Origin: Myxococcota bacterium
GTDB taxonomy: Bacteria; Myxococcota_A; Polyangia; Polyangiales; Houyiibacteriaceae
Direction of reading: 5' to 3'
Assembly: GCA_039030295.1 (NCBI GenBank)
Contig: JBCCEK010000005.1
Span: forward strand, 1-61,549
DNA length: 61,549 nt
Positions 1 to 61,549 of the stretch are shown one piece after another. The notes under the pieces are model-generated. The model was given only the letters and a program-made list of their open reading frames with translations. It made no database searches and was not told the DNA's origin. The position numbers and the translations under genes are program-made. How positions within the stretch are numbered: position 1 is the stretch's first letter; each line of letters begins with the position of its first letter.

Positions 1-1
1 C

Positions 2-2491
<2,490 letters not shown>

Positions 2492-2707
2492 GGGTCACTC
2501 CGCCCCCCCAAAAACCCCCTAGGTCAGGGTACTTAAAACCCACACCCCGAAAACCCACAACCCCCCCACCGTGCTCCGGGCGTTCGGGCGGCGCGGTGCC
2601 GGTGTCAGCGCCCGAGGGCGGGCGTCGCGGGGCCTACGGTTTGAGTTTTCGCGGTGCGGGTTGTAAGTGCTTGGGATGAAAGGAGTTTTGGGGGGGCGGA
2701 GTGACCC
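2492..2707. repeat. ~216-bp long imperfect palindrome (MITE/REP-like) with 22-bp perfect terminal inverted repeats
   Basis: 2492-2513 GGGTCACTCCGCCCCCCCAAAA is the exact reverse complement of 2686-2707. The arms continue imperfectly inward (gtacttaaaacccacaccccgaaaacccacaacc vs rc gcacttacaacccgcaccgcgaaaactcaaacc). Confidence 0.8.
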
Positions 2708-4838
2708 TGAGGAGGGCGTGGATGGCGGCTTCGACTCGGGGGATTTCGGCGGCGACTTGGTCGACGAGATTGCGTGCGGGGGCGACGGTGGCTTCGCGCT
2801 CGATGGCGCCGAGAAGCTCGCCGACGCGGGAGGCGCCGATCTGTTTGCTGGCACCCTTGATCGAATGAGCGGCGTTGCGGACGGCTTCCATATCGGACGC
2901 GTCCAGCGCTGCCCCGAGCGCGTCCACCGAGTCACGTAGTTGATCGATGTACGCGACCATGACTTCTTGGATGAAGCCGTCGTCGTCCTCGTCGAGGGAA
3001 ACCAACTGACGAACCATGCGCATGTCGAGTGCGGAACCAGGCGTCGTGATCGACGTTCGCTCGGTGATCGGCTTGTCCTGGTTCTCGAGAGAAACCCAGC
3101 GTCCGAACATTCGTTGCAGCGTCGTCGCACGGACGGGCTTGCCCATCGTGTCGTTCATGCCCGAGGCGAGGCACCGCTCGCGTTCCTCTTCGTCGATGCT
3201 TGCTGTCAGCGCGACGATCGGCACCTCTTGGTTCCTCGAACCTGAACGGATCCTCTTGGCTGCCTGAAATCCATCCATCATTGGCATCTGGAGATCCATG
3301 AAGATGATGTCGTACTCCTTGATACGAGCCATCTCGAGTGCGTCTCGACCATCGATCGCGATGTCGACTTCGCAAGTGAGCTTCTTCAGCAGTGCCTCGG
3401 TCACCATGGCGCTCGTCGGGTTGTCTTCCCCAAGCAGGACCCGCAGGCCTTGGCGAATCAGCATGTCACTTGCGCCGTCTCCTCCGGGCACGCGAAGCGT
3501 GTCTTCCGGGCCTGCGTTCAAGTCGAGCTCCAGCCAGAACGTCGTCCCGGAGCCGACCTCAGACTCGACGCCGAGCTCCCCACCCATCAGATCCGCGAGC
3601 TGCTTCGAGATCGCCAGACCGAGGCCAGTCCCGCCGAACCGGCGGCTCATGGTCTCATCTTGCTGCTGGTACCGAGCGAAGACCTTGCCGAGCGCTTCCT
3701 CAGGAATGCCGATCCCCGTGTCGCGGACGGAGAGGCGAACGCGCGGACGTTCCCCCGGTCTGACGACCTCGGCCCGAATGGAGACCGAGCCCTCCTCGGT
3801 GAACTTCACCGCGTTTCCGACGAGGTTGAGCAACACTTGGCGAAGGCGGTTCCCGTCGCCAACGAAGCGTGTCTGCTTCAACCCGGCGAGTTCGACGTCG
3901 AGTTCGAGGCCTTTCGCAAACGCTCGCGGTTCCATCAACTCGGCGACGCCGTCTGCGAGCGCACCGAGATCGAAAGCCGTTTCCTCGAGCTCTAGCCGCC
4001 CTTGTTGGAGCCTCGAGAAGTCTAGGATGTCGTCGACCACACGGACCAGCGAGTCCGTGGAGTCTCGAATCGCGCTCACCATTTTGATCTGCTTCGGGTC
4101 GAGTTCCGTTTCCAACAACAACGAACCGAGCCCGCCAACCCCACTCATCGTGTTCCGGATCTCGTGACTCGTGTTGGCGAGGAACTCCGTCTTGGCCCGT
4201 GACGCGCGCTCGGCGGCCGCGCGCAGCTCGTGGAGCTCGACCAACGTTCGTCGGCGAACGACGTGCATGCCAAGGGTGACGGCCGAGAACCCAACCAAGT
4301 ATCCCACGCTCCGCCCCCAGTTGATGTCATCCATCGACAAAGAGATGATGAGCCACCCGAAGTCGCCGACCGCCATCGTCGCCAGTAGCCAGGCTCTGCT
4401 GTGGAGCAAGGCCCCCGCTCCGAACTGCAGCAAGACGAACAGAAAGAACGTCGAGGGATCGCGTCCGAGCGCATACCCAAGAATCACGGAGCCGGTAATC
4501 GTCATGAAGACCACGCCCGCGGCGTGAATCGACCACCGAACAGGCAGCGGCTGGTTCTTCGTACGCAACGCGAATGCGAGCAGAGCAACTCCCGTGACCC
4601 CGTATACAGACGCCAATGTGGTCGCGGTGTCGCCCGTGGCCGACCACAGCTGCCCGACGGCGAGCCCAAGGTAGGCGAGGCCCGCGCAGATCGACATCGT
4701 GACGATGTGCTCCGACGTGACGAGGTCGAGCATCGCTCGCACCTCCTCCGGCGACAGTCTCGTCCTCGCCTCGACCGTTTCGTTCGACGGGGCTGTCCCT
4801 ACGCTCCAACGACCAGCAAACTCTCTTCGCCCACCCAC
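2634..4838 (-). CDS. Membrane hybrid sensor histidine kinase (TM region-HisKA-HATPase-REC-Hpt)
   Basis: About 6 hydrophobic segments; H-box FLANTSHEIR, N-box NLVGNAVKFT, G-boxes DTGIG and GGTGLGL, receiver DIIFMDLQMP, Hpt AHSIKGAS. Start uncertain (alternative ATG 4733). Confidence 0.93.
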   Translation of the reverse strand: MGGRREFAGRWSVGTAPSNETVEARTRLSPEEVRAMLDLVTSEHIVTMSICAGLAYLGLAVGQLWSATGDTATTLASVYGVTGVALLAFALRTKNQPLPVRWSIHAAGVVFMTITGSVILGYALGRDPSTFFLFVLLQFGAGALLHSRAWLLATMAVGDFGWLIISLSMDDINWGRSVGYLVGFSAVTLGMHVVRRRTLVELHELRAAAERASRAKTEFLANTSHEIRNTMSGVGGLGSLLLETELDPKQIKMVSAIRDSTDSLVRVVDDILDFSRLQQGRLELEETAFDLGALADGVAELMEPRAFAKGLELDVELAGLKQTRFVGDGNRLRQVLLNLVGNAVKFTEEGSVSIRAEVVRPGERPRVRLSVRDTGIGIPEEALGKVFARYQQQDETMSRRFGGTGLGLAISKQLADLMGGELGVESEVGSGTTFWLELDLNAGPEDTLRVPGGDGASDMLIRQGLRVLLGEDNPTSAMVTEALLKKLTCEVDIAIDGRDALEMARIKEYDIIFMDLQMPMMDGFQAAKRIRSGSRNQEVPIVALTASIDEEERERCLASGMNDTMGKPVRATTLQRMFGRWVSLENQDKPITERTSITTPGSALDMRMVRQLVSLDEDDDGFIQEVMVAYIDQLRDSVDALGAALDASDMEAVRNAAHSIKGASKQIGASRVGELLGAIEREATVAPARNLVDQVAAEIPRVEAAIHALLRVTPPPQNSFHPKHLQPAPRKLKP

Positions 4839-4869
4839 ACGTACAAGTTATCGGCTGAAGGACTGAGTT

Positions 4870-5742
4870 TCACGGGTTGGACGCGTTCAGTTTGTGACGC
4901 GCCTCACCAATCGTGCGGACCGCCGCATCGTGTACCCGACCGTTCGACGCGATCAGCTTTCCGGTCCGGGGGTCGACGGGGCCACCGTCGTAGGCAGAGA
5001 GCTTCCCCCCCGCCTCCGCCACGATCAGCGCCCCCGCACACATGTCCCAAGCATTCAGTGCCTGCTCCCAGTAAAGGTCGTACGTGCCGTCAGCCACCAA
5101 GCTGAGGTCGATCGCCGCCGAACCGCATCGTCGGATGCCCCGGGCGCGCTTCAGGAACAGGGAAAGCTCGGCCAGGTTGTTGTCGACCCGCGTCGCGCGA
5201 TCGTACGGAAACCCCGTGGCGCATAGCGACTCTTCCAGGCTTTCGCGTTCCGACACGCGGCATGGCTTCCCGTTCCGGAACGCACCTCCCTCACGCGAAG
5301 CCTTCCAGGTCGTCTGAAGTGCAGGCGCATGGACGACGCCGGCGAGCCCAGTCGAGCCGTGGTAGAGGGCGATCGACACACAGAAAAACGGATGACCGTG
5401 TGCAAAGTTCGTCGTCCCGTCGATGGGGTCGACGTACCAAACGAAGTCGCCTTCGCCCGTGTTCTCGTGCTCCTCGCCGACGATGCGATGATTTGGAAAA
5501 GCGTCCGACAGACCGTTCCGAATCAAGGTCTCGCTCCGCAGATCGTAGTCGGTGAGCAGGTCGAAGCGCCCCTTGCGCGCAACCTCCGTGCCCGAACGCC
5601 AACCCTCCATGATCAAGGTACCGGCATCGAGCGCGATTCGCTCCGCTACCTGGACCGCAAGTTTGCAATCGTCCCCACTCAGCATGAAGCCCTGCATTTT
5701 CGCGGATTTCGGGAGTGGCGCCATCCTTTCGCCAGAAGCCAT
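4870..5742 (-). CDS. suhB: Inositol monophosphatase family protein (SuhB-like)
   Basis: GEE, WYVDPIDGTTNFAHG, RRCGSAAIDL and WDMCAGALIVAEAGG motifs. True start may be ATG 5685. Confidence 0.88.
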   Translation of the reverse strand: MASGERMAPLPKSAKMQGFMLSGDDCKLAVQVAERIALDAGTLIMEGWRSGTEVARKGRFDLLTDYDLRSETLIRNGLSDAFPNHRIVGEEHENTGEGDFVWYVDPIDGTTNFAHGHPFFCVSIALYHGSTGLAGVVHAPALQTTWKASREGGAFRNGKPCRVSERESLEESLCATGFPYDRATRVDNNLAELSLFLKRARGIRRCGSAAIDLSLVADGTYDLYWEQALNAWDMCAGALIVAEAGGKLSAYDGGPVDPRTGKLIASNGRVHDAAVRTIGEARHKLNASNP

Positions 5743-5838
5743 GGGATGTTCACTGGCGTTCCCTCCGCAAAACCCGTAAAAGGCCAGGCGCTTCGGCGCC
5801 GCCGGCGCTCGGGCGTCCCGGTGTAGGGAAGTGTGGTT

Positions 5839-7533
5839 ATGGCTGAGAAAGACATCCTAACGCCGAAGCTTCGCAACCCGCTCGATGCCGACCCTTCCGC
5901 GGCGGAATCGGCTGCGAAGGAAGGTCCGTACGAGCGCAGCGTTCGCGAAGGTGCCGCGCTCAGAGAGCGGCCGCGCACCGCGGCCGGGCCGGTTCAGATC
6001 GGGCGCCAGCACGCCAAGGATCGGATGACGGTTTGGGAGCGGATCGACATGCTCCGGGACCGCGGTACCGAGCCGACGATTCTGTACCAGAACTGGGGGC
6101 CCAACCTCGATGGTGCATCCATCGTGACCGCGGTAGTCCAGATTCAAGGACGCAGCGTCGCGTTGTACGGGCACGACTTCACGGTTCGCGCTGGATCGAT
6201 GGACGCGACCAACGGAACGAAGCTCGCCAATCTGATTCGCCTCGCCGGAGATCAAGGGCTTCCGTTGATCGGCATGAACGACAGCGCGGGCGCCTTCGTT
6301 CCTGCGGGCATCGGCGGCCTCGACGGATACGCCGAGGCGTTCACCGCGCTGCGCCAGATCAGCGGTGTGGTGCCGAGCATCATGTGCATGTTCGGCTACA
6401 ACGCAGGGGGTGGGTCATACCTGCCGCGCCAAGGCAGCTTCATGATTCAGCCGAACGACACGTTCTTCGGTCTGACAGGGCCAGGCGTCGTTAAATCGGT
6501 TCTCGGTGAAGACGTGACCGCGGACGAGCTCGGTGGGCCCGGGGTACACGGTCAAAGTGGCGTTTCCGACCTCACCGTCAAGGATGAGGTTGGTGCGCTT
6601 CGGACGGCGCAGCGCCTCCTCAGCTACCTGCCCAACAACAACCGTGAGTTCGCCCCCTATCAAGAGACTTCGGACCCGATCGATCGTCCCACGGGGGAGG
6701 TAGACACCCTGCTCCGGAAGGCCTTCAACTCACCGACGGGCTTCAACACGCCGATCGACGTCAGCATCATCCTCCAGCAGATCTGCGACCACGGCGACTA
6801 CTTCGAGATCCAGCCGCAGCGTGCACGCAATACGATCACGGCGTTCGGACGCCTCGGCGGTCACGTCGTCGGCTTCGTATGCAACAACAGCTCGGTTTCT
6901 TCAGGCCAGATCGACGTCGACGCAGCCTTCAAGAACTCCCGCTTCATCAGGTTCTGCAACCTCTACAACATCCCCGTCGTTTTCATGGAGGACACGACCG
7001 GGTTCTTGCCTGGCCGTGACCAAGAAAGCCGGGGCATCGTTCAGGCGGGCCGCGCGATGCTCGACTCGATCATCGACCTCCGCACCCCGCGACTCCTCTT
7101 GATCATCCGAAACGCTTTCGGTGGCGCGTACGCGGCATTCAACTGTTACGCGGTCGGCGCGGACCACGTCATGGCACTGCCGACCACGCGCGTCGCGGTC
7201 ATGGGCCCCGCCGGAAAAGAGTTTGTGTACAAGAAGGAGCTTCGTGCCGTGCGCGCGGAGGCCAAGACTCGAGTGCGCGACGCGATCGAAGCCGGAACCG
7301 AGAAGGAGGCTGCGGCCGAAGATGCCGCCGCATGGTTGAAGGCACAAGAAGCGGCTTTCAACGCTCGTTATGAGACCGAACTCATGAACCCGAAGGAAGC
7401 GCTGAGCCTCGGGTCGATTTCAGAGATCGTGATGCCAACGAACGTGCGCGCTTCGCTGGCTAAGAACTTGAACTTCTTCTTGTCGCACTACACACCGGGG
7501 CCGCTTCAGGCCGTGCAGCGAGAGTTTCACTAA
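5839..7533 (+). CDS. Acyl-CoA carboxylase carboxyltransferase subunit
   Basis: [42 protein letters not shown] and AVMGP are carboxyltransferase (PccB/AccD-family) motifs. Confidence 0.92.
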
Positions 7534-10340
7534 TGGGTTCATCCGACCTCTACCTCCACAACCCGCTGATCCATCGAGAGCGTCGACTCGGCGAATCGGA
7601 ATCTGACTGGGTACGCTCGTTCTCCTGCGAGGACATGACGGTTCTCATCGTGTGCCGCGGGCCAATCCGCCAGGAGACCCTCGATACGTTCGCGGAGATG
7701 GGTATCAAGAAGGCGGGCATCCTGCTTTCGGAGAAAGACTCGATCGTCTACCCACGGGCCCTTGCCCCCGAGCTGCGCCGACTCGATCCGGCCAGGGTCC
7801 ATGCGATCACGGACTACACCGGCGCGTCCAAGGAAGAGCGCGCAGAGCGCATCCAGCAGATCATTCAGATCGCCAAGGACAACGGGTACGAATACGTCTT
7901 TGCCGGCTACGGGTTCATGGCCGAGGACGAAGAGTTCGTCCGCTCGATCGAGGAAGCTGGCCTCAACTTCGTGGGCCCAGGGTCGCACACCGTCCAGGCG
8001 GCAGGGTTCAAAGACGAGGCTAAGCGCACTGCCGAGCGGGTGGACGTCAGCGTCACGCCCGGTGTCAACGACGCCACCGCACGGTTGCTTCTTCGCAAGC
8101 ATCCCGACCGCGCGTCGCTTCGAGCGCTCGCCAAGGAACACGGGCTGTCCGTCGCCAGTCTCGACGACGACAGCGTCGAAGCGAGCGTTCTCGCCGACGC
8201 CCTGCTGACCGCATCGTACGATGCCGGCATCGATCTCTACTCGATCGAGGAGCTCGCATCGCAGATCGAGATCGAGGTTGGTACGATTCTCGAGGGCAGT
8301 CCGGGAAGCCGTGTTCGGCTCAAGGCCATTGGTGGTGGTGGCGGTAAGGGGCAGCGCATCGTGAGCAAGGCGAACGAAGCGCCTGCCATGGTTCGAGAGA
8401 TTCTTAGCGAGGTGAAAGCGCTAGGAGTCGGCGACAACAAGAACATCCTCGCGGAGCTCAACATCGAGACGACGCGCCACAATGAGATCCAGTTGATCGG
8501 AAACGGGGACTGGTGCATTTCGCTTGGTGGCCGCGATTGCTCTCTACAGATGCACGAGCAGAAGCTGCTCGAGGTCTCCATCACGCAAGAGACCCTCGGC
8601 AAAGCGGTCGAACGCGAGCGCGAAGCTGGCAACGAACAACTCGCAGAGGCGATCGGACAGGACTTGACGATCCTCCGACGCATGGAAGAAGAGGCCGAGC
8701 GATTCGGGCAAGAGGTCGGGCTCGACTCCGCGTCGACTTTCGAGTGCATCGTCGACGGACCCCGCCACTACTTCATGGAGGTCAACACTCGGATCCAAGT
8801 GGAACATCGTGTGTCCGAGCTCTGCTACGCCCTTCGTTTTCGCAACCCCAATGACGCCGAGGACTACTTCGACGTGACCTCGATCGTCGAGGTCATGGCA
8901 CTCCTTGCAAAGCACAAGGCCCGCCTCCCACGCCCGGAGCGTGTCGGTCGAAAAGCGGCCGCGGTCGAGGCTCGGCTCAACGCCACCGACCAATCCTTGT
9001 CCCCCCACGCGGGCGGCGAGATCATGTACTGGTCTGACCCGATCGAAGGCGAGGTCCGGGACGACCAGGGAATCTGTTACAAGAACCCCGACACGGGGCT
9101 CTTCATGCGATACAAGCTCGCGGGCGCCTACGACAGCAACATCGCTCTGTTGGTGACGACAGGGGGCGACCGACGCGAGTCGTACGAGCAGCTTCGCGAA
9201 GCGCTGCGGCAGACCGTGCTTCGCGGCCCTGATCTCCAGACCAACTTGCAGTTTCACTACGGTTTGGTCAGCTGGTTCTTGGCGCGAAGCGTCGATGCCA
9301 AGCCGACGACGCGGTTCGTGGTCCCCTACCTCACCCTGATGGGAGAGCTTCTCGAGGCGGCCAACGAGATCGACGTCGACTACGCCTACAAGAAGCTCTC
9401 GGCGAAGTACCTCGAAGCGGCAGCCGCCGACGCCGATGCAGTGAAGGCGACGAACGAGATTGCACTCAGGAAGGCCACCCTGATCGGGCGCCCACTCCGG
9501 CGCCTTCTCGGAGCGCCACACGTGATGTCAGCGTGGCTGAGCACGCACCGCGAAGACTTCGAAGTCAACGAGCGCAGCGTCACGTGGAATCGCAACCCGC
9601 TCATGGTTCTTGCCGACACGTATCGACTGCTTCACATGGAGGCCACCGTCGATGCACCTGCTGCACATCGCATCTGGGAGCAGGATCAAGACGTGCTCGA
9701 TGCCGGGGCCGCTTTCTACGAAGCCCTCAACGCGCGCGTCGGGGACCTCGGGTGGCCCGAGCTCGACGCCCTTTTGGCCCAGAGCAAAGCGCCAAAGGGT
9801 TTCAACGCGGCCGAATGGGCGGAGGTTCGGGAGGTTCACCTCGGCTTCCAGCTCGGAACAGAGCTGCTGGGCCTGCTTCCGAGGCTCGCCGTCAAGGTTG
9901 GCTACTACGATCTCGTCGTCAACGACGACCTCACGATCACGATTCCGAAGCGGCTCCTCGATGCGGAGCACCAAGCCCGGATGAAGAAGGTGTTGGTGCC
10001 GCCGCCCGTCAACAAGGCAGACGAGATCGTCGCGGTCAGCGGTGGGATGTACTACTCGCAAGAGGCCCCGGGGATGCCCAAGTTCGTCGAGCAAGGACAA
10101 CACTTCGACGCCGGGGACGCGCTTTACGTCATCGAAGTGATGAAGATGTTCAACAAGGTTTATGCGCCGTTCTCCGGCACGGTCGACAAAGTCCTGCTCG
10201 ACACCGACGGGACGATCGTCGCCAAGGGTCAGCCACTGTTCAAAGTCACTCCGGATGAGAAGTTCGTCGAGGTCGACGCCACGGAGGTTCAAGCCCGGAT
10301 GGAGGCGAACACCCAGGGCTACCTCGACCTGCTCGGGTAA
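7533..10340 (+). CDS. Biotin carboxylase-biotin carboxyl carrier fusion (acyl-CoA carboxylase alpha subunit, long form)
   Basis: GYGFMAE, GGGGKG, RDCSLQ, FMEVNTRIQVEH, YDS, C-terminal biotinylation motif EVMKM; TAATG overlap with the upstream CT gene. Confidence 0.92.
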   Translation: MGSSDLYLHNPLIHRERRLGESESDWVRSFSCEDMTVLIVCRGPIRQETLDTFAEMGIKKAGILLSEKDSIVYPRALAPELRRLDPARVHAITDYTGASKEERAERIQQIIQIAKDNGYEYVFAGYGFMAEDEEFVRSIEEAGLNFVGPGSHTVQAAGFKDEAKRTAERVDVSVTPGVNDATARLLLRKHPDRASLRALAKEHGLSVASLDDDSVEASVLADALLTASYDAGIDLYSIEELASQIEIEVGTILEGSPGSRVRLKAIGGGGGKGQRIVSKANEAPAMVREILSEVKALGVGDNKNILAELNIETTRHNEIQLIGNGDWCISLGGRDCSLQMHEQKLLEVSITQETLGKAVEREREAGNEQLAEAIGQDLTILRRMEEEAERFGQEVGLDSASTFECIVDGPRHYFMEVNTRIQVEHRVSELCYALRFRNPNDAEDYFDVTSIVEVMALLAKHKARLPRPERVGRKAAAVEARLNATDQSLSPHAGGEIMYWSDPIEGEVRDDQGICYKNPDTGLFMRYKLAGAYDSNIALLVTTGGDRRESYEQLREALRQTVLRGPDLQTNLQFHYGLVSWFLARSVDAKPTTRFVVPYLTLMGELLEAANEIDVDYAYKKLSAKYLEAAAADADAVKATNEIALRKATLIGRPLRRLLGAPHVMSAWLSTHREDFEVNERSVTWNRNPLMVLADTYRLLHMEATVDAPAAHRIWEQDQDVLDAGAAFYEALNARVGDLGWPELDALLAQSKAPKGFNAAEWAEVREVHLGFQLGTELLGLLPRLAVKVGYYDLVVNDDLTITIPKRLLDAEHQARMKKVLVPPPVNKADEIVAVSGGMYYSQEAPGMPKFVEQGQHFDAGDALYVIEVMKMFNKVYAPFSGTVDKVLLDTDGTIVAKGQPLFKVTPDEKFVEVDATEVQARMEANTQGYLDLLG

Positions 10341-10354
10341 GACGAACGAGCGAC

Positions 10355-11404
10355 CTAGAGCCGATCGTCGCGCGCGGTCGCCAAGATGACCCTATTGCGT
10401 CCCGCAGCCTTGGCACGAAAGAGAGCGCGGTCTGCCGTCGCCATCAGCCGCGCCCGAATCTCTGCAGGAGGCTGACCGTTCAGGAGCCGCAAGCCGTTCA
10501 GGGTCGCGACGCCAACGGACACGGTGATTCTCGGGAGGTCACCCTGCGGCCGCATCGGACCTCCCGTACTGGCAGCGACGTGGCTTCGAAGATGGTCCGC
10601 GAGCGCCCGAGCGCTTTCTTTCGAAGCGCGGCGTTGAACGACGACGAACTCGTCCCCGCCGAAACGGAACACCGAGCTGACCCCCGCGGCGGCCTCGTCG
10701 AGAGCCTTGCCTGTGCGTCTGAGCGCTTCGCTTCCGGCGGCGTGCCCAAACTTGCTGTTCACGCGCTTAAGATGATCGACGTCGACGAACATGAGAGCCA
10801 TGTCCCTCTGCTGACGGCGCGCGGCGCCAATTGCGCGCGAAAGCTCACTGTCGAGCTCGCGCACGTTGCGCAGTCCTGTGAGTGGGTCGTGGGCGGCGAG
10901 TAGTTCTTGGTGCCGGAGTGACGCCGTTTGAACCAATGCCGTGGTGATCTGTGTGGCGAGCGCACCAATCGTTCGCTTGTCGCGATCACTGAAACGGCCC
11001 TTCGTCTTCACGAGCTGAAGGAGACCGAGTGTCTTCGAACCATCGCGGAGCGGGCCTAAGAGCACGTCGCCGCTCACTCGCCTTGCGCCCTCTCTGAAGT
11101 GCGGATCGGGTCGTGGACCTGCGCACTGAAAGGCGTCGTTCTTTCGCAGAGCGCGTTGCGCAATCGAGAGGTTGCGCGGCACTCCAATGTCCAGGACATC
11201 TTTCGCACCTGGCCCGAACGCGGCAACGCTTTGCAGCGCGTCGACCCCTGTACCGACGAAGATCGCCCCAGCGTCCGCACCTACCGCGACGGCTGCGGTT
11301 TCAAGACCTTCCTCGACCACGCGCATCGCGGGCCGCGCGCGCGCGTCTTTCGACCCGAGCGCGGATTCGGCGACCCTCGTCCCCCTCAAAGTGTGGATCC
11401 GCAC
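10355..11404 (-). CDS. GAF-GGDEF diguanylate cyclase
   Basis: N-terminal GAF-like region (LGLLQLV...FSDRDKRTI), then DPLTGL, DVDHLKRVN, RFGGDEF and ADRALFRAKAAGRN. No RxxD I-site visible. Start uncertain. Confidence 0.88.
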   Translation of the reverse strand: MRIHTLRGTRVAESALGSKDARARPAMRVVEEGLETAAVAVGADAGAIFVGTGVDALQSVAAFGPGAKDVLDIGVPRNLSIAQRALRKNDAFQCAGPRPDPHFREGARRVSGDVLLGPLRDGSKTLGLLQLVKTKGRFSDRDKRTIGALATQITTALVQTASLRHQELLAAHDPLTGLRNVRELDSELSRAIGAARRQQRDMALMFVDVDHLKRVNSKFGHAAGSEALRRTGKALDEAAAGVSSVFRFGGDEFVVVQRRASKESARALADHLRSHVAASTGGPMRPQGDLPRITVSVGVATLNGLRLLNGQPPAEIRARLMATADRALFRAKAAGRNRVILATARDDRL

Positions 11405-11527
11405 CTTCAGATCCTAAGTAGTTCGAGCACGACAAGCCAACTCGCGCCGCGAAGTAGTCGCGTGTAGGTGTCGTTTGCCTTGAAACACGCGTAGAATGAA
11501 GGAACGTAACGAGAGGGATTAAGGGAG

Positions 11528-14500
11528 TTGATGAGAGGAGTGCGCGCCCAAGGATTGTGGCTTGGCCTTGTGCTGGTTGTAGCCGGCGTCGCGTGCTCGA
11601 ACGAAAAGGCGCCCGTCGATCGCGTAGGTACCAACGCCGTCGAGAAGCGCTTCTTCCGTGACTCCTCTTGGTACTTCAGCCGGACCGTCATCGACGTCGA
11701 TTACGAAGGAGGCCAGCTCGGTACCTTTCCCGGCGACGCCGCCATCGATTTCCAGGGGGCGGACCTCGCATCGATACCTCGCATTCGCTGGGTCATTGAG
11801 GAAGAGACCCTATTTGCATTCCGCGACTACGAGCTCGTCGAAGGCGCGAACCCTGGCTCACCTCAGCCCGGGGCGACGCTCGGGCAGCCTGTCGCCGCAT
11901 TCGAGATCGAAAAGCACTTCGACATTCGTCGGGCTTACAACGACGCCACTGGCGAAGAGCTCAACATCATCGAAGAGAACGACACCGACCGGCCATGGTT
12001 CGAGCGCGAGTTCATGCGCGTCAATTGGGCGGACAACATTCTACCTGGTTACTACGGCCAGATCACCGAGCTCAATGAGATCGTCGGTACCTACGAGCGG
12101 CAGTCGGCAGATCTGTTCATCCAGGCGGAGTCGGAGTTCCCCGACTCCTGGCAAACTCGCTTTCACTTCATGGCGTGTGACGGGCTCGACGACGAGAGCG
12201 ACAGCTGCAGCGACGATGAGCAGCCCTGGGCGAGCGACTACGAGAAGGACGAGCTCTACGCGTTCGATTTCGTGACTCAGGAGATCCTGGCTCCTGGTGA
12301 AGTCCCCGATCCCCTGCTCGGGTCGGTCAACTTCTGCTTGTCGACCTTCTTCGTCGACTCTCCGATCTGTGCGAGCGTCGCGACATACGTACGCAACAGC
12401 TTTCTTCGGGTGAGCGACGACCGCCAGTACGAACCCGTCAATTGGGTGGACTCACGGTTCGAACGCGCAGGGTACTTTCGCTTGGAGCGACCGACGACCG
12501 ATCGCTCCGATGGGCCTGATGACCCTGCGTTCTTCGAAACCGACTTCCTGAACTACAACGTCAACCGTCATAACATTTGGTACGACTGGTGGGACGAGGA
12601 GGGCGACCCGATTCCGCACGCGGACCGGCGCGTCCGTCCGCTGATCTTCTACACCACACCCGAGCTCCCCGCCCACCTCGTCGGGACGAGTTTTGAGGTG
12701 GCCGCGCGTTGGGACGAGGTGTTCATGCAGACCGTCCGTCGCCTTCAAGGGCGACCCGATGCGGTCTTTCCCGATGTGGCGTGCCAAGACACCGACCCAG
12801 ATCGCTACTGTGCATGCGTCCGCGATCCAGACACCAGTACGGTGCTCAACCCCACGTGCCTAGGCCGCTACGACCCTTTCGAAACGCCCTCAGAAGCTTC
12901 AGCCAGGGGCGTTGAGAACCCGTACGATTGCTACATCAGCGTGCCCGACGGGGCGCAGCCAGATCTGAATCAAGCGGATCTGACCGACGAAGACTTCTAT
13001 GGCTGGTTCGGCGCCTCACAAGTAGGCGCGGAGTGTGTCCTTCAGCTCCGGATCAACACCTGCAACAAGGACAGCATCGCCAACAACGGCGGTACGACCG
13101 AGGGCCTCGTGTGTCAGGAACGAGGTGACTCGCGGTTCAAGTTCCTCAGCTACGTCGACCAGCCCGGAACCGGCTTCTTGGGAATTGCCACCCTTCGCGG
13201 GGATCCGGTCACCGGCGAGATCCTCGTCGGAGACGCCAACATCGGCGGCCCCGCACTCGACGCCTACCGGACGACGGCCCTCCAGATGTACGATCTCGTC
13301 AACGGGGACCTCACCGACGAGGAGTTTCTCACCGGTGAGGATGTTCGTCTCTACCTCGAGAACATTGATCGAGTCCAACTGCCTGCGCGACCTCGAATCG
13401 ACTTCAACGTCGGGCTCGCGCACGGGAGTGCCCTGCCGATCGACGTTGAGGCCATCGACAACCGTATGGCGGCGTTCACGGCACGCGCCGAAGCACTCTC
13501 CGGGCCCCAGGGCCGCGCGGCCACCTACATCGATCGGCGCGCCGAGCTCGTTGGCACCGACATCGAGTATCGCGTCATGCAGAGCTTTGAGACGCTGATG
13601 CTTGCCGGCGTCGAGAAGATCCCCGAGGGCTACGGGCCATCCGATATCGACGATTCGGTGCTCGACGAAGTGTCACCGTTCCGTAAGCCACTCCACGAAC
13701 AGATGCGGCACTTTGCCGACCTCGAAACCGCGGCGTCTCGCAACAACGTGATGATGCCCAACGAGTACGTCGACAACTCGGTTCTCTTCTTCGTCAACCA
13801 GCACAAAGACTGGCCGCGTGCCCGCGTCGAGATCGCGCTCAACCAGCTCCTTTACTTTCACACGCAGCTCCACGAGCTCGGGCATTGCCTTGGGCTCCGC
13901 CACGATTTCGGCGCTTCTGCCGACACCGAGAACTACGACGACGAGTACTACCAGATCACTCGACGCCTTCCTCTTCCAGACCCGGATGACTACGACGACG
14001 ACGGCATCCCGGGACTAAACGCCGATGAACAGCTTGCGTTCGAACGAGCCCTCGATCTCGTTCGGGAAAAGCGCGAGCTTGCCGGCATCGATGCGCACAT
14101 GGACTCGTCGGTCATGGAGTACATCGCGCAGTGGTACGGGCGAACCACCACTGAGGCCGGCCGCTACGACATCGCAGCGGTTAGCTACGGGTACGGCGAC
14201 CTAGTCGAGCTCTACGAGAACGCCGAAGGCCTCGACTTCGAAGATGTCGATCCCACCACGTCGACGCGGGTCTGGGCCAAGTACTACCACGGTGGGGAGG
14301 TCTGCAGTACCGATTCGGACTGCCCGTTCTCAGCTGACGGCCCTCGGCGTTCGGAGCTGACACAGGTCAATCTCGACGCGGGCCTTACCCAGTCCTGCGC
14401 ACCGCACCCGCGAGGCGAGGCGACACATGGGAGTCTCTGCTCGAACTTCGACGACGACGCCGTGAGCCTCGCGGTTGCGAATCCGCAGGCGCCGTTTCTT

Positions 14501-15850
14501 CCGGTCAACTACCGCTTCTGTTCCGATGAGCGCGTCGGGACCTTGGGCTGGTGTCACCGCTTCGACGAAGGCGACAGTTTCCGGGAGGTCGTTCGTAACG
14601 TCGCCGAACAGTACGAACGGCAGTACATCTTCACCAACTTCCGACGGTACCAGAGCGACTTCAGCATCGGCGACTACATCTCGAATCGCCTTGTGGGTCG
14701 GCAGTACTCGATCTTGCAAGCGGTGTTTCGGAATCTCATCTACCGCTACCAGACCGACCCCGAGTTCCGTGACGACGAAGGCAGCTTCGGCTTCTACGAC
14801 CAGTTCATGGCGAGTGCCGACGTGCTCAACTTCTATGCACGTGTCCTCGGTCAACCTGACATCGGGTCGTATCTCTTCGACCCCGTGTCCGGCAACTTCC
14901 GGCGAGCGAGTCCTGTTCCTGGGCTACCCGGCTCCGAACTCGACCTTTCCATCGGTCTTGGTCGGTACTTCTCATCGACCTACCAGCGCGGGCTCACCGG
15001 CATCACGCGGATCGAGCGCATCGGATCGTTCTACGACAAGTGGATCGCGCTGCAGATGCTCACAGACCGCGGTTTCGCGCTCGACTACACGCGCGACGTT
15101 CCGTTTTGGGTAAACTACAACGACCTCTTCCCGATCGAGATGCAACAGATCTTCCAAGGGATGATCCAAGATCAGCCCGAGTCGATCTCGCCCCGCGTGT
15201 CGTGCGATCTTCCTGGGCCGTCTGGATCTTGCGCGGACCCCCGGGTCATCTACATGGACTTCTACCGCGGCGACTGCTCCGCGCCTGAGACTTGCCGCCC
15301 CGACCCTGTGACCGAGACCTATGCGGGCCTCGACGTCGTCGACGGGGGGAGCTCGGTCCTGCTCCAGTACCTGGCCGCGACGTTCGCGTTGTTCGATTTC
15401 CCGACGTTCTTCGACACCACGTTTCAGAATCAGCTCTTCATTTGCGTCGAAGGTGAGGGCGACTGCTTTGCCCCGAGTGACGGTTCGGTCGAGGGGGTCG
15501 ACTTCGTTCGCCACAGCTCGAGCAGGTTCGGGAAGACGTTCTTGGCGTTCCAGATCGAGCCCGTCCAAACGGTGCCCAATCAGCAGTCGATTGGCTTCAA
15601 CATGGTCAAGGAGGCCTCCGAGAACGCCGTTGCGGTCCGGATCCTCGAGCGGATCGCGGATGGCGAGGTGGTTCCGCAGGAAGATCTCGACCGGCTGACA
15701 GGGCTCGACTACCGCATCCCGGCCGACACCGACGAGGCCGCTTCCGACCTGAATGCCCTCGATCGACGCCAACGCAATCTCGAGTCTTTCTTCTTCCAAC
15801 TCATCGACCTCCAGCGCCAGCTCGGGATCGCGGGATACCTGGGGTTCTGA
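11528..15850 (+). CDS. Giant lipoprotein zinc metalloprotease (metzincin), copy 1
   Basis: Signal peptide with lipobox (VAGVA-C); HELGHCLGLRH at ~13871; Met-turn SSVMEY; Cys-rich inserts. Confidence 0.85.
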   Translation: MMRGVRAQGLWLGLVLVVAGVACSNEKAPVDRVGTNAVEKRFFRDSSWYFSRTVIDVDYEGGQLGTFPGDAAIDFQGADLASIPRIRWVIEEETLFAFRDYELVEGANPGSPQPGATLGQPVAAFEIEKHFDIRRAYNDATGEELNIIEENDTDRPWFEREFMRVNWADNILPGYYGQITELNEIVGTYERQSADLFIQAESEFPDSWQTRFHFMACDGLDDESDSCSDDEQPWASDYEKDELYAFDFVTQEILAPGEVPDPLLGSVNFCLSTFFVDSPICASVATYVRNSFLRVSDDRQYEPVNWVDSRFERAGYFRLERPTTDRSDGPDDPAFFETDFLNYNVNRHNIWYDWWDEEGDPIPHADRRVRPLIFYTTPELPAHLVGTSFEVAARWDEVFMQTVRRLQGRPDAVFPDVACQDTDPDRYCACVRDPDTSTVLNPTCLGRYDPFETPSEASARGVENPYDCYISVPDGAQPDLNQADLTDEDFYGWFGASQVGAECVLQLRINTCNKDSIANNGGTTEGLVCQERGDSRFKFLSYVDQPGTGFLGIATLRGDPVTGEILVGDANIGGPALDAYRTTALQMYDLVNGDLTDEEFLTGEDVRLYLENIDRVQLPARPRIDFNVGLAHGSALPIDVEAIDNRMAAFTARAEALSGPQGRAATYIDRRAELVGTDIEYRVMQSFETLMLAGVEKIPEGYGPSDIDDSVLDEVSPFRKPLHEQMRHFADLETAASRNNVMMPNEYVDNSVLFFVNQHKDWPRARVEIALNQLLYFHTQLHELGHCLGLRHDFGASADTENYDDEYYQITRRLPLPDPDDYDDDGIPGLNADEQLAFERALDLVREKRELAGIDAHMDSSVMEYIAQWYGRTTTEAGRYDIAAVSYGYGDLVELYENAEGLDFEDVDPTTSTRVWAKYYHGGEVCSTDSDCPFSADGPRRSELTQVNLDAGLTQSCAPHPRGEATHGSLCSNFDDDAVSLAVANPQAPFLPVNYRFCSDERVGTLGWCHRFDEGDSFREVVRNVAEQYERQYIFTNFRRYQSDFSIGDYISNRLVGRQYSILQAVFRNLIYRYQTDPEFRDDEGSFGFYDQFMASADVLNFYARVLGQPDIGSYLFDPVSGNFRRASPVPGLPGSELDLSIGLGRYFSSTYQRGLTGITRIERIGSFYDKWIALQMLTDRGFALDYTRDVPFWVNYNDLFPIEMQQIFQGMIQDQPESISPRVSCDLPGPSGSCADPRVIYMDFYRGDCSAPETCRPDPVTETYAGLDVVDGGSSVLLQYLAATFALFDFPTFFDTTFQNQLFICVEGEGDCFAPSDGSVEGVDFVRHSSSRFGKTFLAFQIEPVQTVPNQQSIGFNMVKEASENAVAVRILERIADGEVVPQEDLDRLTGLDYRIPADTDEAASDLNALDRRQRNLESFFFQLIDLQRQLGIAGYLGF

Positions 15851-18800
15851 TGATGGCGGGTCGCAGCACATCCATGGTCCCCCTCTTTCTCGTTCTTGCG
15901 GGGCTTGCCGTCAGCGCCATGGGCTGCACCAATGGCGCGGCAACCGCCAACCGGGTCCAGCCCAACCTCGTCGACAAGGACATGTTCGAGGGCGAGTGGT
16001 GGGTGACTCAAACCGTCATCGATGCGAACGCCGAGGCGACGGGGGTCACTTGGACCGGCGACACCGGTTGGGATCTCAGCCTCGACACAGGTGAATCCGG
16101 GTCGCTCGGACGGATCCGGTGGGTGATCGACGAAGACTTCTTGTTTGCGTTTCGCTCATATGAGCTCGTGGCCGGGTCGAACCCCGATGGCACTGATGAG
16201 AACTTCCGGGGCCAGCCCCTCGCGGCGTTCGAGATCATCGACCACGTCGACGTTCGACCTCAGTACAACGAGGTGACCGGGGAAACCCGCAACGTCATCG
16301 AGGAGAACACCGAAGACCGGCGTTGGTTCGAGCGGGAGTTCATGCGCGTCGACTGGTCCGAGAATCAGGTCAAGTCGTTCTTCTTCCCAGCCGAGCTAGC
16401 CGCGCTCGGCGGATGGACGATGGAGCCCGGGGCGTTCTTCATCCAGGATGGGAGCTCGCACTGCACCGGCGAAGCAGAGGCCGAGGCGTGCGATTTCCCC
16501 AAGTCTTGGGAACCCCAGTTCGTCACGGTGGGCGAAGACCCAAGCTATCGGTTCGCCGCCGACTGGCCCGAAGGCTCCGAAGACACGACTCACTACATGA
16601 GTTTCGTCACCTTCGCGTCGATGTCGCCTGGCGAGCTGTGCATCACAACGGGTGGCGCGTCCTGCCAGAGTCTGTCCGTGCCTTCGAGGCTCGCCTTTTT
16701 GCGCGTTCCGCCGAACCACGAGTACGCCGCTGCCAGACAGAGCCACGAGGAGTTCGACGCGTTTGGTGTCTTCCGCACCGAGCAGCGTACGTACATTGGC
16801 TCGAACAATCAGGACAACGCCCAGCGCTGTGACCGCGATGAAGACTGCGGCATCGGCGGTTTCTGCAGCCCCGAGACCCGCGTCTGCACCGGCGGCCTCG
16901 GCGAAGATTTTGGCGAAACGGACGCGTTGGCTTTCCTGCGCCCTCGTCACAACTTCTTCGTCGACTCCTTGACGGATCGGGCTTGTCGCGCCGACTGGGA
17001 ATGCGACGGACGATTTGACGGGGGCGGCCGAGTCGGGGGGTCGACCTGCGACCGCCGAGCCCGCGCCTGTACCATCCCGATGCGTGACCGAACCCTGCGA
17101 ACCCTGTCGGACGGTCCAGGTGCCGTGGCGTTCTACCTCAACGAAGGGTTCCCGAAGCACCTCGTCCACCCGGCCATGGAGGTCATGGGCGACTGGAACG
17201 AGGTCTTCATGCGTGGGTGGCGCGCGACGCGCGGGGTCGCACTCCCCGACTACGCTTCGGCCCGAGTCGACTGTCAGACCACCGACCCGACTCGCTACTG
17301 TTTCTGCGGATCACCAGACGACGTCGGAGGGACATGCCAAGGCCGATACGATGCGTTCACCGCGCCCGAAGAATGGGCGGACCGGGGCGTGGCCAATCCC
17401 TACGACTGCTACGTCGCGAACACCGAGTTCGGCGAGCCCGAGTCGCCCACCTCTTTCGACGACTACCCCCTGCCGCAGGCCTACCGTTACGCGTTTGTAG
17501 GCGACGAGTGCATGTTCGTTCTTCGGACCAACAGCTGCGATTGGCACCGAACCGACTCGGGTCAGGTCTGCGACGAAGTGTTGGACTCCGATGGAGAACC
17601 GGTCGTTTGGCAGCAGCTCGGCGACCTGCGCTATCAGTTCTTCAACTACATCGACCAGGTCAACACGCCCTTTGGGGGCGTATCGACGCCCCTTGCGGAC
17701 CCCACGACCGGCGAGCTGATCACCGCGAACGCGAACTTTGCGGCGGGTAGCGTCGAGCGGCATGCCACAATCGCGCTCGAGTTCTTCCCAGTGCTTCGCT
17801 GCGCCAACGACGCGCTCGGTTGTGACGCCGGCGACGAGGCGGCCGCTGAACGGTACCTGAGCGGAGAGAACCTTCGCGAGTACTTCTCGAACCTCGGCCG
17901 GACGGAGCACCCCGCCGGGCTCGCTGCCTCCGGATCCGACGGCTTCAGTGTCGACGACACGAGCCGCCCTGCCCTTCCGGTCAACGTCAACAGCGCACTT
18001 CGAGACGTGATCGAACGCAAACAGGATCGTATCGAACGCTTGCGGGGCGCGGAGGGCCGCGCCCAGATCCTCAGTGATCGCATGCGACGGCTCGAAGGTA
18101 CGTCGATCGAGCGGCAGCTGATGGGGTCTCTCGGCGTTGACGGCAACGAGGCCTTGACCCGGCACTTCGATCACGGGCAAGCCTACGTGTTTGGGCTGAG
18201 CCCTGACATCAGCATCTACGACGACTCGGTTCTCGATCAGGTATCGCCCTTCCGAGGCCAAGGCTTCGCGCGTTCGCTCCGGACGGGCGATGACGGCGAC
18301 GACCAGCTCTCAGCGCACAACATCTGTTTCAGCAACCAGAGCTTCTTCCGCAGGCGGTACATGGAGTATTGGGCCGAGGCATTCCGGGGGCGGCCACCGG
18401 CCGAAGCTTCGATCCGAATGCAGCAGCTCTACACCCGGCAAGTCCAGTACCACGAGGTGGGTCACTCGGTGGGCCTGCGTCACAACTTCGGCGCCAGCCT
18501 CGACCGTGACAACTACGGCAACGGATACTTCAACTTGGTGTTCGGCGAGGCTTCGGTCAGCGAGTCGGAGCTCCCGCTTCCGAGGATGGAGGACTACGAC
18601 CTCGACGACGATGGTTTCGTTGCTGGGTCCGAGTTCGATCAGTACCTCGAAGAGCTTCGAGCGACGCGCAACGAGCGCGCGAGGCTCGGAGCGCACAACT
18701 ACATGTCGAGCTCGACGATGGACTATTCCGGCGACATGTCGGATTCCCAGGGTCTTGGCCGTTACGACGTCGCCGCGACCATCTGGAACCACTTCGACCA

Positions 18801-20478
18801 GAAGGAGGTCTACACCGCCTCCGAGCGCGACGTCGAGACCGACGACAACGGGCCGTTTCAAGGTCTAAAGCGTTCTCACACGACAGGCCGTACTTGGTGG
18901 CAGTCGTACCTCGGAGGCGAGAGCTGCCAGGCCGATGCCGAGTGCCCCTACGCGCGTGAGTCTGGCGCCATCCCGACCAGCCAGCCCGTCCACCAGCGTT
19001 GCGTCCAGAACCCCCGGAACGTCTTTCCGCAACAGGGTTGTTCGGGACAAAGCGACTGTGTCTGCTCCAACTTCGACGAAGACGTCAAAGACTATTCCGA
19101 CCTCGCCGCGTACCCCGAAGCAGGCGTCGACCGAAACTTCGCCCCGGTCCAGTACCTGTTCTGCCCCGACGAACGTACCAACGACATTTCCTGGTGCACA
19201 CGCTTTGACGCCGGGGAGAGCTTTCGGGAAGTCATCGACCACTACCGACGGTCTTGGGAGGAGCTCTACCCCAGCAACTACTACCGCCGGTTCCTGCGCG
19301 GTGGTGCGCGGGGTGGGACGTCGCAACGGATGGTGTCGGATGCGGCGAAGATCTACCAGCATCTGTTCTTCCGCCTGAACTTCGAACCGGGGTTTGCCCT
19401 CAACACGGGGCCCCTCGGGTTTGACGACCAGTTCCTCGCCTCGGTCGACGCGATGAACTGGTTCATCGAGATCGTGAACCTTCCGGACGAGGGTTCGTAC
19501 GCGTTCGACGCGACCGAGAACCGGTACCGGTTCATGGGAGAGCAGGTTGATCTCCCCGGCTCCGATCTGAGCCTCCTTCCGGGGCAGGGGTACGGGATGT
19601 GGACCAAGTACCAGGATGGCTACTTCGGATTCTTCAGGCCGGAGCGAAGCGGGGTCTTCTTCGACAAGTTTTATGCTCTGCGTGCGTTGGCCATCCGGGA
19701 CTGGGGACTCAGCTTCACCGTCGACGAACGTTACTTCATCAACTTCTACGACCTCTTCCAGACCGAGATGACCGAGTTCTTTGGAGGCGTCATTCTCCAA
19801 GACGAATCTTGGTTCGCCCCTAGGCTTCGCATGGAAAACGGCGAACCGGTCGTGCAGCACATGAGCTGGTATCGCGGCACCGCGCTAGGCGAGTGCTTCG
19901 AGGACAACACCGTCGTTCCCTGCCGCGGCAGCCAGCGCCAGGTGTATCCGGGCGCGTCCATCGAGGGCACGACCAACGAAGTACTCCGAAGCTGGGCGGC
20001 GATTCTCGCTCTTGCCCAGTTCCCCGTCTACTACGACACCAGCTTCGAGCAGCGGCTCTTGGTGTTCAAGGCGGGCAGTGGCTCTGGGTTCAGCATCCCC
20101 GACATTCAGCCCGATGGCTCACCGACCTGTGTCTACGGGAGCGACGGGCTCGGGGCAGGGCACTTCGTCGTCGACCCGGATGTCCCCAACGGCTGCGACG
20201 ATGCCGAGGACGCCGACTACGTCGTCTTCGAGTCGAGTAGGTTTCGAACACCGTACGTGGCGGTCAAGATTCGACCCAACCTCGAACTGAACCTCGAGGA
20301 GGAGCAAGTCGGCTTCCAGCTCCTCAAGCGCCTGGTCGATCTCCAAGACGAGCTTGAAGGTTTGGCGCCCGGCGAGCCCGGCGTCTTCGACAAACAACAG
20401 GAGCTTCAGCGCGGCGAGTCTTTCCTCGAATACCTGATCGAGCTCCAAACGGCGTACGGAATCAGCAACTTCTTCTGA
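15850..20478 (+). CDS. Giant lipoprotein zinc metalloprotease (metzincin), copy 2
   Basis: Lipobox (SAMG-C); HEVGHSVGLRH at ~18451; Met-turn SSTMDY. Collinear blocks shared with copy 1 (RIRWVI-E--LFAFR-YELV, WFEREFMRV-W, Y-FC-DER, WC-RFD-G-SFRE). Confidence 0.85.
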   Translation: MMAGRSTSMVPLFLVLAGLAVSAMGCTNGAATANRVQPNLVDKDMFEGEWWVTQTVIDANAEATGVTWTGDTGWDLSLDTGESGSLGRIRWVIDEDFLFAFRSYELVAGSNPDGTDENFRGQPLAAFEIIDHVDVRPQYNEVTGETRNVIEENTEDRRWFEREFMRVDWSENQVKSFFFPAELAALGGWTMEPGAFFIQDGSSHCTGEAEAEACDFPKSWEPQFVTVGEDPSYRFAADWPEGSEDTTHYMSFVTFASMSPGELCITTGGASCQSLSVPSRLAFLRVPPNHEYAAARQSHEEFDAFGVFRTEQRTYIGSNNQDNAQRCDRDEDCGIGGFCSPETRVCTGGLGEDFGETDALAFLRPRHNFFVDSLTDRACRADWECDGRFDGGGRVGGSTCDRRARACTIPMRDRTLRTLSDGPGAVAFYLNEGFPKHLVHPAMEVMGDWNEVFMRGWRATRGVALPDYASARVDCQTTDPTRYCFCGSPDDVGGTCQGRYDAFTAPEEWADRGVANPYDCYVANTEFGEPESPTSFDDYPLPQAYRYAFVGDECMFVLRTNSCDWHRTDSGQVCDEVLDSDGEPVVWQQLGDLRYQFFNYIDQVNTPFGGVSTPLADPTTGELITANANFAAGSVERHATIALEFFPVLRCANDALGCDAGDEAAAERYLSGENLREYFSNLGRTEHPAGLAASGSDGFSVDDTSRPALPVNVNSALRDVIERKQDRIERLRGAEGRAQILSDRMRRLEGTSIERQLMGSLGVDGNEALTRHFDHGQAYVFGLSPDISIYDDSVLDQVSPFRGQGFARSLRTGDDGDDQLSAHNICFSNQSFFRRRYMEYWAEAFRGRPPAEASIRMQQLYTRQVQYHEVGHSVGLRHNFGASLDRDNYGNGYFNLVFGEASVSESELPLPRMEDYDLDDDGFVAGSEFDQYLEELRATRNERARLGAHNYMSSSTMDYSGDMSDSQGLGRYDVAATIWNHFDQKEVYTASERDVETDDNGPFQGLKRSHTTGRTWWQSYLGGESCQADAECPYARESGAIPTSQPVHQRCVQNPRNVFPQQGCSGQSDCVCSNFDEDVKDYSDLAAYPEAGVDRNFAPVQYLFCPDERTNDISWCTRFDAGESFREVIDHYRRSWEELYPSNYYRRFLRGGARGGTSQRMVSDAAKIYQHLFFRLNFEPGFALNTGPLGFDDQFLASVDAMNWFIEIVNLPDEGSYAFDATENRYRFMGEQVDLPGSDLSLLPGQGYGMWTKYQDGYFGFFRPERSGVFFDKFYALRALAIRDWGLSFTVDERYFINFYDLFQTEMTEFFGGVILQDESWFAPRLRMENGEPVVQHMSWYRGTALGECFEDNTVVPCRGSQRQVYPGASIEGTTNEVLRSWAAILALAQFPVYYDTSFEQRLLVFKAGSGSGFSIPDIQPDGSPTCVYGSDGLGAGHFVVDPDVPNGCDDAEDADYVVFESSRFRTPYVAVKIRPNLELNLEEEQVGFQLLKRLVDLQDELEGLAPGEPGVFDKQQELQRGESFLEYLIELQTAYGISNFF

Positions 20479-21494
20479 TGGCACCCGAAAGGGGTTCCTG
20501 TAAGCTAGCCCCCGTGGGGAAACCTGTGCCGGACGAGGACCACCTTCTCAAGCAGTACCGGTCCATGAGGACCATTCGTCGTTTCGAAGAGGAGGCGGCG
20601 CGAAACTACGCGAAGGGCCACATCGGCGGCTTCCTCCATTTGTACATCGGTCAGGAAGCGATCGCGGTCGGCGCAGTTGACGCCCTTCAGCCGCAAGACT
20701 ACATCTTTCAGACCTACCGAGACCACGGGATCGCGCTCGCCCGCGGAATGACCCCCGAGTCGGCGATGGCCGAGCTCTTCGGCAAGGATGCCGGCTGCTC
20801 GCGCGGGATGGGTGGCTCGATGCACATGTTCGACGTCGAGCGGAACTTTCTGGGAGGTTGGGCAATCGTCGGCGGCCACCTGGCGCTAGCTGCGGGGACT
20901 GCGTTCAAGGCCAAGTACAACCAAGAGGACCGGGTCACGATCTGCTTCTTTGGCGAAGGGTCGACCAACATCGGTGGGTTTCACGAAGCCATGAGCCTCG
21001 CCGGCTTGTGGAAGCTCCCAATCGTGTTCGTGTGTGAGAACAACCAGTACGCCATGGGGACCCCACTCGAACGAACGAGCGCGCTCGATGACCTTTCGAT
21101 CAAGGCCAAGGGCTACGCCATGGTGGGCGATCGGTTCGAGGGTCACGACGTGACGCTCATCGAAGAACGCCTTGGCGAAGCGGTCGACCGCGCCCGTCGC
21201 GGGGATGGCCCCACATTCGTCGAGATTCTCACCTATCGTTTTCGCGGCCACTCCATGAGCGATCCTGCCAAGTATCGAACCCGCACCGAGCTCGAGCAGA
21301 AGAAGCAGCTCGACCCGCTCCAAGTCACCCACGCTCAGCTGATCGAACTCGGGGTCGCCGAGAGCCAACTCGACGACCTCGATCTCGAGATCGACGAGCT
21401 GATCGATGCCGCGGTCAAGTTCGCCGAAGAAGCCGAGCCAGCGCGCGAAGAGGTCATGCTCGGAACGGTCTATGCGCCGGAGGACGACGCATGA
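20478..21494 (+). CDS. pdhA: Pyruvate dehydrogenase E1 alpha subunit
   Basis: GFLHLYIGQEA, GGSMH, TPP-binding GEGS...NNQY, TYRFRGHSMSDP. True start may be GTG 20514 or 20526. Confidence 0.95.
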   Translation: MAPERGSCKLAPVGKPVPDEDHLLKQYRSMRTIRRFEEEAARNYAKGHIGGFLHLYIGQEAIAVGAVDALQPQDYIFQTYRDHGIALARGMTPESAMAELFGKDAGCSRGMGGSMHMFDVERNFLGGWAIVGGHLALAAGTAFKAKYNQEDRVTICFFGEGSTNIGGFHEAMSLAGLWKLPIVFVCENNQYAMGTPLERTSALDDLSIKAKGYAMVGDRFEGHDVTLIEERLGEAVDRARRGDGPTFVEILTYRFRGHSMSDPAKYRTRTELEQKKQLDPLQVTHAQLIELGVAESQLDDLDLEIDELIDAAVKFAEEAEPAREEVMLGTVYAPEDDA

Positions 21495-22477
21495 GAGAGA
21501 TTCGTTATCGAGAAGCCCTCCGCGAGGCCATGCTCGAAGAGATGGATCGCGACGAGACCGTGTTCCTCATGGGCGAGGAGGTCGGCCACTACCAGGGTGC
21601 GTACAAGGTCTCGGAAGGGCTCCTCGACAGGTTCGGCGAGCGCAGGGTCATCGATACGCCGATCGCCGAGGCGGGCTTTGCGGGTGTCGGCATCGGTGCG
21701 GCGATGGTTGGTCTCCGCCCGATCATCGAGTTCATGACTTGGAACTTCTCTTTCGTCGCCTTCGATCAGATCATCAGCAACGCGGCGAAGATTCACCAGA
21801 TGAGCGCGGGCGCGCTGCGAGTGCCGATCGTGTTTCGAGGTCCGAACGGCGCGGCGCGACAAGTAGCCTCCCAGCACAGCCATGCAGTCGCCCCCTTCTA
21901 CGCAGGGGTGCCAGGGCTCTACGTCTGTCAGCCGAGCACGCCACGCGATGCCAAGGGCCTGCTCAAGACAGCGATCCGCAGCAACAACCCTGTGGTGTTC
22001 CTCGAGGGTGAGACCCTCTACGGTCTCAAGGGCGAAGTTCCCGACGAAGGCGTCGAGGAACTGATCCCGTTCGGCGTGAGCAAGGTCGCGCGTGTCGGGA
22101 GCGATTGCACCATCGTCACTTGGGGCCGTCCCTATCACGTCGCGATGGCCGCCGCCGATGCGCTAGCGAAGGACGGGATCGAGTGCGAGGTCATCGACCC
22201 GCGGACACTTCGGCCGTTGGACCTCGAACCCGTCATCGCCAGTGTGGCGAAGACCAACCGCTGCGTAGTCGTTCACGAGCATTGGCCGTACGGCGGGCCC
22301 GGTGCGGAGATCGTCGACCAGGTCCAGCGCCGTGCGTTCGACCATCTCGATGCGCCCGTCGAACGGGTGTCTGGGCTCGACGTACCGATGCCCTACGCCC
22401 TCAACCTAGAAGAGTACGTGCTCCCCACCGAGGAGCGGGTCATCGACGCGGTCAAGCGCGTCAGTTACGCGAAGTAG
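21491..22477 (+). CDS. pdhB: Pyruvate dehydrogenase E1 beta subunit
   Basis: MGEEVG, GAYKVSEGL, DTPIAE, EFMTWNF, VFRGPNG, QHS; ATGA overlap with pdhA. Confidence 0.95.
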   Translation: MREIRYREALREAMLEEMDRDETVFLMGEEVGHYQGAYKVSEGLLDRFGERRVIDTPIAEAGFAGVGIGAAMVGLRPIIEFMTWNFSFVAFDQIISNAAKIHQMSAGALRVPIVFRGPNGAARQVASQHSHAVAPFYAGVPGLYVCQPSTPRDAKGLLKTAIRSNNPVVFLEGETLYGLKGEVPDEGVEELIPFGVSKVARVGSDCTIVTWGRPYHVAMAAADALAKDGIECEVIDPRTLRPLDLEPVIASVAKTNRCVVVHEHWPYGGPGAEIVDQVQRRAFDHLDAPVERVSGLDVPMPYALNLEEYVLPTEERVIDAVKRVSYAK

Positions 22478-22479
22478 AT

Positions 22480-23739
22480 ATGGCGAAGATCATCGGACTC
22501 CCGAAGCTCTCACCCACGATGGAAGAGGGCACCCTCGTCTCCTGGGCCAAGAAGGAAGGCGACTCGGTCGACGTCGATGATCTCCTAGCCGAGGTCGAGA
22601 CCGACAAGGCGACGATGGAGTTCCGATCGTTCGACAAGGGCGTGCTTCTCAAGATCCTCGTCGAAGAGGGCGTGACTCTGGAGGCCGAAGTCCCGGTCGC
22701 CATCATCGGCAAAGCTGGCGAAGACATCAGCGCCTTGATCGCTGAAGTGGAAGCCGGTGCCCAGGCAGCTCCGGCGCCCGAAGAGACTCCTGCCCCCGAG
22801 GCAGCTTCTCCGGCAGCGCCCGGCCCAAGCGAAGCGGCAGCTCCTGCGCCTGCCGCCCAGCCGAGCGAGCCGGTCTCCTCGAGTGACCGCGTCATTTCGT
22901 CTCCGCTCGTCCGCCGTCTCGCGAGAGAGCGCAGCATCGACCTTCGGTCGGTCGAGGGTACGGGGCCGCACGGCCGGATCATCAAGCGAGACCTCGACTC
23001 CTACACGCCAAGGCCTGCGGGCTCTGCGGTCGCGGCGCCCGGAGAACGGCCAGCACCCGAGGTGAGGCAAGCGAGCAGCATGCGGCGAACGATCGCGCGC
23101 AGGCTCACCGAGTCCAAACAGACGATTCCCCACTACTACCTCACGATCGACACCGACATCGAGCCCTTGTCGGCTGCGAGGCGCGCGATGAACGCGGCGC
23201 TCGAGGCAGAAGGCAAGAAGGTCTCGCTGAACGATCTGATCATCAAGGCGGTTGCCGTCGCGTTACGACGGGTTCCTGAGGTCAACGCTTCGTGGATGGA
23301 TAAGGAGATCCACTACCATCGCGTCGTCGACATTTCAGTAGCGGTCGCAGTCGAGGACGGGTTGATGACCCCGGTCGTTCGCGACGCGGATCGAAAGGGC
23401 GTGGTCGAGATCTCCGAAGAGGTCCGCGACCTGGCGAGCCGCGCCCGTGACCGTAAGCTGAGCGTCGACGAGATGACCAACGGGACGTTTTCGATCTCCA
23501 ACCTCGGCATGTTCGGCATCGAAGAGTTCACGGCGGTGATCAACCCGCCCGAGTCGGCGATTCTCGCGGTGGGCACGATACGCCAAGAGCCGGTCGTTCG
23601 AGACGGAGAGATCGTTCCCGGAACGCGAATGCGATTCACGATGAGCTGCGATCATCGCGTCGTCGACGGTGCGCTTGGTGCCAGGTATCTTGCCGCGCTC
23701 AAGAGCATCATCGAGGCGCCGCTCAACATGTTGCTGTAG
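22480..23739 (+). CDS. pdhC: Pyruvate dehydrogenase E2 dihydrolipoamide acetyltransferase
   Basis: Lipoyl domain LSPTMEEG...VETDKATME, Ala/Pro linker, E3-binding SPLVRRLA...GTGPHGRI, catalytic DHRVVDG. ATG 22480 lies 2 nt after the pdhB stop. Confidence 0.95.
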   Translation: MAKIIGLPKLSPTMEEGTLVSWAKKEGDSVDVDDLLAEVETDKATMEFRSFDKGVLLKILVEEGVTLEAEVPVAIIGKAGEDISALIAEVEAGAQAAPAPEETPAPEAASPAAPGPSEAAAPAPAAQPSEPVSSSDRVISSPLVRRLARERSIDLRSVEGTGPHGRIIKRDLDSYTPRPAGSAVAAPGERPAPEVRQASSMRRTIARRLTESKQTIPHYYLTIDTDIEPLSAARRAMNAALEAEGKKVSLNDLIIKAVAVALRRVPEVNASWMDKEIHYHRVVDISVAVAVEDGLMTPVVRDADRKGVVEISEEVRDLASRARDRKLSVDEMTNGTFSISNLGMFGIEEFTAVINPPESAILAVGTIRQEPVVRDGEIVPGTRMRFTMSCDHRVVDGALGARYLAALKSIIEAPLNMLL

Positions 23740-23741
23740 CG

Positions 23742-23870
23742 TTACACGAACAGCTTGAACACGAGCGCGAACGCGAGGACGAACGCCGCAACGTAGGCGG
23801 TGGTTTCCAACTTCTGGCGCATCCCGGCAGCCACCAAGCTATGCGAGAAGGCTGGCTCCTGGCTAGTCAT
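23742..23870 (-). CDS. Putative small single-pass membrane protein (42 aa, or 26 aa from ATG 23822)
   Basis: Manual translation: MTSQEPAFSHSLVAAGMRQKLETTAYVAAFVLAFALVFKLFV*. The distal codons are GC3-rich and the C-terminus is one hydrophobic helix. It fills the gap between pdhC and the FAD oxidase. Confidence 0.5.
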   Translation of the reverse strand: MTSQEPAFSHSLVAAGMRQKLETTAYVAAFVLAFALVFKLFV

Positions 23871-23925
23871 GTGCGGACGTCACCGGTGTAGGGGTCGACC
23901 CACAGCGGCGCACACCTGAAGCGCC

Positions 23926-25332
23926 CTAACAAGCGCCGTGGAACCGACGCGCATCGGCGGGAAAGATCTTCCCGGGGTTGAGAATATGCTTCGGATCGAA
24001 GACACGTTTGATACGTTGCTGCAGGTCGATCAGCGCGGGCGACTGTTCGACCGGCAGATAGGGTGCCTTGAGAACCCCGATGCCGTGCTCCCCGCTCAAC
24101 GTTCCCCTCAGCTCGACCACTCGTTCGAACAAACGCCCGATCGCGCGATCAACGTCCGGCTTCTGTTCGGGATCGTCCCAGAGGAAGTTGACGTGTAGGT
24201 TCCCATCCCCGGCGTGCCCGTAGGTGGGCACGACCAGCCCGGTTTCCTCGGACAGCTCCGCACACGTGCGCAGCAAGTCGGCCATGCGTGTGCGCGGAAC
24301 CACGACGTCTTCGGAGAGCTTGTTCTTCGCTTGGCGTCGCAGGCTGTAGCTGAGCTCACGCCGCGATGCCCACAGGCGCTCCCGTTCGCTGCTGGTTTGG
24401 GCGACGAGAACCTCGAGCGCACCGAGCTCGGTGAGGGCATTGCCGCACACTTCGAGGTCCTCTTCGAGCCGCTTCACCTCACCGTCGAGTTCCAACAAGA
24501 GAACGGCGTTCGTGTCTTGGGGCAAGGTCAGTCCTGCCTCCGGTCGAACGATGCGTATCGCCTCGGAGTCCAGAAGCTCGATGCACGCAGGCGTCCTCCC
24601 CTGTGCGAGAAGCGCACTCACCGCGGGCGCGATGTCATCGAGATGGCCAAAGCACGCGAGAAGGGTCACGGTCGCTTCGGGTTTCGGGATCAATCGCACC
24701 GTGGCTTCGGTCACGATGCCAAGGGTCCCTTCGCTTCCGATCATCAGTGCTGTGAGATCGTATCCCGTCACTCCCTTCTTGGTTTCGTGACCAAGCCGGA
24801 CCACGGTTCCGTCGGCCAATACAACGTCCATCCCCAGGACGTACTCCCTCGTGACTCCGTACTTGAAGGCCCGGGGGCCACCGGCGTTGGCCGCGAGGTT
24901 GCCGCCGATCGAGCAGGCATCGCGGGAGTTCGGGTCGGGCGGATAGTAAAGTCGTTCGTTGGCCACCGCCTCTTTGAGCTGGCCGGTGATCACGCCTGGT
25001 TGCACGCGCGCCGTGAGCTCGGCGCGATCGATGTCCTTGAGGGCTCCCATCTTCTCGAACGCGAGCACGATCCCTCCAGGAACCGGAACCGCTCCACCAA
25101 CGCGGCCAGTGCCACCCCCCCTTGGAGTCACCGGCACTTCGTACTCGGACGCCGCGCGCATCACCTGCGACACGTCTTCGGTGCTTCGCGCGCGCACGAC
25201 CGCTTCAGGGACACACGGATTCGTTTCGCTCGCATCCCCCGCGTAGGCCTCCCGCACGTCTTGATCGACGACGACCGAGTCGCTCCCACAGCTCCGTTCG
25301 ATCTCCAGGAGTGCGCTGTCTACAGGCCGCAT
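23926..25332 (-). CDS. FAD-linked oxidase, GlcD/D-2-hydroxyacid dehydrogenase family
   Basis: PRGGGTG, YPPDPNS, IGGNLAANAGG, KYGVTR, GSEGTLG, GHAGDGNLH, GEHGIG, LNPGK. Confidence 0.92.
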   Translation of the reverse strand: MRPVDSALLEIERSCGSDSVVVDQDVREAYAGDASETNPCVPEAVVRARSTEDVSQVMRAASEYEVPVTPRGGGTGRVGGAVPVPGGIVLAFEKMGALKDIDRAELTARVQPGVITGQLKEAVANERLYYPPDPNSRDACSIGGNLAANAGGPRAFKYGVTREYVLGMDVVLADGTVVRLGHETKKGVTGYDLTALMIGSEGTLGIVTEATVRLIPKPEATVTLLACFGHLDDIAPAVSALLAQGRTPACIELLDSEAIRIVRPEAGLTLPQDTNAVLLLELDGEVKRLEEDLEVCGNALTELGALEVLVAQTSSERERLWASRRELSYSLRRQAKNKLSEDVVVPRTRMADLLRTCAELSEETGLVVPTYGHAGDGNLHVNFLWDDPEQKPDVDRAIGRLFERVVELRGTLSGEHGIGVLKAPYLPVEQSPALIDLQQRIKRVFDPKHILNPGKIFPADARRFHGAC

Positions 25333-25489
25333 GCTCGAAACGTTGGGCCTCTTGTCGGAGGGGTCAAGCGCCTAGCCTCCCGAACTCGCTAGGGAAATCC
25401 GGGCGGACTTCGGACCCCGTGCGATCTGGGGGCAGTGGCGCTACGCTTGCCCCCCGGCGCGGCTGCCTGCCGCGTCCCTTGGTACTTTC

Positions 25490-26440
25490 GTGCGTTTCTT
25501 TGCTTACGTTCTGCTGGCCGCTGCGGCGGTGGTCGGCTGTGGTGATGCCGCACCCCCCGCCATGAACGATGGCGGCCCGGACGCTGGGCCTCAGCCAGAC
25601 GGCGGATCTCCCGACGGCGGTCCTGATGGAGGCGTCCCGGACGGAGGCCCCGACGGCGGTCCTCCGGAGCCTGCCTGCGGAACCACGGCCCTTTGCCCGG
25701 CGTGTCCCGATCCCGACGACCTCTGTGAAGACGACGACGGCTGCGCGATCGGGGAGGTGTGCCTCGCGACCGGTTGCGATGATCTCAAGCGATGCTTCAC
25801 CTCGCCGGGTGGTCGCTGCGTCGATGGGGACTGCGGCGATCCGCTTTACGCGTGCGACCCGGAAGCGGATCGATGCCTTCGCATCGAACCCGGTTGCCTG
25901 AGCTCGAGTGACTGCGTGGTTGGATTCGCGTGCGAAGATGGCGCATGCGTGGATCGCCGAGTCCCCTGTACGACCGCGAGCGACTGTCCGCACGGATACG
26001 CGTGCCGCGCACCAACCCCTGACCAACGCTTCTGTCGACGCGTCACCCAACCCTGTACGGCCAACATCGACTGTCAGGAGCTTGGCGTCCTTTGCGGCGA
26101 TCCAGATGGCGATGGTCAGATGGAGTGCATGGCGCCGTCCGACCCGGGCCAGCCGGGTCAGGGTTCGTGCGACAACTCACAATGCACCTCCACCGACTTC
26201 CCTGTGTGCGAGCTCACAGAACAAGGGACCGGTGCGCCGTGCGGACGATTCGGACTCTGTGCGTCTGAGCAGGACTGCGCGGACGGCTTTGCCTGCGCGG
26301 ACCTCTGGGGCGACGGTCGGTCTGAATGCGTGTTGCCTGACGGCAGCTGCGCCGATTCGCGTGATTGCTCAGTGCAACAAGTGTGTGCGTCGAGCCGGTC
26401 CGGTGACCCACCCGCGTGTATCGCCGGCGCGGAGATGTAG
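25490..26440 (+). CDS. Cys-rich secreted lipoprotein with tandem disulfide repeats
   Basis: Lipobox VVG-C, PDGG linker, repeated C-x4-5-C-x2-G-x2-C modules. Confidence 0.8.
   Translation: MRFFAYVLLAAAAVVGCGDAAPPAMNDGGPDAGPQPDGGSPDGGPDGGVPDGGPDGGPPEPACGTTALCPACPDPDDLCEDDDGCAIGEVCLATGCDDLKRCFTSPGGRCVDGDCGDPLYACDPEADRCLRIEPGCLSSSDCVVGFACEDGACVDRRVPCTTASDCPHGYACRAPTPDQRFCRRVTQPCTANIDCQELGVLCGDPDGDGQMECMAPSDPGQPGQGSCDNSQCTSTDFPVCELTEQGTGAPCGRFGLCASEQDCADGFACADLWGDGRSECVLPDGSCADSRDCSVQQVCASSRSGDPPACIAGAEM
25565..25665 (+). repeat. Coding PDGG/DGG low-complexity tandem repeat
   Basis: Encodes NDGGPDAGPQPDGGSPDGGPDGGVPDGGPDGGP just after the lipoprotein N-terminus. Confidence 0.7.
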
Positions 26441-26502
26441 CCCTTAACCCCAAGACCGTTTTCCTGTACTGTAATCCTCTTCTCTGTGTGAGCTATTTCA
26501 CA

Positions 26503-28929
26503 ATGAATTCCATACCGAAATCGATCCCCCGCGTCGTTTGGCTCGCGTCGATCAGCGCCGCCGTCGCATGTGCAGGAGCCGGGGTCGACGATAGTCAGAA
26601 CGCGGTGATCGATCCGCCCATCGAGTGTTCGCCCGATCGCCCCGACTGCTCGATCAGCATGGACTTCCCCACGCAAGGGGACCTCACCCCGGACAACTCC
26701 GCCGGCCTTCGTTTCTCGGACGAGCGTGGGGGCCTGGTCATCGACCGCCTGAGCGCGCTGCCTGACGAGGACGGGGACGGCGTGCCAGACGCCGCCGACG
26801 AATGCCTCGGCCAGCCTGGCTTCCGGGCCCCTTGCGACGGGGACGCTTCCGACGACGGCGTGTACCGCACGCTGTTCTACGACCCGTCGGGGACCGACGC
26901 CGCCCTTCGCATCGCCACGGTTCCAGTCACCGCAGACATCCCCGCCATCGACCTCTACTTCTTGGTCGATGCAAACGTGACGATGAGCGAAGAGATCGCC
27001 GAGCTTCAAACCGAGATCTCGACGATCGTGGCCGACATCGCATCGGCCTTCGCCGACGTGCGATTCGGACTCGGCATATCCCGGGAGTACCCCGATGGCA
27101 CCCTCGCCATGGTCGAGTCACAGGCGCCCTACCATCACATCCTCGATCTCACCTCGGATGTGGCGCTCTTCGAGTCGGCCGTGAGTACGCTCAACGGACT
27201 CGAAAGGTTGAGCGACACGTCGGCCCTGTCTCAGTCGTTGTATGCGACCGCCACCGGCCAGGGCCTCGCGGGCTACGTTCCCAATCGGGAGGGGTGTCCC
27301 GCCGACACCGTGGGCTTCCCCTGTTTTCGGCCGGATGTGCTCCGGGTCGTTCTCACCCTCACCGACGCCGAGATCGCGAACGGCCCGCGGCCGAGCAGTC
27401 CGATCTACGCTTTGGCGCCCGAGGTGGGGTCCATGGATCTGCCCCCGGTGACGATGGAGCCAGGTCTTCTCCTGGCCGACGACGCCGCGACCGCCCTCGA
27501 TTTGGGAGACCTCTCCGGGCGTTCGCTCACGCTGATGGGCATGAGCACGCTGCTGAACGACTCCGTTTCGACCATGGGCGTGCCTGGCTGTATGCCCGGC
27601 GATCCTCCTATGGCAGCGAACGACGATCGCGATGCCGTCGTCACCTTTCGGTTGGACACGCCCCCGCTCACCGACGTTCGCCTTCGCGCGGACAACACGC
27701 ACTACGGTGCCAACTTGGCGCTCTTCGATGGGCCGCCCTCATCAGACGATCCGCCGATGCCGCCTGCGATCGCCTGCAACGGCGGCGACGGGATGACGCC
27801 AGCGGTTGCGCCGCTGTTCTGGGGCCGCCTCGCTTGGATCCCGATGGCCGGGCAGCAGTACTACCTCGTCCATGATGCCCAGATCGCTGGCAGCGGTGTG
27901 GGCAATCCGGACCCGAGGGGCGCCTTCAGCATCTCGATTCTGAACGACGACGACCCGGCGGACGTGACGTGGACGACCGCAGACGTCCCGGTGACGTGGG
28001 CCGACACCGAGACCGCGTTGACCGACGCCAACATCCGGGTCGCCAGCGTGGTCTCACCGCGCGATATGGTGCCGAACGATGCGGACCTCGACGTCCGCGC
28101 GATGGCGACCGCCACCGGCGCCATCACCAGCACAGGCGACCAGTGGGTTGGCAATGTTGCCACGTCCGACGGCGAAGGCCTCGACGCCCAAGTCATCAAC
28201 ACGGTCTTGCGGATCATTCAGGAGAGCAACTACGACATCGAGATCGCCGCGCTCGACGACCCCGCTTCGGGATTCGACGAGACCGCATTCGTGGACGCAC
28301 TGGGCGCCAGCAGCTGCCCCGAAGACCCAGGGACGTTCGGCTTCACGTGCGACGAGGCCGTAGACGGTCAGTGCCCGGCCTGTGAACCGGGGGCACCGAT
28401 CGACTACGAGCTCCGGCTCCTCAACGGGGTCGTCCCGCCCATCGCGACGTCTCAGGTGTTCGACTTCGAGCTCGTCGTGACCGCCGACGATGTCGTCGAG
28501 GTCGACCGGATCCCCGTCCGTGTGATGGTGCCCGACGCGGCCGCCCACGAGTTCGTTGCCGTTCCGGAAGCCAACTTCTATCGCAACACCTACGACAGCC
28601 TCGACCGGTGCAATGTTCCCCCCGAACGGCCGAGTTGGGGCTCTCTCACGTGGACGGGTGACACCCCTGCGGGCTCGACCATCGAGTTCCAGATTCGCAC
28701 CGCCGACACCGAGGCCGAGCTCGAGATGGCAACGCCAGCGAGCATCATCATTCCCACCGACACGACGGATACGACCATCGACATCCGTTCCGAGCTCATC
28801 GCCGAGGGCCTTTCGGATGGCTTGCTCCTGATCGAGATCACGGCGATGCTCAACCCCTCGGGAGATCTGCTTTCGACGCCAGAGCTCGAAGGTTGGGCGT
28901 TTGAGTTCACGTGCTTTGCTGCGGAATGA
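26503..28929 (+). CDS. Large acidic surface lipoprotein with vWA-like domain (degenerate MIDAS)
   Basis: Lipobox AVA-C from ATG 26503; DEDGDGVPD thrombospondin-3-like Ca motif; DLYFLVDANVTM...DVRFGLG...VVLTLTDA vWA strands; GFPCFR motif; C-terminal beta-rich module. Confidence 0.75.
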   Translation: MNSIPKSIPRVVWLASISAAVACAGAGVDDSQNAVIDPPIECSPDRPDCSISMDFPTQGDLTPDNSAGLRFSDERGGLVIDRLSALPDEDGDGVPDAADECLGQPGFRAPCDGDASDDGVYRTLFYDPSGTDAALRIATVPVTADIPAIDLYFLVDANVTMSEEIAELQTEISTIVADIASAFADVRFGLGISREYPDGTLAMVESQAPYHHILDLTSDVALFESAVSTLNGLERLSDTSALSQSLYATATGQGLAGYVPNREGCPADTVGFPCFRPDVLRVVLTLTDAEIANGPRPSSPIYALAPEVGSMDLPPVTMEPGLLLADDAATALDLGDLSGRSLTLMGMSTLLNDSVSTMGVPGCMPGDPPMAANDDRDAVVTFRLDTPPLTDVRLRADNTHYGANLALFDGPPSSDDPPMPPAIACNGGDGMTPAVAPLFWGRLAWIPMAGQQYYLVHDAQIAGSGVGNPDPRGAFSISILNDDDPADVTWTTADVPVTWADTETALTDANIRVASVVSPRDMVPNDADLDVRAMATATGAITSTGDQWVGNVATSDGEGLDAQVINTVLRIIQESNYDIEIAALDDPASGFDETAFVDALGASSCPEDPGTFGFTCDEAVDGQCPACEPGAPIDYELRLLNGVVPPIATSQVFDFELVVTADDVVEVDRIPVRVMVPDAAAHEFVAVPEANFYRNTYDSLDRCNVPPERPSWGSLTWTGDTPAGSTIEFQIRTADTEAELEMATPASIIIPTDTTDTTIDIRSELIAEGLSDGLLLIEITAMLNPSGDLLSTPELEGWAFEFTCFAAE

Positions 28930-28955
28930 TCTGAGCGCTGATAGCATCTGCCCGC

Positions 28956-29894
28956 GTGGCTGAGGCAATCTCGAAGTCGGCTGTCGTGCGGTGGGCCCGA
29001 CTCGCGATCGTCGCGATCGCGCTCTTTGAGCTGATATCGCCTTGGGTGATCACGACCTCGGTTCCCACCGAGGCGGGATGGCGCGAAGCCACGGCGTTCG
29101 TGCGTTCGAATTTCGAACCAGGCGATCGCATCGCCGCGACCCCTCAGTGGATCTCGCCGCTCGTTCGCGCGGAGTTGGGCGACCTGCTCACCTTGCGGAC
29201 AGCCTCCGAAGACGACCTACCGGGCGCGTCGCGACTCTGGGAGGTGTCGACCCGGGGGTCGTCCTCGAGTGCGGCGAAGCCTGCGGTCGAGGCGCAGTTC
29301 GGCGGGATCCAGGTTCGCCGCTGGCCCCTCTCGACCGACGAGCTCGTGTTCGATTTCGTCGAGTACGTAGCCGACGCAGAGGTCACCTGGGTCGATGGGG
29401 AGCATTCTCACCCTTGCGCGTGGCGAGACGCGCCTCCTGCCGGCGGGGGGCTTGGGCGCGGCCCCATGGCACCCCCGGGGAGATTCGTTTGCGATCGAAG
29501 AAAGCCCTGGCTTTGGGTTGGTGCGACGGTGATGGCCGACCTCGACCTCCTGCCGCGACGTTGCGTGTGGCAGCATCCCGCCGGGACAGACCCCGTTCGC
29601 ACCCGCTTCGAACAGGTGCCGCTCGGTGACACGCTCGTCGTCGAAGGCGCGCTCGATTACAACAACGACCGACGCGAGGGCCGAAGCCCTGTGCTCCTTC
29701 GAGTCTTCATCGACGGGCACTTGGCAGGCGAACTCCGACACCGAGATCGAACGGGGTGGACCCGCGTCGAGGTCGACACGTCTCGGTTCTCGGGAAGCAC
29801 CCGCGAGGTTTGGTTCGAGACGACCACCCCAGACCCTGCGGCGCGGACCTTCTGTTGGTCAGCGTCGGCACGAAACCACCGAGGTCAACGATGA
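28956..29894 (+). CDS. Hypothetical membrane-anchored periplasmic protein
   Basis: 312-aa ORF with N-terminal TM helix, Cys pairs and a C-terminal beta-sandwich-like region; ATGA overlap with the next gene. Confidence 0.7.
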   Translation: MAEAISKSAVVRWARLAIVAIALFELISPWVITTSVPTEAGWREATAFVRSNFEPGDRIAATPQWISPLVRAELGDLLTLRTASEDDLPGASRLWEVSTRGSSSSAAKPAVEAQFGGIQVRRWPLSTDELVFDFVEYVADAEVTWVDGEHSHPCAWRDAPPAGGGLGRGPMAPPGRFVCDRRKPWLWVGATVMADLDLLPRRCVWQHPAGTDPVRTRFEQVPLGDTLVVEGALDYNNDRREGRSPVLLRVFIDGHLAGELRHRDRTGWTRVEVDTSRFSGSTREVWFETTTPDPAARTFCWSASARNHRGQR

Positions 29895-31507
29895 GCCCAA
29901 GGCGCCTGACGCGTTCGGAGTGGTGGGTCGGGGCGTCCCTGTTCATCGGCTACGTCATGATCCTCGTGTGGACCTCGTCGGACTTGGCGATGTCTCGGGA
30001 CGAGAGTTTCTACGCCCAAGCCGCGGAGTACTACGGGCGCTGGCTTGCGAAGCTGTTCTCGGACCCGAGTTTCGCGTTGACTCAAGCGAGCATCGACGAC
30101 GCCTGGCGGTACAACTGGGAGCATCCCGCGTGGATGAAGCTCATGTTTGCTTGGAGTTGGTTGGCGCACGAGACCCTCGGGCTCTTCTCGTCGGCCTCTC
30201 TTGCGATTCGGTTCCCGGGCATGGTGACCGCGGGTCTTCTTCTGTGGTTGATTTTCGCGTGGGGAACGGTGGTGCTTGGGGCACGCGGTGCCCTCTTCGC
30301 CTCGCTCGCCTTCGCGACCATGCCCCGCGTCTTCTACCACGCCCACTTGGCGGCGTTCGACGTCGCCATCGCGTTCTTAGTGACCCTGACCGCGTACACC
30401 TATTGGCGAAGCCTGACCGATCGTCGCTGGGCGCCGCTCGTCGGCCTTGCCTTCGGCCTCGCGCTAGCCACCAAGCACAACAGCTGGATGTTGCCGGCGA
30501 TCTTCGCGATCCACTATGCGTGGGTGCGAGCGCAAGACGCCCGCCACGCGCGTTCGTTGCGGCCATCGATGTGGTGGTTGCCCGCGATGTTGGGGCTCGG
30601 GCCGATCGTGTTCTTCGCAACCTGGCCTTGGGTCTGGTTCGACTCTTGGAACCGTATCGGCGCCTACGTTCGATTCCATCTCCAGCATGTGCACTACACG
30701 TACGAGTACTTCGGCGTCAGCTACTTCGAGCCGCCGTTGCCGGTCTCGGTGCCCTTCGTCATGACGCTGTTCACCGTTCCGATCACCGTCGTGGCTCTCG
30801 CGATCATTGGCCTAGCGAGTCGCCGAAGAGAGCTCGCGCCGAACTGGCGACCCGGCCCGGACGGTTCTCAAGACACCCGGGTCGAAGTCCTGTGGCTCGG
30901 ATGTCTCCTCGCACCTCTCGTCGCGATCGCGCTTCCGTCGACACCGATCTTCGGCGGCACCAAGCACTGGATCACGGCCTATCCGTTCCTCGCGCTCTGG
31001 TCTGGGCGTGGCCTCATCTCGCTGATCGGCAACACCGGAAACCTCGCGAACGCGCTGCCGGGACTAAGACGGGTGGTGTTCTTTTGTTTGTGCCTGGCAC
31101 CGGGCGTGACCCAAGCGGCTCACAGTCATCCTTTCGGCCTCTCGCACTATGGACCGGTCGCGGGCGGGACCCCTGGGGCCGCCGACCTCGGCATGAACCG
31201 GCAGTTCTGGGGGTTCACGACGGGGAGCCTTGCGTCGTGGCTCACCGAAAGGCTCCCTCAGGGCGGCTCCGTGTGGACCGGCGATACGACGTGGGGCGCA
31301 TGGAAGATGATGCAGGCCGATGGCCTGCTGCCCGACAATATCGTCCCTGCGCGGTCGATGGCCCAGGCGGATCTGATCCTGGTTCACCACGAGGCGCACT
31401 TCCGCGAAGTCGACTATCAGGCCTGGGTTTCTTCGGGTTCCCCGCAACCGGTCCACGTACTGACCTACGATGGGGTGCCGATCATCTCGGTCTATGAGAA
31501 CCCGTGA
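29891..31507 (+). CDS. GT-C fold membrane glycosyltransferase (PMT/ArnT-like, GT39/GT83)
   Basis: Polytopic; SRDESFY (DE motif) in the first loop, EHPAWMK, LALATKHN. ATG at 29891. Confidence 0.82.
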   Translation: MSPRRLTRSEWWVGASLFIGYVMILVWTSSDLAMSRDESFYAQAAEYYGRWLAKLFSDPSFALTQASIDDAWRYNWEHPAWMKLMFAWSWLAHETLGLFSSASLAIRFPGMVTAGLLLWLIFAWGTVVLGARGALFASLAFATMPRVFYHAHLAAFDVAIAFLVTLTAYTYWRSLTDRRWAPLVGLAFGLALATKHNSWMLPAIFAIHYAWVRAQDARHARSLRPSMWWLPAMLGLGPIVFFATWPWVWFDSWNRIGAYVRFHLQHVHYTYEYFGVSYFEPPLPVSVPFVMTLFTVPITVVALAIIGLASRRRELAPNWRPGPDGSQDTRVEVLWLGCLLAPLVAIALPSTPIFGGTKHWITAYPFLALWSGRGLISLIGNTGNLANALPGLRRVVFFCLCLAPGVTQAAHSHPFGLSHYGPVAGGTPGAADLGMNRQFWGFTTGSLASWLTERLPQGGSVWTGDTTWGAWKMMQADGLLPDNIVPARSMAQADLILVHHEAHFREVDYQAWVSSGSPQPVHVLTYDGVPIISVYENP

Positions 31508-31509
31508 GG

Positions 31510-32289
31510 CTAGGTGGAACGATGTCTCGCTTTGCCTGCAGCGACCCGTGCCCGGGTCATCAGTGCAAACAGGCTCTCGACGATCCCGATCACGACATAC
31601 GCGGACAGCAACCACACCAACGCCATCGAAGGGTGGTATCGGAGCGCGATCCAAATCGTGACGGCCAGTGCCGTCGAGATGAACAACACGGTCCGCCACG
31701 AAAGACGAAGGTCTTTGAATGAGCGGAAGGGCATCGGGCTCACCATGAAGAACGACAGCGCCACGACCAACGTCGAAATGATGAACGGCGAAAAAGGAAG
31801 CTTCCCCGTGAGCGTGTTGGCGACCACGATCGAGATGAGGATCGCTGCCGCCGCCGGGATCGGCATGCCTTGGGTGTACTTTCCAGGCGCGTGGGGTTGC
31901 CCGTCGTCGCCTGTGGAGGTGACGTTGAAGCGGGCGAGCCTGATCGCGCCGGTCCCGACAAACACGAACCCGACCAACATGCCTGCCGTCCCTAGCTCTT
32001 CGAGTGACCAGTGGTAGACGAGGATGGCTGGCGCGACGCCAAACGACACGATGTCGGCGAGGGAGTCGAGTTGAACTCCGATCGCAGTCTGGGTCTTGGT
32101 AAGGCGCGCGACTCGTCCGTCGATCGTATCGAAGAAGAGCGCGAAGATGATCAGCAGGGCGGCTCGGTAGAAATCCTCTCCGGTCGGTTGGCCCGAGCAG
32201 ATCAAGATCGCGTAGTACCCGCAGAGCACGCTGCACAGCGTGAACAAGTTGGGGAGGATGAAGAGGCTCTTCCTCAGGTCTACTTTCAC
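31510..32289 (-). CDS. pssA: CDP-diacylglycerol--serine O-phosphatidyltransferase
   Basis: LPNLFT, DTIDGRVAR...GVQLDSLADIVSFGVAP, RLARFN, GMPIPAAA. Confidence 0.93.
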   Translation of the reverse strand: MKVDLRKSLFILPNLFTLCSVLCGYYAILICSGQPTGEDFYRAALLIIFALFFDTIDGRVARLTKTQTAIGVQLDSLADIVSFGVAPAILVYHWSLEELGTAGMLVGFVFVGTGAIRLARFNVTSTGDDGQPHAPGKYTQGMPIPAAAAILISIVVANTLTGKLPFSPFIISTLVVALSFFMVSPMPFRSFKDLRLSWRTVLFISTALAVTIWIALRYHPSMALVWLLSAYVVIGIVESLFALMTRARVAAGKARHRST

Positions 32290-32369
32290 GGGGGATCCAT
32301 CACTTGCTGCACCCAGGCGAGGTCATAGGCTACGAGATGGCGTTTTTGATGTCCACCTCGCGTCCGAAC

Positions 32370-33194
32370 TCACGGCGAACGCGGCGGAACAGCCGCCAAC
32401 GCACCGAGAGCAAGGTTGCGAAGCCGCAGCTGGCCCGCACGCTCGTAGAGCGTTTCGAGAAGCCGGGCCGCTCGTCCTGGGCGGCGTTCGAGGAGGTCGA
32501 ACAGGGCCGCGGCCTCTGGCGCGTTGCGACCTCCGGCGTCTTCGTATCGTTTTAGAGCATCGATCCTTTCCGCAACTGGTACCCCCCAACCGTGGAGGGC
32601 GAGCCACCCCCAATAGGCCTGCTCTTCGATCCTCGAGAATCCGTCGGTTGCTTCGGTGCGATGGATCAAGTTCCAGCGCGCCTTGTACATCGCTCGCACC
32701 GTCATGGGAGGCGCAACCAAGACCCCATTGGCGACCGCGCCATATCGGTCGAGGATCTCACCGAAGCCACCAAGCGTACCCGTCTCGAGGTCGCCCTCAG
32801 GCGAGCGGCTTGGGTCCGGGAACGCCTCCATGAAGCCCACGACTGCACGCGCTCGCAGCGCCGTAAAGGCGTCTGGACCTCCTCGGCGGTCCAAGGCCTC
32901 TAGTGCGCGGTGTATCTCGGCCTGGCGCGTATCGTAGTCAGCTCGCGTGTAAGGTGGGTCGATCTCCGCGAGCCCGTGGTCGACGAACAAGCCTTGCAGA
33001 CGGTCGACGTCGTCTCCCTCGGAGAGCTTCGATGACAGCTCCTCGCTCCGACGTACGGATGCGGCAACCGCCCGACGATCGAGGACGAGGCTTGGCATCT
33101 CCCAAGGGGCCACCGGTTGCGGAATCGCAAGGACGGCCCCGAGGAGTGCCCCTGCGAGCGTCCAGGCGATCAGCGTTACCCCCGAGTCGCTCAC
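32370..33194 (-). CDS. Hypothetical protein with N-terminal membrane anchor
   Basis: 274-aa ORF with plausible composition filling the pssA-moaDE gap; helical, TPR-like C-terminus. Confidence 0.65.
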   Translation of the reverse strand: MSDSGVTLIAWTLAGALLGAVLAIPQPVAPWEMPSLVLDRRAVAASVRRSEELSSKLSEGDDVDRLQGLFVDHGLAEIDPPYTRADYDTRQAEIHRALEALDRRGGPDAFTALRARAVVGFMEAFPDPSRSPEGDLETGTLGGFGEILDRYGAVANGVLVAPPMTVRAMYKARWNLIHRTEATDGFSRIEEQAYWGWLALHGWGVPVAERIDALKRYEDAGGRNAPEAAALFDLLERRPGRAARLLETLYERAGQLRLRNLALGALAAVPPRSP

Positions 33195-33266
33195 CGCGGC
33201 AGCCTACCATGGTTGGACCCGTGAAGCTGACTCTCTGCGGGTGCCTGCTACGCTAGTGCGGCCAAG

Positions 33267-33938
33267 ATGAAGGTCGATGTGCACTACTATGCCGCCGCAC
33301 GAGAACTCGCTGGCTGTGGGTCTGCCACGTTCGAGTTTCCGTCGATGGTGATCGCGCAAGAGGTGCTGCGCCGCGCTGTCGCCGATCGACATCCGTCCAT
33401 CGCACCTTTTCTCGAGCGCATGCGCCTCGCCGTGAACGGCGACTTCGTGGATCGAGACGAGGAAATCCGGGATCGCGACAGGATCGACGTGTTGCCTCCG
33501 GTTGCGGGAGGAGCGCCGAGCATCTCCTGCAGGATCGTCGACGCCGACATTTCGGTTGAGGAAGCGCTGCGCACGGTCTCGGACCCTGGTGCAGGCGGCG
33601 TGAGCATGTTCACCGGAGTCGTCCGCGACCACGCCGATGGGAAACCCGTGTCACGGCTCGATTACGAGGCGCACGAGAGCCTCGCACTCAAGGAGATGGA
33701 GCGCGTCCTTGGTGGCGTCGCGAGCGAGCATCCCGGTGTACGACTGACCGCGGTTCATCGCGTCGGGCAGCTTGCCGTCGGTGACATCGCCGTATGCGTG
33801 GCGGCGAGTGCACCGCACCGCGCCGAAGCGTTCGAGGCCTGCCGAAAGGCCATCGACCGAATCAAGGAAACGGTTCCCATCTGGAAGAAGGAATGGGGGC
33901 CGGACGGCGAAGCCTACTGGGTCAATCTCGACGAATGA
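33267..33938 (+). CDS. Fused molybdopterin synthase MoaD-MoaE (MoaX-like)
   Basis: Ubiquitin-like N-terminus (YYAAARE...AVN...LPPVAGG) followed in frame by MoaE (FTGVVRDH, LDYEA, HRVG, HRAEAF, IWKKE). Confidence 0.92.
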   Translation: MKVDVHYYAAARELAGCGSATFEFPSMVIAQEVLRRAVADRHPSIAPFLERMRLAVNGDFVDRDEEIRDRDRIDVLPPVAGGAPSISCRIVDADISVEEALRTVSDPGAGGVSMFTGVVRDHADGKPVSRLDYEAHESLALKEMERVLGGVASEHPGVRLTAVHRVGQLAVGDIAVCVAASAPHRAEAFEACRKAIDRIKETVPIWKKEWGPDGEAYWVNLDE

Positions 33939-33953
33939 CTCGTGCGAGCCATT

Positions 33954-35258
33954 TCAGGGCGCCAACGCGCCTTCGAGTGACTCAAGCGCGGAATCCTCGA
34001 GCACGCCGACGCATGTGAGGTGGGCCTTCGATGGCGTGAGGTGGTCACTCACGACGCGTCGTACGTCCTCGGCGGTGACCGCCATGACTTGGTCCGCGAT
34101 CGTACGAAGCGACTCGGGCAGGGCGAAAAGCGCGCTCGTGCCGACGAAATGCGAAGTGTCCTCCGGATCGTCGACGACGGTGCGAAGGTCCCACAGGTAG
34201 CGACGCTTGGCTTTTTCGATCTCTTCCGGCGTCGGCGCGACATTGGCGAGGGACTCGACCAGTTCGAGTAGCGTGTCGACCAGTTTCGGAACCTTGCCGT
34301 GCTCGACCGATGCGCCGAAGTCGTAGACGCCGCAATCCTCGAACGTGTCCTGGCCGGAGAACGCCTCATAGGCGAGGCCGCGCTCTTCACACACGGTTCG
34401 GTGGACGCGCGTGCTCAATCCGTCGTCCAAAATGCGGTCCAACAGGATGAACGTCGCGGCGTCCGGGCTTCGCACGCCCGGGGTGTGGAACGAGAGCCGA
34501 ACTTCGGTTTGGCTACCCGATTCGTGCACGTACGACACGCGGCGCCGATCGGTCGATGGCTTCCACTCGCCTACATCGGAGGCGGCGCCCGCCCGAAAAG
34601 GGTCGAATCCCCGTTCGATCACGGCTTTGATCTCTGCCTCGTCGAACGCACCCGCCACGCACAGGACAGTGTTCTTGGCGGTGTAGTGAGTGCGGTGGTG
34701 CCGCTGCAGGTCGTCCGCATCAAAGGCGTCCAGGTTGTCGATGGGACCCGCGATTGTGAACCCCAACGAGTGGTCTCCGTAGAGGAGCTGGCGGGATACG
34801 TTGTCGATGTCGATCTGTTCACCCTGCTCGTTCAGCTCCTCGAGAATCTCCTCTCGGATGATCTGTTTCTCCGTCTTCAACTCGGTGAGCAGCGGGTTCT
34901 GAAGCACGTCGGCAAGTAGAGCCGTGCCCTCCAGGATCGTCTCGCTCGGCAGCGTGAGATCGTAGCTTGTGAAGTCCACGTGGGTCGCTGCGTCGAGCGT
35001 TCCACCGAGGCGCTCGATCGCGAGGTTGAGCTCATGCGCCTTCGGATGTCGTTCCGTCCCGCGGTAGAGCATGTGCTCGAGGAAGTGGCTGAGGCCGTTC
35101 GTCTCGGGAGACTCATATCGAGACCCGACGCGAACAAAGCAAGAGACCGTCGCCGATTGCAGATGGGGGAGGGGGATGAGTCTTACGCGAAGGCCGTTCG
35201 CGAGCGTCATCGTCCCGCAATGGAGCTCCTGCAGGCCGACCGCGCTAGCTATTGCCAT
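33954..35258 (-). CDS. M16 (pitrilysin-family) zinc peptidase
   Basis: TLANGLRV, VGSRYE, inverted zincin HFLEH, EERGLAY. Start at 35258 or ATG 35210. Confidence 0.92.
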   Translation of the reverse strand: MAIASAVGLQELHCGTMTLANGLRVRLIPLPHLQSATVSCFVRVGSRYESPETNGLSHFLEHMLYRGTERHPKAHELNLAIERLGGTLDAATHVDFTSYDLTLPSETILEGTALLADVLQNPLLTELKTEKQIIREEILEELNEQGEQIDIDNVSRQLLYGDHSLGFTIAGPIDNLDAFDADDLQRHHRTHYTAKNTVLCVAGAFDEAEIKAVIERGFDPFRAGAASDVGEWKPSTDRRRVSYVHESGSQTEVRLSFHTPGVRSPDAATFILLDRILDDGLSTRVHRTVCEERGLAYEAFSGQDTFEDCGVYDFGASVEHGKVPKLVDTLLELVESLANVAPTPEEIEKAKRRYLWDLRTVVDDPEDTSHFVGTSALFALPESLRTIADQVMAVTAEDVRRVVSDHLTPSKAHLTCVGVLEDSALESLEGALAP

Positions 35259-36849
35259 CCGCAGTCTGGAGCGGATTCACCCGCAAAGCGTCATCTTCGA
35301 CCGCCTGCTCGCGGAGCTCGCGGATGTAGGCGTTGACGGCTTCTTCCTTTTTGAGTGTGCGGAGGACCTCGCGGGTCGACTCTCGAAGGTCGTCGGTGAA
35401 CGCCGCCTCGTCCGGGCGCCTGCGGTCGAGCACTTTGAAGATCACCCACTCGCGGCCGATCCGAACTGGCTCCGCTGGAAACTCTTGGTCTTCTTCGACC
35501 GCGAACACGGCGTCGAGAAGGACGTTGGTTGACAGCCCAGGCACCGGAACGGCCTGTCGGCCGAACTTGCCGGTGGTCTCGAAGGACGGGGCGATGGCCG
35601 AGTCCTTGTCGCGCTCAGCCTCCTTACGGAGGCGTGCGTCGAGTGCACCTTGGCCGGACGCCTTCCATGCCGCGAGGGCTGCCCCGGCTGCCTCCTTGGT
35701 CTCGGTCTGGATCCAGTCGTTGATGTACAGGTTCTCCGCAAGCTCGCGCTTGGCTTCGTCCTTAGGCACATCACCCTCGCGAATCCCCGTGACCTTGATG
35801 ATGTGATAGCCGAAGTCGGTCTCGACGACATCGGACACTTGGTCGACCTCCATCGAGAAGACCGCTTCGTCGAACGACTCGGGCATGGCGCCCTTCGGTT
35901 GGTAGCCGAGGTCGCCGCCTTTGGGGCCCGTGATCCGGTCGTCGCTCTCGGCGCGTGCCAGCGCCGAGAAGTCCTCGCCCTTGGCTGCGCGCGCCTGCAA
36001 GGCGATGGCTTTCTTCTCGGCCTTGGCGCGATCCTCGTCCGTCGCGAACGACCCGGTCTTGACCAGGACGTGCTGCGTGCGGATCTGTTTGTCGAGATTC
36101 GTGAAACGGAACTTGTTGGCTTCGTACGCCCCTTCGAGCTCTTCGTCGTGCTCGCCCATCCACGCTGCGATCGCCGTCTCGGTCACGGCGGGCTTGCTCT
36201 TGCCGTAGTATGCCGGTGTGAAGCGGACGTACTCGAGCTCTGCGCTGTCGTTCTCGCGCACATAGTCGTCCCATGCTTCCGCGTCGCTGACGTTGACCAC
36301 GGATGCCACGAGGTCGCGCATCTGCGCCGCGAGGTATTCGTCCACCTGGCCTTCGACAAACTCGCCGACGCTCCTTCGGAGGCCGTTCTCGATGTATCGC
36401 TTGGCGAGCTCGAGGTTGAACGTGCCGTCCTTGTCTTCGAAGTTCACCGGAATCTCGCCTTGGGGAACCTCGGGTGGCGCGGACGTCCCGAGCGACAGCA
36501 GAATCACGCCGTCGTTGACGAATCGTGTCATCACGTCGTCCTCGGTGACTTCGAAGCCGACCTTTCGCGCCTCACGGGCGAGAAGGGTCCGGTCGATCAG
36601 TCCGTTGAGGACGAGCTTCGGAAGGCCTAGCGACTCTTGTGTCTCGGCTGGGAGCCTTCCGAAGTTGCCGACCGCGTAGGCGGCCTCGAAGTCGCCCCTG
36701 CTGAGCGTCTTGTCATAGACGCGTGCCAGGTAAGTAGAGCCGCCGGCCGCACAGCCCTCGGCTTGCCCACCCCCAAACTGGAGGGCGAACACCGCCGAAA
36801 GAAGCACGACGAGGAGTACGAGAAAGAACCCTTTGAGCTTATCCGCCAT
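35245..36849 (-). CDS. SurA/PpiD-like membrane-anchored parvulin peptidyl-prolyl isomerase
   Basis: N-terminal TM, SurA-N-like region, parvulin motifs HVLVK, FSALARAESDD, GGDLG, ETDFGYHII. ATG 36849 preferred. Confidence 0.88.
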   Translation of the reverse strand: MADKLKGFFLVLLVVLLSAVFALQFGGGQAEGCAAGGSTYLARVYDKTLSRGDFEAAYAVGNFGRLPAETQESLGLPKLVLNGLIDRTLLAREARKVGFEVTEDDVMTRFVNDGVILLSLGTSAPPEVPQGEIPVNFEDKDGTFNLELAKRYIENGLRRSVGEFVEGQVDEYLAAQMRDLVASVVNVSDAEAWDDYVRENDSAELEYVRFTPAYYGKSKPAVTETAIAAWMGEHDEELEGAYEANKFRFTNLDKQIRTQHVLVKTGSFATDEDRAKAEKKAIALQARAAKGEDFSALARAESDDRITGPKGGDLGYQPKGAMPESFDEAVFSMEVDQVSDVVETDFGYHIIKVTGIREGDVPKDEAKRELAENLYINDWIQTETKEAAGAALAAWKASGQGALDARLRKEAERDKDSAIAPSFETTGKFGRQAVPVPGLSTNVLLDAVFAVEEDQEFPAEPVRIGREWVIFKVLDRRRPDEAAFTDDLRESTREVLRTLKKEEAVNAYIRELREQAVEDDALRVNPLQTADGNS

Positions 36850-37015
36850 CACCAATTGCCGTTTAAAGAGGCCGAACCATAGAGGAGAGGTCGACAAACG
36901 GCAAACTGGGATTCTCGGCTGCTCGAGGACCCCGACAGTTGGCGCCGGACGCCGGGGATTCTACACTTCGCGCGACCCAGCAGAACGACCCGAGTGTGAG
37001 GAAAGTGAGGGGGAT

Positions 37016-37612
37016 GTGGCCCAGGGTTCGAGCCTACCGCCGCTAAAATCGAACAGCAGCAAGGGCAAGTACGCCGTCGTGCTCCTCCTACTCTTGGGAA
37101 CCTGCAGCGCGGGATGGTTCTACCTCCAAGGAGGAGGGGACTCAGCCTCAGAGCCCGTGGCGGAGGTCGTTGAGCCGGAGCCGCCTCCGAGGGCTCAGTT
37201 CGAACCCGAGATCGAGATCCCCGAGCCCGAGGAAATCGAGCCCCCAGAGACACCTGAGTCGCCCGGCGCCGGGGATGGCTCAGGGGCCGGCCGCGGTCGC
37301 GAACCGGTGGTCTGCAACGGGACGCTTCAAGCAAGCCAGATCCGGGCGACCATCAACGGTGCGCCACGCAAACAAGTCCAGACCTGCTACGAGCAGCGCC
37401 TCAAGGACAACAACCTCTTGCAGGGGCAGATGACAGTACTGATCACGATCGGCTCTCAAGGCCGCGTGCGCAACGTCTCGATCTCAGGCTCGCTACGGGA
37501 CTCGCAGGTGTACTCGTGCGTCAGGCGGGTCGCGCGGTCCTGGAAGTTCCCGAATCCCGAAGGCGGGTGCGTCCGAACGGCGGTCCCGTTCAGCCTCACG
37601 CCGAAGCTCTAA
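37016..37612 (+). CDS. Bitopic protein with AgmX/PglI-type (TonB-C-like) C-terminal domain
   Basis: TM helix, Pro/Glu-rich linker, then VQTCYEQRLKDN..LQG.M...I...GRV...CV......WKFP..GG. GTG 37016 follows a GAGGGGG RBS. Confidence 0.8.
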   Translation: MAQGSSLPPLKSNSSKGKYAVVLLLLLGTCSAGWFYLQGGGDSASEPVAEVVEPEPPPRAQFEPEIEIPEPEEIEPPETPESPGAGDGSGAGRGREPVVCNGTLQASQIRATINGAPRKQVQTCYEQRLKDNNLLQGQMTVLITIGSQGRVRNVSISGSLRDSQVYSCVRRVARSWKFPNPEGGCVRTAVPFSLTPKL

Positions 37613-37622
37613 CGGGGACCCC

Positions 37623-38660
37623 CTACGGGTCTTCGTTTGCGAATCTCATCAGGTCCTCGACGTCGCTCGAGCTCCCCATGAACACGGGGGTTCGCTGATG
37701 GAGTTTCTGCGGCTTGATCTCGAGGAGTCGCTGGCTTCCGTCTGTGGCCGAGCCTCCGGCGGCCTCGACCAAGAACGCCATTGGGCTTGCCTCGTAGAGT
37801 AAGCGTAGCTTGCCCTTGCGATTCGTGATGTCGTGCGGATACGCGAAGATCCCGCCTCTCAGAAGCGTGCGATGCAAGTCGGCGACCATGGCGCCGATGT
37901 AACGCAGTCGGTAAGCCGGCCGATCTTCGTTGGGCGTCTTGATCCAGTCCGCCCACCGCTGAATGCGCGCATCCCAGTTGTGGTAGTTGCCCTCGTTGAT
38001 CGAGTAGATCCATCCGCGGTCAGGGATCTGAATGTTCGGATGGGATAGAAAGAACTCGCCGACTCCAGGGTCGTACGTGAAGCCATCGACTCCATGCCCC
38101 GTCGAGTAGACGAGCATGTTGGACGAACCGTAAATGACGTACCCAGCGGCCACGATATCGCGGCCGGGTTGAAGCAGGTCCTCGAGCGTCCCCGGCTTCC
38201 CATCGGGGGAGATCCTTCGATGGATGGAGAAGATCGTTCCAATCGACGCGTTGATGTCGATGTTCCCCGAGCCGTCCAGTGGATCGAACTGCAGGACGTA
38301 CTTGCCTTGCGGGTATCGGGCCGGGATCGCGATCGGCTCCTCCACCTCTTCGCTTCCCATGACGCAGACGTGCCCGCCTGCCTCGATGGTCCCGACGATC
38401 GTGTTGTTCGCGAAGATGTCGAGCTTCTGGACCGCCTCGCCTTGGACATTGGTCTGCCCCGTTCGACCGAGGATGCCGGACAGGCCCGCCTTGCTCACCC
38501 GGCTTCCGATGATCTTGGCCGCGAGCATGATCTGTTGGAATAGACCGGTGAAATCACCGGTGGCTTCCGGCATCCGTCTCTGTCGCTCGAGCAGGTGGCG
38601 CTCGAGGGTTGTGCCGATGGGGCTTTCGTCTGAAGGGCCAATGGAGCCGGCAGTAGGCAT
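37623..38660 (-). CDS. fbp: Fructose-1,6-bisphosphatase class 1
   Basis: NVQGEAVQKLD, SEE, DPLDGS, YSINEGN, RYIGAMVADLHRTL, GKLRLLYE. Confidence 0.96.
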   Translation of the reverse strand: MPTAGSIGPSDESPIGTTLERHLLERQRRMPEATGDFTGLFQQIMLAAKIIGSRVSKAGLSGILGRTGQTNVQGEAVQKLDIFANNTIVGTIEAGGHVCVMGSEEVEEPIAIPARYPQGKYVLQFDPLDGSGNIDINASIGTIFSIHRRISPDGKPGTLEDLLQPGRDIVAAGYVIYGSSNMLVYSTGHGVDGFTYDPGVGEFFLSHPNIQIPDRGWIYSINEGNYHNWDARIQRWADWIKTPNEDRPAYRLRYIGAMVADLHRTLLRGGIFAYPHDITNRKGKLRLLYEASPMAFLVEAAGGSATDGSQRLLEIKPQKLHQRTPVFMGSSSDVEDLMRFANEDP

Positions 38661-38785
38661 TGCTGCGCGGCATACCAGAGCCGTCGAGAGTGCGCTAGGA
38701 TGGTACCCAGGTGGGCCACGATATCCTTGATTGGGGATACCTACGTGTGGGCTGTTTGATGTAAACTTACCGTGTCAGGCAAACT

Positions 38786-39583
38786 GTGACGAATTTCCGG
38801 AACTGGTTGAAGCAGACCCAGCAACGCAGGTCGGGGATCCCCCGAATGCGGAGCGTGAAGGGCCTCCCCGGCGTGCTGGCGCGGGGTGACTTGAGCGTGG
38901 TCTATCAGCCGATCGTGTCGCTGACGACGATGGAGCCCTTTGCTTACGAGGCCCTGGTTCGGAGTGATTCGCCACACTGGATCAACCCGCCCAAATTGTT
39001 CGACGAGGCGATCAAGAGCCGTTGCGTCGGTGCGCTCGGCCGAGCGATTCGGGAGATCGCCACCGCGAACTGCGCGGGCGCCCCGCTGTTCCTCAACGTG
39101 CACCCGAACGAGTTCGACGAGTCGTGGCTCGTCCAACCCGACGATCCGATCTTCACACACGACCAACCGATCTACTTGGAGGTCACGGAGTCGGTTCCTC
39201 TGACCCACTTTGCATACTGCCACAGCGTGCTTCGCGAGATTCGCGGCAAGGGCGTTTCGCTAGCGGTCGATGACCTCGGAGCCGGGTACTCCAACCTCAA
39301 GTACATCGTCGATCTCAAGCCCGAGATCGTCAAACTCGATCGCACGCTCATCGCCGATCTTGCAGACGACCGTCGTGCTCAAGTCTTGGTTCGACACATC
39401 GTTCGACTCTGCCACGAGCTCGGCGCACGCGTCGTCGCGGAGGGAATCGAGCAGGAGACGGAGATGAAGGTCGTCGTCGACTGCGGTGCGCACTATGGCC
39501 AGGGCTACTACTTCGCCCGGCCCGCATATCCTGCCCCGGGGGTCAGCGCGACTCCCCGCGAAGTCATGAGCAAGGGCGCCTGA
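38786..39583 (+). CDS. Stand-alone EAL-domain c-di-GMP phosphodiesterase
   Basis: YQPIV, EALVR, LFLNV, LEVTE, DDLGAGYSNL, VKLD, AEGIE and QGYYF; catalytic residues appear intact. Start may be ATG 38846. Confidence 0.9.
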   Translation: MTNFRNWLKQTQQRRSGIPRMRSVKGLPGVLARGDLSVVYQPIVSLTTMEPFAYEALVRSDSPHWINPPKLFDEAIKSRCVGALGRAIREIATANCAGAPLFLNVHPNEFDESWLVQPDDPIFTHDQPIYLEVTESVPLTHFAYCHSVLREIRGKGVSLAVDDLGAGYSNLKYIVDLKPEIVKLDRTLIADLADDRRAQVLVRHIVRLCHELGARVVAEGIEQETEMKVVVDCGAHYGQGYYFARPAYPAPGVSATPREVMSKGA

Positions 39584-39625
39584 GCGCCGTTCACCGAAGC
39601 GAGTACCGAGACAGGCCCTAGATAG

Positions 39626-41242
39626 CTAGATAGGGACCGACTCGTAGCTCACATCGCCCGCTTCGTGTCCTTCGATGGTCAAGATGGAGGCGACCTTGTT
39701 GCCTGCCGCGCCTCGTTCGACCGCGACGATGGTGTGAAGAGAGCTCCCAATCATCTGTGCTGCACACGCTTTGTCGGTCCCGCTACAACTCGTCGCGACG
39801 ATCAATCCTTCGACCGGGTTGCTGGTCGTCGCGCAGTGCACGCCGAGCAGATGTCCCGGCTCACGTCCGCCAATCACGCTGAGCGCGGAGGCGACCTCGG
39901 CGGCGGTTAGATCGCTCATGACCAGGTGGTCCATCCTTAGGCGTGACGCGTGGGCGATGGTCTCAGCCATCGAAAGGCCTGCGTCTGCGGCACTGAACGA
40001 CACGACCTTCGTGCGATCGACGTCGAGGTCCGGCAGCGCTTCCACCAACGCCGTGTTCTCCTCCTCGGGTAGCTCTCGGCAGAGCGCCGACAGGAGCGTG
40101 GAGACGCCCGACCCTACCGGGCCCAGCACAGCGATGTTGCGGCATTCGGCGGTTGCTTTTCGGAGGTGCGCCGCCGCTTCCGCGGACATCCAGCCGTCTT
40201 CTGACAGTTGGTCGAGGGTGGCGGTTCGGTCGATGCGGATCTCGATCAGAGGTCCCGGGGAGACCAGCGGGGGTCTCAGGATCGTCACGCGTGGGCCGAA
40301 GCTCAGTCGACCGTGGAACACAGGTTGGTCGTCGAGTGACCGGTCGCATTGCGCCGCGAGTCGGCGCGCGATGACATCGAGCGCCTCCGGGGACGAAAAG
40401 GAGAGGGCCGTAGGCCTAGGACCGTCACCCGTATCGATGAGCACGCGGTCTGTACCGCTGACGACGATCCACTGGATCTCGTCGTTCGACAGCACATCAT
40501 CCAACGCGCCCAGTCCAACGATCTCATGCAACGCCGTGTGCGCGACCTGGCGCATGTCGACTTCCGAGTCGACCGAGCCGTCCTTCTGCATGGTGAGGAA
40601 CGTCTCCGCGATGGCGGCACGTGCCGCGGACCAGCGGTCTTGGTCCTTCATGGCCGCCGGGCTCACGTCCTCGATGTCGAGCCTCTTGGACAACCGGCCC
40701 ATGAGCTCGGTCAACGGATCCTTCGCGGGCGCGCCCAGCTCGGCTTCGTCGGTCGGCCGACTCTCGATCCGGGGCGGCAGGCTCGTGGCGATCGGGTCTT
40801 TCGGCCGGCTCGTCCGCGCCCGGTGCGGCAACGAGGTACGAACCGGCATCGAGGTCTTCGGGACCGATGACCGACCCGGTGCCGGTGCAGCCGAAGGTGG
40901 CGGGGGCGGCTCCGAGACCTGCTCTGGCGCCCGGCTCCCCTGAGACGTCACCGCGTCCCCCTCGAGCGTAATGATGAAGTCGGCGATGTAGATCTTGTCG
41001 CCTTGCTTCAACGGGTGAGGCGCAGTGATCTTGCGACCGTTGACCCAGGTGCCGTTGGTGCTGTTGAGGTCGACGACCACGGCCTTCTCCTCTTCGAGCG
41101 AGAGGCGCGCGTGCTGCTTCGACACATTGCGCTTGGCAAGGACGATATCGTTTCCGTTGACGCGTCCGACGGTCAGCTCAGGCTTCGAAAAATCGAGCCT
41201 TCGCTTCTCGCCCCCCCCGTCGGTGATCACCACCGCGTACAT
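39626..41242 (-). CDS. FHA domain fused to a degenerate TadA/CpaF-family ATPase
   Basis: FHA (VGR...VSKQHA...NSTNG), Pro-rich linker, CpaF-like region (GLGALDDVL). Walker A is GPVGSGVST and Walker B is LVMSD. ATG 41242 preferred. Confidence 0.85.
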   Translation of the reverse strand: MYAVVITDGGGEKRRLDFSKPELTVGRVNGNDIVLAKRNVSKQHARLSLEEEKAVVVDLNSTNGTWVNGRKITAPHPLKQGDKIYIADFIITLEGDAVTSQGSRAPEQVSEPPPPPSAAPAPGRSSVPKTSMPVRTSLPHRARTSRPKDPIATSLPPRIESRPTDEAELGAPAKDPLTELMGRLSKRLDIEDVSPAAMKDQDRWSAARAAIAETFLTMQKDGSVDSEVDMRQVAHTALHEIVGLGALDDVLSNDEIQWIVVSGTDRVLIDTGDGPRPTALSFSSPEALDVIARRLAAQCDRSLDDQPVFHGRLSFGPRVTILRPPLVSPGPLIEIRIDRTATLDQLSEDGWMSAEAAAHLRKATAECRNIAVLGPVGSGVSTLLSALCRELPEEENTALVEALPDLDVDRTKVVSFSAADAGLSMAETIAHASRLRMDHLVMSDLTAAEVASALSVIGGREPGHLLGVHCATTSNPVEGLIVATSCSGTDKACAAQMIGSSLHTIVAVERGAAGNKVASILTIEGHEAGDVSYESVPI

Positions 41243-41473
41243 TCGTTCGATCATTGAAGAGGCGTCGACCCGTCGCGTCAAGTCTCCCGCATTCTTCGCC
41301 CTCACGGCTGACCGTGCACGTCGAGCCTTCAGTGCGGGCACCCTGCTAAACACTTGAAATCATGAGCGTTCGCACGAGGCTAGAATGCTGAAGATCCGTT
41401 TAGGGGTTAAAAACATCCTCCTCTGGCCGGAATCGGTACCACCGAACGGGTCAACTGCGGTAGCTTACGCCGC

Positions 41474-42112
41474 ATGCCTGGTGGCTTTTTGATCGTAGAG
41501 GACGAGCCGACCCTGGCCCGAACGCTGGCGAGAACGTTCGGGCGCCACGGCCCCGTCGATGTCGTCCACAATATGGCCGCGGCCCGTGACAAACTTGGAA
41601 CACACGCCGAGTGGACGGGCGTCGTCCTCGACTTGATCCTGCCTGACGGTTATGGCCTCGACCTTCTGGCGGAGATCCGGGAGCAGTATGGGGCACTCCC
41701 CGTTCTGGTCCTGACGGGTGAGCTTAATCGTGATGTAGTTAACAAAGTGCAGACGATGCGCGGCGAGTACGTGTGCAAGCCGGCGTCCGCCGACAACCTG
41801 AACCCGTTCATTCAGCGTGCCCTCGCACAAGAGCGGGTCGACGACGCCGCGATCGGCCAACGCATCGAGCACCTCGCGCGCCAGCTTCGGCTGACCCGCC
41901 GCGAGACCGAGTTGCTGACGCTCTCGGTCGACGGGCTCTCCCGAAAAGAGCTCGCGGACGCGCTCGGGGTCGCCGAAAACACGGTCAAGGCGCAGATCCG
42001 GTCACTCCTCAAGAAGAGTGGCGCCCGGAGTCTGGCGACCCTGGCACAGAAGGTCATCAAGGGCGCGGCACACGAGAGCGTCCCGCCTGGGCCCCCAGTC
42101 ACGAGCGGCTGA
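41474..42112 (+). CDS. Response regulator, REC + LuxR-type HTH
   Basis: IVEDE, VLDLILPDG, LTG and KP receiver motifs; LTRRE..L...G.S.KELA..LGVAENTVK HTH. Confidence 0.92.
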   Translation: MPGGFLIVEDEPTLARTLARTFGRHGPVDVVHNMAAARDKLGTHAEWTGVVLDLILPDGYGLDLLAEIREQYGALPVLVLTGELNRDVVNKVQTMRGEYVCKPASADNLNPFIQRALAQERVDDAAIGQRIEHLARQLRLTRRETELLTLSVDGLSRKELADALGVAENTVKAQIRSLLKKSGARSLATLAQKVIKGAAHESVPPGPPVTSG

Positions 42113-42989
42113 GCACCCGCTCGACCTCGTCGAGATCGTCGTGGACTTCGATCCGGTTTGTCGGGGTCGCGGCTGCCGCGCGGCCGCCCGCGAGTATCCG
42201 GACGCCGGGCGGGGCGGCCTTCTCGATCGCGTTGAACTCGCGTGCGACCGCTTCTGGGTCGAGATTGCTGACCGAGACCATGATCATCTTCGCGTTGGCT
42301 TCCCGTGCCGCAAATGCGATCTCCTCAGCCGGTAGGTCGGCGCCGAGATAAAGCACGCGCCAACCGTGCATCGTGGCCAACATCGCGACCATCAGAGCGC
42401 CGAGTTCGTGCCGCTCGCCGGCGGGTGTCGCCACGACGGTGACCGGCATGGCGTCGCTCGCGGGGTACAGGCGCATGAGCGAAAACAGGAGGCCACGCAT
42501 CACCGTTGAACTCGCATGTTCGTGTGCAATTCGAAGCTCACCTCGCTCCCAACGATCGCCAACCTCGCTCAGGATCGGCCCCACCACGCTCCTCAGGAAC
42601 TCCCCCGGCTCCGTCCCGAGGGCCGCACGCGACAGCATCTGCTCGGCCCCGAGGACGTCGAGGTCTTCGATGGAGGCGATGAACCGACGCCTGAGAAGCT
42701 CGAGCCTATCGGCCCTGTCGGGTGTTTCCGCGGATGGGAGCTTAGCGGCCATGCCTTGGAGCTCGGCCGTCGGCAGCCGCGCGATTCCGCCGATCGAATG
42801 CCCTTCCGCGACCAACCGGCTGAGGACCCTGAGCCGGGCGACGTCCGCATCGTTATAGAGGCGGCCGCCCGCCTCGGTGCGATGCGGAAGTACCGCGGCG
42901 TACCGCTTCTCCCAAACGCGCAGGGTGTGGGTGGAAAGCCCGGTCATCTTGGCGACCATCCCGACGCGGTACTTGGCTTCGTCCTTCAT
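42099..42989 (-). CDS. carH: CarH/LitR-type MerR-family repressor with cobalamin-binding domain
   Basis: MerR wHTH (LRVWEKRY, RTEAGGRLY); W-x9-EH (WERGELRIAHEH); B12-binding ERHELG...LGADLP...VSVS...AGG. Confidence 0.88.
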   Translation of the reverse strand: MKDEAKYRVGMVAKMTGLSTHTLRVWEKRYAAVLPHRTEAGGRLYNDADVARLRVLSRLVAEGHSIGGIARLPTAELQGMAAKLPSAETPDRADRLELLRRRFIASIEDLDVLGAEQMLSRAALGTEPGEFLRSVVGPILSEVGDRWERGELRIAHEHASSTVMRGLLFSLMRLYPASDAMPVTVVATPAGERHELGALMVAMLATMHGWRVLYLGADLPAEEIAFAAREANAKMIMVSVSNLDPEAVAREFNAIEKAAPPGVRILAGGRAAAATPTNRIEVHDDLDEVERVLSRS

Positions 42990-43033
42990 GCCGGCATAGC
43001 CCTTACGGAGCAGATGTGCTCTTTGACACGATC

Positions 43034-43055
43034 CTGTCTAACCCATGTCTATACC
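43034..43055 (-). promoter_or_regulatory. Putative CarH operator (two 11-bp direct repeats) upstream of carH
   Basis: Minus strand ggtaTagACAt-gggtTagACAg matches nnnnTnnACAn with exact 11-bp phasing. Confidence 0.72.
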
Positions 43056-43104
43056 TGGGATTCTCGCCAATCAAGCATTCACTGAGAAAAGCTGCCCCTA
43101 CTCC

Positions 43105-43132
43105 TTGACGACTCTCATTGCCGTAGTAGAAA
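43105..43132 (+). promoter_or_regulatory. Putative sigma70-type promoter of the DUF4397 gene
   Basis: TTGACG (43105-43110), 16-nt spacer, TAGAAA (43127-43132), directly abutting the operator repeats. Confidence 0.45.
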
Positions 43133-43163
43133 GCTGTACAAGACCTAGACATGACTTAGACAG
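43131..43163 (+). promoter_or_regulatory. Putative CarH operator (three 11-bp direct repeats) upstream of the DUF4397 lipoprotein
   Basis: aagcTgtACAa-gaccTagACAt-gactTagACAg, perfectly phased, lying between the promoter and the GGAGGAG RBS (43167-43173). Confidence 0.82.
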
Positions 43164-43177
43164 GTCGGAGGAGAAAC

Positions 43178-44044
43178 ATGATCAACAAAACGACATTGGG
43201 TATCGCGGTCGTCGCCATGCTGAGCTTCGGCATGGTCGGCTGTGGGGATGATAGCGACACGGGCACAGGTGGCTCGGGCGGAAGCGCGACCGGCGGGACC
43301 GGCGGTGGAACCGGCGGCATGGGCGGCGACGGCGGAGCCGGCGGCGGCCTCCTAGGTAGCGGCGCCGTGACGGCGGTCCATTTGGCTCCCGACATTCCGG
43401 CCGAAGGCGACACCGCGGTGGCGATCTTCCTCGACGGCGAGGAGACCGAGTTTCAGGTCTCGTACACGGAGTCCTCGGGTCGCATCGAGCTGCCTGCCGG
43501 CACGTATGACATCGGCATCGGGGTTCCCGGTGGTGACGAGCCCGTTCTGCAACTCGACGGCGTCGAGATCATGGATGGGTCCGATCTGACCGTGGTCGCC
43601 TATCGCACCAACGACCCACCCCCGGCCGTCCCGGTCAACGTGTTGGTCTTCAACACGTCCATCGATGGGCTTGAGGCCGGCTCGGGCCGCGTGTTCATCG
43701 GCCATGGCGCCAATGACCCCGCACTTGATCCCGTCACCGTGGCCACGGTCGATGACCCAGTCACCACCTGCACCGACGTCGCTGCCGACCTCGGCTTTGG
43801 CAACATCGCACCCGAGATGGGCGGACTCGACCTCGCCGAGGGCAACCTCGACGTGGTGTTCTACACGGGCGAGACCTGCCCGCCGTTCTTCGCCGACCTC
43901 ATCGTCGATGTCCCCGTGACGCCGGACGTCTCGAGCGTTCTCATCGCGGTCGACGAGGATCCCACCGACAACCTCGCATTCCAACTCTTTGGCATCATCG
44001 ACGCCGATGATCCTGCCCCGCTTATTCCCCCCCCAGCTATGTAA
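43178..44044 (+). CDS. DUF4397-like acidic lipoprotein
   Basis: Strong RBS; lipobox MVG-C; GTGG-rich linker; two beta-rich repeats (AVHLAPD...AGTYDI; RVFIGHGA...), resembling the DUF4397 vHaspDap pattern. Confidence 0.8.
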   Translation: MINKTTLGIAVVAMLSFGMVGCGDDSDTGTGGSGGSATGGTGGGTGGMGGDGGAGGGLLGSGAVTAVHLAPDIPAEGDTAVAIFLDGEETEFQVSYTESSGRIELPAGTYDIGIGVPGGDEPVLQLDGVEIMDGSDLTVVAYRTNDPPPAVPVNVLVFNTSIDGLEAGSGRVFIGHGANDPALDPVTVATVDDPVTTCTDVAADLGFGNIAPEMGGLDLAEGNLDVVFYTGETCPPFFADLIVDVPVTPDVSSVLIAVDEDPTDNLAFQLFGIIDADDPAPLIPPPAM

Positions 44045-44084
44045 ATCCTAATCCTCTTCCTAGACACCACGCGCTTCGGCGCAC

Positions 44085-44122
44085 GGGCCGCTCATCTCCC
44101 GGTGAGCGGCCCTTTTCTTTTT
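44085..44122 (+). terminator. Rho-independent terminator
   Basis: Stem GGGCCGCTCA (44085-94) / TGAGCGGCCC (44103-12) followed by TTTTCTTTTT. Confidence 0.88.
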
Positions 44123-44164
44123 GCACCGTTGACGGCGAAGGCTTCTCCTAGGTAGGACGCGAGG

Positions 44165-44785
44165 GTGGGCGTAGACAGCGGTCGGTTCGAACGGGTTCGG
44201 TGTGCCGCGTGCGTGTTGGCGGCTGCGCTCGTGGCCCAGCTCTCGGGATGCACCGAAACGACGGATACCTCGCCGATTCCGAGCTTGATACCGCTTCCCT
44301 CGTTGCCCGCCGATACGCCAGCCGACCCCTACCTCCGCTCCGACTCGAGGTTTGGCACGGTGCATCTGCACGCGGGCTTCAATCCTGACCCTCGCATCGT
44401 CGAGGGCACCGCCGACGGTCAGCTCCCCGCGAACACGATTCACCGTCGCTGCCGCGGCTGGACCTCGGCCGAGCCCGACTACCTGCTCTCCGCCGATACT
44501 GCCTTTCTTCAACTCCACGTTCTCGGTCGCGCGGAGGTCGCGCTTTCGCTGGTACTCCGAAAGCCGAACGGACGCGTCGTCTGCAAGAACAGTCGGAGCG
44601 CCAGTCGCGGGGTCGTGCTCCGGACGGACCTGCCTCTTGGGACGTCGCAGTTGTGGGTGTCCGTGGCCGAGGAAGGTGCCAGCGCTCCGTACCGACTTGG
44701 GTTCTCCGAGGTGTCGTCGCGGCCGACCAGCATCCCGGCTCCCGAAGACACGGTCGAGCCCGCCGCGGCGCCGAGCCCGCCCTGA
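44165..44785 (+). CDS. Hypothetical lipoprotein (GFxPDP / PPC-like beta domain)
   Basis: Lipobox LSG-C; LHAGFNPDP...CRGW....PD...LVLRKPNG..C pattern. Confidence 0.65.
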   Translation: MGVDSGRFERVRCAACVLAAALVAQLSGCTETTDTSPIPSLIPLPSLPADTPADPYLRSDSRFGTVHLHAGFNPDPRIVEGTADGQLPANTIHRRCRGWTSAEPDYLLSADTAFLQLHVLGRAEVALSLVLRKPNGRVVCKNSRSASRGVVLRTDLPLGTSQLWVSVAEEGASAPYRLGFSEVSSRPTSIPAPEDTVEPAAAPSPP

Positions 44786-44825
44786 CACCGCGCGACGCGC
44801 CCACAGCTCCAGCGATGCGCGCGGC

Positions 44826-45650
44826 CTAGCTGAGAAAGCCCACGCGGCGGGCCACGTCTTGCACGACGGGTAACACCGCGCTGAAAGCGTTGGCGTTGCA
44901 GGCGAGGATACCGCGGTCGTTCCGCATGTCGGTCCCCCCGTAGTGATACGCACGTCCGGCGAGGTCGGTGAACCTCCCGCCTGCCGCCTTGAGGATCGCT
45001 TCGGGACCGCAGGCGTCCCACGCGCTCGACTTGTTGGACATGTGGATGTAGAGGTCGGCGCGCTGTTCGGCGATCAAGCCGACTTTGAGACCAACCGATC
45101 CACTCGCAGTTTCTTTCGAGATCTTGAGTCTATCCATGGCGTCGTCGATCGGTTGGCCCCGGTGCGAGCGTGAAACGACGAGCCGAAGCCGTTCCGTGTC
45201 GGCGATGTCACTCACCCGGAGCGCGGTCCGCAGCCCCCCGACCTCCATCTCGGCGCCTGCGCCGACGACCCCCGCATAGAGCTTATCGTCGACGGGTCGA
45301 TACACGACACCGAGAGTCGACACACCCTCGATCGCGAGCCCCAACATCACCGCGAACTCGCCGTTCTTTGCGATGAATTCCTTGGTTCCGTCGAGCGGAT
45401 CGACGTACCAGCAACGCCCCCCTCGGAGCGCGTCGCTTCGGTCCTCGCTCTCTTCAGCGACGATCCCGTCATCAGGGAACGCCGTCCTCAGGGCGTCGAC
45501 GATGTATGTATTGGCGCGGGTGTCTGCTTCAGTCACCGGGTCCGACTTCGACTTGAACGCGACGGCGTAGTCGGTCTCGTAGAGCTCCAGCAAGATGCGG
45601 CCCGCCACCCGGGCGATCTTCTCGGCTTCGAGCAGCTCTTTGTCGAGCAT
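44826..45650 (-). CDS. cysQ: 3'(2'),5'-bisphosphate nucleotidase CysQ-like
   Basis: PVTEAD, AEES, WYVDPLDGTKEFI, VSRSH, GSVGLK, WDACGPEAIL. Confidence 0.88.
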   Translation of the reverse strand: MLDKELLEAEKIARVAGRILLELYETDYAVAFKSKSDPVTEADTRANTYIVDALRTAFPDDGIVAEESEDRSDALRGGRCWYVDPLDGTKEFIAKNGEFAVMLGLAIEGVSTLGVVYRPVDDKLYAGVVGAGAEMEVGGLRTALRVSDIADTERLRLVVSRSHRGQPIDDAMDRLKISKETASGSVGLKVGLIAEQRADLYIHMSNKSSAWDACGPEAILKAAGGRFTDLAGRAYHYGGTDMRNDRGILACNANAFSAVLPVVQDVARRVGFLS

Positions 45651-45686
45651 GTACCGCTCTACCACGGGTTTTCGATCCGGCCACGT

Positions 45687-46445
45687 TCATCCGAGCCGCC
45701 GGGCAAGGTCGGCGAGGAGGGTCGCGACGGCGTCGACGCCGTCCAGGGTCGTCATCGGAGTCCCGGGCGGTGCCGTGCGCTCGTCCGAGATGACGAAAGC
45801 GCCGACCCCGTGCTGGTTCGCGAACTCGATCGCCGGTAGGTCTGTCACGTCGTCACCGGCGAAGAAGACGCTTTCCGCCCGGCTCCGACCGAAGATCTCT
45901 CGGAGCGCTTCTCCCTTGTCTCCGGTAACGGCTTCGACTTCGACCAGGGAGCGACCCTGTCGCGGGTGGAGTCCAACCGAGTTTGCGAACGCTTCCGCCT
46001 CCTCGAGGATCTCCTGCGCGCGTTCAGGCTCGGCTTGGGCGAGCACCCGGACGTGCACCGCGATGGCGCCGGGTTTGTGTTCGATGAACGCTCCCTCGGC
46101 GTGTTCGCGAGTCCATGCATCGAAGCGATCGAGTGCATCTCGGTGCGACTCGGTCATCGCGCGGGGCTTCGGTCGCTCCCCAGGTGCAATGACGACCCCG
46201 CCGTGCTCGACCCCGCGCCATATCCCATCGATCTGCTCCATTCGGGACAGCGACGACAGATCGCGGCCGGTGATCAAGGCGAGCACCACGTCGTCGGCGT
46301 GCCCAAGCCGCTGCAGAGACGCCATCGTGCTTTCTGGAATGGTCGCGGCGTCTGGGTCCTCGACGATGGGGGCGAGTGTACCGTCGACGTCGAGTCCGAC
46401 GAGCAGCGGTCGCGCGAGGCTGAGCACCCGGTCGACGAGGGTCAC
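45687..46445 (-). CDS. otsB: Trehalose-6-phosphate phosphatase
   Basis: HAD motifs LDVDGTL, ITGR, EHG, DKG, AGDDVTD. GTG 46445 overlaps the otsA stop. Confidence 0.9.
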   Translation of the reverse strand: MTLVDRVLSLARPLLVGLDVDGTLAPIVEDPDAATIPESTMASLQRLGHADDVVLALITGRDLSSLSRMEQIDGIWRGVEHGGVVIAPGERPKPRAMTESHRDALDRFDAWTREHAEGAFIEHKPGAIAVHVRVLAQAEPERAQEILEEAEAFANSVGLHPRQGRSLVEVEAVTGDKGEALREIFGRSRAESVFFAGDDVTDLPAIEFANQHGVGAFVISDERTAPPGTPMTTLDGVDAVATLLADLARRLG

Positions 46446-47833
46446 GCGTTCTCCAGCGCCGAGATGTAGTCGTCGGCCCAGCCGTGAACATCGAGGCGGG
46501 AGACTTCTTGCCGAAGCGATCGCATGCGTTTGCGCATCTCTGCGCGTTTCATGCTGAGCGCCTGCCGTATGGCTTCCGCCATCGCGTCGACATCGTACGG
46601 ATTGACCTGAACCGCCGCCTGGAGGTACTTGGCAGCTCCGGCGAACTCGCTGAGTACGAGAACCCCGTCTTCCTCGGTTCGTGATGTCACGTACTCGTGT
46701 GCCACGAGGTTCATGCCGTCTCGGAGTGGCGTCACCCAGGCGACGTCGGCGGCCCGGTAGAGTGCGAACAAGGCGCGCTGGCTCAGGTTCCGGTACTGGT
46801 AGTGAATGGGGATCTGGCCGGTGTCCGAGTAGCGACCGTTGATGTCGCCCACCATCCGGTCGATCTCCTCCTTGAGGTCGGCGTAGGCCTTCACGTCCGT
46901 TCGGCTCGGCACCATCACCTGCATCAGGAGGTATCGGCTGCGAGCGTGGCGATCGTGCTTCAATAGGGCGTCGAAGGCCCACAGGCGCTCGGGTATTCCC
47001 TTCGTGTAGTCGAGCCGGTCGACCCCGAGAATCAGTCGCCGGTTTCCCATCGCGTTCCGGATTCGCCCCACTTCGCGCTCGACGTCCGGGTCGATCGCGA
47101 GAGCTTCCAGTTCTTCGACCGGCACGCCGATCGGCGCCGCGACGGTCTTCACGGTCCGGTTCCGATGACGGATCGAGTTCTGCGACACGCGGTACGGGGT
47201 GAAGCGTTTGACGCACTCCCGGAAGTGGGCCTCGTACTCCGGCAGGTGGAAACCAAGAAGGTCCGCACCCAGAAGCCCTTCGAGAATCTGCTCGCGCCAG
47301 GGAAGGATCCCAAACGTGTCCGGTGACGGCCATGGGATGTGGCAAAACCAGCCGACGCGGGCTTTGGGCCGACGGCTTCGAATGAACCCTGGCACAAGCA
47401 TCAGATGATAGTCCTGGACCCAGACCAGGTCGGACGCGCCGCTCGTCGAGAGTGTCATGTCGGCGAACTCTCGGTTGGCGTTCACATAGTTGGACCAAGG
47501 CGCGTCCCCCACCCGGATCGTCGGCGGGAAACTGTGAAGGAGTGGCCAGATCACGCCGTTCGATACGCCCTCGTAGAAGCCGCGCTCATCGCTGCGTTTG
47601 AGCGCGATGTACGCGAGGTCGTACTCGAGGTGCGGGACCGGCACGGTGATCGAGTCGAAGTCCTTCGCCTGCTTCGCGCTCACCCATACTCCGCCGCGCT
47701 TCTGCAACACCGGATCGAGTGCCGCGACGAGGCCCCCAGCCGCGCGCACCCATCGGTCCTTACCTCGCGTAGCCTCATGGCGATACGGCCCTCGGTTCGA
47801 AACCACCACCAGTCTCCGGTCCTTCTTCGCCAT
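46442..47833 (-). CDS. otsA: Trehalose-6-phosphate synthase
   Basis: [55 protein letters not shown]. Confidence 0.96.
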
Positions 47834-47889
47834 GGCGCGGAAGCATAGCAGGATCGACCCACGTCCCGTTTTCTGATACCGCTGTTCCT

Positions 47890-48390
47890 ATGGGCGCCGA
47901 CCCCTCGAGTTTTCTCCGCGGCCGGACGAGAGAGACGCAGATCCGTCGGGACGCGCGCGGCCGCTGGTTCGATGGCGACGATCCCATCGACCACCCGAAC
48001 CTCGTGCACTCATTCGACGGCTGGGTCGACCGCGCCGAAGACGGGCGATTCTGCCTGAGCAATGCGATCAACTGGGCCTACGTCGAGATCGAAGGCCCCG
48101 CGTACTTCGTCAAGGACGTGGCGGTCTCCGCAGAGGGGGTCATTCTCCACCTCTCTGGGGGCCACGATGAAGCGCTCGATCCAGCCTCCCTCGTGCAGGG
48201 TCCCGAGGGGGCGCTTTGGTGCGCCGTCCGAGACGGACGCTGCCCGGCGCGTTTCGACAATCATGCGGTCAGCAAGCTGTCGCCCTGGGTCGACGAAGAT
48301 CCTGAGGGGGTGTTCGTCGAAGTGGGCGGTGTCCGGGTCCGCCCCGCGCCAGTGACCGATCCCCTTTCACTCGGAACCGAAAAGCGCTAG
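47890..48390 (+). CDS. Hypothetical protein (DUF1285-like)
   Basis: IRRDARGRWF.G..I.H...WAYVEIE.PAYFV pattern; family assignment tentative. Confidence 0.6.
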   Translation: MGADPSSFLRGRTRETQIRRDARGRWFDGDDPIDHPNLVHSFDGWVDRAEDGRFCLSNAINWAYVEIEGPAYFVKDVAVSAEGVILHLSGGHDEALDPASLVQGPEGALWCAVRDGRCPARFDNHAVSKLSPWVDEDPEGVFVEVGGVRVRPAPVTDPLSLGTEKR

Positions 48391-48399
48391 GCAACGCCC

Positions 48400-49008
48400 G
48401 TGAATCGGCGTGAGCTCATGGCGGCGGCCATCATCGGCGCGATCGCGTTTCCCCTCCTGCTGATCTTCGCGGGCGCGATCGTAGACGCCCGCGTTCGTGC
48501 CAGCGAGGCTCCGTTTCGTGCGGTGCTCGGCAACGGCCGCTTCGAAGCTCTGATGTCCGGCGAGGGCGGGATTCCCCACTATCTTGGCGCCTCCCTGAGC
48601 GCGCCCGAGTTCACGCTCCCCGAGCAATCGGGAGGGAACTGGAGCCTTGCCGACCAGCGCGGCAAGGTCGTGGTGATGAACTTCTGGACGGTGACCTGCC
48701 GCCCGTGCATTCAGGAGATGCCGACGATCGAACTTCTTGCGGAGATCACCAAGGGCTGGGGGGACGTCGAGGTTGTGGCGGTGTCGACCGATCGCGACTG
48801 GGCCGAGGTTGAGGCGATCATTCCGGCAGGGTCCGACATCGTGAGCCTTCTCGATGCGGACCGCGCGGTCGTCACCGAGGCGTTTGGAACCAAGCTGTTC
48901 CCCGAAACCTGGATCATCGACAAGAACGGCGTCGTCCGGCTGCGTTTCGACGGAGCTTTCGATTGGGCGAGCCCCGTCGCGCTCGATCTAATTCGCGCGT
49001 ACCGCTGA
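48400..49008 (+). CDS. TlpA/ResA-family thiol:disulfide oxidoreductase
   Basis: N-terminal TM, APEFTL, GKVVVMNFWTVTCRPC, FPETWIIDKNG. Confidence 0.9.
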   Translation: MNRRELMAAAIIGAIAFPLLLIFAGAIVDARVRASEAPFRAVLGNGRFEALMSGEGGIPHYLGASLSAPEFTLPEQSGGNWSLADQRGKVVVMNFWTVTCRPCIQEMPTIELLAEITKGWGDVEVVAVSTDRDWAEVEAIIPAGSDIVSLLDADRAVVTEAFGTKLFPETWIIDKNGVVRLRFDGAFDWASPVALDLIRAYR

Positions 49009-49061
49009 GCTCTTCGCGCGCTCCAGGTCTGCCCGAGATCTGCTGAAGTTCTGCTGAAGAT

Positions 49062-49742
49062 CTAGGCCTCCGACAGGAGGTAGCGTGACACCCATACGCC
49101 GAACGCGATGAACAGAAGATCGAAGGCGGCAAGGATGCGCATCCAGCTGAGAACATCTGCCATGGGCGCGCCCGCGAACAACTCTCGCGTGGCGACCGCG
49201 GACGCCAAGAGCGCAGGGGCGACCAGAGGGAAGACCAAGACGCTCAGCACGAGGTCGCGAGCCCGGGTGCGAATACCGACCGCCGAGAACAACGTCGCTG
49301 TCGTGACGAATCCAACCGAGCCAAGCACGATGAGGCCGGTTAGCGGTAGCCATTGTCCGCCGGGTTCCAGCTGAAAGAACACCAAGCAGAGGGGGACCAA
49401 GAGCAACTCGACCACGAACAGGAGTGCCAGCGCGCTGAGCGATTTGCCGATGTAGATCGAGGCGCGCGGGATCGGTGACAGGAGAAGGGCGAAGACCGCG
49501 TCGTTCTCACGCTCGAGGGCCCAGCTCCGGCCGATCAGCAAGACGCCGCAAAAGAGGATCGAGATCCAGAGGACCCCGGGCGCGACATTCGGGGCGCTCA
49601 CAGGGTCCGTGTAGAAGGCGAGGGATCCCAGCGTGACGACGAGCACCGCAAAGAGGCTCGTCGCCGTGAGGATCTCTTTGCTGCGAAGCTCGAGACGGAG
49701 ATCCTTAAGCGCGACCCACCACGCCGCCCGTAGCACGTTCAT
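49062..49742 (-). CDS. ccmB: Heme exporter/cytochrome c maturation permease CcmB
   Basis: KDLRLELRSKE, PGVLW, LLSP, LVFPLVAP; ~6 TM segments; ATGA overlap with ccmA. Confidence 0.9.
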   Translation of the reverse strand: MNVLRAAWWVALKDLRLELRSKEILTATSLFAVLVVTLGSLAFYTDPVSAPNVAPGVLWISILFCGVLLIGRSWALERENDAVFALLLSPIPRASIYIGKSLSALALLFVVELLLVPLCLVFFQLEPGGQWLPLTGLIVLGSVGFVTTATLFSAVGIRTRARDLVLSVLVFPLVAPALLASAVATRELFAGAPMADVLSWMRILAAFDLLFIAFGVWVSRYLLSEA

Positions 49743-50395
49743 GCGTCCGCCTCGGAGATGCGGCCTCGGTCGATCACGACCACTCGGTCAGCGACGCGTT
49801 CGGCGAAGCTCAACTCGTGACTCACGACGACGACAATGGCGCCTGACGCGCGCTGGCGGGCGATCTGTGCGACCAACGTCTCCGTTGAGCGCTCGTCGAG
49901 ACCCGTGGACGGTTCATCCATCAAGAGCAGCCTCGGCGCGTGTAGCATCGCGCGCGCGATGGCGACGCGTTGGGCTTGTCCCCGCGAGTACGTCCGAAGT
50001 GGGCGCTCCCAGTAGTCGGTCATGGTGAGCTCCTGCGCGAATCGTTCCGTTCGATCCGCGCCGTCTGAGAGCCCATGCAGCTTTGCCGCGAGCAAGAGGT
50101 TCTCCTGGCCGCTGAGGCCCGGGTAGAGCTGAAGCTGGTGCGCGACAAAGCCGATCCGAGCGCGGAGCTCAGCGGCGTTTGTTGCATCGTGACTGCCGAA
50201 CCGAACCTCCCCTCGTGTGGGCCGTCCGAGCAGTGCGAGGAGCCAAAGGAGCGTGGATTTCCCCGACCCGTTGGCGCCTAAGACTGCCGTCACCGTTCCT
50301 TGCGAGAACTCGAGGTTCACACCGGCGAGCGCCAGCGTGGCGCCGTAGGACTTCGTCAGCCCGGCTACCGCGACTTCTTCGAAATCCAACCTCAC
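49739..50395 (-). CDS. ccmA: CcmA-like ABC ATPase
   Basis: Walker A GANGSGKS, signature YSRGQ, Walker B LLLMDEP; adjacent to ccmB. Confidence 0.88.
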   Translation of the reverse strand: MRLDFEEVAVAGLTKSYGATLALAGVNLEFSQGTVTAVLGANGSGKSTLLWLLALLGRPTRGEVRFGSHDATNAAELRARIGFVAHQLQLYPGLSGQENLLLAAKLHGLSDGADRTERFAQELTMTDYWERPLRTYSRGQAQRVAIARAMLHAPRLLLMDEPSTGLDERSTETLVAQIARQRASGAIVVVVSHELSFAERVADRVVVIDRGRISEADA

Positions 50396-50406
50396 CAGAA
50401 GTCAGT

Positions 50407-51561
50407 CTAGAACAAGTCTCGGACGATGCCGTCAAGTTTCAGCCAGCGGTCTTGCGGCACCCGGAGCCAATCGTCTTCGAGCGCGACGTCCCCTCGGCGC
50501 AGTGCACGTTCGAGTTCGACCTCGCGCCCCGCGCTCACGTCCCGACCCGCGCGCTGCGCAGTCGAGGCCATGTTCACCCCCGGTAAGGTGCGCAGGCCGA
50601 GCATCAGGGCTTCCCTTATCAAGTGGTCCGCGTCCAGCGCTTCGAGCGTGCCTCCCGCCTCGGGGTGGCTCATGTAGCGCTGCGGAATCGGCTCGTTTCG
50701 CCACCGTGTCGCCGCGCCCACACCTTCCTCGAGGCAGCCCACCGCGGAAGAGCCGAGGCCGACGTAGGCGCCTCCTTGCCAGTAATGCATGTTGTGGCGC
50801 GACTCTTCGCCGCGGACCGCGTAGTTCGACACCTCATAGTGGTCCCAGCCGGCGTCCGAAAACTCGGCCTGCGCCCGCTCGAAGAGATCCGCATATCGGT
50901 CATCGGTGGCGACCCGGAGCTTGCCGGCTTTCTGTAGCGATCCGAAGAGCGTCTGGTGCTCGATCGTGAGGGCGTACGCAGAGACATGGCGGACGCCGAC
51001 CTCCAACAGACGCCGGATGTCCTCGGCGAACTCGCTCTTGGATTGTTCCGGCATCCCGAACATGAGGTCTGCACTCACGCGTGGCACCTCGGCGAACGCA
51101 TCTTCGACCGCGCGGACCGCTTGCGCGGCGTCGTGCAGCCTTCCAAGGAATCCGAGGTGCACGTCGCGGAGGGACTGGACACCAATCGAAACGCGATTGA
51201 CGCCGCCGTTCACCAGTGCGGCTGCATGCGCGCGCGAAAGCGAGCTCGGGTTGCATTCGACGGTGACCTCGAGATCGTTCGATTCGACGTCGAACGCACC
51301 TCGGATCGCGGAGAGCGTTCGTGCCAACGCTGACGGGTTCCACAACGAGGGAGTCCCACCTCCGAAGAACACCGACACGAGCATCCTTTCCTGCAGATCG
51401 GCAGCGCGCGAATCCAATTCACGCAGGAGTGCATCCGCGTAGGCGCCGTGCGCGATCGTGTTCGTCTTGACGGGTTCGGTCGCGAAGTCGCAATAGGGAC
51501 ATTTTCGAGCGCACCACGGGAAGTGCACGTAGACCGACGTCGGTATGGGTTCGCTTGACAT
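50407..51561 (-). CDS. hemW: Radical SAM heme chaperone HemW
   Basis: YVHFPWCARKCPYCDF, GGGTPS, YEVSNY and the HNxxYW motif (HNMHYW). Confidence 0.92.
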   Translation of the reverse strand: MSSEPIPTSVYVHFPWCARKCPYCDFATEPVKTNTIAHGAYADALLRELDSRAADLQERMLVSVFFGGGTPSLWNPSALARTLSAIRGAFDVESNDLEVTVECNPSSLSRAHAAALVNGGVNRVSIGVQSLRDVHLGFLGRLHDAAQAVRAVEDAFAEVPRVSADLMFGMPEQSKSEFAEDIRRLLEVGVRHVSAYALTIEHQTLFGSLQKAGKLRVATDDRYADLFERAQAEFSDAGWDHYEVSNYAVRGEESRHNMHYWQGGAYVGLGSSAVGCLEEGVGAATRWRNEPIPQRYMSHPEAGGTLEALDADHLIREALMLGLRTLPGVNMASTAQRAGRDVSAGREVELERALRRGDVALEDDWLRVPQDRWLKLDGIVRDLF

Positions 51562-51609
51562 GAGGCCCGCTCGGCCGGAGGTATACTCTCAATTCCGAGT
51601 ACGTCGCAG

Positions 51610-53076
51610 ATGACCTCCCAAGCGTTCCCATCCCTTCGCATCACCGCGGACGCCCTCATCCCGCAGGGCTCGTTTGCTGAGGCGCAAGCGGCGTACCTTC
51701 GGCCGCAGCCCGAGCTCGTCCTCGAGCTCACCAAGTTGCTTCGCGAGAAGAACGCCGGCGTGGTGGCTCACTTCTACATGGACCCCGAGCTCCAGGGAGT
51801 ACTCGCGGCCAGCGATTGGCCGCACATTCACGTATCCGACTCCCTCGCGATGGCGGATCGCGCCATCGCGATGGCCGAGCGTGGCGCCAGAACGATTGCG
51901 GTCCTGGGCGTCGACTTCATGAGCGAGAACGTCCGCGCGATGCTCGATGCATCGGGTTTCGAGCACGTGCCGGTGTATCGGGTCTCGACCGATCCCATCG
52001 GATGCTCGCTCGCGGAATCCGCCGAGGCACAGGCCTACGGTGCGTACCTCGCCGAGGCAGCCGAGACGCCACGTTCCTTACACGTCGTTTACATCAACAC
52101 GAGTCTCGTGACCAAGGCCAAGGCACACGCGCTCGTCCCGACGATCACTTGTACGTCGTCGAACGTCGTGCAGACCGTACTCCAAGCCGCTGCGCAGGTT
52201 CCCGATGGCCACATCTGGTTCGGGCCGGACACGTACATGGGCGAGAACTTGGCCGCCATGTTCGAGACCATGGGCCAGATGTCCGACCGACAGATCCGCG
52301 AAGTTCATCCCGCCCACGACCGTCAGACCATCCGCGCGCTTCGAGAGAGGTTCCACTACTTCGAGCAAGGGACGTGCATCGTCCACCACATGTTCGGTCA
52401 AGAGGTCGTCGACACCGTTCGCGAAGAGTATCCGGACGCGTTCGTCACGGCGCATCTCGAAGTGCCAGGCGAGATGTTCGCCCTCGGCCTTCGAGCGCAG
52501 AGAGAGGGCGAAGGCGTCGTCGGGTCGACTTCCAACATTCTCTCGTTCGTTCTCGGGAAGGTCGACGAGGCCATTGCCCGAGGCGACGAAGCCGACCTTC
52601 GATTCGTCCTCGGTACTGAAGCCGGCATGATCACGCCCATCGTTCGCCAGGTTCAGGACAAGCTCTGCGACTACGCATCTGAAGGGGGCCGCGACATCTC
52701 GGCCGAGATCATCTTTCCGGTCGCGAGCGAGGCGATCGCCGCCGCCCCCGAGAGCGACCTGCGCGTCGTCCCTGGGGTCGCCGCGGGCGAAGGATGCTCG
52801 ACCGCGGGTGGCTGCGCGACGTGCCCCTACATGAAGATGAACTCGCTGAGGGCGTTGATGGACCTCCTCGCGCGCATCGATGTCGACCCCGACTCGAAGC
52901 TCGTCCCGTTCGAGCCGAAGAAGTACGTCCAGCAGATCCGCGGGCGCACGGCAGCGGACCTCGGAGGCGAGCCAATCCTCCACATGCGCGGCTTCCAGCG
53001 CGCAGGGGAGCTCCCCGAAGCCCTCGTCCAAGACATCTTGACGCGAGGGACCAACGCCGCCGAAGTCGGGTCCTAG
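51610..53076 (+). CDS. nadA: Quinolinate synthase (plant/algal-like sequence type)
   Basis: VAHFYMD, SDSL, GVDFMSE, GCSLA, YINTS, TCTSSN, PDTYMG, CIVH, AHLE, GSTS, GTEAG, CPYMKMN. Confidence 0.9.
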   Translation: MTSQAFPSLRITADALIPQGSFAEAQAAYLRPQPELVLELTKLLREKNAGVVAHFYMDPELQGVLAASDWPHIHVSDSLAMADRAIAMAERGARTIAVLGVDFMSENVRAMLDASGFEHVPVYRVSTDPIGCSLAESAEAQAYGAYLAEAAETPRSLHVVYINTSLVTKAKAHALVPTITCTSSNVVQTVLQAAAQVPDGHIWFGPDTYMGENLAAMFETMGQMSDRQIREVHPAHDRQTIRALRERFHYFEQGTCIVHHMFGQEVVDTVREEYPDAFVTAHLEVPGEMFALGLRAQREGEGVVGSTSNILSFVLGKVDEAIARGDEADLRFVLGTEAGMITPIVRQVQDKLCDYASEGGRDISAEIIFPVASEAIAAAPESDLRVVPGVAAGEGCSTAGGCATCPYMKMNSLRALMDLLARIDVDPDSKLVPFEPKKYVQQIRGRTAADLGGEPILHMRGFQRAGELPEALVQDILTRGTNAAEVGS

Positions 53077-53102
53077 GCCCATTTTTTCCAGCCTAACTGG
53101 AC

Positions 53103-53131
53103 CTTGACCGGGGCAAACGCGTACTTATGTT
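53103..53131 (+). promoter_or_regulatory. Possible heat-shock (RpoH-like) or sigma70 promoter of dnaJ
   Basis: CTTG-N17-CTTATGT (also readable as TTGACC-N16-TATGTT), about 30 nt upstream of dnaJ. Confidence 0.35.
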
Positions 53132-53160
53132 GCCGCCGCGGTTCTTGACGACGGGGAGTG

Positions 53161-54249
53161 ATGGACAAGCCGGACTACTACGAGGTGCTCGAGGTCTCGC
53201 GCCAAGTGACGGTGACCGAGCTCAAGAAAGCCTACCGACAGAAGGCCCTCGAGTTCCACCCGGACCGCAACCCTGACAACCCCGAAGCCGAGGAACGGTT
53301 CAAGCTCTGTGCCGAGGCCTACGCCGTCTTGAGCGACCCCAACAAGCGCGAGACGTACGACAGGTTCGGTCATGCGGGTCTTGGCGGAGGTGGCGCGCCT
53401 GGCTTCGGTGACATCGGCGATGTCTTCAGTCAGTTCCAAGACATTTTCGCCGACATCTTCGGAGGTGGTTTCGGCTTCGGAGGGTTCGGTCGACGCCGGC
53501 GCGATCCAAACGGGCCGCAACGCGGCGCAGACGTTCGGACCGACATCGTCCTGACGCTCCGCGAGGCGGCCTTTGGCACCAAGAGCGAAGTCGACTTGTC
53601 GCACCCGTCTCCTTGCGAAGCCTGCCATGGGACAGGTGCCCTCGACGGCGAACTCGTCGCCTGCGAGACCTGCGGTGGCCGCGGGCAAGTTGCGCGTGCG
53701 CAAGGAGCGTTTGTCATGACGACGACGTGCCCCACATGCCGGGGTCGCGGAAGCCTGCCCAAGGCCATGTGCGACGAATGCGATGGAACCGGGCAGCAAG
53801 ACCTGGAACGCGTCGTGAAGGTCAACGTTCCGGCGGGGGTCGATTCCGGGCAGACGCTTCGGTTGACAGGGCAAGGCCAAGCAGGGTCTCGAGGAGGGCC
53901 CGCCGGCGATCTTTACGTCACGGTTCGGATCGCCCCGGACGAGGACTTCCAACGCGAAGGCTTCGACCTGATTCAGCGCGTCGAGGTCACCTATCCTCAG
54001 GCGGCGATGGGCGCCAAGGTCGAGGTGCCTGTGCTCGACGAAGACGAGTCGGCGTCACAGACGCTCAAGATCCCGTCGGGCACCCAACCTGGGGACACCC
54101 TGATCATGCGAGGGGAGGGCGTTCCTCGGCTCAACGGGCGTGGCCGCGGGGACATGGCGTGCGTCGTCGAAGTCGTGGTTCCGAAGAAGCTCTCCCGCGA
54201 ACAGAAGCGCCTTTTGAAGGACCTCGACAAGACTTTCGGCAGCTCCTGA
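53161..54249 (+). CDS. dnaJ: Chaperone DnaJ (class A)
   Basis: J-domain DYYEVL...HPD, G/F-rich region, four CxxCxGxG repeats, C-terminal domain. Confidence 0.96.
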
Positions 54250-54294
54250 CGAACACGGTAGATCTTCCCTGCCGAGTGTGTAGCCTTGGAGTCT

Positions 54295-56058
54295 ATGCTC
54301 AAGCCGCTTACCGGACTCGATTCGTCGTTCCTGTTCCTCGAGACTCCTCGGCAACCGATGCACGTTGGCAGCGTGTTGGTCTTCGAGGGCACGATTCGGT
54401 TCAGTGATTTTCGAGACATGATGAACGCGCGCCTGCACATGGTGCCTCGGATGCGTGAGAGGCTCGTCATGGTGCCGCTCGGGATCGGGAAGCCGTACTG
54501 GGCTGAAGACCCAGACTTCAACATCGACATGCACCTGCAGCACGTCGCGCTGCCGAGCCCAGGTGACTGGAAAGAGCTTCGGGGCCTTGCGAGTCGACTC
54601 TTTAGCGTTCCGCTCGACCGCACGCGGCCACTTTGGGAGATGACCTTCATCGAGGGGCTCGAGAACATTCCTCAGGCTCCTCCCGGATCGGTAGCGCTGG
54701 TGAGCAAGATGCATCACGCGGCGATAGACGGCGTCTCCGGTGCCGACATGCTCGGCATCCTGCTCGACATGACCCGCGAGCCTCGGGAGTTCCCGCAAGA
54801 GAAGCCACGCCGGGTGCCACCGATTCCAAACGAGCTCGAGGTGTTGCGGTACACAGGCCAGAAGATCGCAGGCAAGCCTCGGGAGATCATCCGTGTTGCC
54901 AAGGAGGCCATGGGTGCCGCCAAGGCGACATCCGAGACCCAGAAGCAGGCCGGCTCGGAGGCACCGCCGAATCCGATGAGTGCGCCAGTCACTCCATTCA
55001 ATCACCTGATCTCTGGCCAGCGCATCTGGAACACGGCGCTCCTCGACCTCGATCGGGTCAAAGCGATCAAGGAGGCGCGCGGTTGCACGCTCAACGATGT
55101 CGTCTTGGCGGTCTGTGCGGGGGCGTTACGCCGATACCTGATCGATCGAGGAGCGTTACCACCGAAGCGCCTGGTCGCGATGTGCCCTGTTTCCACGCGA
55201 GGCAAAGACCAGCATGGCGAGATGGGCAACATGGTATCGGCGATGCTCGTGGAACTCGCCACCGACGTCGAAGACCCCCTCGAGCGACTCGATGCCCTGA
55301 AGTCGAGGTCGAAGAAGGGCAAGGCGGTCGAAAAGGCTGGTGCCGCTCGTGCCGCATCCGACCTGGCGGAGTTCATTCCGTTCGGACTCGCCAATCGGAT
55401 GACCCGGCTCTACTCGCGTTTTCATGTGTCGGAGCTCCACAATCCGTTCTTCAATCTCGTGATCACCAACGTTCCGGGCCCTCAGGTGAACCTGTACATG
55501 GCCGGCCACAAGCTCCTGGCGACCATGGGGATGGCCCCGGTGATGGATGGGATGGGCCTCCTCATCACGGTCCTCAGCTACAACGGGGTGCTCTCGATCA
55601 GTCCGACGTCGTCCCCAGCGGTGATGCCCGACCTCGACAAATTCACGCGGTACCTCCGGGAGGAGGCCAACGCCTTGGAAGCGGCCGCCGTCCCGAAGCA
55701 GGCGCTCGAGGAGACGAACGGCCACGTCGAACGAGAGGTGGCGTCGTTCGTCGAGCACATTCGCTCGACATTGCGCGACACGCCGGATGACCGGCTCGGT
55801 TCGGGTCGCTTCCAACTTCGCGTGACGGGTTCGGGCGATCAGAGCTGGATGGTCGACTTCGACGGGAGAAGCGTCACCGAGGACACTGACGCCGAAAGCG
55901 ACGCCACGCTCACGATTCGCGGAGATCACCTAAGCCAGATCCTGCAAGGAGAGCTCGACCCGCAGATCGCCTACGTGCAAGGCAAGCTTCGTGTTGACGG
56001 CGACGTCAACAAAGCCCTCGAGTTCGGAGTACTCCTGCCGGCAGAAGCAGGGGCGTAG
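54295..56058 (+). CDS. Wax ester synthase/diacylglycerol acyltransferase with C-terminal SCP2-like domain
   Basis: PMHVG, LDRTRPLWE, catalytic HHAAIDG, TLNDVV, NLVITNVPGP; C-terminal ~100 aa DATLTI...GELDPQIAYVQGKLRVDGD is SCP2-like. Confidence 0.92.
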   Translation: MLKPLTGLDSSFLFLETPRQPMHVGSVLVFEGTIRFSDFRDMMNARLHMVPRMRERLVMVPLGIGKPYWAEDPDFNIDMHLQHVALPSPGDWKELRGLASRLFSVPLDRTRPLWEMTFIEGLENIPQAPPGSVALVSKMHHAAIDGVSGADMLGILLDMTREPREFPQEKPRRVPPIPNELEVLRYTGQKIAGKPREIIRVAKEAMGAAKATSETQKQAGSEAPPNPMSAPVTPFNHLISGQRIWNTALLDLDRVKAIKEARGCTLNDVVLAVCAGALRRYLIDRGALPPKRLVAMCPVSTRGKDQHGEMGNMVSAMLVELATDVEDPLERLDALKSRSKKGKAVEKAGAARAASDLAEFIPFGLANRMTRLYSRFHVSELHNPFFNLVITNVPGPQVNLYMAGHKLLATMGMAPVMDGMGLLITVLSYNGVLSISPTSSPAVMPDLDKFTRYLREEANALEAAAVPKQALEETNGHVEREVASFVEHIRSTLRDTPDDRLGSGRFQLRVTGSGDQSWMVDFDGRSVTEDTDAESDATLTIRGDHLSQILQGELDPQIAYVQGKLRVDGDVNKALEFGVLLPAEAGA

Positions 56059-56067
56059 GAGCGAGAC

Positions 56068-56099
56068 TAGACCGCTCACTCTCAGGTGAGAGCGGTCTA
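56068..56099. terminator. Hairpin between convergent genes (probable bidirectional terminator)
   Basis: TAGACCGCTC (56068-77) / GAGCGGTCTA (56090-99); no strong U-tract. Confidence 0.55.
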
Positions 56100-56120
56100 T
56101 ACGAGCAAGTGCCGCCAGCG

Positions 56121-58280
56121 CTAGCGGGGTGCGGCGCTAAAACGCTGCGCCGTCGATTGTGGCAGTGCGCTCCTTAGCGGAGGAAGCTGCTCGTCGGCCA
56201 ACCATTGATAGACCCCGTACGTCTGGAGCACACGACGCGTGTATCGCCGAGTCTCGTCGTAGGGGATCTCTTCGACGAACACGTCGAGGGGTCGCGACGA
56301 GTCTTCCTCGAGCCATCGCCGCACGGCGCCTTCGCCTGCATTATAGGCCGATGGTACGAGGGCCGGGTTGGGCTCGAGTCGGTCCCAAAGCCAAGCCATG
56401 TACGCCGTCCCGATCTTGAGGTTGACTTCCGGTCGCCGCAGCGTTCGCGGCGTGGCCTTCTCGCCGACCTCTGGTGCGAATCTCCGTGCTGTGGGCATGA
56501 TCAACTGCACGAGACCGTAGGCCTTGGCCCACGAGACCGCCTCGGGATCGAATGAGCTCTCTTCCCTCGCGATTGCTCGGACAAATGCGGGTGGGACCCC
56601 TTGGGCTTCGGCGACGTCCTCGATCAACGGCGAGAAGGCCATCGGGTAGGTGGCCTCCCAGATCAGTCGACCCTCACCCTTCGGCAGCAAGCCCTCGAAG
56701 TCCTCGAAGTGATCGCGAATCACGCGGCTCAGCTTGGCGTCCGCGCCAGCGTGCTGGAGAAGGACAGCGCCGACGACGGCCATCTCAGGGTCGACTCCGC
56801 GGCCGACCATGTGGAGCGCTTTCATCTCCTCGGTCGCGTACGTCGTGTCGCCCACGACCAGGAGTTCTGTCATGCGCTCGAACCCAGGGTCGTCAAACTC
56901 GTCTCGCCACACGAACACCATGCGTGACGGCTCGCTGCCCGCTCGCATCTCCTCGAGGATGCCGTTGGCCGTGTCGGGGACGATCTCGCCCAGTCGGCGC
57001 ATGGCTTGCTGCGCGTAGTAGCGAAGCGGCCAGCGTTCCGCGATTTCGGCGTAGCCTTCGACCGCGTCGAGTCGCCGCCCCATCTGGAACAAGGCCCGGG
57101 CGCGCCAATACTCGGCCCGGCCAGTGATTCCTTCTTCGTCCTCGTCCCCGCCCTTAGCCACGAGCGCGTCGAAGTGCTCGAATGCCGCCTGAGACCGTCC
57201 CGCGCGCAGGTCAAGCCAGCCGAGGCGGAACATCGCACGAGGCCACATGTCACCCTCCGGATAGCGAGCCGCGATCGTCGCGAGGCGAGACCGTGCAGCG
57301 TCCTCGCGTCCGTTCTCGAGCTCCGCAAGGGCCGCCCGATAGCTGGCGTCGTCGGCGAGCCGGTGACCGGGCGCTTCCTTCTCGAGCTGCTCGAACTGTC
57401 GGATCGCCTCGTCCCATTGGCCGATCCGACCGTAGGCACGAGCCGCGTAGTACCGGGCCCACGCCCGCGTATCCGAGTCGAGTTTGGGGCAGCGATCGGC
57501 GACCTCGCGCATGATCGGGGCCCCGCGGGTGCGCTCTCGGTCTTGGAGGAGCGCTCGCGCCTGCTTGTACCGCGCGTCACACCACACGCGGGATCCGGGC
57601 TTCGCGCTTCGGGCAACGCGCCCGAAAAGGCGTTCGGCTTCGCGGTATCGTTTGGTGCGATAGAAAGACTCGGCCTTGGCCTGAGTCTGCTTGGCACGTC
57701 CTTTCGCCGTCGCACCACGCACGGGCGACGACGTTTCGACCTCGGCCGGCGCATCCGTGCTTCGGCTGAGGCGTTCGACGATCGCGGCCGCGCGCTCACG
57801 GCCGCCCCACTCGTCGGTGAGTTCGGCCGCGATGGCGTTTGCGGCCTCCGGATCCCGTCGCTCGAGGAGCACCGCGCGTCGGAGCTTGGCCCATTGCGAC
57901 AGCGGATGGTTGAAGCCACTCAGCGTATCAAAGTGCGCCAACGCCAGCTGCGGGTAGCCATCCTTCGCGGCGGCTTGGCCCGCGAGCCAATGGAGCCGGC
58001 CCTTGTCTAGGGCATCCGCTTGGCCGACCGCCGCCTCGGCGATCTCTCGGGCCTTGGTCGGGTTCCCCTTCTCGAGCGCGCGCCTGGCTTGCATCACCGG
58101 GGAGCGATCCGAGATCTCGACGATGGTCGGGTCGAGAACCTTGGGCGGCGGTGCGGGCGCGTGAGCCACGACCGGCTCGGGGGCCTTCTGAGGCGGCCAC
58201 ATCTCTGGGCGCGCGTGCTGCTGCTGGTGGCAGCCCATCAGCAACCCGAAGCAACACGCCAAGGGCCAAACCCGCTTCAT
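56121..58280 (-). CDS. Slt70-like lytic transglycosylase lipoprotein with TPR superhelix
   Basis: Lipobox LMG-C from ATG 58280; TPR repeats; SLT motifs AIAREESSF, GLVQL, AYNAG, ETRRY. Confidence 0.92.
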   Translation of the reverse strand: MKRVWPLACCFGLLMGCHQQQHARPEMWPPQKAPEPVVAHAPAPPPKVLDPTIVEISDRSPVMQARRALEKGNPTKAREIAEAAVGQADALDKGRLHWLAGQAAAKDGYPQLALAHFDTLSGFNHPLSQWAKLRRAVLLERRDPEAANAIAAELTDEWGGRERAAAIVERLSRSTDAPAEVETSSPVRGATAKGRAKQTQAKAESFYRTKRYREAERLFGRVARSAKPGSRVWCDARYKQARALLQDRERTRGAPIMREVADRCPKLDSDTRAWARYYAARAYGRIGQWDEAIRQFEQLEKEAPGHRLADDASYRAALAELENGREDAARSRLATIAARYPEGDMWPRAMFRLGWLDLRAGRSQAAFEHFDALVAKGGDEDEEGITGRAEYWRARALFQMGRRLDAVEGYAEIAERWPLRYYAQQAMRRLGEIVPDTANGILEEMRAGSEPSRMVFVWRDEFDDPGFERMTELLVVGDTTYATEEMKALHMVGRGVDPEMAVVGAVLLQHAGADAKLSRVIRDHFEDFEGLLPKGEGRLIWEATYPMAFSPLIEDVAEAQGVPPAFVRAIAREESSFDPEAVSWAKAYGLVQLIMPTARRFAPEVGEKATPRTLRRPEVNLKIGTAYMAWLWDRLEPNPALVPSAYNAGEGAVRRWLEEDSSRPLDVFVEEIPYDETRRYTRRVLQTYGVYQWLADEQLPPLRSALPQSTAQRFSAAPR

Positions 58281-58399
58281 CTGTGGCACCCTAGTGAGTC
58301 CCCCTTCCAAAGTCGACCTTTCGGGGTCAGTTCCCCCCGCTTGGCCGGCGAGGACCGATTCCCTTTCTTCTCTAGAAACGCGTGATAAGGCTCGGAAGC

Positions 58400-59989
58400 G
58401 TGAGCTACAGCCTTCAGATTGGCCTTCGCTACCTCCGCTCCAAGAAGCGGGCCACGGTCTCGATGATCACGTTGATCTCGATCATCGGGGTGGCGCTCGG
58501 GGTCGCCGCGCTCCTGGCCGTGCTGTCGATCACCACCGGGTTCGAGCAGTCTTTCAAGGACAAAGTACTCGGCGTCAACGCCCACGTCTTAGTTCTCAAG
58601 TACGGGCGCGAGTTCAAGGACTACCCAGAGGTTCTGAGCACGGTTGGGGAGATGCCCGAGGTCGAAGGGATCGCCCCCTTTTCGATCCACGAGATGATGC
58701 TCACCAAGGGTGAGCGACGAGCGGTCGTTCTGGCCAAAGGGGTCACTCCAGAAGGCGTCCATTCGGTCCTCGACTTGCCGCAACAGATCATCGCCGGCGG
58801 CCTCGAGAGCCTGCGACGTACGGGTGCGGCTCCAAGCCCCGATCGCGGCGTCATCCCCGAAGACGACTGGACCTGGCTTCGAGACCTCGCCAAGGACACT
58901 GAGGGCGAAGCGCCCGCGGACGCGCCCGGCAGCCAAGGTACGAGCTCGGTCGATGAGGAGTCTCCCGAAGACGACGGGTTTGGCGCTCCTCGGCGGCCGA
59001 CCATCTGGGATCAGGATCGCACGCGTGAAGAAGAGAGGGAGCGGGCCGCCGGGCCCGAGGTCGCTGCCCCCTCAGACATCGAGGCAGTTCTCGACGCGTT
59101 CGACGACGACGCGCTTGGCTTGCCCGACGACCCCACTTGGGAGGCGAGCCTATCGACGGGAGCCGCGCGCGAACCACTCGAGGCGCTTCCAGGGATCGTC
59201 GTCGGCAAGACCCTTGCGGAGGACCTCGACGTCACCGTTGGGGATCGCGTCAGGATGATCTCCCCTTTGGCCGCGCTTGGCCTGTCGCTCGGGACCGCGG
59301 GCAACGGCGCCACCCGGTCGCGCGAATTTCGGGTGATCGGCATCTTCCAAGCCGGGTTTCAAGAGTACGACTCGGGGCTCGTCTATACGGATCTCTACGA
59401 GGCGCAGCGCCTCTTCAACGAGGGGGACAATGTCACCGGGGTCGAGCTCCGCGTCGCGGACCTGGATACGTCCGCCGCGCTCGCCCGGCGCATTGAGCAG
59501 GAGCTTGGCGGTGCGTTTCACACCCTCGATTGGTCGGAGCTCAACCGCAACCTCTTCACCGCGCTTGAAGTCCAGAAGATCGCCCTGACGTTGGTCATTG
59601 CGACGATCATCTTCGTTGCCGCGTTCAACGTGATCGCCACCCTGATCATGATCGTACTCGAGAAGAAGCGGGAGATTGCCATCCTCAAGGCGATGGGCGC
59701 GACCGACGCGACCATCCTGACCGTTTTCATGGTGCAAGGGGTCGTCGTGGGGGTCGTGGGGACGCTGATCGGCGTCCTCGTTGGGGGAGGCATCATCGCG
59801 TACCTCGACCGGGTTCAATTCCCGCTCGATCCCAAGGTGTATCTGATCGATCACCTTCCGGTCGTCATCAGCCCAGGGGTGTTCTTGGTCACGATCGCCA
59901 TCGCGTTGTTGATCTGCACGGTGTCGACCATCGCCCCCTCGTGGTGGGCGGCGAGAATGCTGCCGGTCGAGGGCCTCCGCTACGAGTAG
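58400..59989 (+). CDS. LolC/E-family ABC permease
   Basis: RYLRSK...GVALGVAALLAVLSITTGF, W.E.NRNLF.AL..K, EKKREIAILKAMGA, EGLRYE; long acidic insertion in the periplasmic domain. Confidence 0.9.
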   Translation: MSYSLQIGLRYLRSKKRATVSMITLISIIGVALGVAALLAVLSITTGFEQSFKDKVLGVNAHVLVLKYGREFKDYPEVLSTVGEMPEVEGIAPFSIHEMMLTKGERRAVVLAKGVTPEGVHSVLDLPQQIIAGGLESLRRTGAAPSPDRGVIPEDDWTWLRDLAKDTEGEAPADAPGSQGTSSVDEESPEDDGFGAPRRPTIWDQDRTREEERERAAGPEVAAPSDIEAVLDAFDDDALGLPDDPTWEASLSTGAAREPLEALPGIVVGKTLAEDLDVTVGDRVRMISPLAALGLSLGTAGNGATRSREFRVIGIFQAGFQEYDSGLVYTDLYEAQRLFNEGDNVTGVELRVADLDTSAALARRIEQELGGAFHTLDWSELNRNLFTALEVQKIALTLVIATIIFVAAFNVIATLIMIVLEKKREIAILKAMGATDATILTVFMVQGVVVGVVGTLIGVLVGGGIIAYLDRVQFPLDPKVYLIDHLPVVISPGVFLVTIAIALLICTVSTIAPSWWAARMLPVEGLRYE

Positions 59990-60028
59990 CCCGGTGTCGG
60001 GGCGCGCCGTGCTAGGGTCCCCGGCGAG

Positions 60029-60994
60029 ATGAGACGTTTCGCCACAAGTCTTCAGGTTGGTGCTTGGCTCATCCTGAGCGCGGTCGCAGGGTCCTGCGGG
60101 GACGGCGGCGACAAGGCACCTTCGTCATCTTCCGCCAGCATCGGATGCCTCGAGGGCACGCTCGACGGGACCATCGAGCACGTCGATTTCGAGTACGACG
60201 GGAGGATGCGCAGCTACGAACTCCACGTCCCGACGGCCTACGATGGCTCCGCTCCCCTCCCACTGGTTCTCAACTTTCACGGGTTCACGTCGAGTGGATC
60301 CGGGCAGCGCGCAGCGAGCGGCATGGATGAGACCGCTGACGCCAACGGTTTCGTCGTCGCCTACCCGAACGGCCTTTCGAACTCGTGGAACGGCGGCGAC
60401 TGCTGCGGGTTGGCCGCGGCGGAAGGGTTCGACGATGTCGGGTTCACCCGAGCCCTCATCGACGACCTCGGCGCTCGAGGCTGCATCGACCTTCGCCGCG
60501 TTTACGCCACCGGCCTGTCCAACGGCGGCTTCATGTCGCATCGGTTGGCCTGCGAGGCCGCCGATGTGATCGCCGCCATCGCGCCGGTCGCGGGGGTCCT
60601 TGGGCTCGAGTCGTGCGATCCCGTGCGGCCCGTTCCGGTCATCCACTTCCACGGTACCGCCGACAACATCATCTTCTACGAAGGGGGTGGGCTGGTCGAC
60701 TCGATCAGTGTGATCGACTCGACCGACCGCTGGCTGGCTCGCAATGGCTGCACCGACGAGCCGGTCGTGACGTTCGACGAAGGGATGGTCACCTGTGAAA
60801 CCGCGTCAGATTGCGACGAGGCGGTTTCGGTGACTCTTTGCACGATCGACGGTGGCGGACACTGCTGGCCGGGGCCCCCGTGCCCCGATGCGGGCACGGC
60901 GGACCTCCCAGTAGACCTCGGGATCGGCACGACCGACATTCAAGCGAACGACGCGATGTGGGAACTCTTCTCGTCGGTCACGCTGCCAGAGTGA
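60029..60994 (+). CDS. LpqC/PHB-depolymerase-family alpha/beta esterase lipoprotein
   Basis: Lipobox AGS-C; PLVLNFHG, nucleophile GLSNGG, HGTAD, GGHCWPG. Confidence 0.9.
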   Translation: MRRFATSLQVGAWLILSAVAGSCGDGGDKAPSSSSASIGCLEGTLDGTIEHVDFEYDGRMRSYELHVPTAYDGSAPLPLVLNFHGFTSSGSGQRAASGMDETADANGFVVAYPNGLSNSWNGGDCCGLAAAEGFDDVGFTRALIDDLGARGCIDLRRVYATGLSNGGFMSHRLACEAADVIAAIAPVAGVLGLESCDPVRPVPVIHFHGTADNIIFYEGGGLVDSISVIDSTDRWLARNGCTDEPVVTFDEGMVTCETASDCDEAVSVTLCTIDGGGHCWPGPPCPDAGTADLPVDLGIGTTDIQANDAMWELFSSVTLPE

Positions 60995-60998
60995 TCCG

Positions 60999-61484
60999 TC
61001 AGCCTTGATCGCGGAAGCTGTCCTGGTGCCCAGCGCCTGTCGTCTCGTACGTCTGCACCATGTTGTTGTAGACGAAGCTGATCGTCTCGGTTGGTGGTTC
61101 GTTCGAACCCATCATCGAGTCGGGAGAGACGAAATCGATTCCAGCAATTCGTCCTTCGCTGATCTCGACCGTGTAGAAGTGTTCGGTCAGCGCGCCGGCC
61201 CCTGTGTCGGGTCGGTAGAACTTGAAGGTCGCGTTGATCGCTTCGTTGTTGCAAAGCGCCCGCCAGAGCAACGGAGTCGACTTGTCGACTCGCTTGGTGA
61301 TTCGAATCGGCTCGTAGTTGCGGACACCCGACGGCGATCCGGAGAACGCTTCCGATCCGGCGGTGATGCCGTACTCGAAGCTGAAGCACTCGATGGTATT
61401 CTCGCGCTCCATGGTGTTGACGGACGACTCGCCCTCGACGGCCTCGCCGTTCGCTTCGAGCCAGAGATGGACTGATTGTGACAT
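60999..61484 (-). CDS. hcp: Type VI secretion tube protein Hcp (TssD)
   Basis: VEGES....RENTIE, ITKRVDKSTPLL, FKFYR, FYTVEI, ETISFVY; AAGGA RBS upstream. Confidence 0.92.
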   Translation of the reverse strand: MSQSVHLWLEANGEAVEGESSVNTMERENTIECFSFEYGITAGSEAFSGSPSGVRNYEPIRITKRVDKSTPLLWRALCNNEAINATFKFYRPDTGAGALTEHFYTVEISEGRIAGIDFVSPDSMMGSNEPPTETISFVYNNMVQTYETTGAGHQDSFRDQG

Positions 61485-61549
61485 GGAAACATCCTTCGTT
61501 GGGTTTGCGATTCCGAGCTCGATCGCGTGGTGCGTCCGCGCTCGTGACG

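Follow-up and report, generated by a model that had tools for sequence, protein, structure and literature searches.

The locus described here, part of the window (the whole stretch of DNA that was analysed, 61,549 nucleotides), is in our judgment a CarH switch of the conventional kind whose class of target is new and recurrent. With a probability of about 0.8, carH and a gene for a DUF4397 putative lipoprotein form a divergent two-promoter cassette under a CarH-type, AdoCbl-dependent photoreceptor, which would repress in the dark and be relieved by light or by lack of AdoCbl. As a photoreceptor CarH is well understood, and it serves as a tool in optogenetics; most of its known outputs are genes for carotenoids or DNA repair. 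The cassette is compact and highly conserved and appears to have an exported DUF4397 protein as its main output. Homology with the CarH proteins of Thermus, Bacillus, and myxobacteria is the basis on which DNA binding, the response to light, and the direction of regulation are assigned. The features are as follows.

42099-42989 (-): carH, 296 aa; MerR HTH, four-helix bundle, and Rossmann B12-binding domain (Pfam and alignment to T. thermophilus CarH)
43023-43055 (-): carH-side operator, GGTATAGACAT / GGGTTAGACAG / GATCGTGTCAA, two perfect repeats and one degenerate, 10/12 positions
43048-43053 (-): putative -10 of PcarH, TATAGA, conserved as GGTATAGAC in relatives
43070-43075 (-): putative -35 of PcarH, CTTGAT, 16 nt from the -10; GCTTGAT in most relatives
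43105-43110 (+): putative -35 of the DUF4397 promoter, TTGACG, from conservation in relatives
43127-43132 (+): putative -10 of the DUF4397 promoter, TAGAAA, its 3' end overlapping operator repeat 1, from the alignment of relatives
43131-43163 (+): DUF4397-side operator, AAGCTGTACAA / GACCTAGACAT / GACTTAGACAG, tandem 11-bp nnnnTnnACAn, 12/12 positions
43168-43174 (+): RBS, GGAGGAG, read from the sequence and conserved in relatives
43178-44044 (+): DUF4397 putative lipoprotein gene, 288 aa; signal peptide, tether, and two beta-sandwich domains (Pfam, alignment, AF2 model)
44071-44122 (+): intrinsic terminator; small hairpin, 12-bp G+C-rich hairpin, and T-run

A CarH-type repressor

Judged by its sequence, the carH product is a CarH/LitR-type repressor with a B12-binding module, as the initial annotation had proposed from motifs. 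Pfam places MerR_1 (PF13411) at residues 7-72 (E 3.7e-17), B12-binding_2 (PF02607) at residues 100-168 (E 2.5e-11), and B12-binding (PF02310) at residues 184-284 (E 1.1e-13), and the protein aligns with T. thermophilus CarH (5c8d) over residues 5-280 (E 5.3e-31), with its RxWExRY, W-x9-EH, and ExHxxG motifs opposite the corresponding Thermus residues. In CarH proteins, W-x9-E-H caps the 5'-deoxyadenosyl group, and the lower axial His is part of E/D-x-H-x-x-G; here, these are drWergelriahEH and gerHelG, so that the MerR winged helix, the four-helix bundle plus Rossmann B12 module, and the cofactor motifs of CarH class I are all present. The best NCBIfam match is TransRegCarH (NF052513) at 138 bits, below its equivalog cut-off of 400 bits; because this model is narrow, the shortfall concerns strict orthology to its seed and not membership of the CarH family. 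The genome encodes two further CarH paralogs, and all three proteins keep W-x9-EH and HExG.

Two operators in the spacer

The 188 bp between the divergent genes carry two operators, each built of phased 11-bp TnnACA repeats of the nnnnTnnACAn consensus described for CarH (PMC9304148). The three phased repeats that had been reported upstream of the DUF4397 gene stand as claimed: all 12 specified positions of T..ACA match at 43131-43163 (+), the sole 12/12 triple in the 4.83-Mb assembly, lying between the -10 and the RBS and spanning the likely transcription start site and most of the 5' UTR. Missed at that stage was the second site, which faces carH at 43023-43055 (-); its first repeat overlaps the PcarH -10, and its third is degenerate in this genome. 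At both sites, three tandem 11-bp repeats overlap promoter elements, as in CarH operators; with an operator on each side, carH is probably autoregulated. The window has two exact copies of TAGACA-N5-TAGACA where 0.01 would be expected (0/100 shuffles reach 2), and both fall in this spacer, the second at 43035-43051 (-). Genome-wide, 12 triples reach at least 11/12, compared with 0, 1, 3, 3, and 3 in five shuffles, and a PWM scan ranks the DUF4397 promoter first (37.6), with crtI (32.8/28.9) and carH (21.6) also above the maxima of 16.6-19.5 seen in three shuffled genomes. A consensus sigma-70 scan of 42900-44250 returned no promoter, and the -35 and -10 assignments in the spacer rest on conservation across relatives.

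The stretch from the -10 to the RBS could also be read as an RNA leader element, a riboswitch or attenuator, instead of a protein operator, given its unusually invariant spacer bases and a GACCT...AGGTC inverted repeat. We regard this as very improbable: 43128-43200 folds at -7 kcal/mol (z +0.46; 128/200 shuffles equal it) and, searched against Rfam up to E 1, matches nothing relevant, and on these two grounds the leader reading was rejected; moreover, the same extended motif sits on the untranscribed crtI -35 and, inverted, ahead of carH.

The DUF4397 protein

PF14344 matches residues 64-184 of the product at 36.0 bits (gathering cut-off 30.6), and the gene belongs to a divergent branch; in the search for the family across the genome, this gene itself falls short of the 1e-8 level. 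A lipobox, MVGC with Cys22, can be read directly from the sequence after a hydrophobic stretch, followed by a Gly-rich tether to about residue 57 and domains at about 58-162 and 164-277. The AF2 model (pLDDT 71.2, pTM 0.69) shows two all-beta domains, whose beta-sandwich repeats open with VTAVHLAPD (H68) and RVFIGHGANDP (H176) and align with the Thermus repeats; such repeated units, each starting with an RVxH-x-x-P-D motif, define the DUF4397 family. G21-C22, H68, and H176 are invariant in 16 orthologs. The best explanation of this layout is a product that would be exported, lipid-anchored on a long Gly-rich tether, and active in the envelope or periplasm.

Fold comparison of the model finds the same tandem pair of beta-sandwiches in the PepT1/PepT2 extracellular domain (PepT2, 5a9h_A, Z 13.1, rmsd 3.2, 177 residues aligned), with single-domain matches to the HGSNAT luminal domain (8tu9_B, Z 6.1) and AlgF (6d10, Z 5.8). 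All of them are accessory or docking modules, 8-12% identical to the DUF4397 protein; since the matches are generic and share no catalytic site, no function is transferred from them. The fold comparison gave no lipid-binding match, a PDB sequence search nothing meaningful (best FliC, E 0.013), and a search of the ESM Atlas and 5.8 billion proteins only DUF4397 or hypothetical proteins. Downstream, the strong terminator that had been thought to make the gene monocistronic was recovered, with a small hairpin preceding a stem at 44085-44112 of 12 pairs, 9 of them G-C, and then a T-run, which supports a monocistronic unit.

Conservation within the genus

The arrangement of promoter, operator, RBS, gene, and terminator is nearly invariant across one uncultured Polyangiales genus. 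The initial annotation had named synteny of carH with the DUF4397 gene and conservation of the repeats as grounds on which to judge its reading, and both are strongly positive. An operator of at least 11/12 precedes the DUF4397 gene in 27/32 related loci; of the other five, one has an N-gap, two are at contig ends, and two are distant paralogs that are partial. A divergent, adjoining CarH ortholog is present at 20/32 loci (19/30 genomes); adjacency is lacking in 9/30 genomes, several of which are contig ends. Among 24 distinct operator regions, TnnACA is matched in 23, 24, and 21 for the successive repeats, and TTGAC(G/A) is kept in nearly all, 16-17 nt before a TAnnnn hexamer. On the carH side, a triple of at least 10/12 is found in 18 of the 21 loci with a CarH ortholog, and two perfect tandem repeats in 16. 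The double hairpin and T-run follow 21/22 operator-linked orthologs parsed.

The sequencing records listed for this DNA are DNA contigs of one marine metagenome study, with no RNA record among them, and the organisms carrying the cassette are uncultured marine Polyangiales.

The exceptions within the genus bear on which protein binds the DUF4397-side repeats. A CarH paralog or an unrelated factor might do so, with the adjacent CarH merely regulating itself: the genome has three paralogs with intact B12 motifs, the operator cassette stands beside a 33-34% CarH paralog in G020, G021, and G023, and G015 has lost carH in situ yet keeps a 12/12 operator. We nevertheless think this improbable, because the TAGACA-N5-TAGACA core is common to the carH-side and DUF4397-side operators and adjacency to the ortholog is by far the commonest arrangement.

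crtI and the extent of the regulon

The module had been described as self-contained, which does not hold: on another contig, the -35 of crtI carries a matching operator (cTTGACAagaccTGGACA...), and there are the two further CarH paralogs. The regulon is thus small but not self-contained, and the ACAAGACCTAGACA extension common to the operators argues for one protein specificity. The crtI operator reaches at least 10/12 in 26/29 loci and is degenerate in 3/29, two of them with CarH.

Other candidate operators were not claimed as regulon sites. The four TGTACA repeats of C155, which separate a sigma-54 activator gene from pspA, are palindromic and hence probably a PspF-type site; TATACA repeats ahead of a sulfotransferase-like ORF (C36, PWM 21.5) are palindromic as well; the candidate ahead of cfa (C41) has two in-phase repeats only; C63 lies inside an ORF; C242 has a PWM score of 18.3, within the shuffle range; and those ahead of class II RNR (C254/C55) were likewise set aside.

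The operator type common to crtI and the DUF4397 gene raises the question of whether the lipoprotein binds or traffics carotenoids, placing pigments in the outer envelope. In keeping with such a role, crtI, carH, and the DUF4397 gene are contiguous in G030; the five genus genomes without a CarH-family match (G014, G019, G024, G025, and G032) are also without crtI, and four of them have no DUF4397 match, G019 having only a 2e-6 match to the linker, a joint absence that also speaks for the CarH-cassette reading itself; and a light-induced lipocalin lipoprotein is known from a Chryseobacterium crt cluster (PMC7064467). On the other hand, G020 (100% complete) and G029 (87%) have no PF00494 or crtI match, and the only PF00494 match of G017 (96%) is of a squalene type also found in CarH-less G014, yet all three retain CarH, DUF4397, and the operator; conversely, G004 and G011 have crtI with no DUF4397 match. 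Retention of the cassette in genomes where crtB/crtI are not detected weakens a strict pigment-carrier role, and with no lipid-binding fold match we consider the carrier reading unlikely. Our best guess is that the protein serves to bind, or as a scaffold for, some component of the envelope that is required in the light, and is not a dedicated carotenoid carrier.

Recurrence in other Myxococcota and in Thermus

In at least six further families of Myxococcota, CarH-type genes lie beside canonical DUF4397 genes. Among the best 30 PF14344 loci in 251 Myxococcota genomes, eight have a CarH-like match within 1.5 kb, and six of these were confirmed by Pfam (MerR plus B12 adjoining DUF4397), the adjoining CarH-like gene being the sole one of its genome in four of these six. 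For example, in G292 TTGACA-17-TACAAC is followed by TAGACA/TAGACA/TATACA, an RBS, and a predicted DUF4397-RudS operon. Outside the genus, among the matches listed, adjacency was found in 7/52 genomes with both families, with 17 genomes having DUF4397 without CarH; these phylum-wide pairing counts are lower bounds.

A homolog is also present on Thermus pTT27, where 8-9 kb separate the DUF4397 gene from carH-ldrP within the carH/ldrP cluster, with photolyase, crtB, and uvsE as neighbors; we take the promoters of this cluster to be light-induced. Aligned with the DUF4397 family described here, TTHB089 gives an hhalign probability of 95.6% (E 1.1e-8), and its signal peptide is of a non-lipoprotein kind. 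The Thermus gene has, 78 bp upstream, a site that the LdrP ortholog binds with a KD of 3.3 nM, so that published binding data already point to this homolog, which the part of that report used here leaves without a family name (PMC7662524). A search of the main texts on CarH, LitR, and lipoproteins gave no DUF4397 link, and no link to light was found in the excerpts of the literature mentioning DUF4397. The recurrence of the carH-DUF4397 pairing among related bacteria suggests that the DUF4397 family is part of the bacterial light response.

The same neighborhoods speak to whether the switch answers to B12 status rather than to light. Because CarH is on DNA only with AdoCbl, an established dependence (PMC9304148), DUF4397 might be a B12-starvation protein, e.g. 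an envelope protein that captures corrinoids, with carotenoid co-regulation secondary; the persistence of the cassette in genomes without detectable crt genes would fit. The exported, tethered product presumably also resembles known surface B12 binders. However, two cobalamin riboswitches in the genome are available for B12-responsive control, the partners and neighbors are light-related (crtI, RudS in G292, and photolyase, crtB, and uvsE in Thermus), no btu or TonB genes flank the locus, and the fold comparison gave no likeness to corrinoid binders, a weak negative. We therefore give this reading little credence.

Returning to the light switch, we tentatively propose, as a possibility we rate somewhat short of even, that DUF4397 proteins are a hitherto unrecognized class of exported light-response effectors that spans phyla, repeatedly recruited by CarH/LitR regulons (directly, by way of operators, in Polyangiales and other Myxococcota, via LdrP in Thermus). 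Their action would not depend on carotenoid synthesis; they might, for instance, bind or shield a part of the envelope that light makes damaging or damages.

Proposed mechanism and implications

In the dark, AdoCbl-bound CarH would oligomerize to a tetramer and occupy each operator of tandem 11-bp repeats. The bound operator would overlap the -10 on the carH side; on the DUF4397 side, it would begin in the -10 and span the start site and 5' UTR. Because the operators cover the -10 or start region, we propose that RNA polymerase is blocked at both promoters. Photolysis of AdoCbl by light, or its lack, would take CarH off the DNA and allow transcription of carH and of the monocistronic DUF4397 gene. 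crtI would be controlled as well, through the operator on its -35, by the adjacent CarH or one of the two paralogs. The DUF4397 domain family thereby gains a testable physiological context, light and/or B12 status in the envelope, for which Thermus thermophilus is a tractable model, and the cassette offers a very short, well-defined light-responsive promoter-operator-RBS unit for study.

Comparison with known systems

The CarH systems of M. xanthus, Cystobacter, Sorangium cellulosum, and Haliangium show AdoCbl-dependent repression at tandem repeats, and two differing operators with divergent promoters have been described for Sorangiineae and Nannocystineae CarH (PMC9304148, which in the portion drawn on here speaks of no lipoprotein and of no protein of unknown function). 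The locus described here shares with these systems the phylum and the link to crtI. In the accounts available to us, however, known myxobacterial carH genes pair with crt genes and their operator lies on the -35, whereas here the conserved partner is DUF4397, crtI is unlinked, and the DUF4397-side operator is downstream of the -10. Since all three paralogs keep their B12 motifs, none resembles the B12-independent CarA. The class II LitR operons of Pseudomonas (phrB-litR-rudS) likewise form a MerR/B12 light regulon with small, non-carotenoid outputs, and RudS is common to them and to G292, where it is predicted to be co-transcribed with DUF4397; their LitR is of a different class, and the part of the report consulted records no DUF4397 (PMC11417400). 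The Chryseobacterium lacus crt cluster also has a light-up-regulated envelope lipoprotein beside carotenoid genes, but that protein is a lipocalin of unrelated fold, and according to its authors there is no CarH there (PMC7064467). The closest parallel is T. thermophilus CarH (LitR), which has the same domain architecture and cofactor motifs at 33% identity and likewise an operator of three tandem 11-bp nnnnTnnACAn repeats (PMC9304148). In Thermus, however, control of the DUF4397 operon is indirect, via the CRP/FNR activator LdrP (PMC7662524), and the DUF4397 gene is the first of three in that operon, the others encoding a methyltransferase and a hydrolase. The gene described here is monocistronic and lipobox-bearing, and its promoter itself carries the CarH-type repeats.

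Coupling of a CarH-type regulator to a putatively exported DUF4397 protein

The new finding is a tight, conserved, and recurrent coupling of a CarH-type regulator to a putatively exported DUF4397 protein, in which, as read from the DNA, a candidate operator would be laid over the DUF4397 start site and leader; the mechanism of regulation is one that we infer with good confidence. The initial annotation of a CarH repressor, an operator, and a putative DUF4397 lipoprotein holds, on the alignment of the regulator to Thermus CarH, an operator matching at 12/12 specified positions, and a PF14344 match, and is extended here.

Features of the locus
41474-42112, (+): LuxR/GerE response regulator gene, convergent with carH, with a 14-bp overlap at the carH 3' end
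42099-42989, (-): carH, 296 aa; MerR_1 HTH, B12-binding_2, and B12-binding domains
43035-43051, (-): TAGACA-N5-TAGACA copy, towards carH
43048-43053 (-10, TATAGA) and 43070-43075 (-35, CTTGAT), (-): putative carH promoter, 16-nt spacing, from conservation in relatives
43105-43110 (-35, TTGACG) and 43127-43132 (-10, TAGAAA), (+): putative DUF4397 promoter, 16-nt spacing, from conservation in relatives
43131-43163, (+): DUF-side candidate operator, AAGCTGTACAA/GACCTAGACAT/GACTTAGACAG, in nnnnTnnACAn frame
43146-43162, (+): TAGACA-N5-TAGACA copy, towards the DUF4397 gene
43168-43174, (+): RBS of the DUF4397 gene, GGAGGAG
43178-44044, (+): DUF4397 gene, 288 aa; PF14344 at 36.0 bits (cut-off 30.6)
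44085-44112, (+): terminator ending the DUF4397 gene, 12-pair hairpin then T-run
44165-44785, (+): orf206, 206 aa, downstream of the terminator; lipoprotein-like N-terminus (LSGC)

The window regulator is an ordinary CarH family member. Residues 5-280 align with Thermus thermophilus CarH (5c8d, E 5.3e-31), an alignment that sets the RxWExRY helix, the W-x9-EH cap, and the ExHxxG lower-ligand motif each opposite its Thermus counterpart, and the top NCBIfam model is TransRegCarH (138 bits; equivalog cut-off 400 bits). The genome encodes two more CarH paralogs with intact B12 motifs, both retaining W-x9-EH and HExG.

CarH paralogs in the same genome
Contig C137, L002:3802-4749: 36% identity
Contig C176, L063:4132-5106: 33% identity

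TAGACA-N5-TAGACA also occurs upstream of the C137 paralog, from which a hemerythrin gene diverges; a C137-type CarH gene adjoins crtI in two compared genomes (G026 and G013).

The 61.5-kb window contains two exact copies of TAGACA-N5-TAGACA where 0.01 would be expected, and both fall inside the 188-bp spacer. According to PMC9304148, CarH operators follow an nnnnTnnACAn consensus with three or four repeats. The DUF-side operator, which starts within the putative -10 and extends to the RBS, matches this at 12/12; no other such triple occurs in the assembly (4.83 Mb, 397 contigs), which has 12 triples of at least 11/12, compared with 0-3 in five shuffles. The initial annotation gave only the DUF-side operator; a second candidate operator lies on the carH side, its repeat 1 overlapping the putative carH -10. 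A consensus promoter scan picked up neither the carH nor the DUF4397 promoter elements, so both promoters are termed putative.

Conservation within the genus

The group to which this genome belongs is uncultured, and the stretch was present in one DNA run, a marine metagenome. Among 36 same-genus genomes, a DUF4397 ortholog and a CarH ortholog (at least 60% identity) are each found in 30. Judged by coordinates and counting the own genome, DUF4397 diverges from the CarH ortholog at a distance of 184-296 bp in 19 of the 30 genomes with a DUF4397 match; in 3/30 the gene lies beside a 33-34% CarH paralog, and 9/30 have neither adjacency, several of these being contig ends. In the species-representative collection, the divergent neighbor is the CarH ortholog at 20/32 DUF4397 loci, confirming the proposed synteny, and a three-repeat operator of at least 11/12 precedes the DUF4397 gene at 27/32, the remainder comprising one scaffold gap, two contig ends, and two partial distant paralogs. 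The repeats are conserved, with a consensus over 24 distinct regions (25 rows less one carH-side site) of aAccTggACAAGACCTAGACATgACTTAGACAG then GTCGGAGGAG, and TnnACA is retained in 23/24, 24/24, and 21/24 regions for repeats 1, 2, and 3. The carH-side operator, GGTATAGACr-N4-TTAGACA-N5-TnnACr, reaches at least 10/12 in 18/21 loci, with two perfect repeats in 16/21. The annotated terminator is likewise kept, as a double hairpin and T-run 3' of 21/22 parsed DUF4397 orthologs.

The syntenic order is FHA/T2SSE ATPase, response regulator, carH, DUF4397, orf206, and inositol monophosphatase, and the cassette is therefore vertically inherited rather than mobile. Same-locus identity across the genus is 88-96% for the response regulator, 60-77% for carH, and 36-61% for DUF4397. 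In G015, carH has been lost in place, leaving the response regulator gene, 266 bp, and then DUF4397, which still has its promoter and a 12/12 operator (L033 3736-4000). At four loci (L055, L056, L057, and L060), a longer tandem DUF4397 protein with 36-40% identity to the window protein lies behind the same operator type (399-490 aa for the parsed ORFs of L055, L056, and L057). Most relatives have orf206 in synteny with DUF4397; it gave no Pfam or NCBIfam match.

Regulon and carotenoid genes

A position-weight matrix derived from the repeats scored four sites in the genome higher than the best site in any of three shuffled genomes (16.6-19.5): the DUF4397 promoter (37.6), contig C291 (32.8/28.9), the carH promoter (21.6), and contig C36 (21.5). 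On C291, the site is flanked by genes for a lycopene cyclase and a phytoene-desaturase-like protein, and this matching candidate operator at crtI contradicts the notion of a "self-contained" module, although the regulon remains small. The crtI upstream motif, cTTGACAagaccTGGACA-N5-TAGACA-N5-TGGACA, with repeat 1 as the -35, occurs in 26/29 orthologous loci and is degenerate in G015, G026, and G008. An RNA element in the DUF4397 leader was also considered and rejected: the leader folds no better than shuffles (z +0.46), an Rfam search of it returned no relevant family, and the extended operator motif also occurs on untranscribed DNA upstream of crtI.

The C36 site (225-275) was not assigned to CarH: it consists of two CTATACAC(T/C)GTATAGCTC palindromes at a distance of 22 bp, in front of a sulfotransferase-like ORF, and looks like another regulator's site. 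Contig C155 (2978-3020, L001) carries four TGTACA/TGAACA hexamers, in phase and with a spacing of 11 bp, between sigma-54 activator and PspA/IM30 genes; as they are palindromic, this is probably the site of an enhancer-binding protein and not a CarH operator. Two cobalamin riboswitches were found, and the ORF after the second has no Pfam match.

Cobalamin riboswitches in the same genome
C98:15938-16139: 92.8 bits
C274:4031-4218: 86.8 bits

A strictly carotenoid-dependent role for the DUF4397 protein was weighed. Five genomes of the genus without a CarH-family match (G014, G019, G024, G025, and G032) also lack crtI, and four of them have no DUF4397 match, that of G019 being a weak match to a linker. 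On the other hand, CarH, DUF4397, and operator are all retained in G020 and G029, which lack both PF00494 and crtI, and in G017, whose sole PF00494 gene is squalene-type, as in CarH-less G014. Because these three keep the cassette, such a role is weakened, subject to the incompleteness of MAGs.

The DUF4397 protein

The DUF4397 protein begins with a putative hydrophobic signal sequence running to MVGC and then has ~35 Gly-rich residues. Across 16 orthologs, with 44-90% identity to the window protein and thus far below the neighboring response regulator, G21-C22 of the putative lipobox is invariant and the Gly-rich tether variable, and H68 (VTAVHLAP) and H176 (GHGA) are invariant in a shared domain. 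AlphaFold2 on this alignment (pLDDT 71.2, pTM 0.69) predicts disorder over residues 1-57, then 17 strands in two tandem beta-sandwiches. The closest fold match is the PepT2 extracellular domain (5a9h_A, Z 13.1, rmsd 3.2, 177 residues; in Foldseek, 7pmw_A, E 2.8e-6), and individual domains are similar to AlgF (Z 5.8) and to the luminal domain of HGSNAT (Z 6.1); these matches of a predicted model give no function. In sequence searches, all matches were DUF4397 or hypothetical proteins encoded by Polyangiales MAGs, and a PDB sequence search gave no meaningful match.

Recurrence in other Myxococcota and comparison with Thermus

Of 251 Myxococcota genomes, 79 have PF14344 (E <=1e-8) and 141 have CarH-like genes (E <=1e-20). 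The best 30 PF14344 loci are all outside the genus, and 8 of them have a CarH-like tblastn match within 1.5 kb. Pfam confirmed six pairs as MerR_1 plus B12 domains next to strong DUF4397 proteins: carH then DUF4397 on the same strand (G161, G214, and G243), DUF4397 then carH (G075 and G079), and convergent (G102); G179 holds a seventh by coordinates. The paired carH is the only CarH-like gene of G102, G079, G161, and G075. Outside the genus, 52 genomes hold both families, 17 DUF4397 only, 75 CarH only, and 93 neither (odds ratio 3.8, naive Fisher p 1.5e-5, relatives not being independent), with adjacency in at least 7 of the 52. G292 has a TTGACA-17-TACAAC promoter and, behind it, TAGACA/TAGACA/TATACA repeats phased at 11 bp, a CarH-type three-repeat candidate operator; next come an RBS and, on one strand (L135 2895-4690), DUF4397 and a RudS-type tRNA 4-thiouridine desulfidase gene. 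RudS has been described in LitR light operons (PMC11417400).

On pTT27 of Thermus HB27 and HB8, carH-ldrP is 8-9 kb away from a DUF4397 gene, in a cluster that also holds crtB, photolyase, and crtI (and, in HB27, uvsE). In HB8, the DUF4397 gene forms an operon with methyltransferase and alpha/beta-hydrolase genes (L128 2559-5403, pTT27 79558-82402), divergent from an MBL hydrolase; YceI protein, flavin reductase, and SDR genes lie nearby. By coordinates, this DUF4397 gene (79721-80386) is TTHB089, which encodes a protein with a signal peptide and two copies of an RVxHxSPDAPAVDV repeat, homologous to the window's DUF4397 family (hhalign probability 95.6%, E 1.1e-8). LdrP is reportedly under light control through CarH/LitR (work of Takano et al. 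from 2011 and 2014). PMC7662524, whose discussion also describes LdrP as light-controlled via CarH/LitR, places a site for the LdrP ortholog TTHB099 in the spacer between the HB8 DUF4397 operon and the MBL hydrolase (79,627-79,642), 78 bp upstream of TTHB089, a "hypothetical protein" gene heading a three-gene operon. There, TTHB099 bound with a KD of 3.3 nM, second tightest among nine probes, and TTHB089 was lowered in the mutant (logFC -0.78, p 0.045) (PMC7662524). Our literature search returned no paper tying DUF4397 to light, and the Thermus binding data on a DUF4397 gene are already published, under the name "hypothetical."
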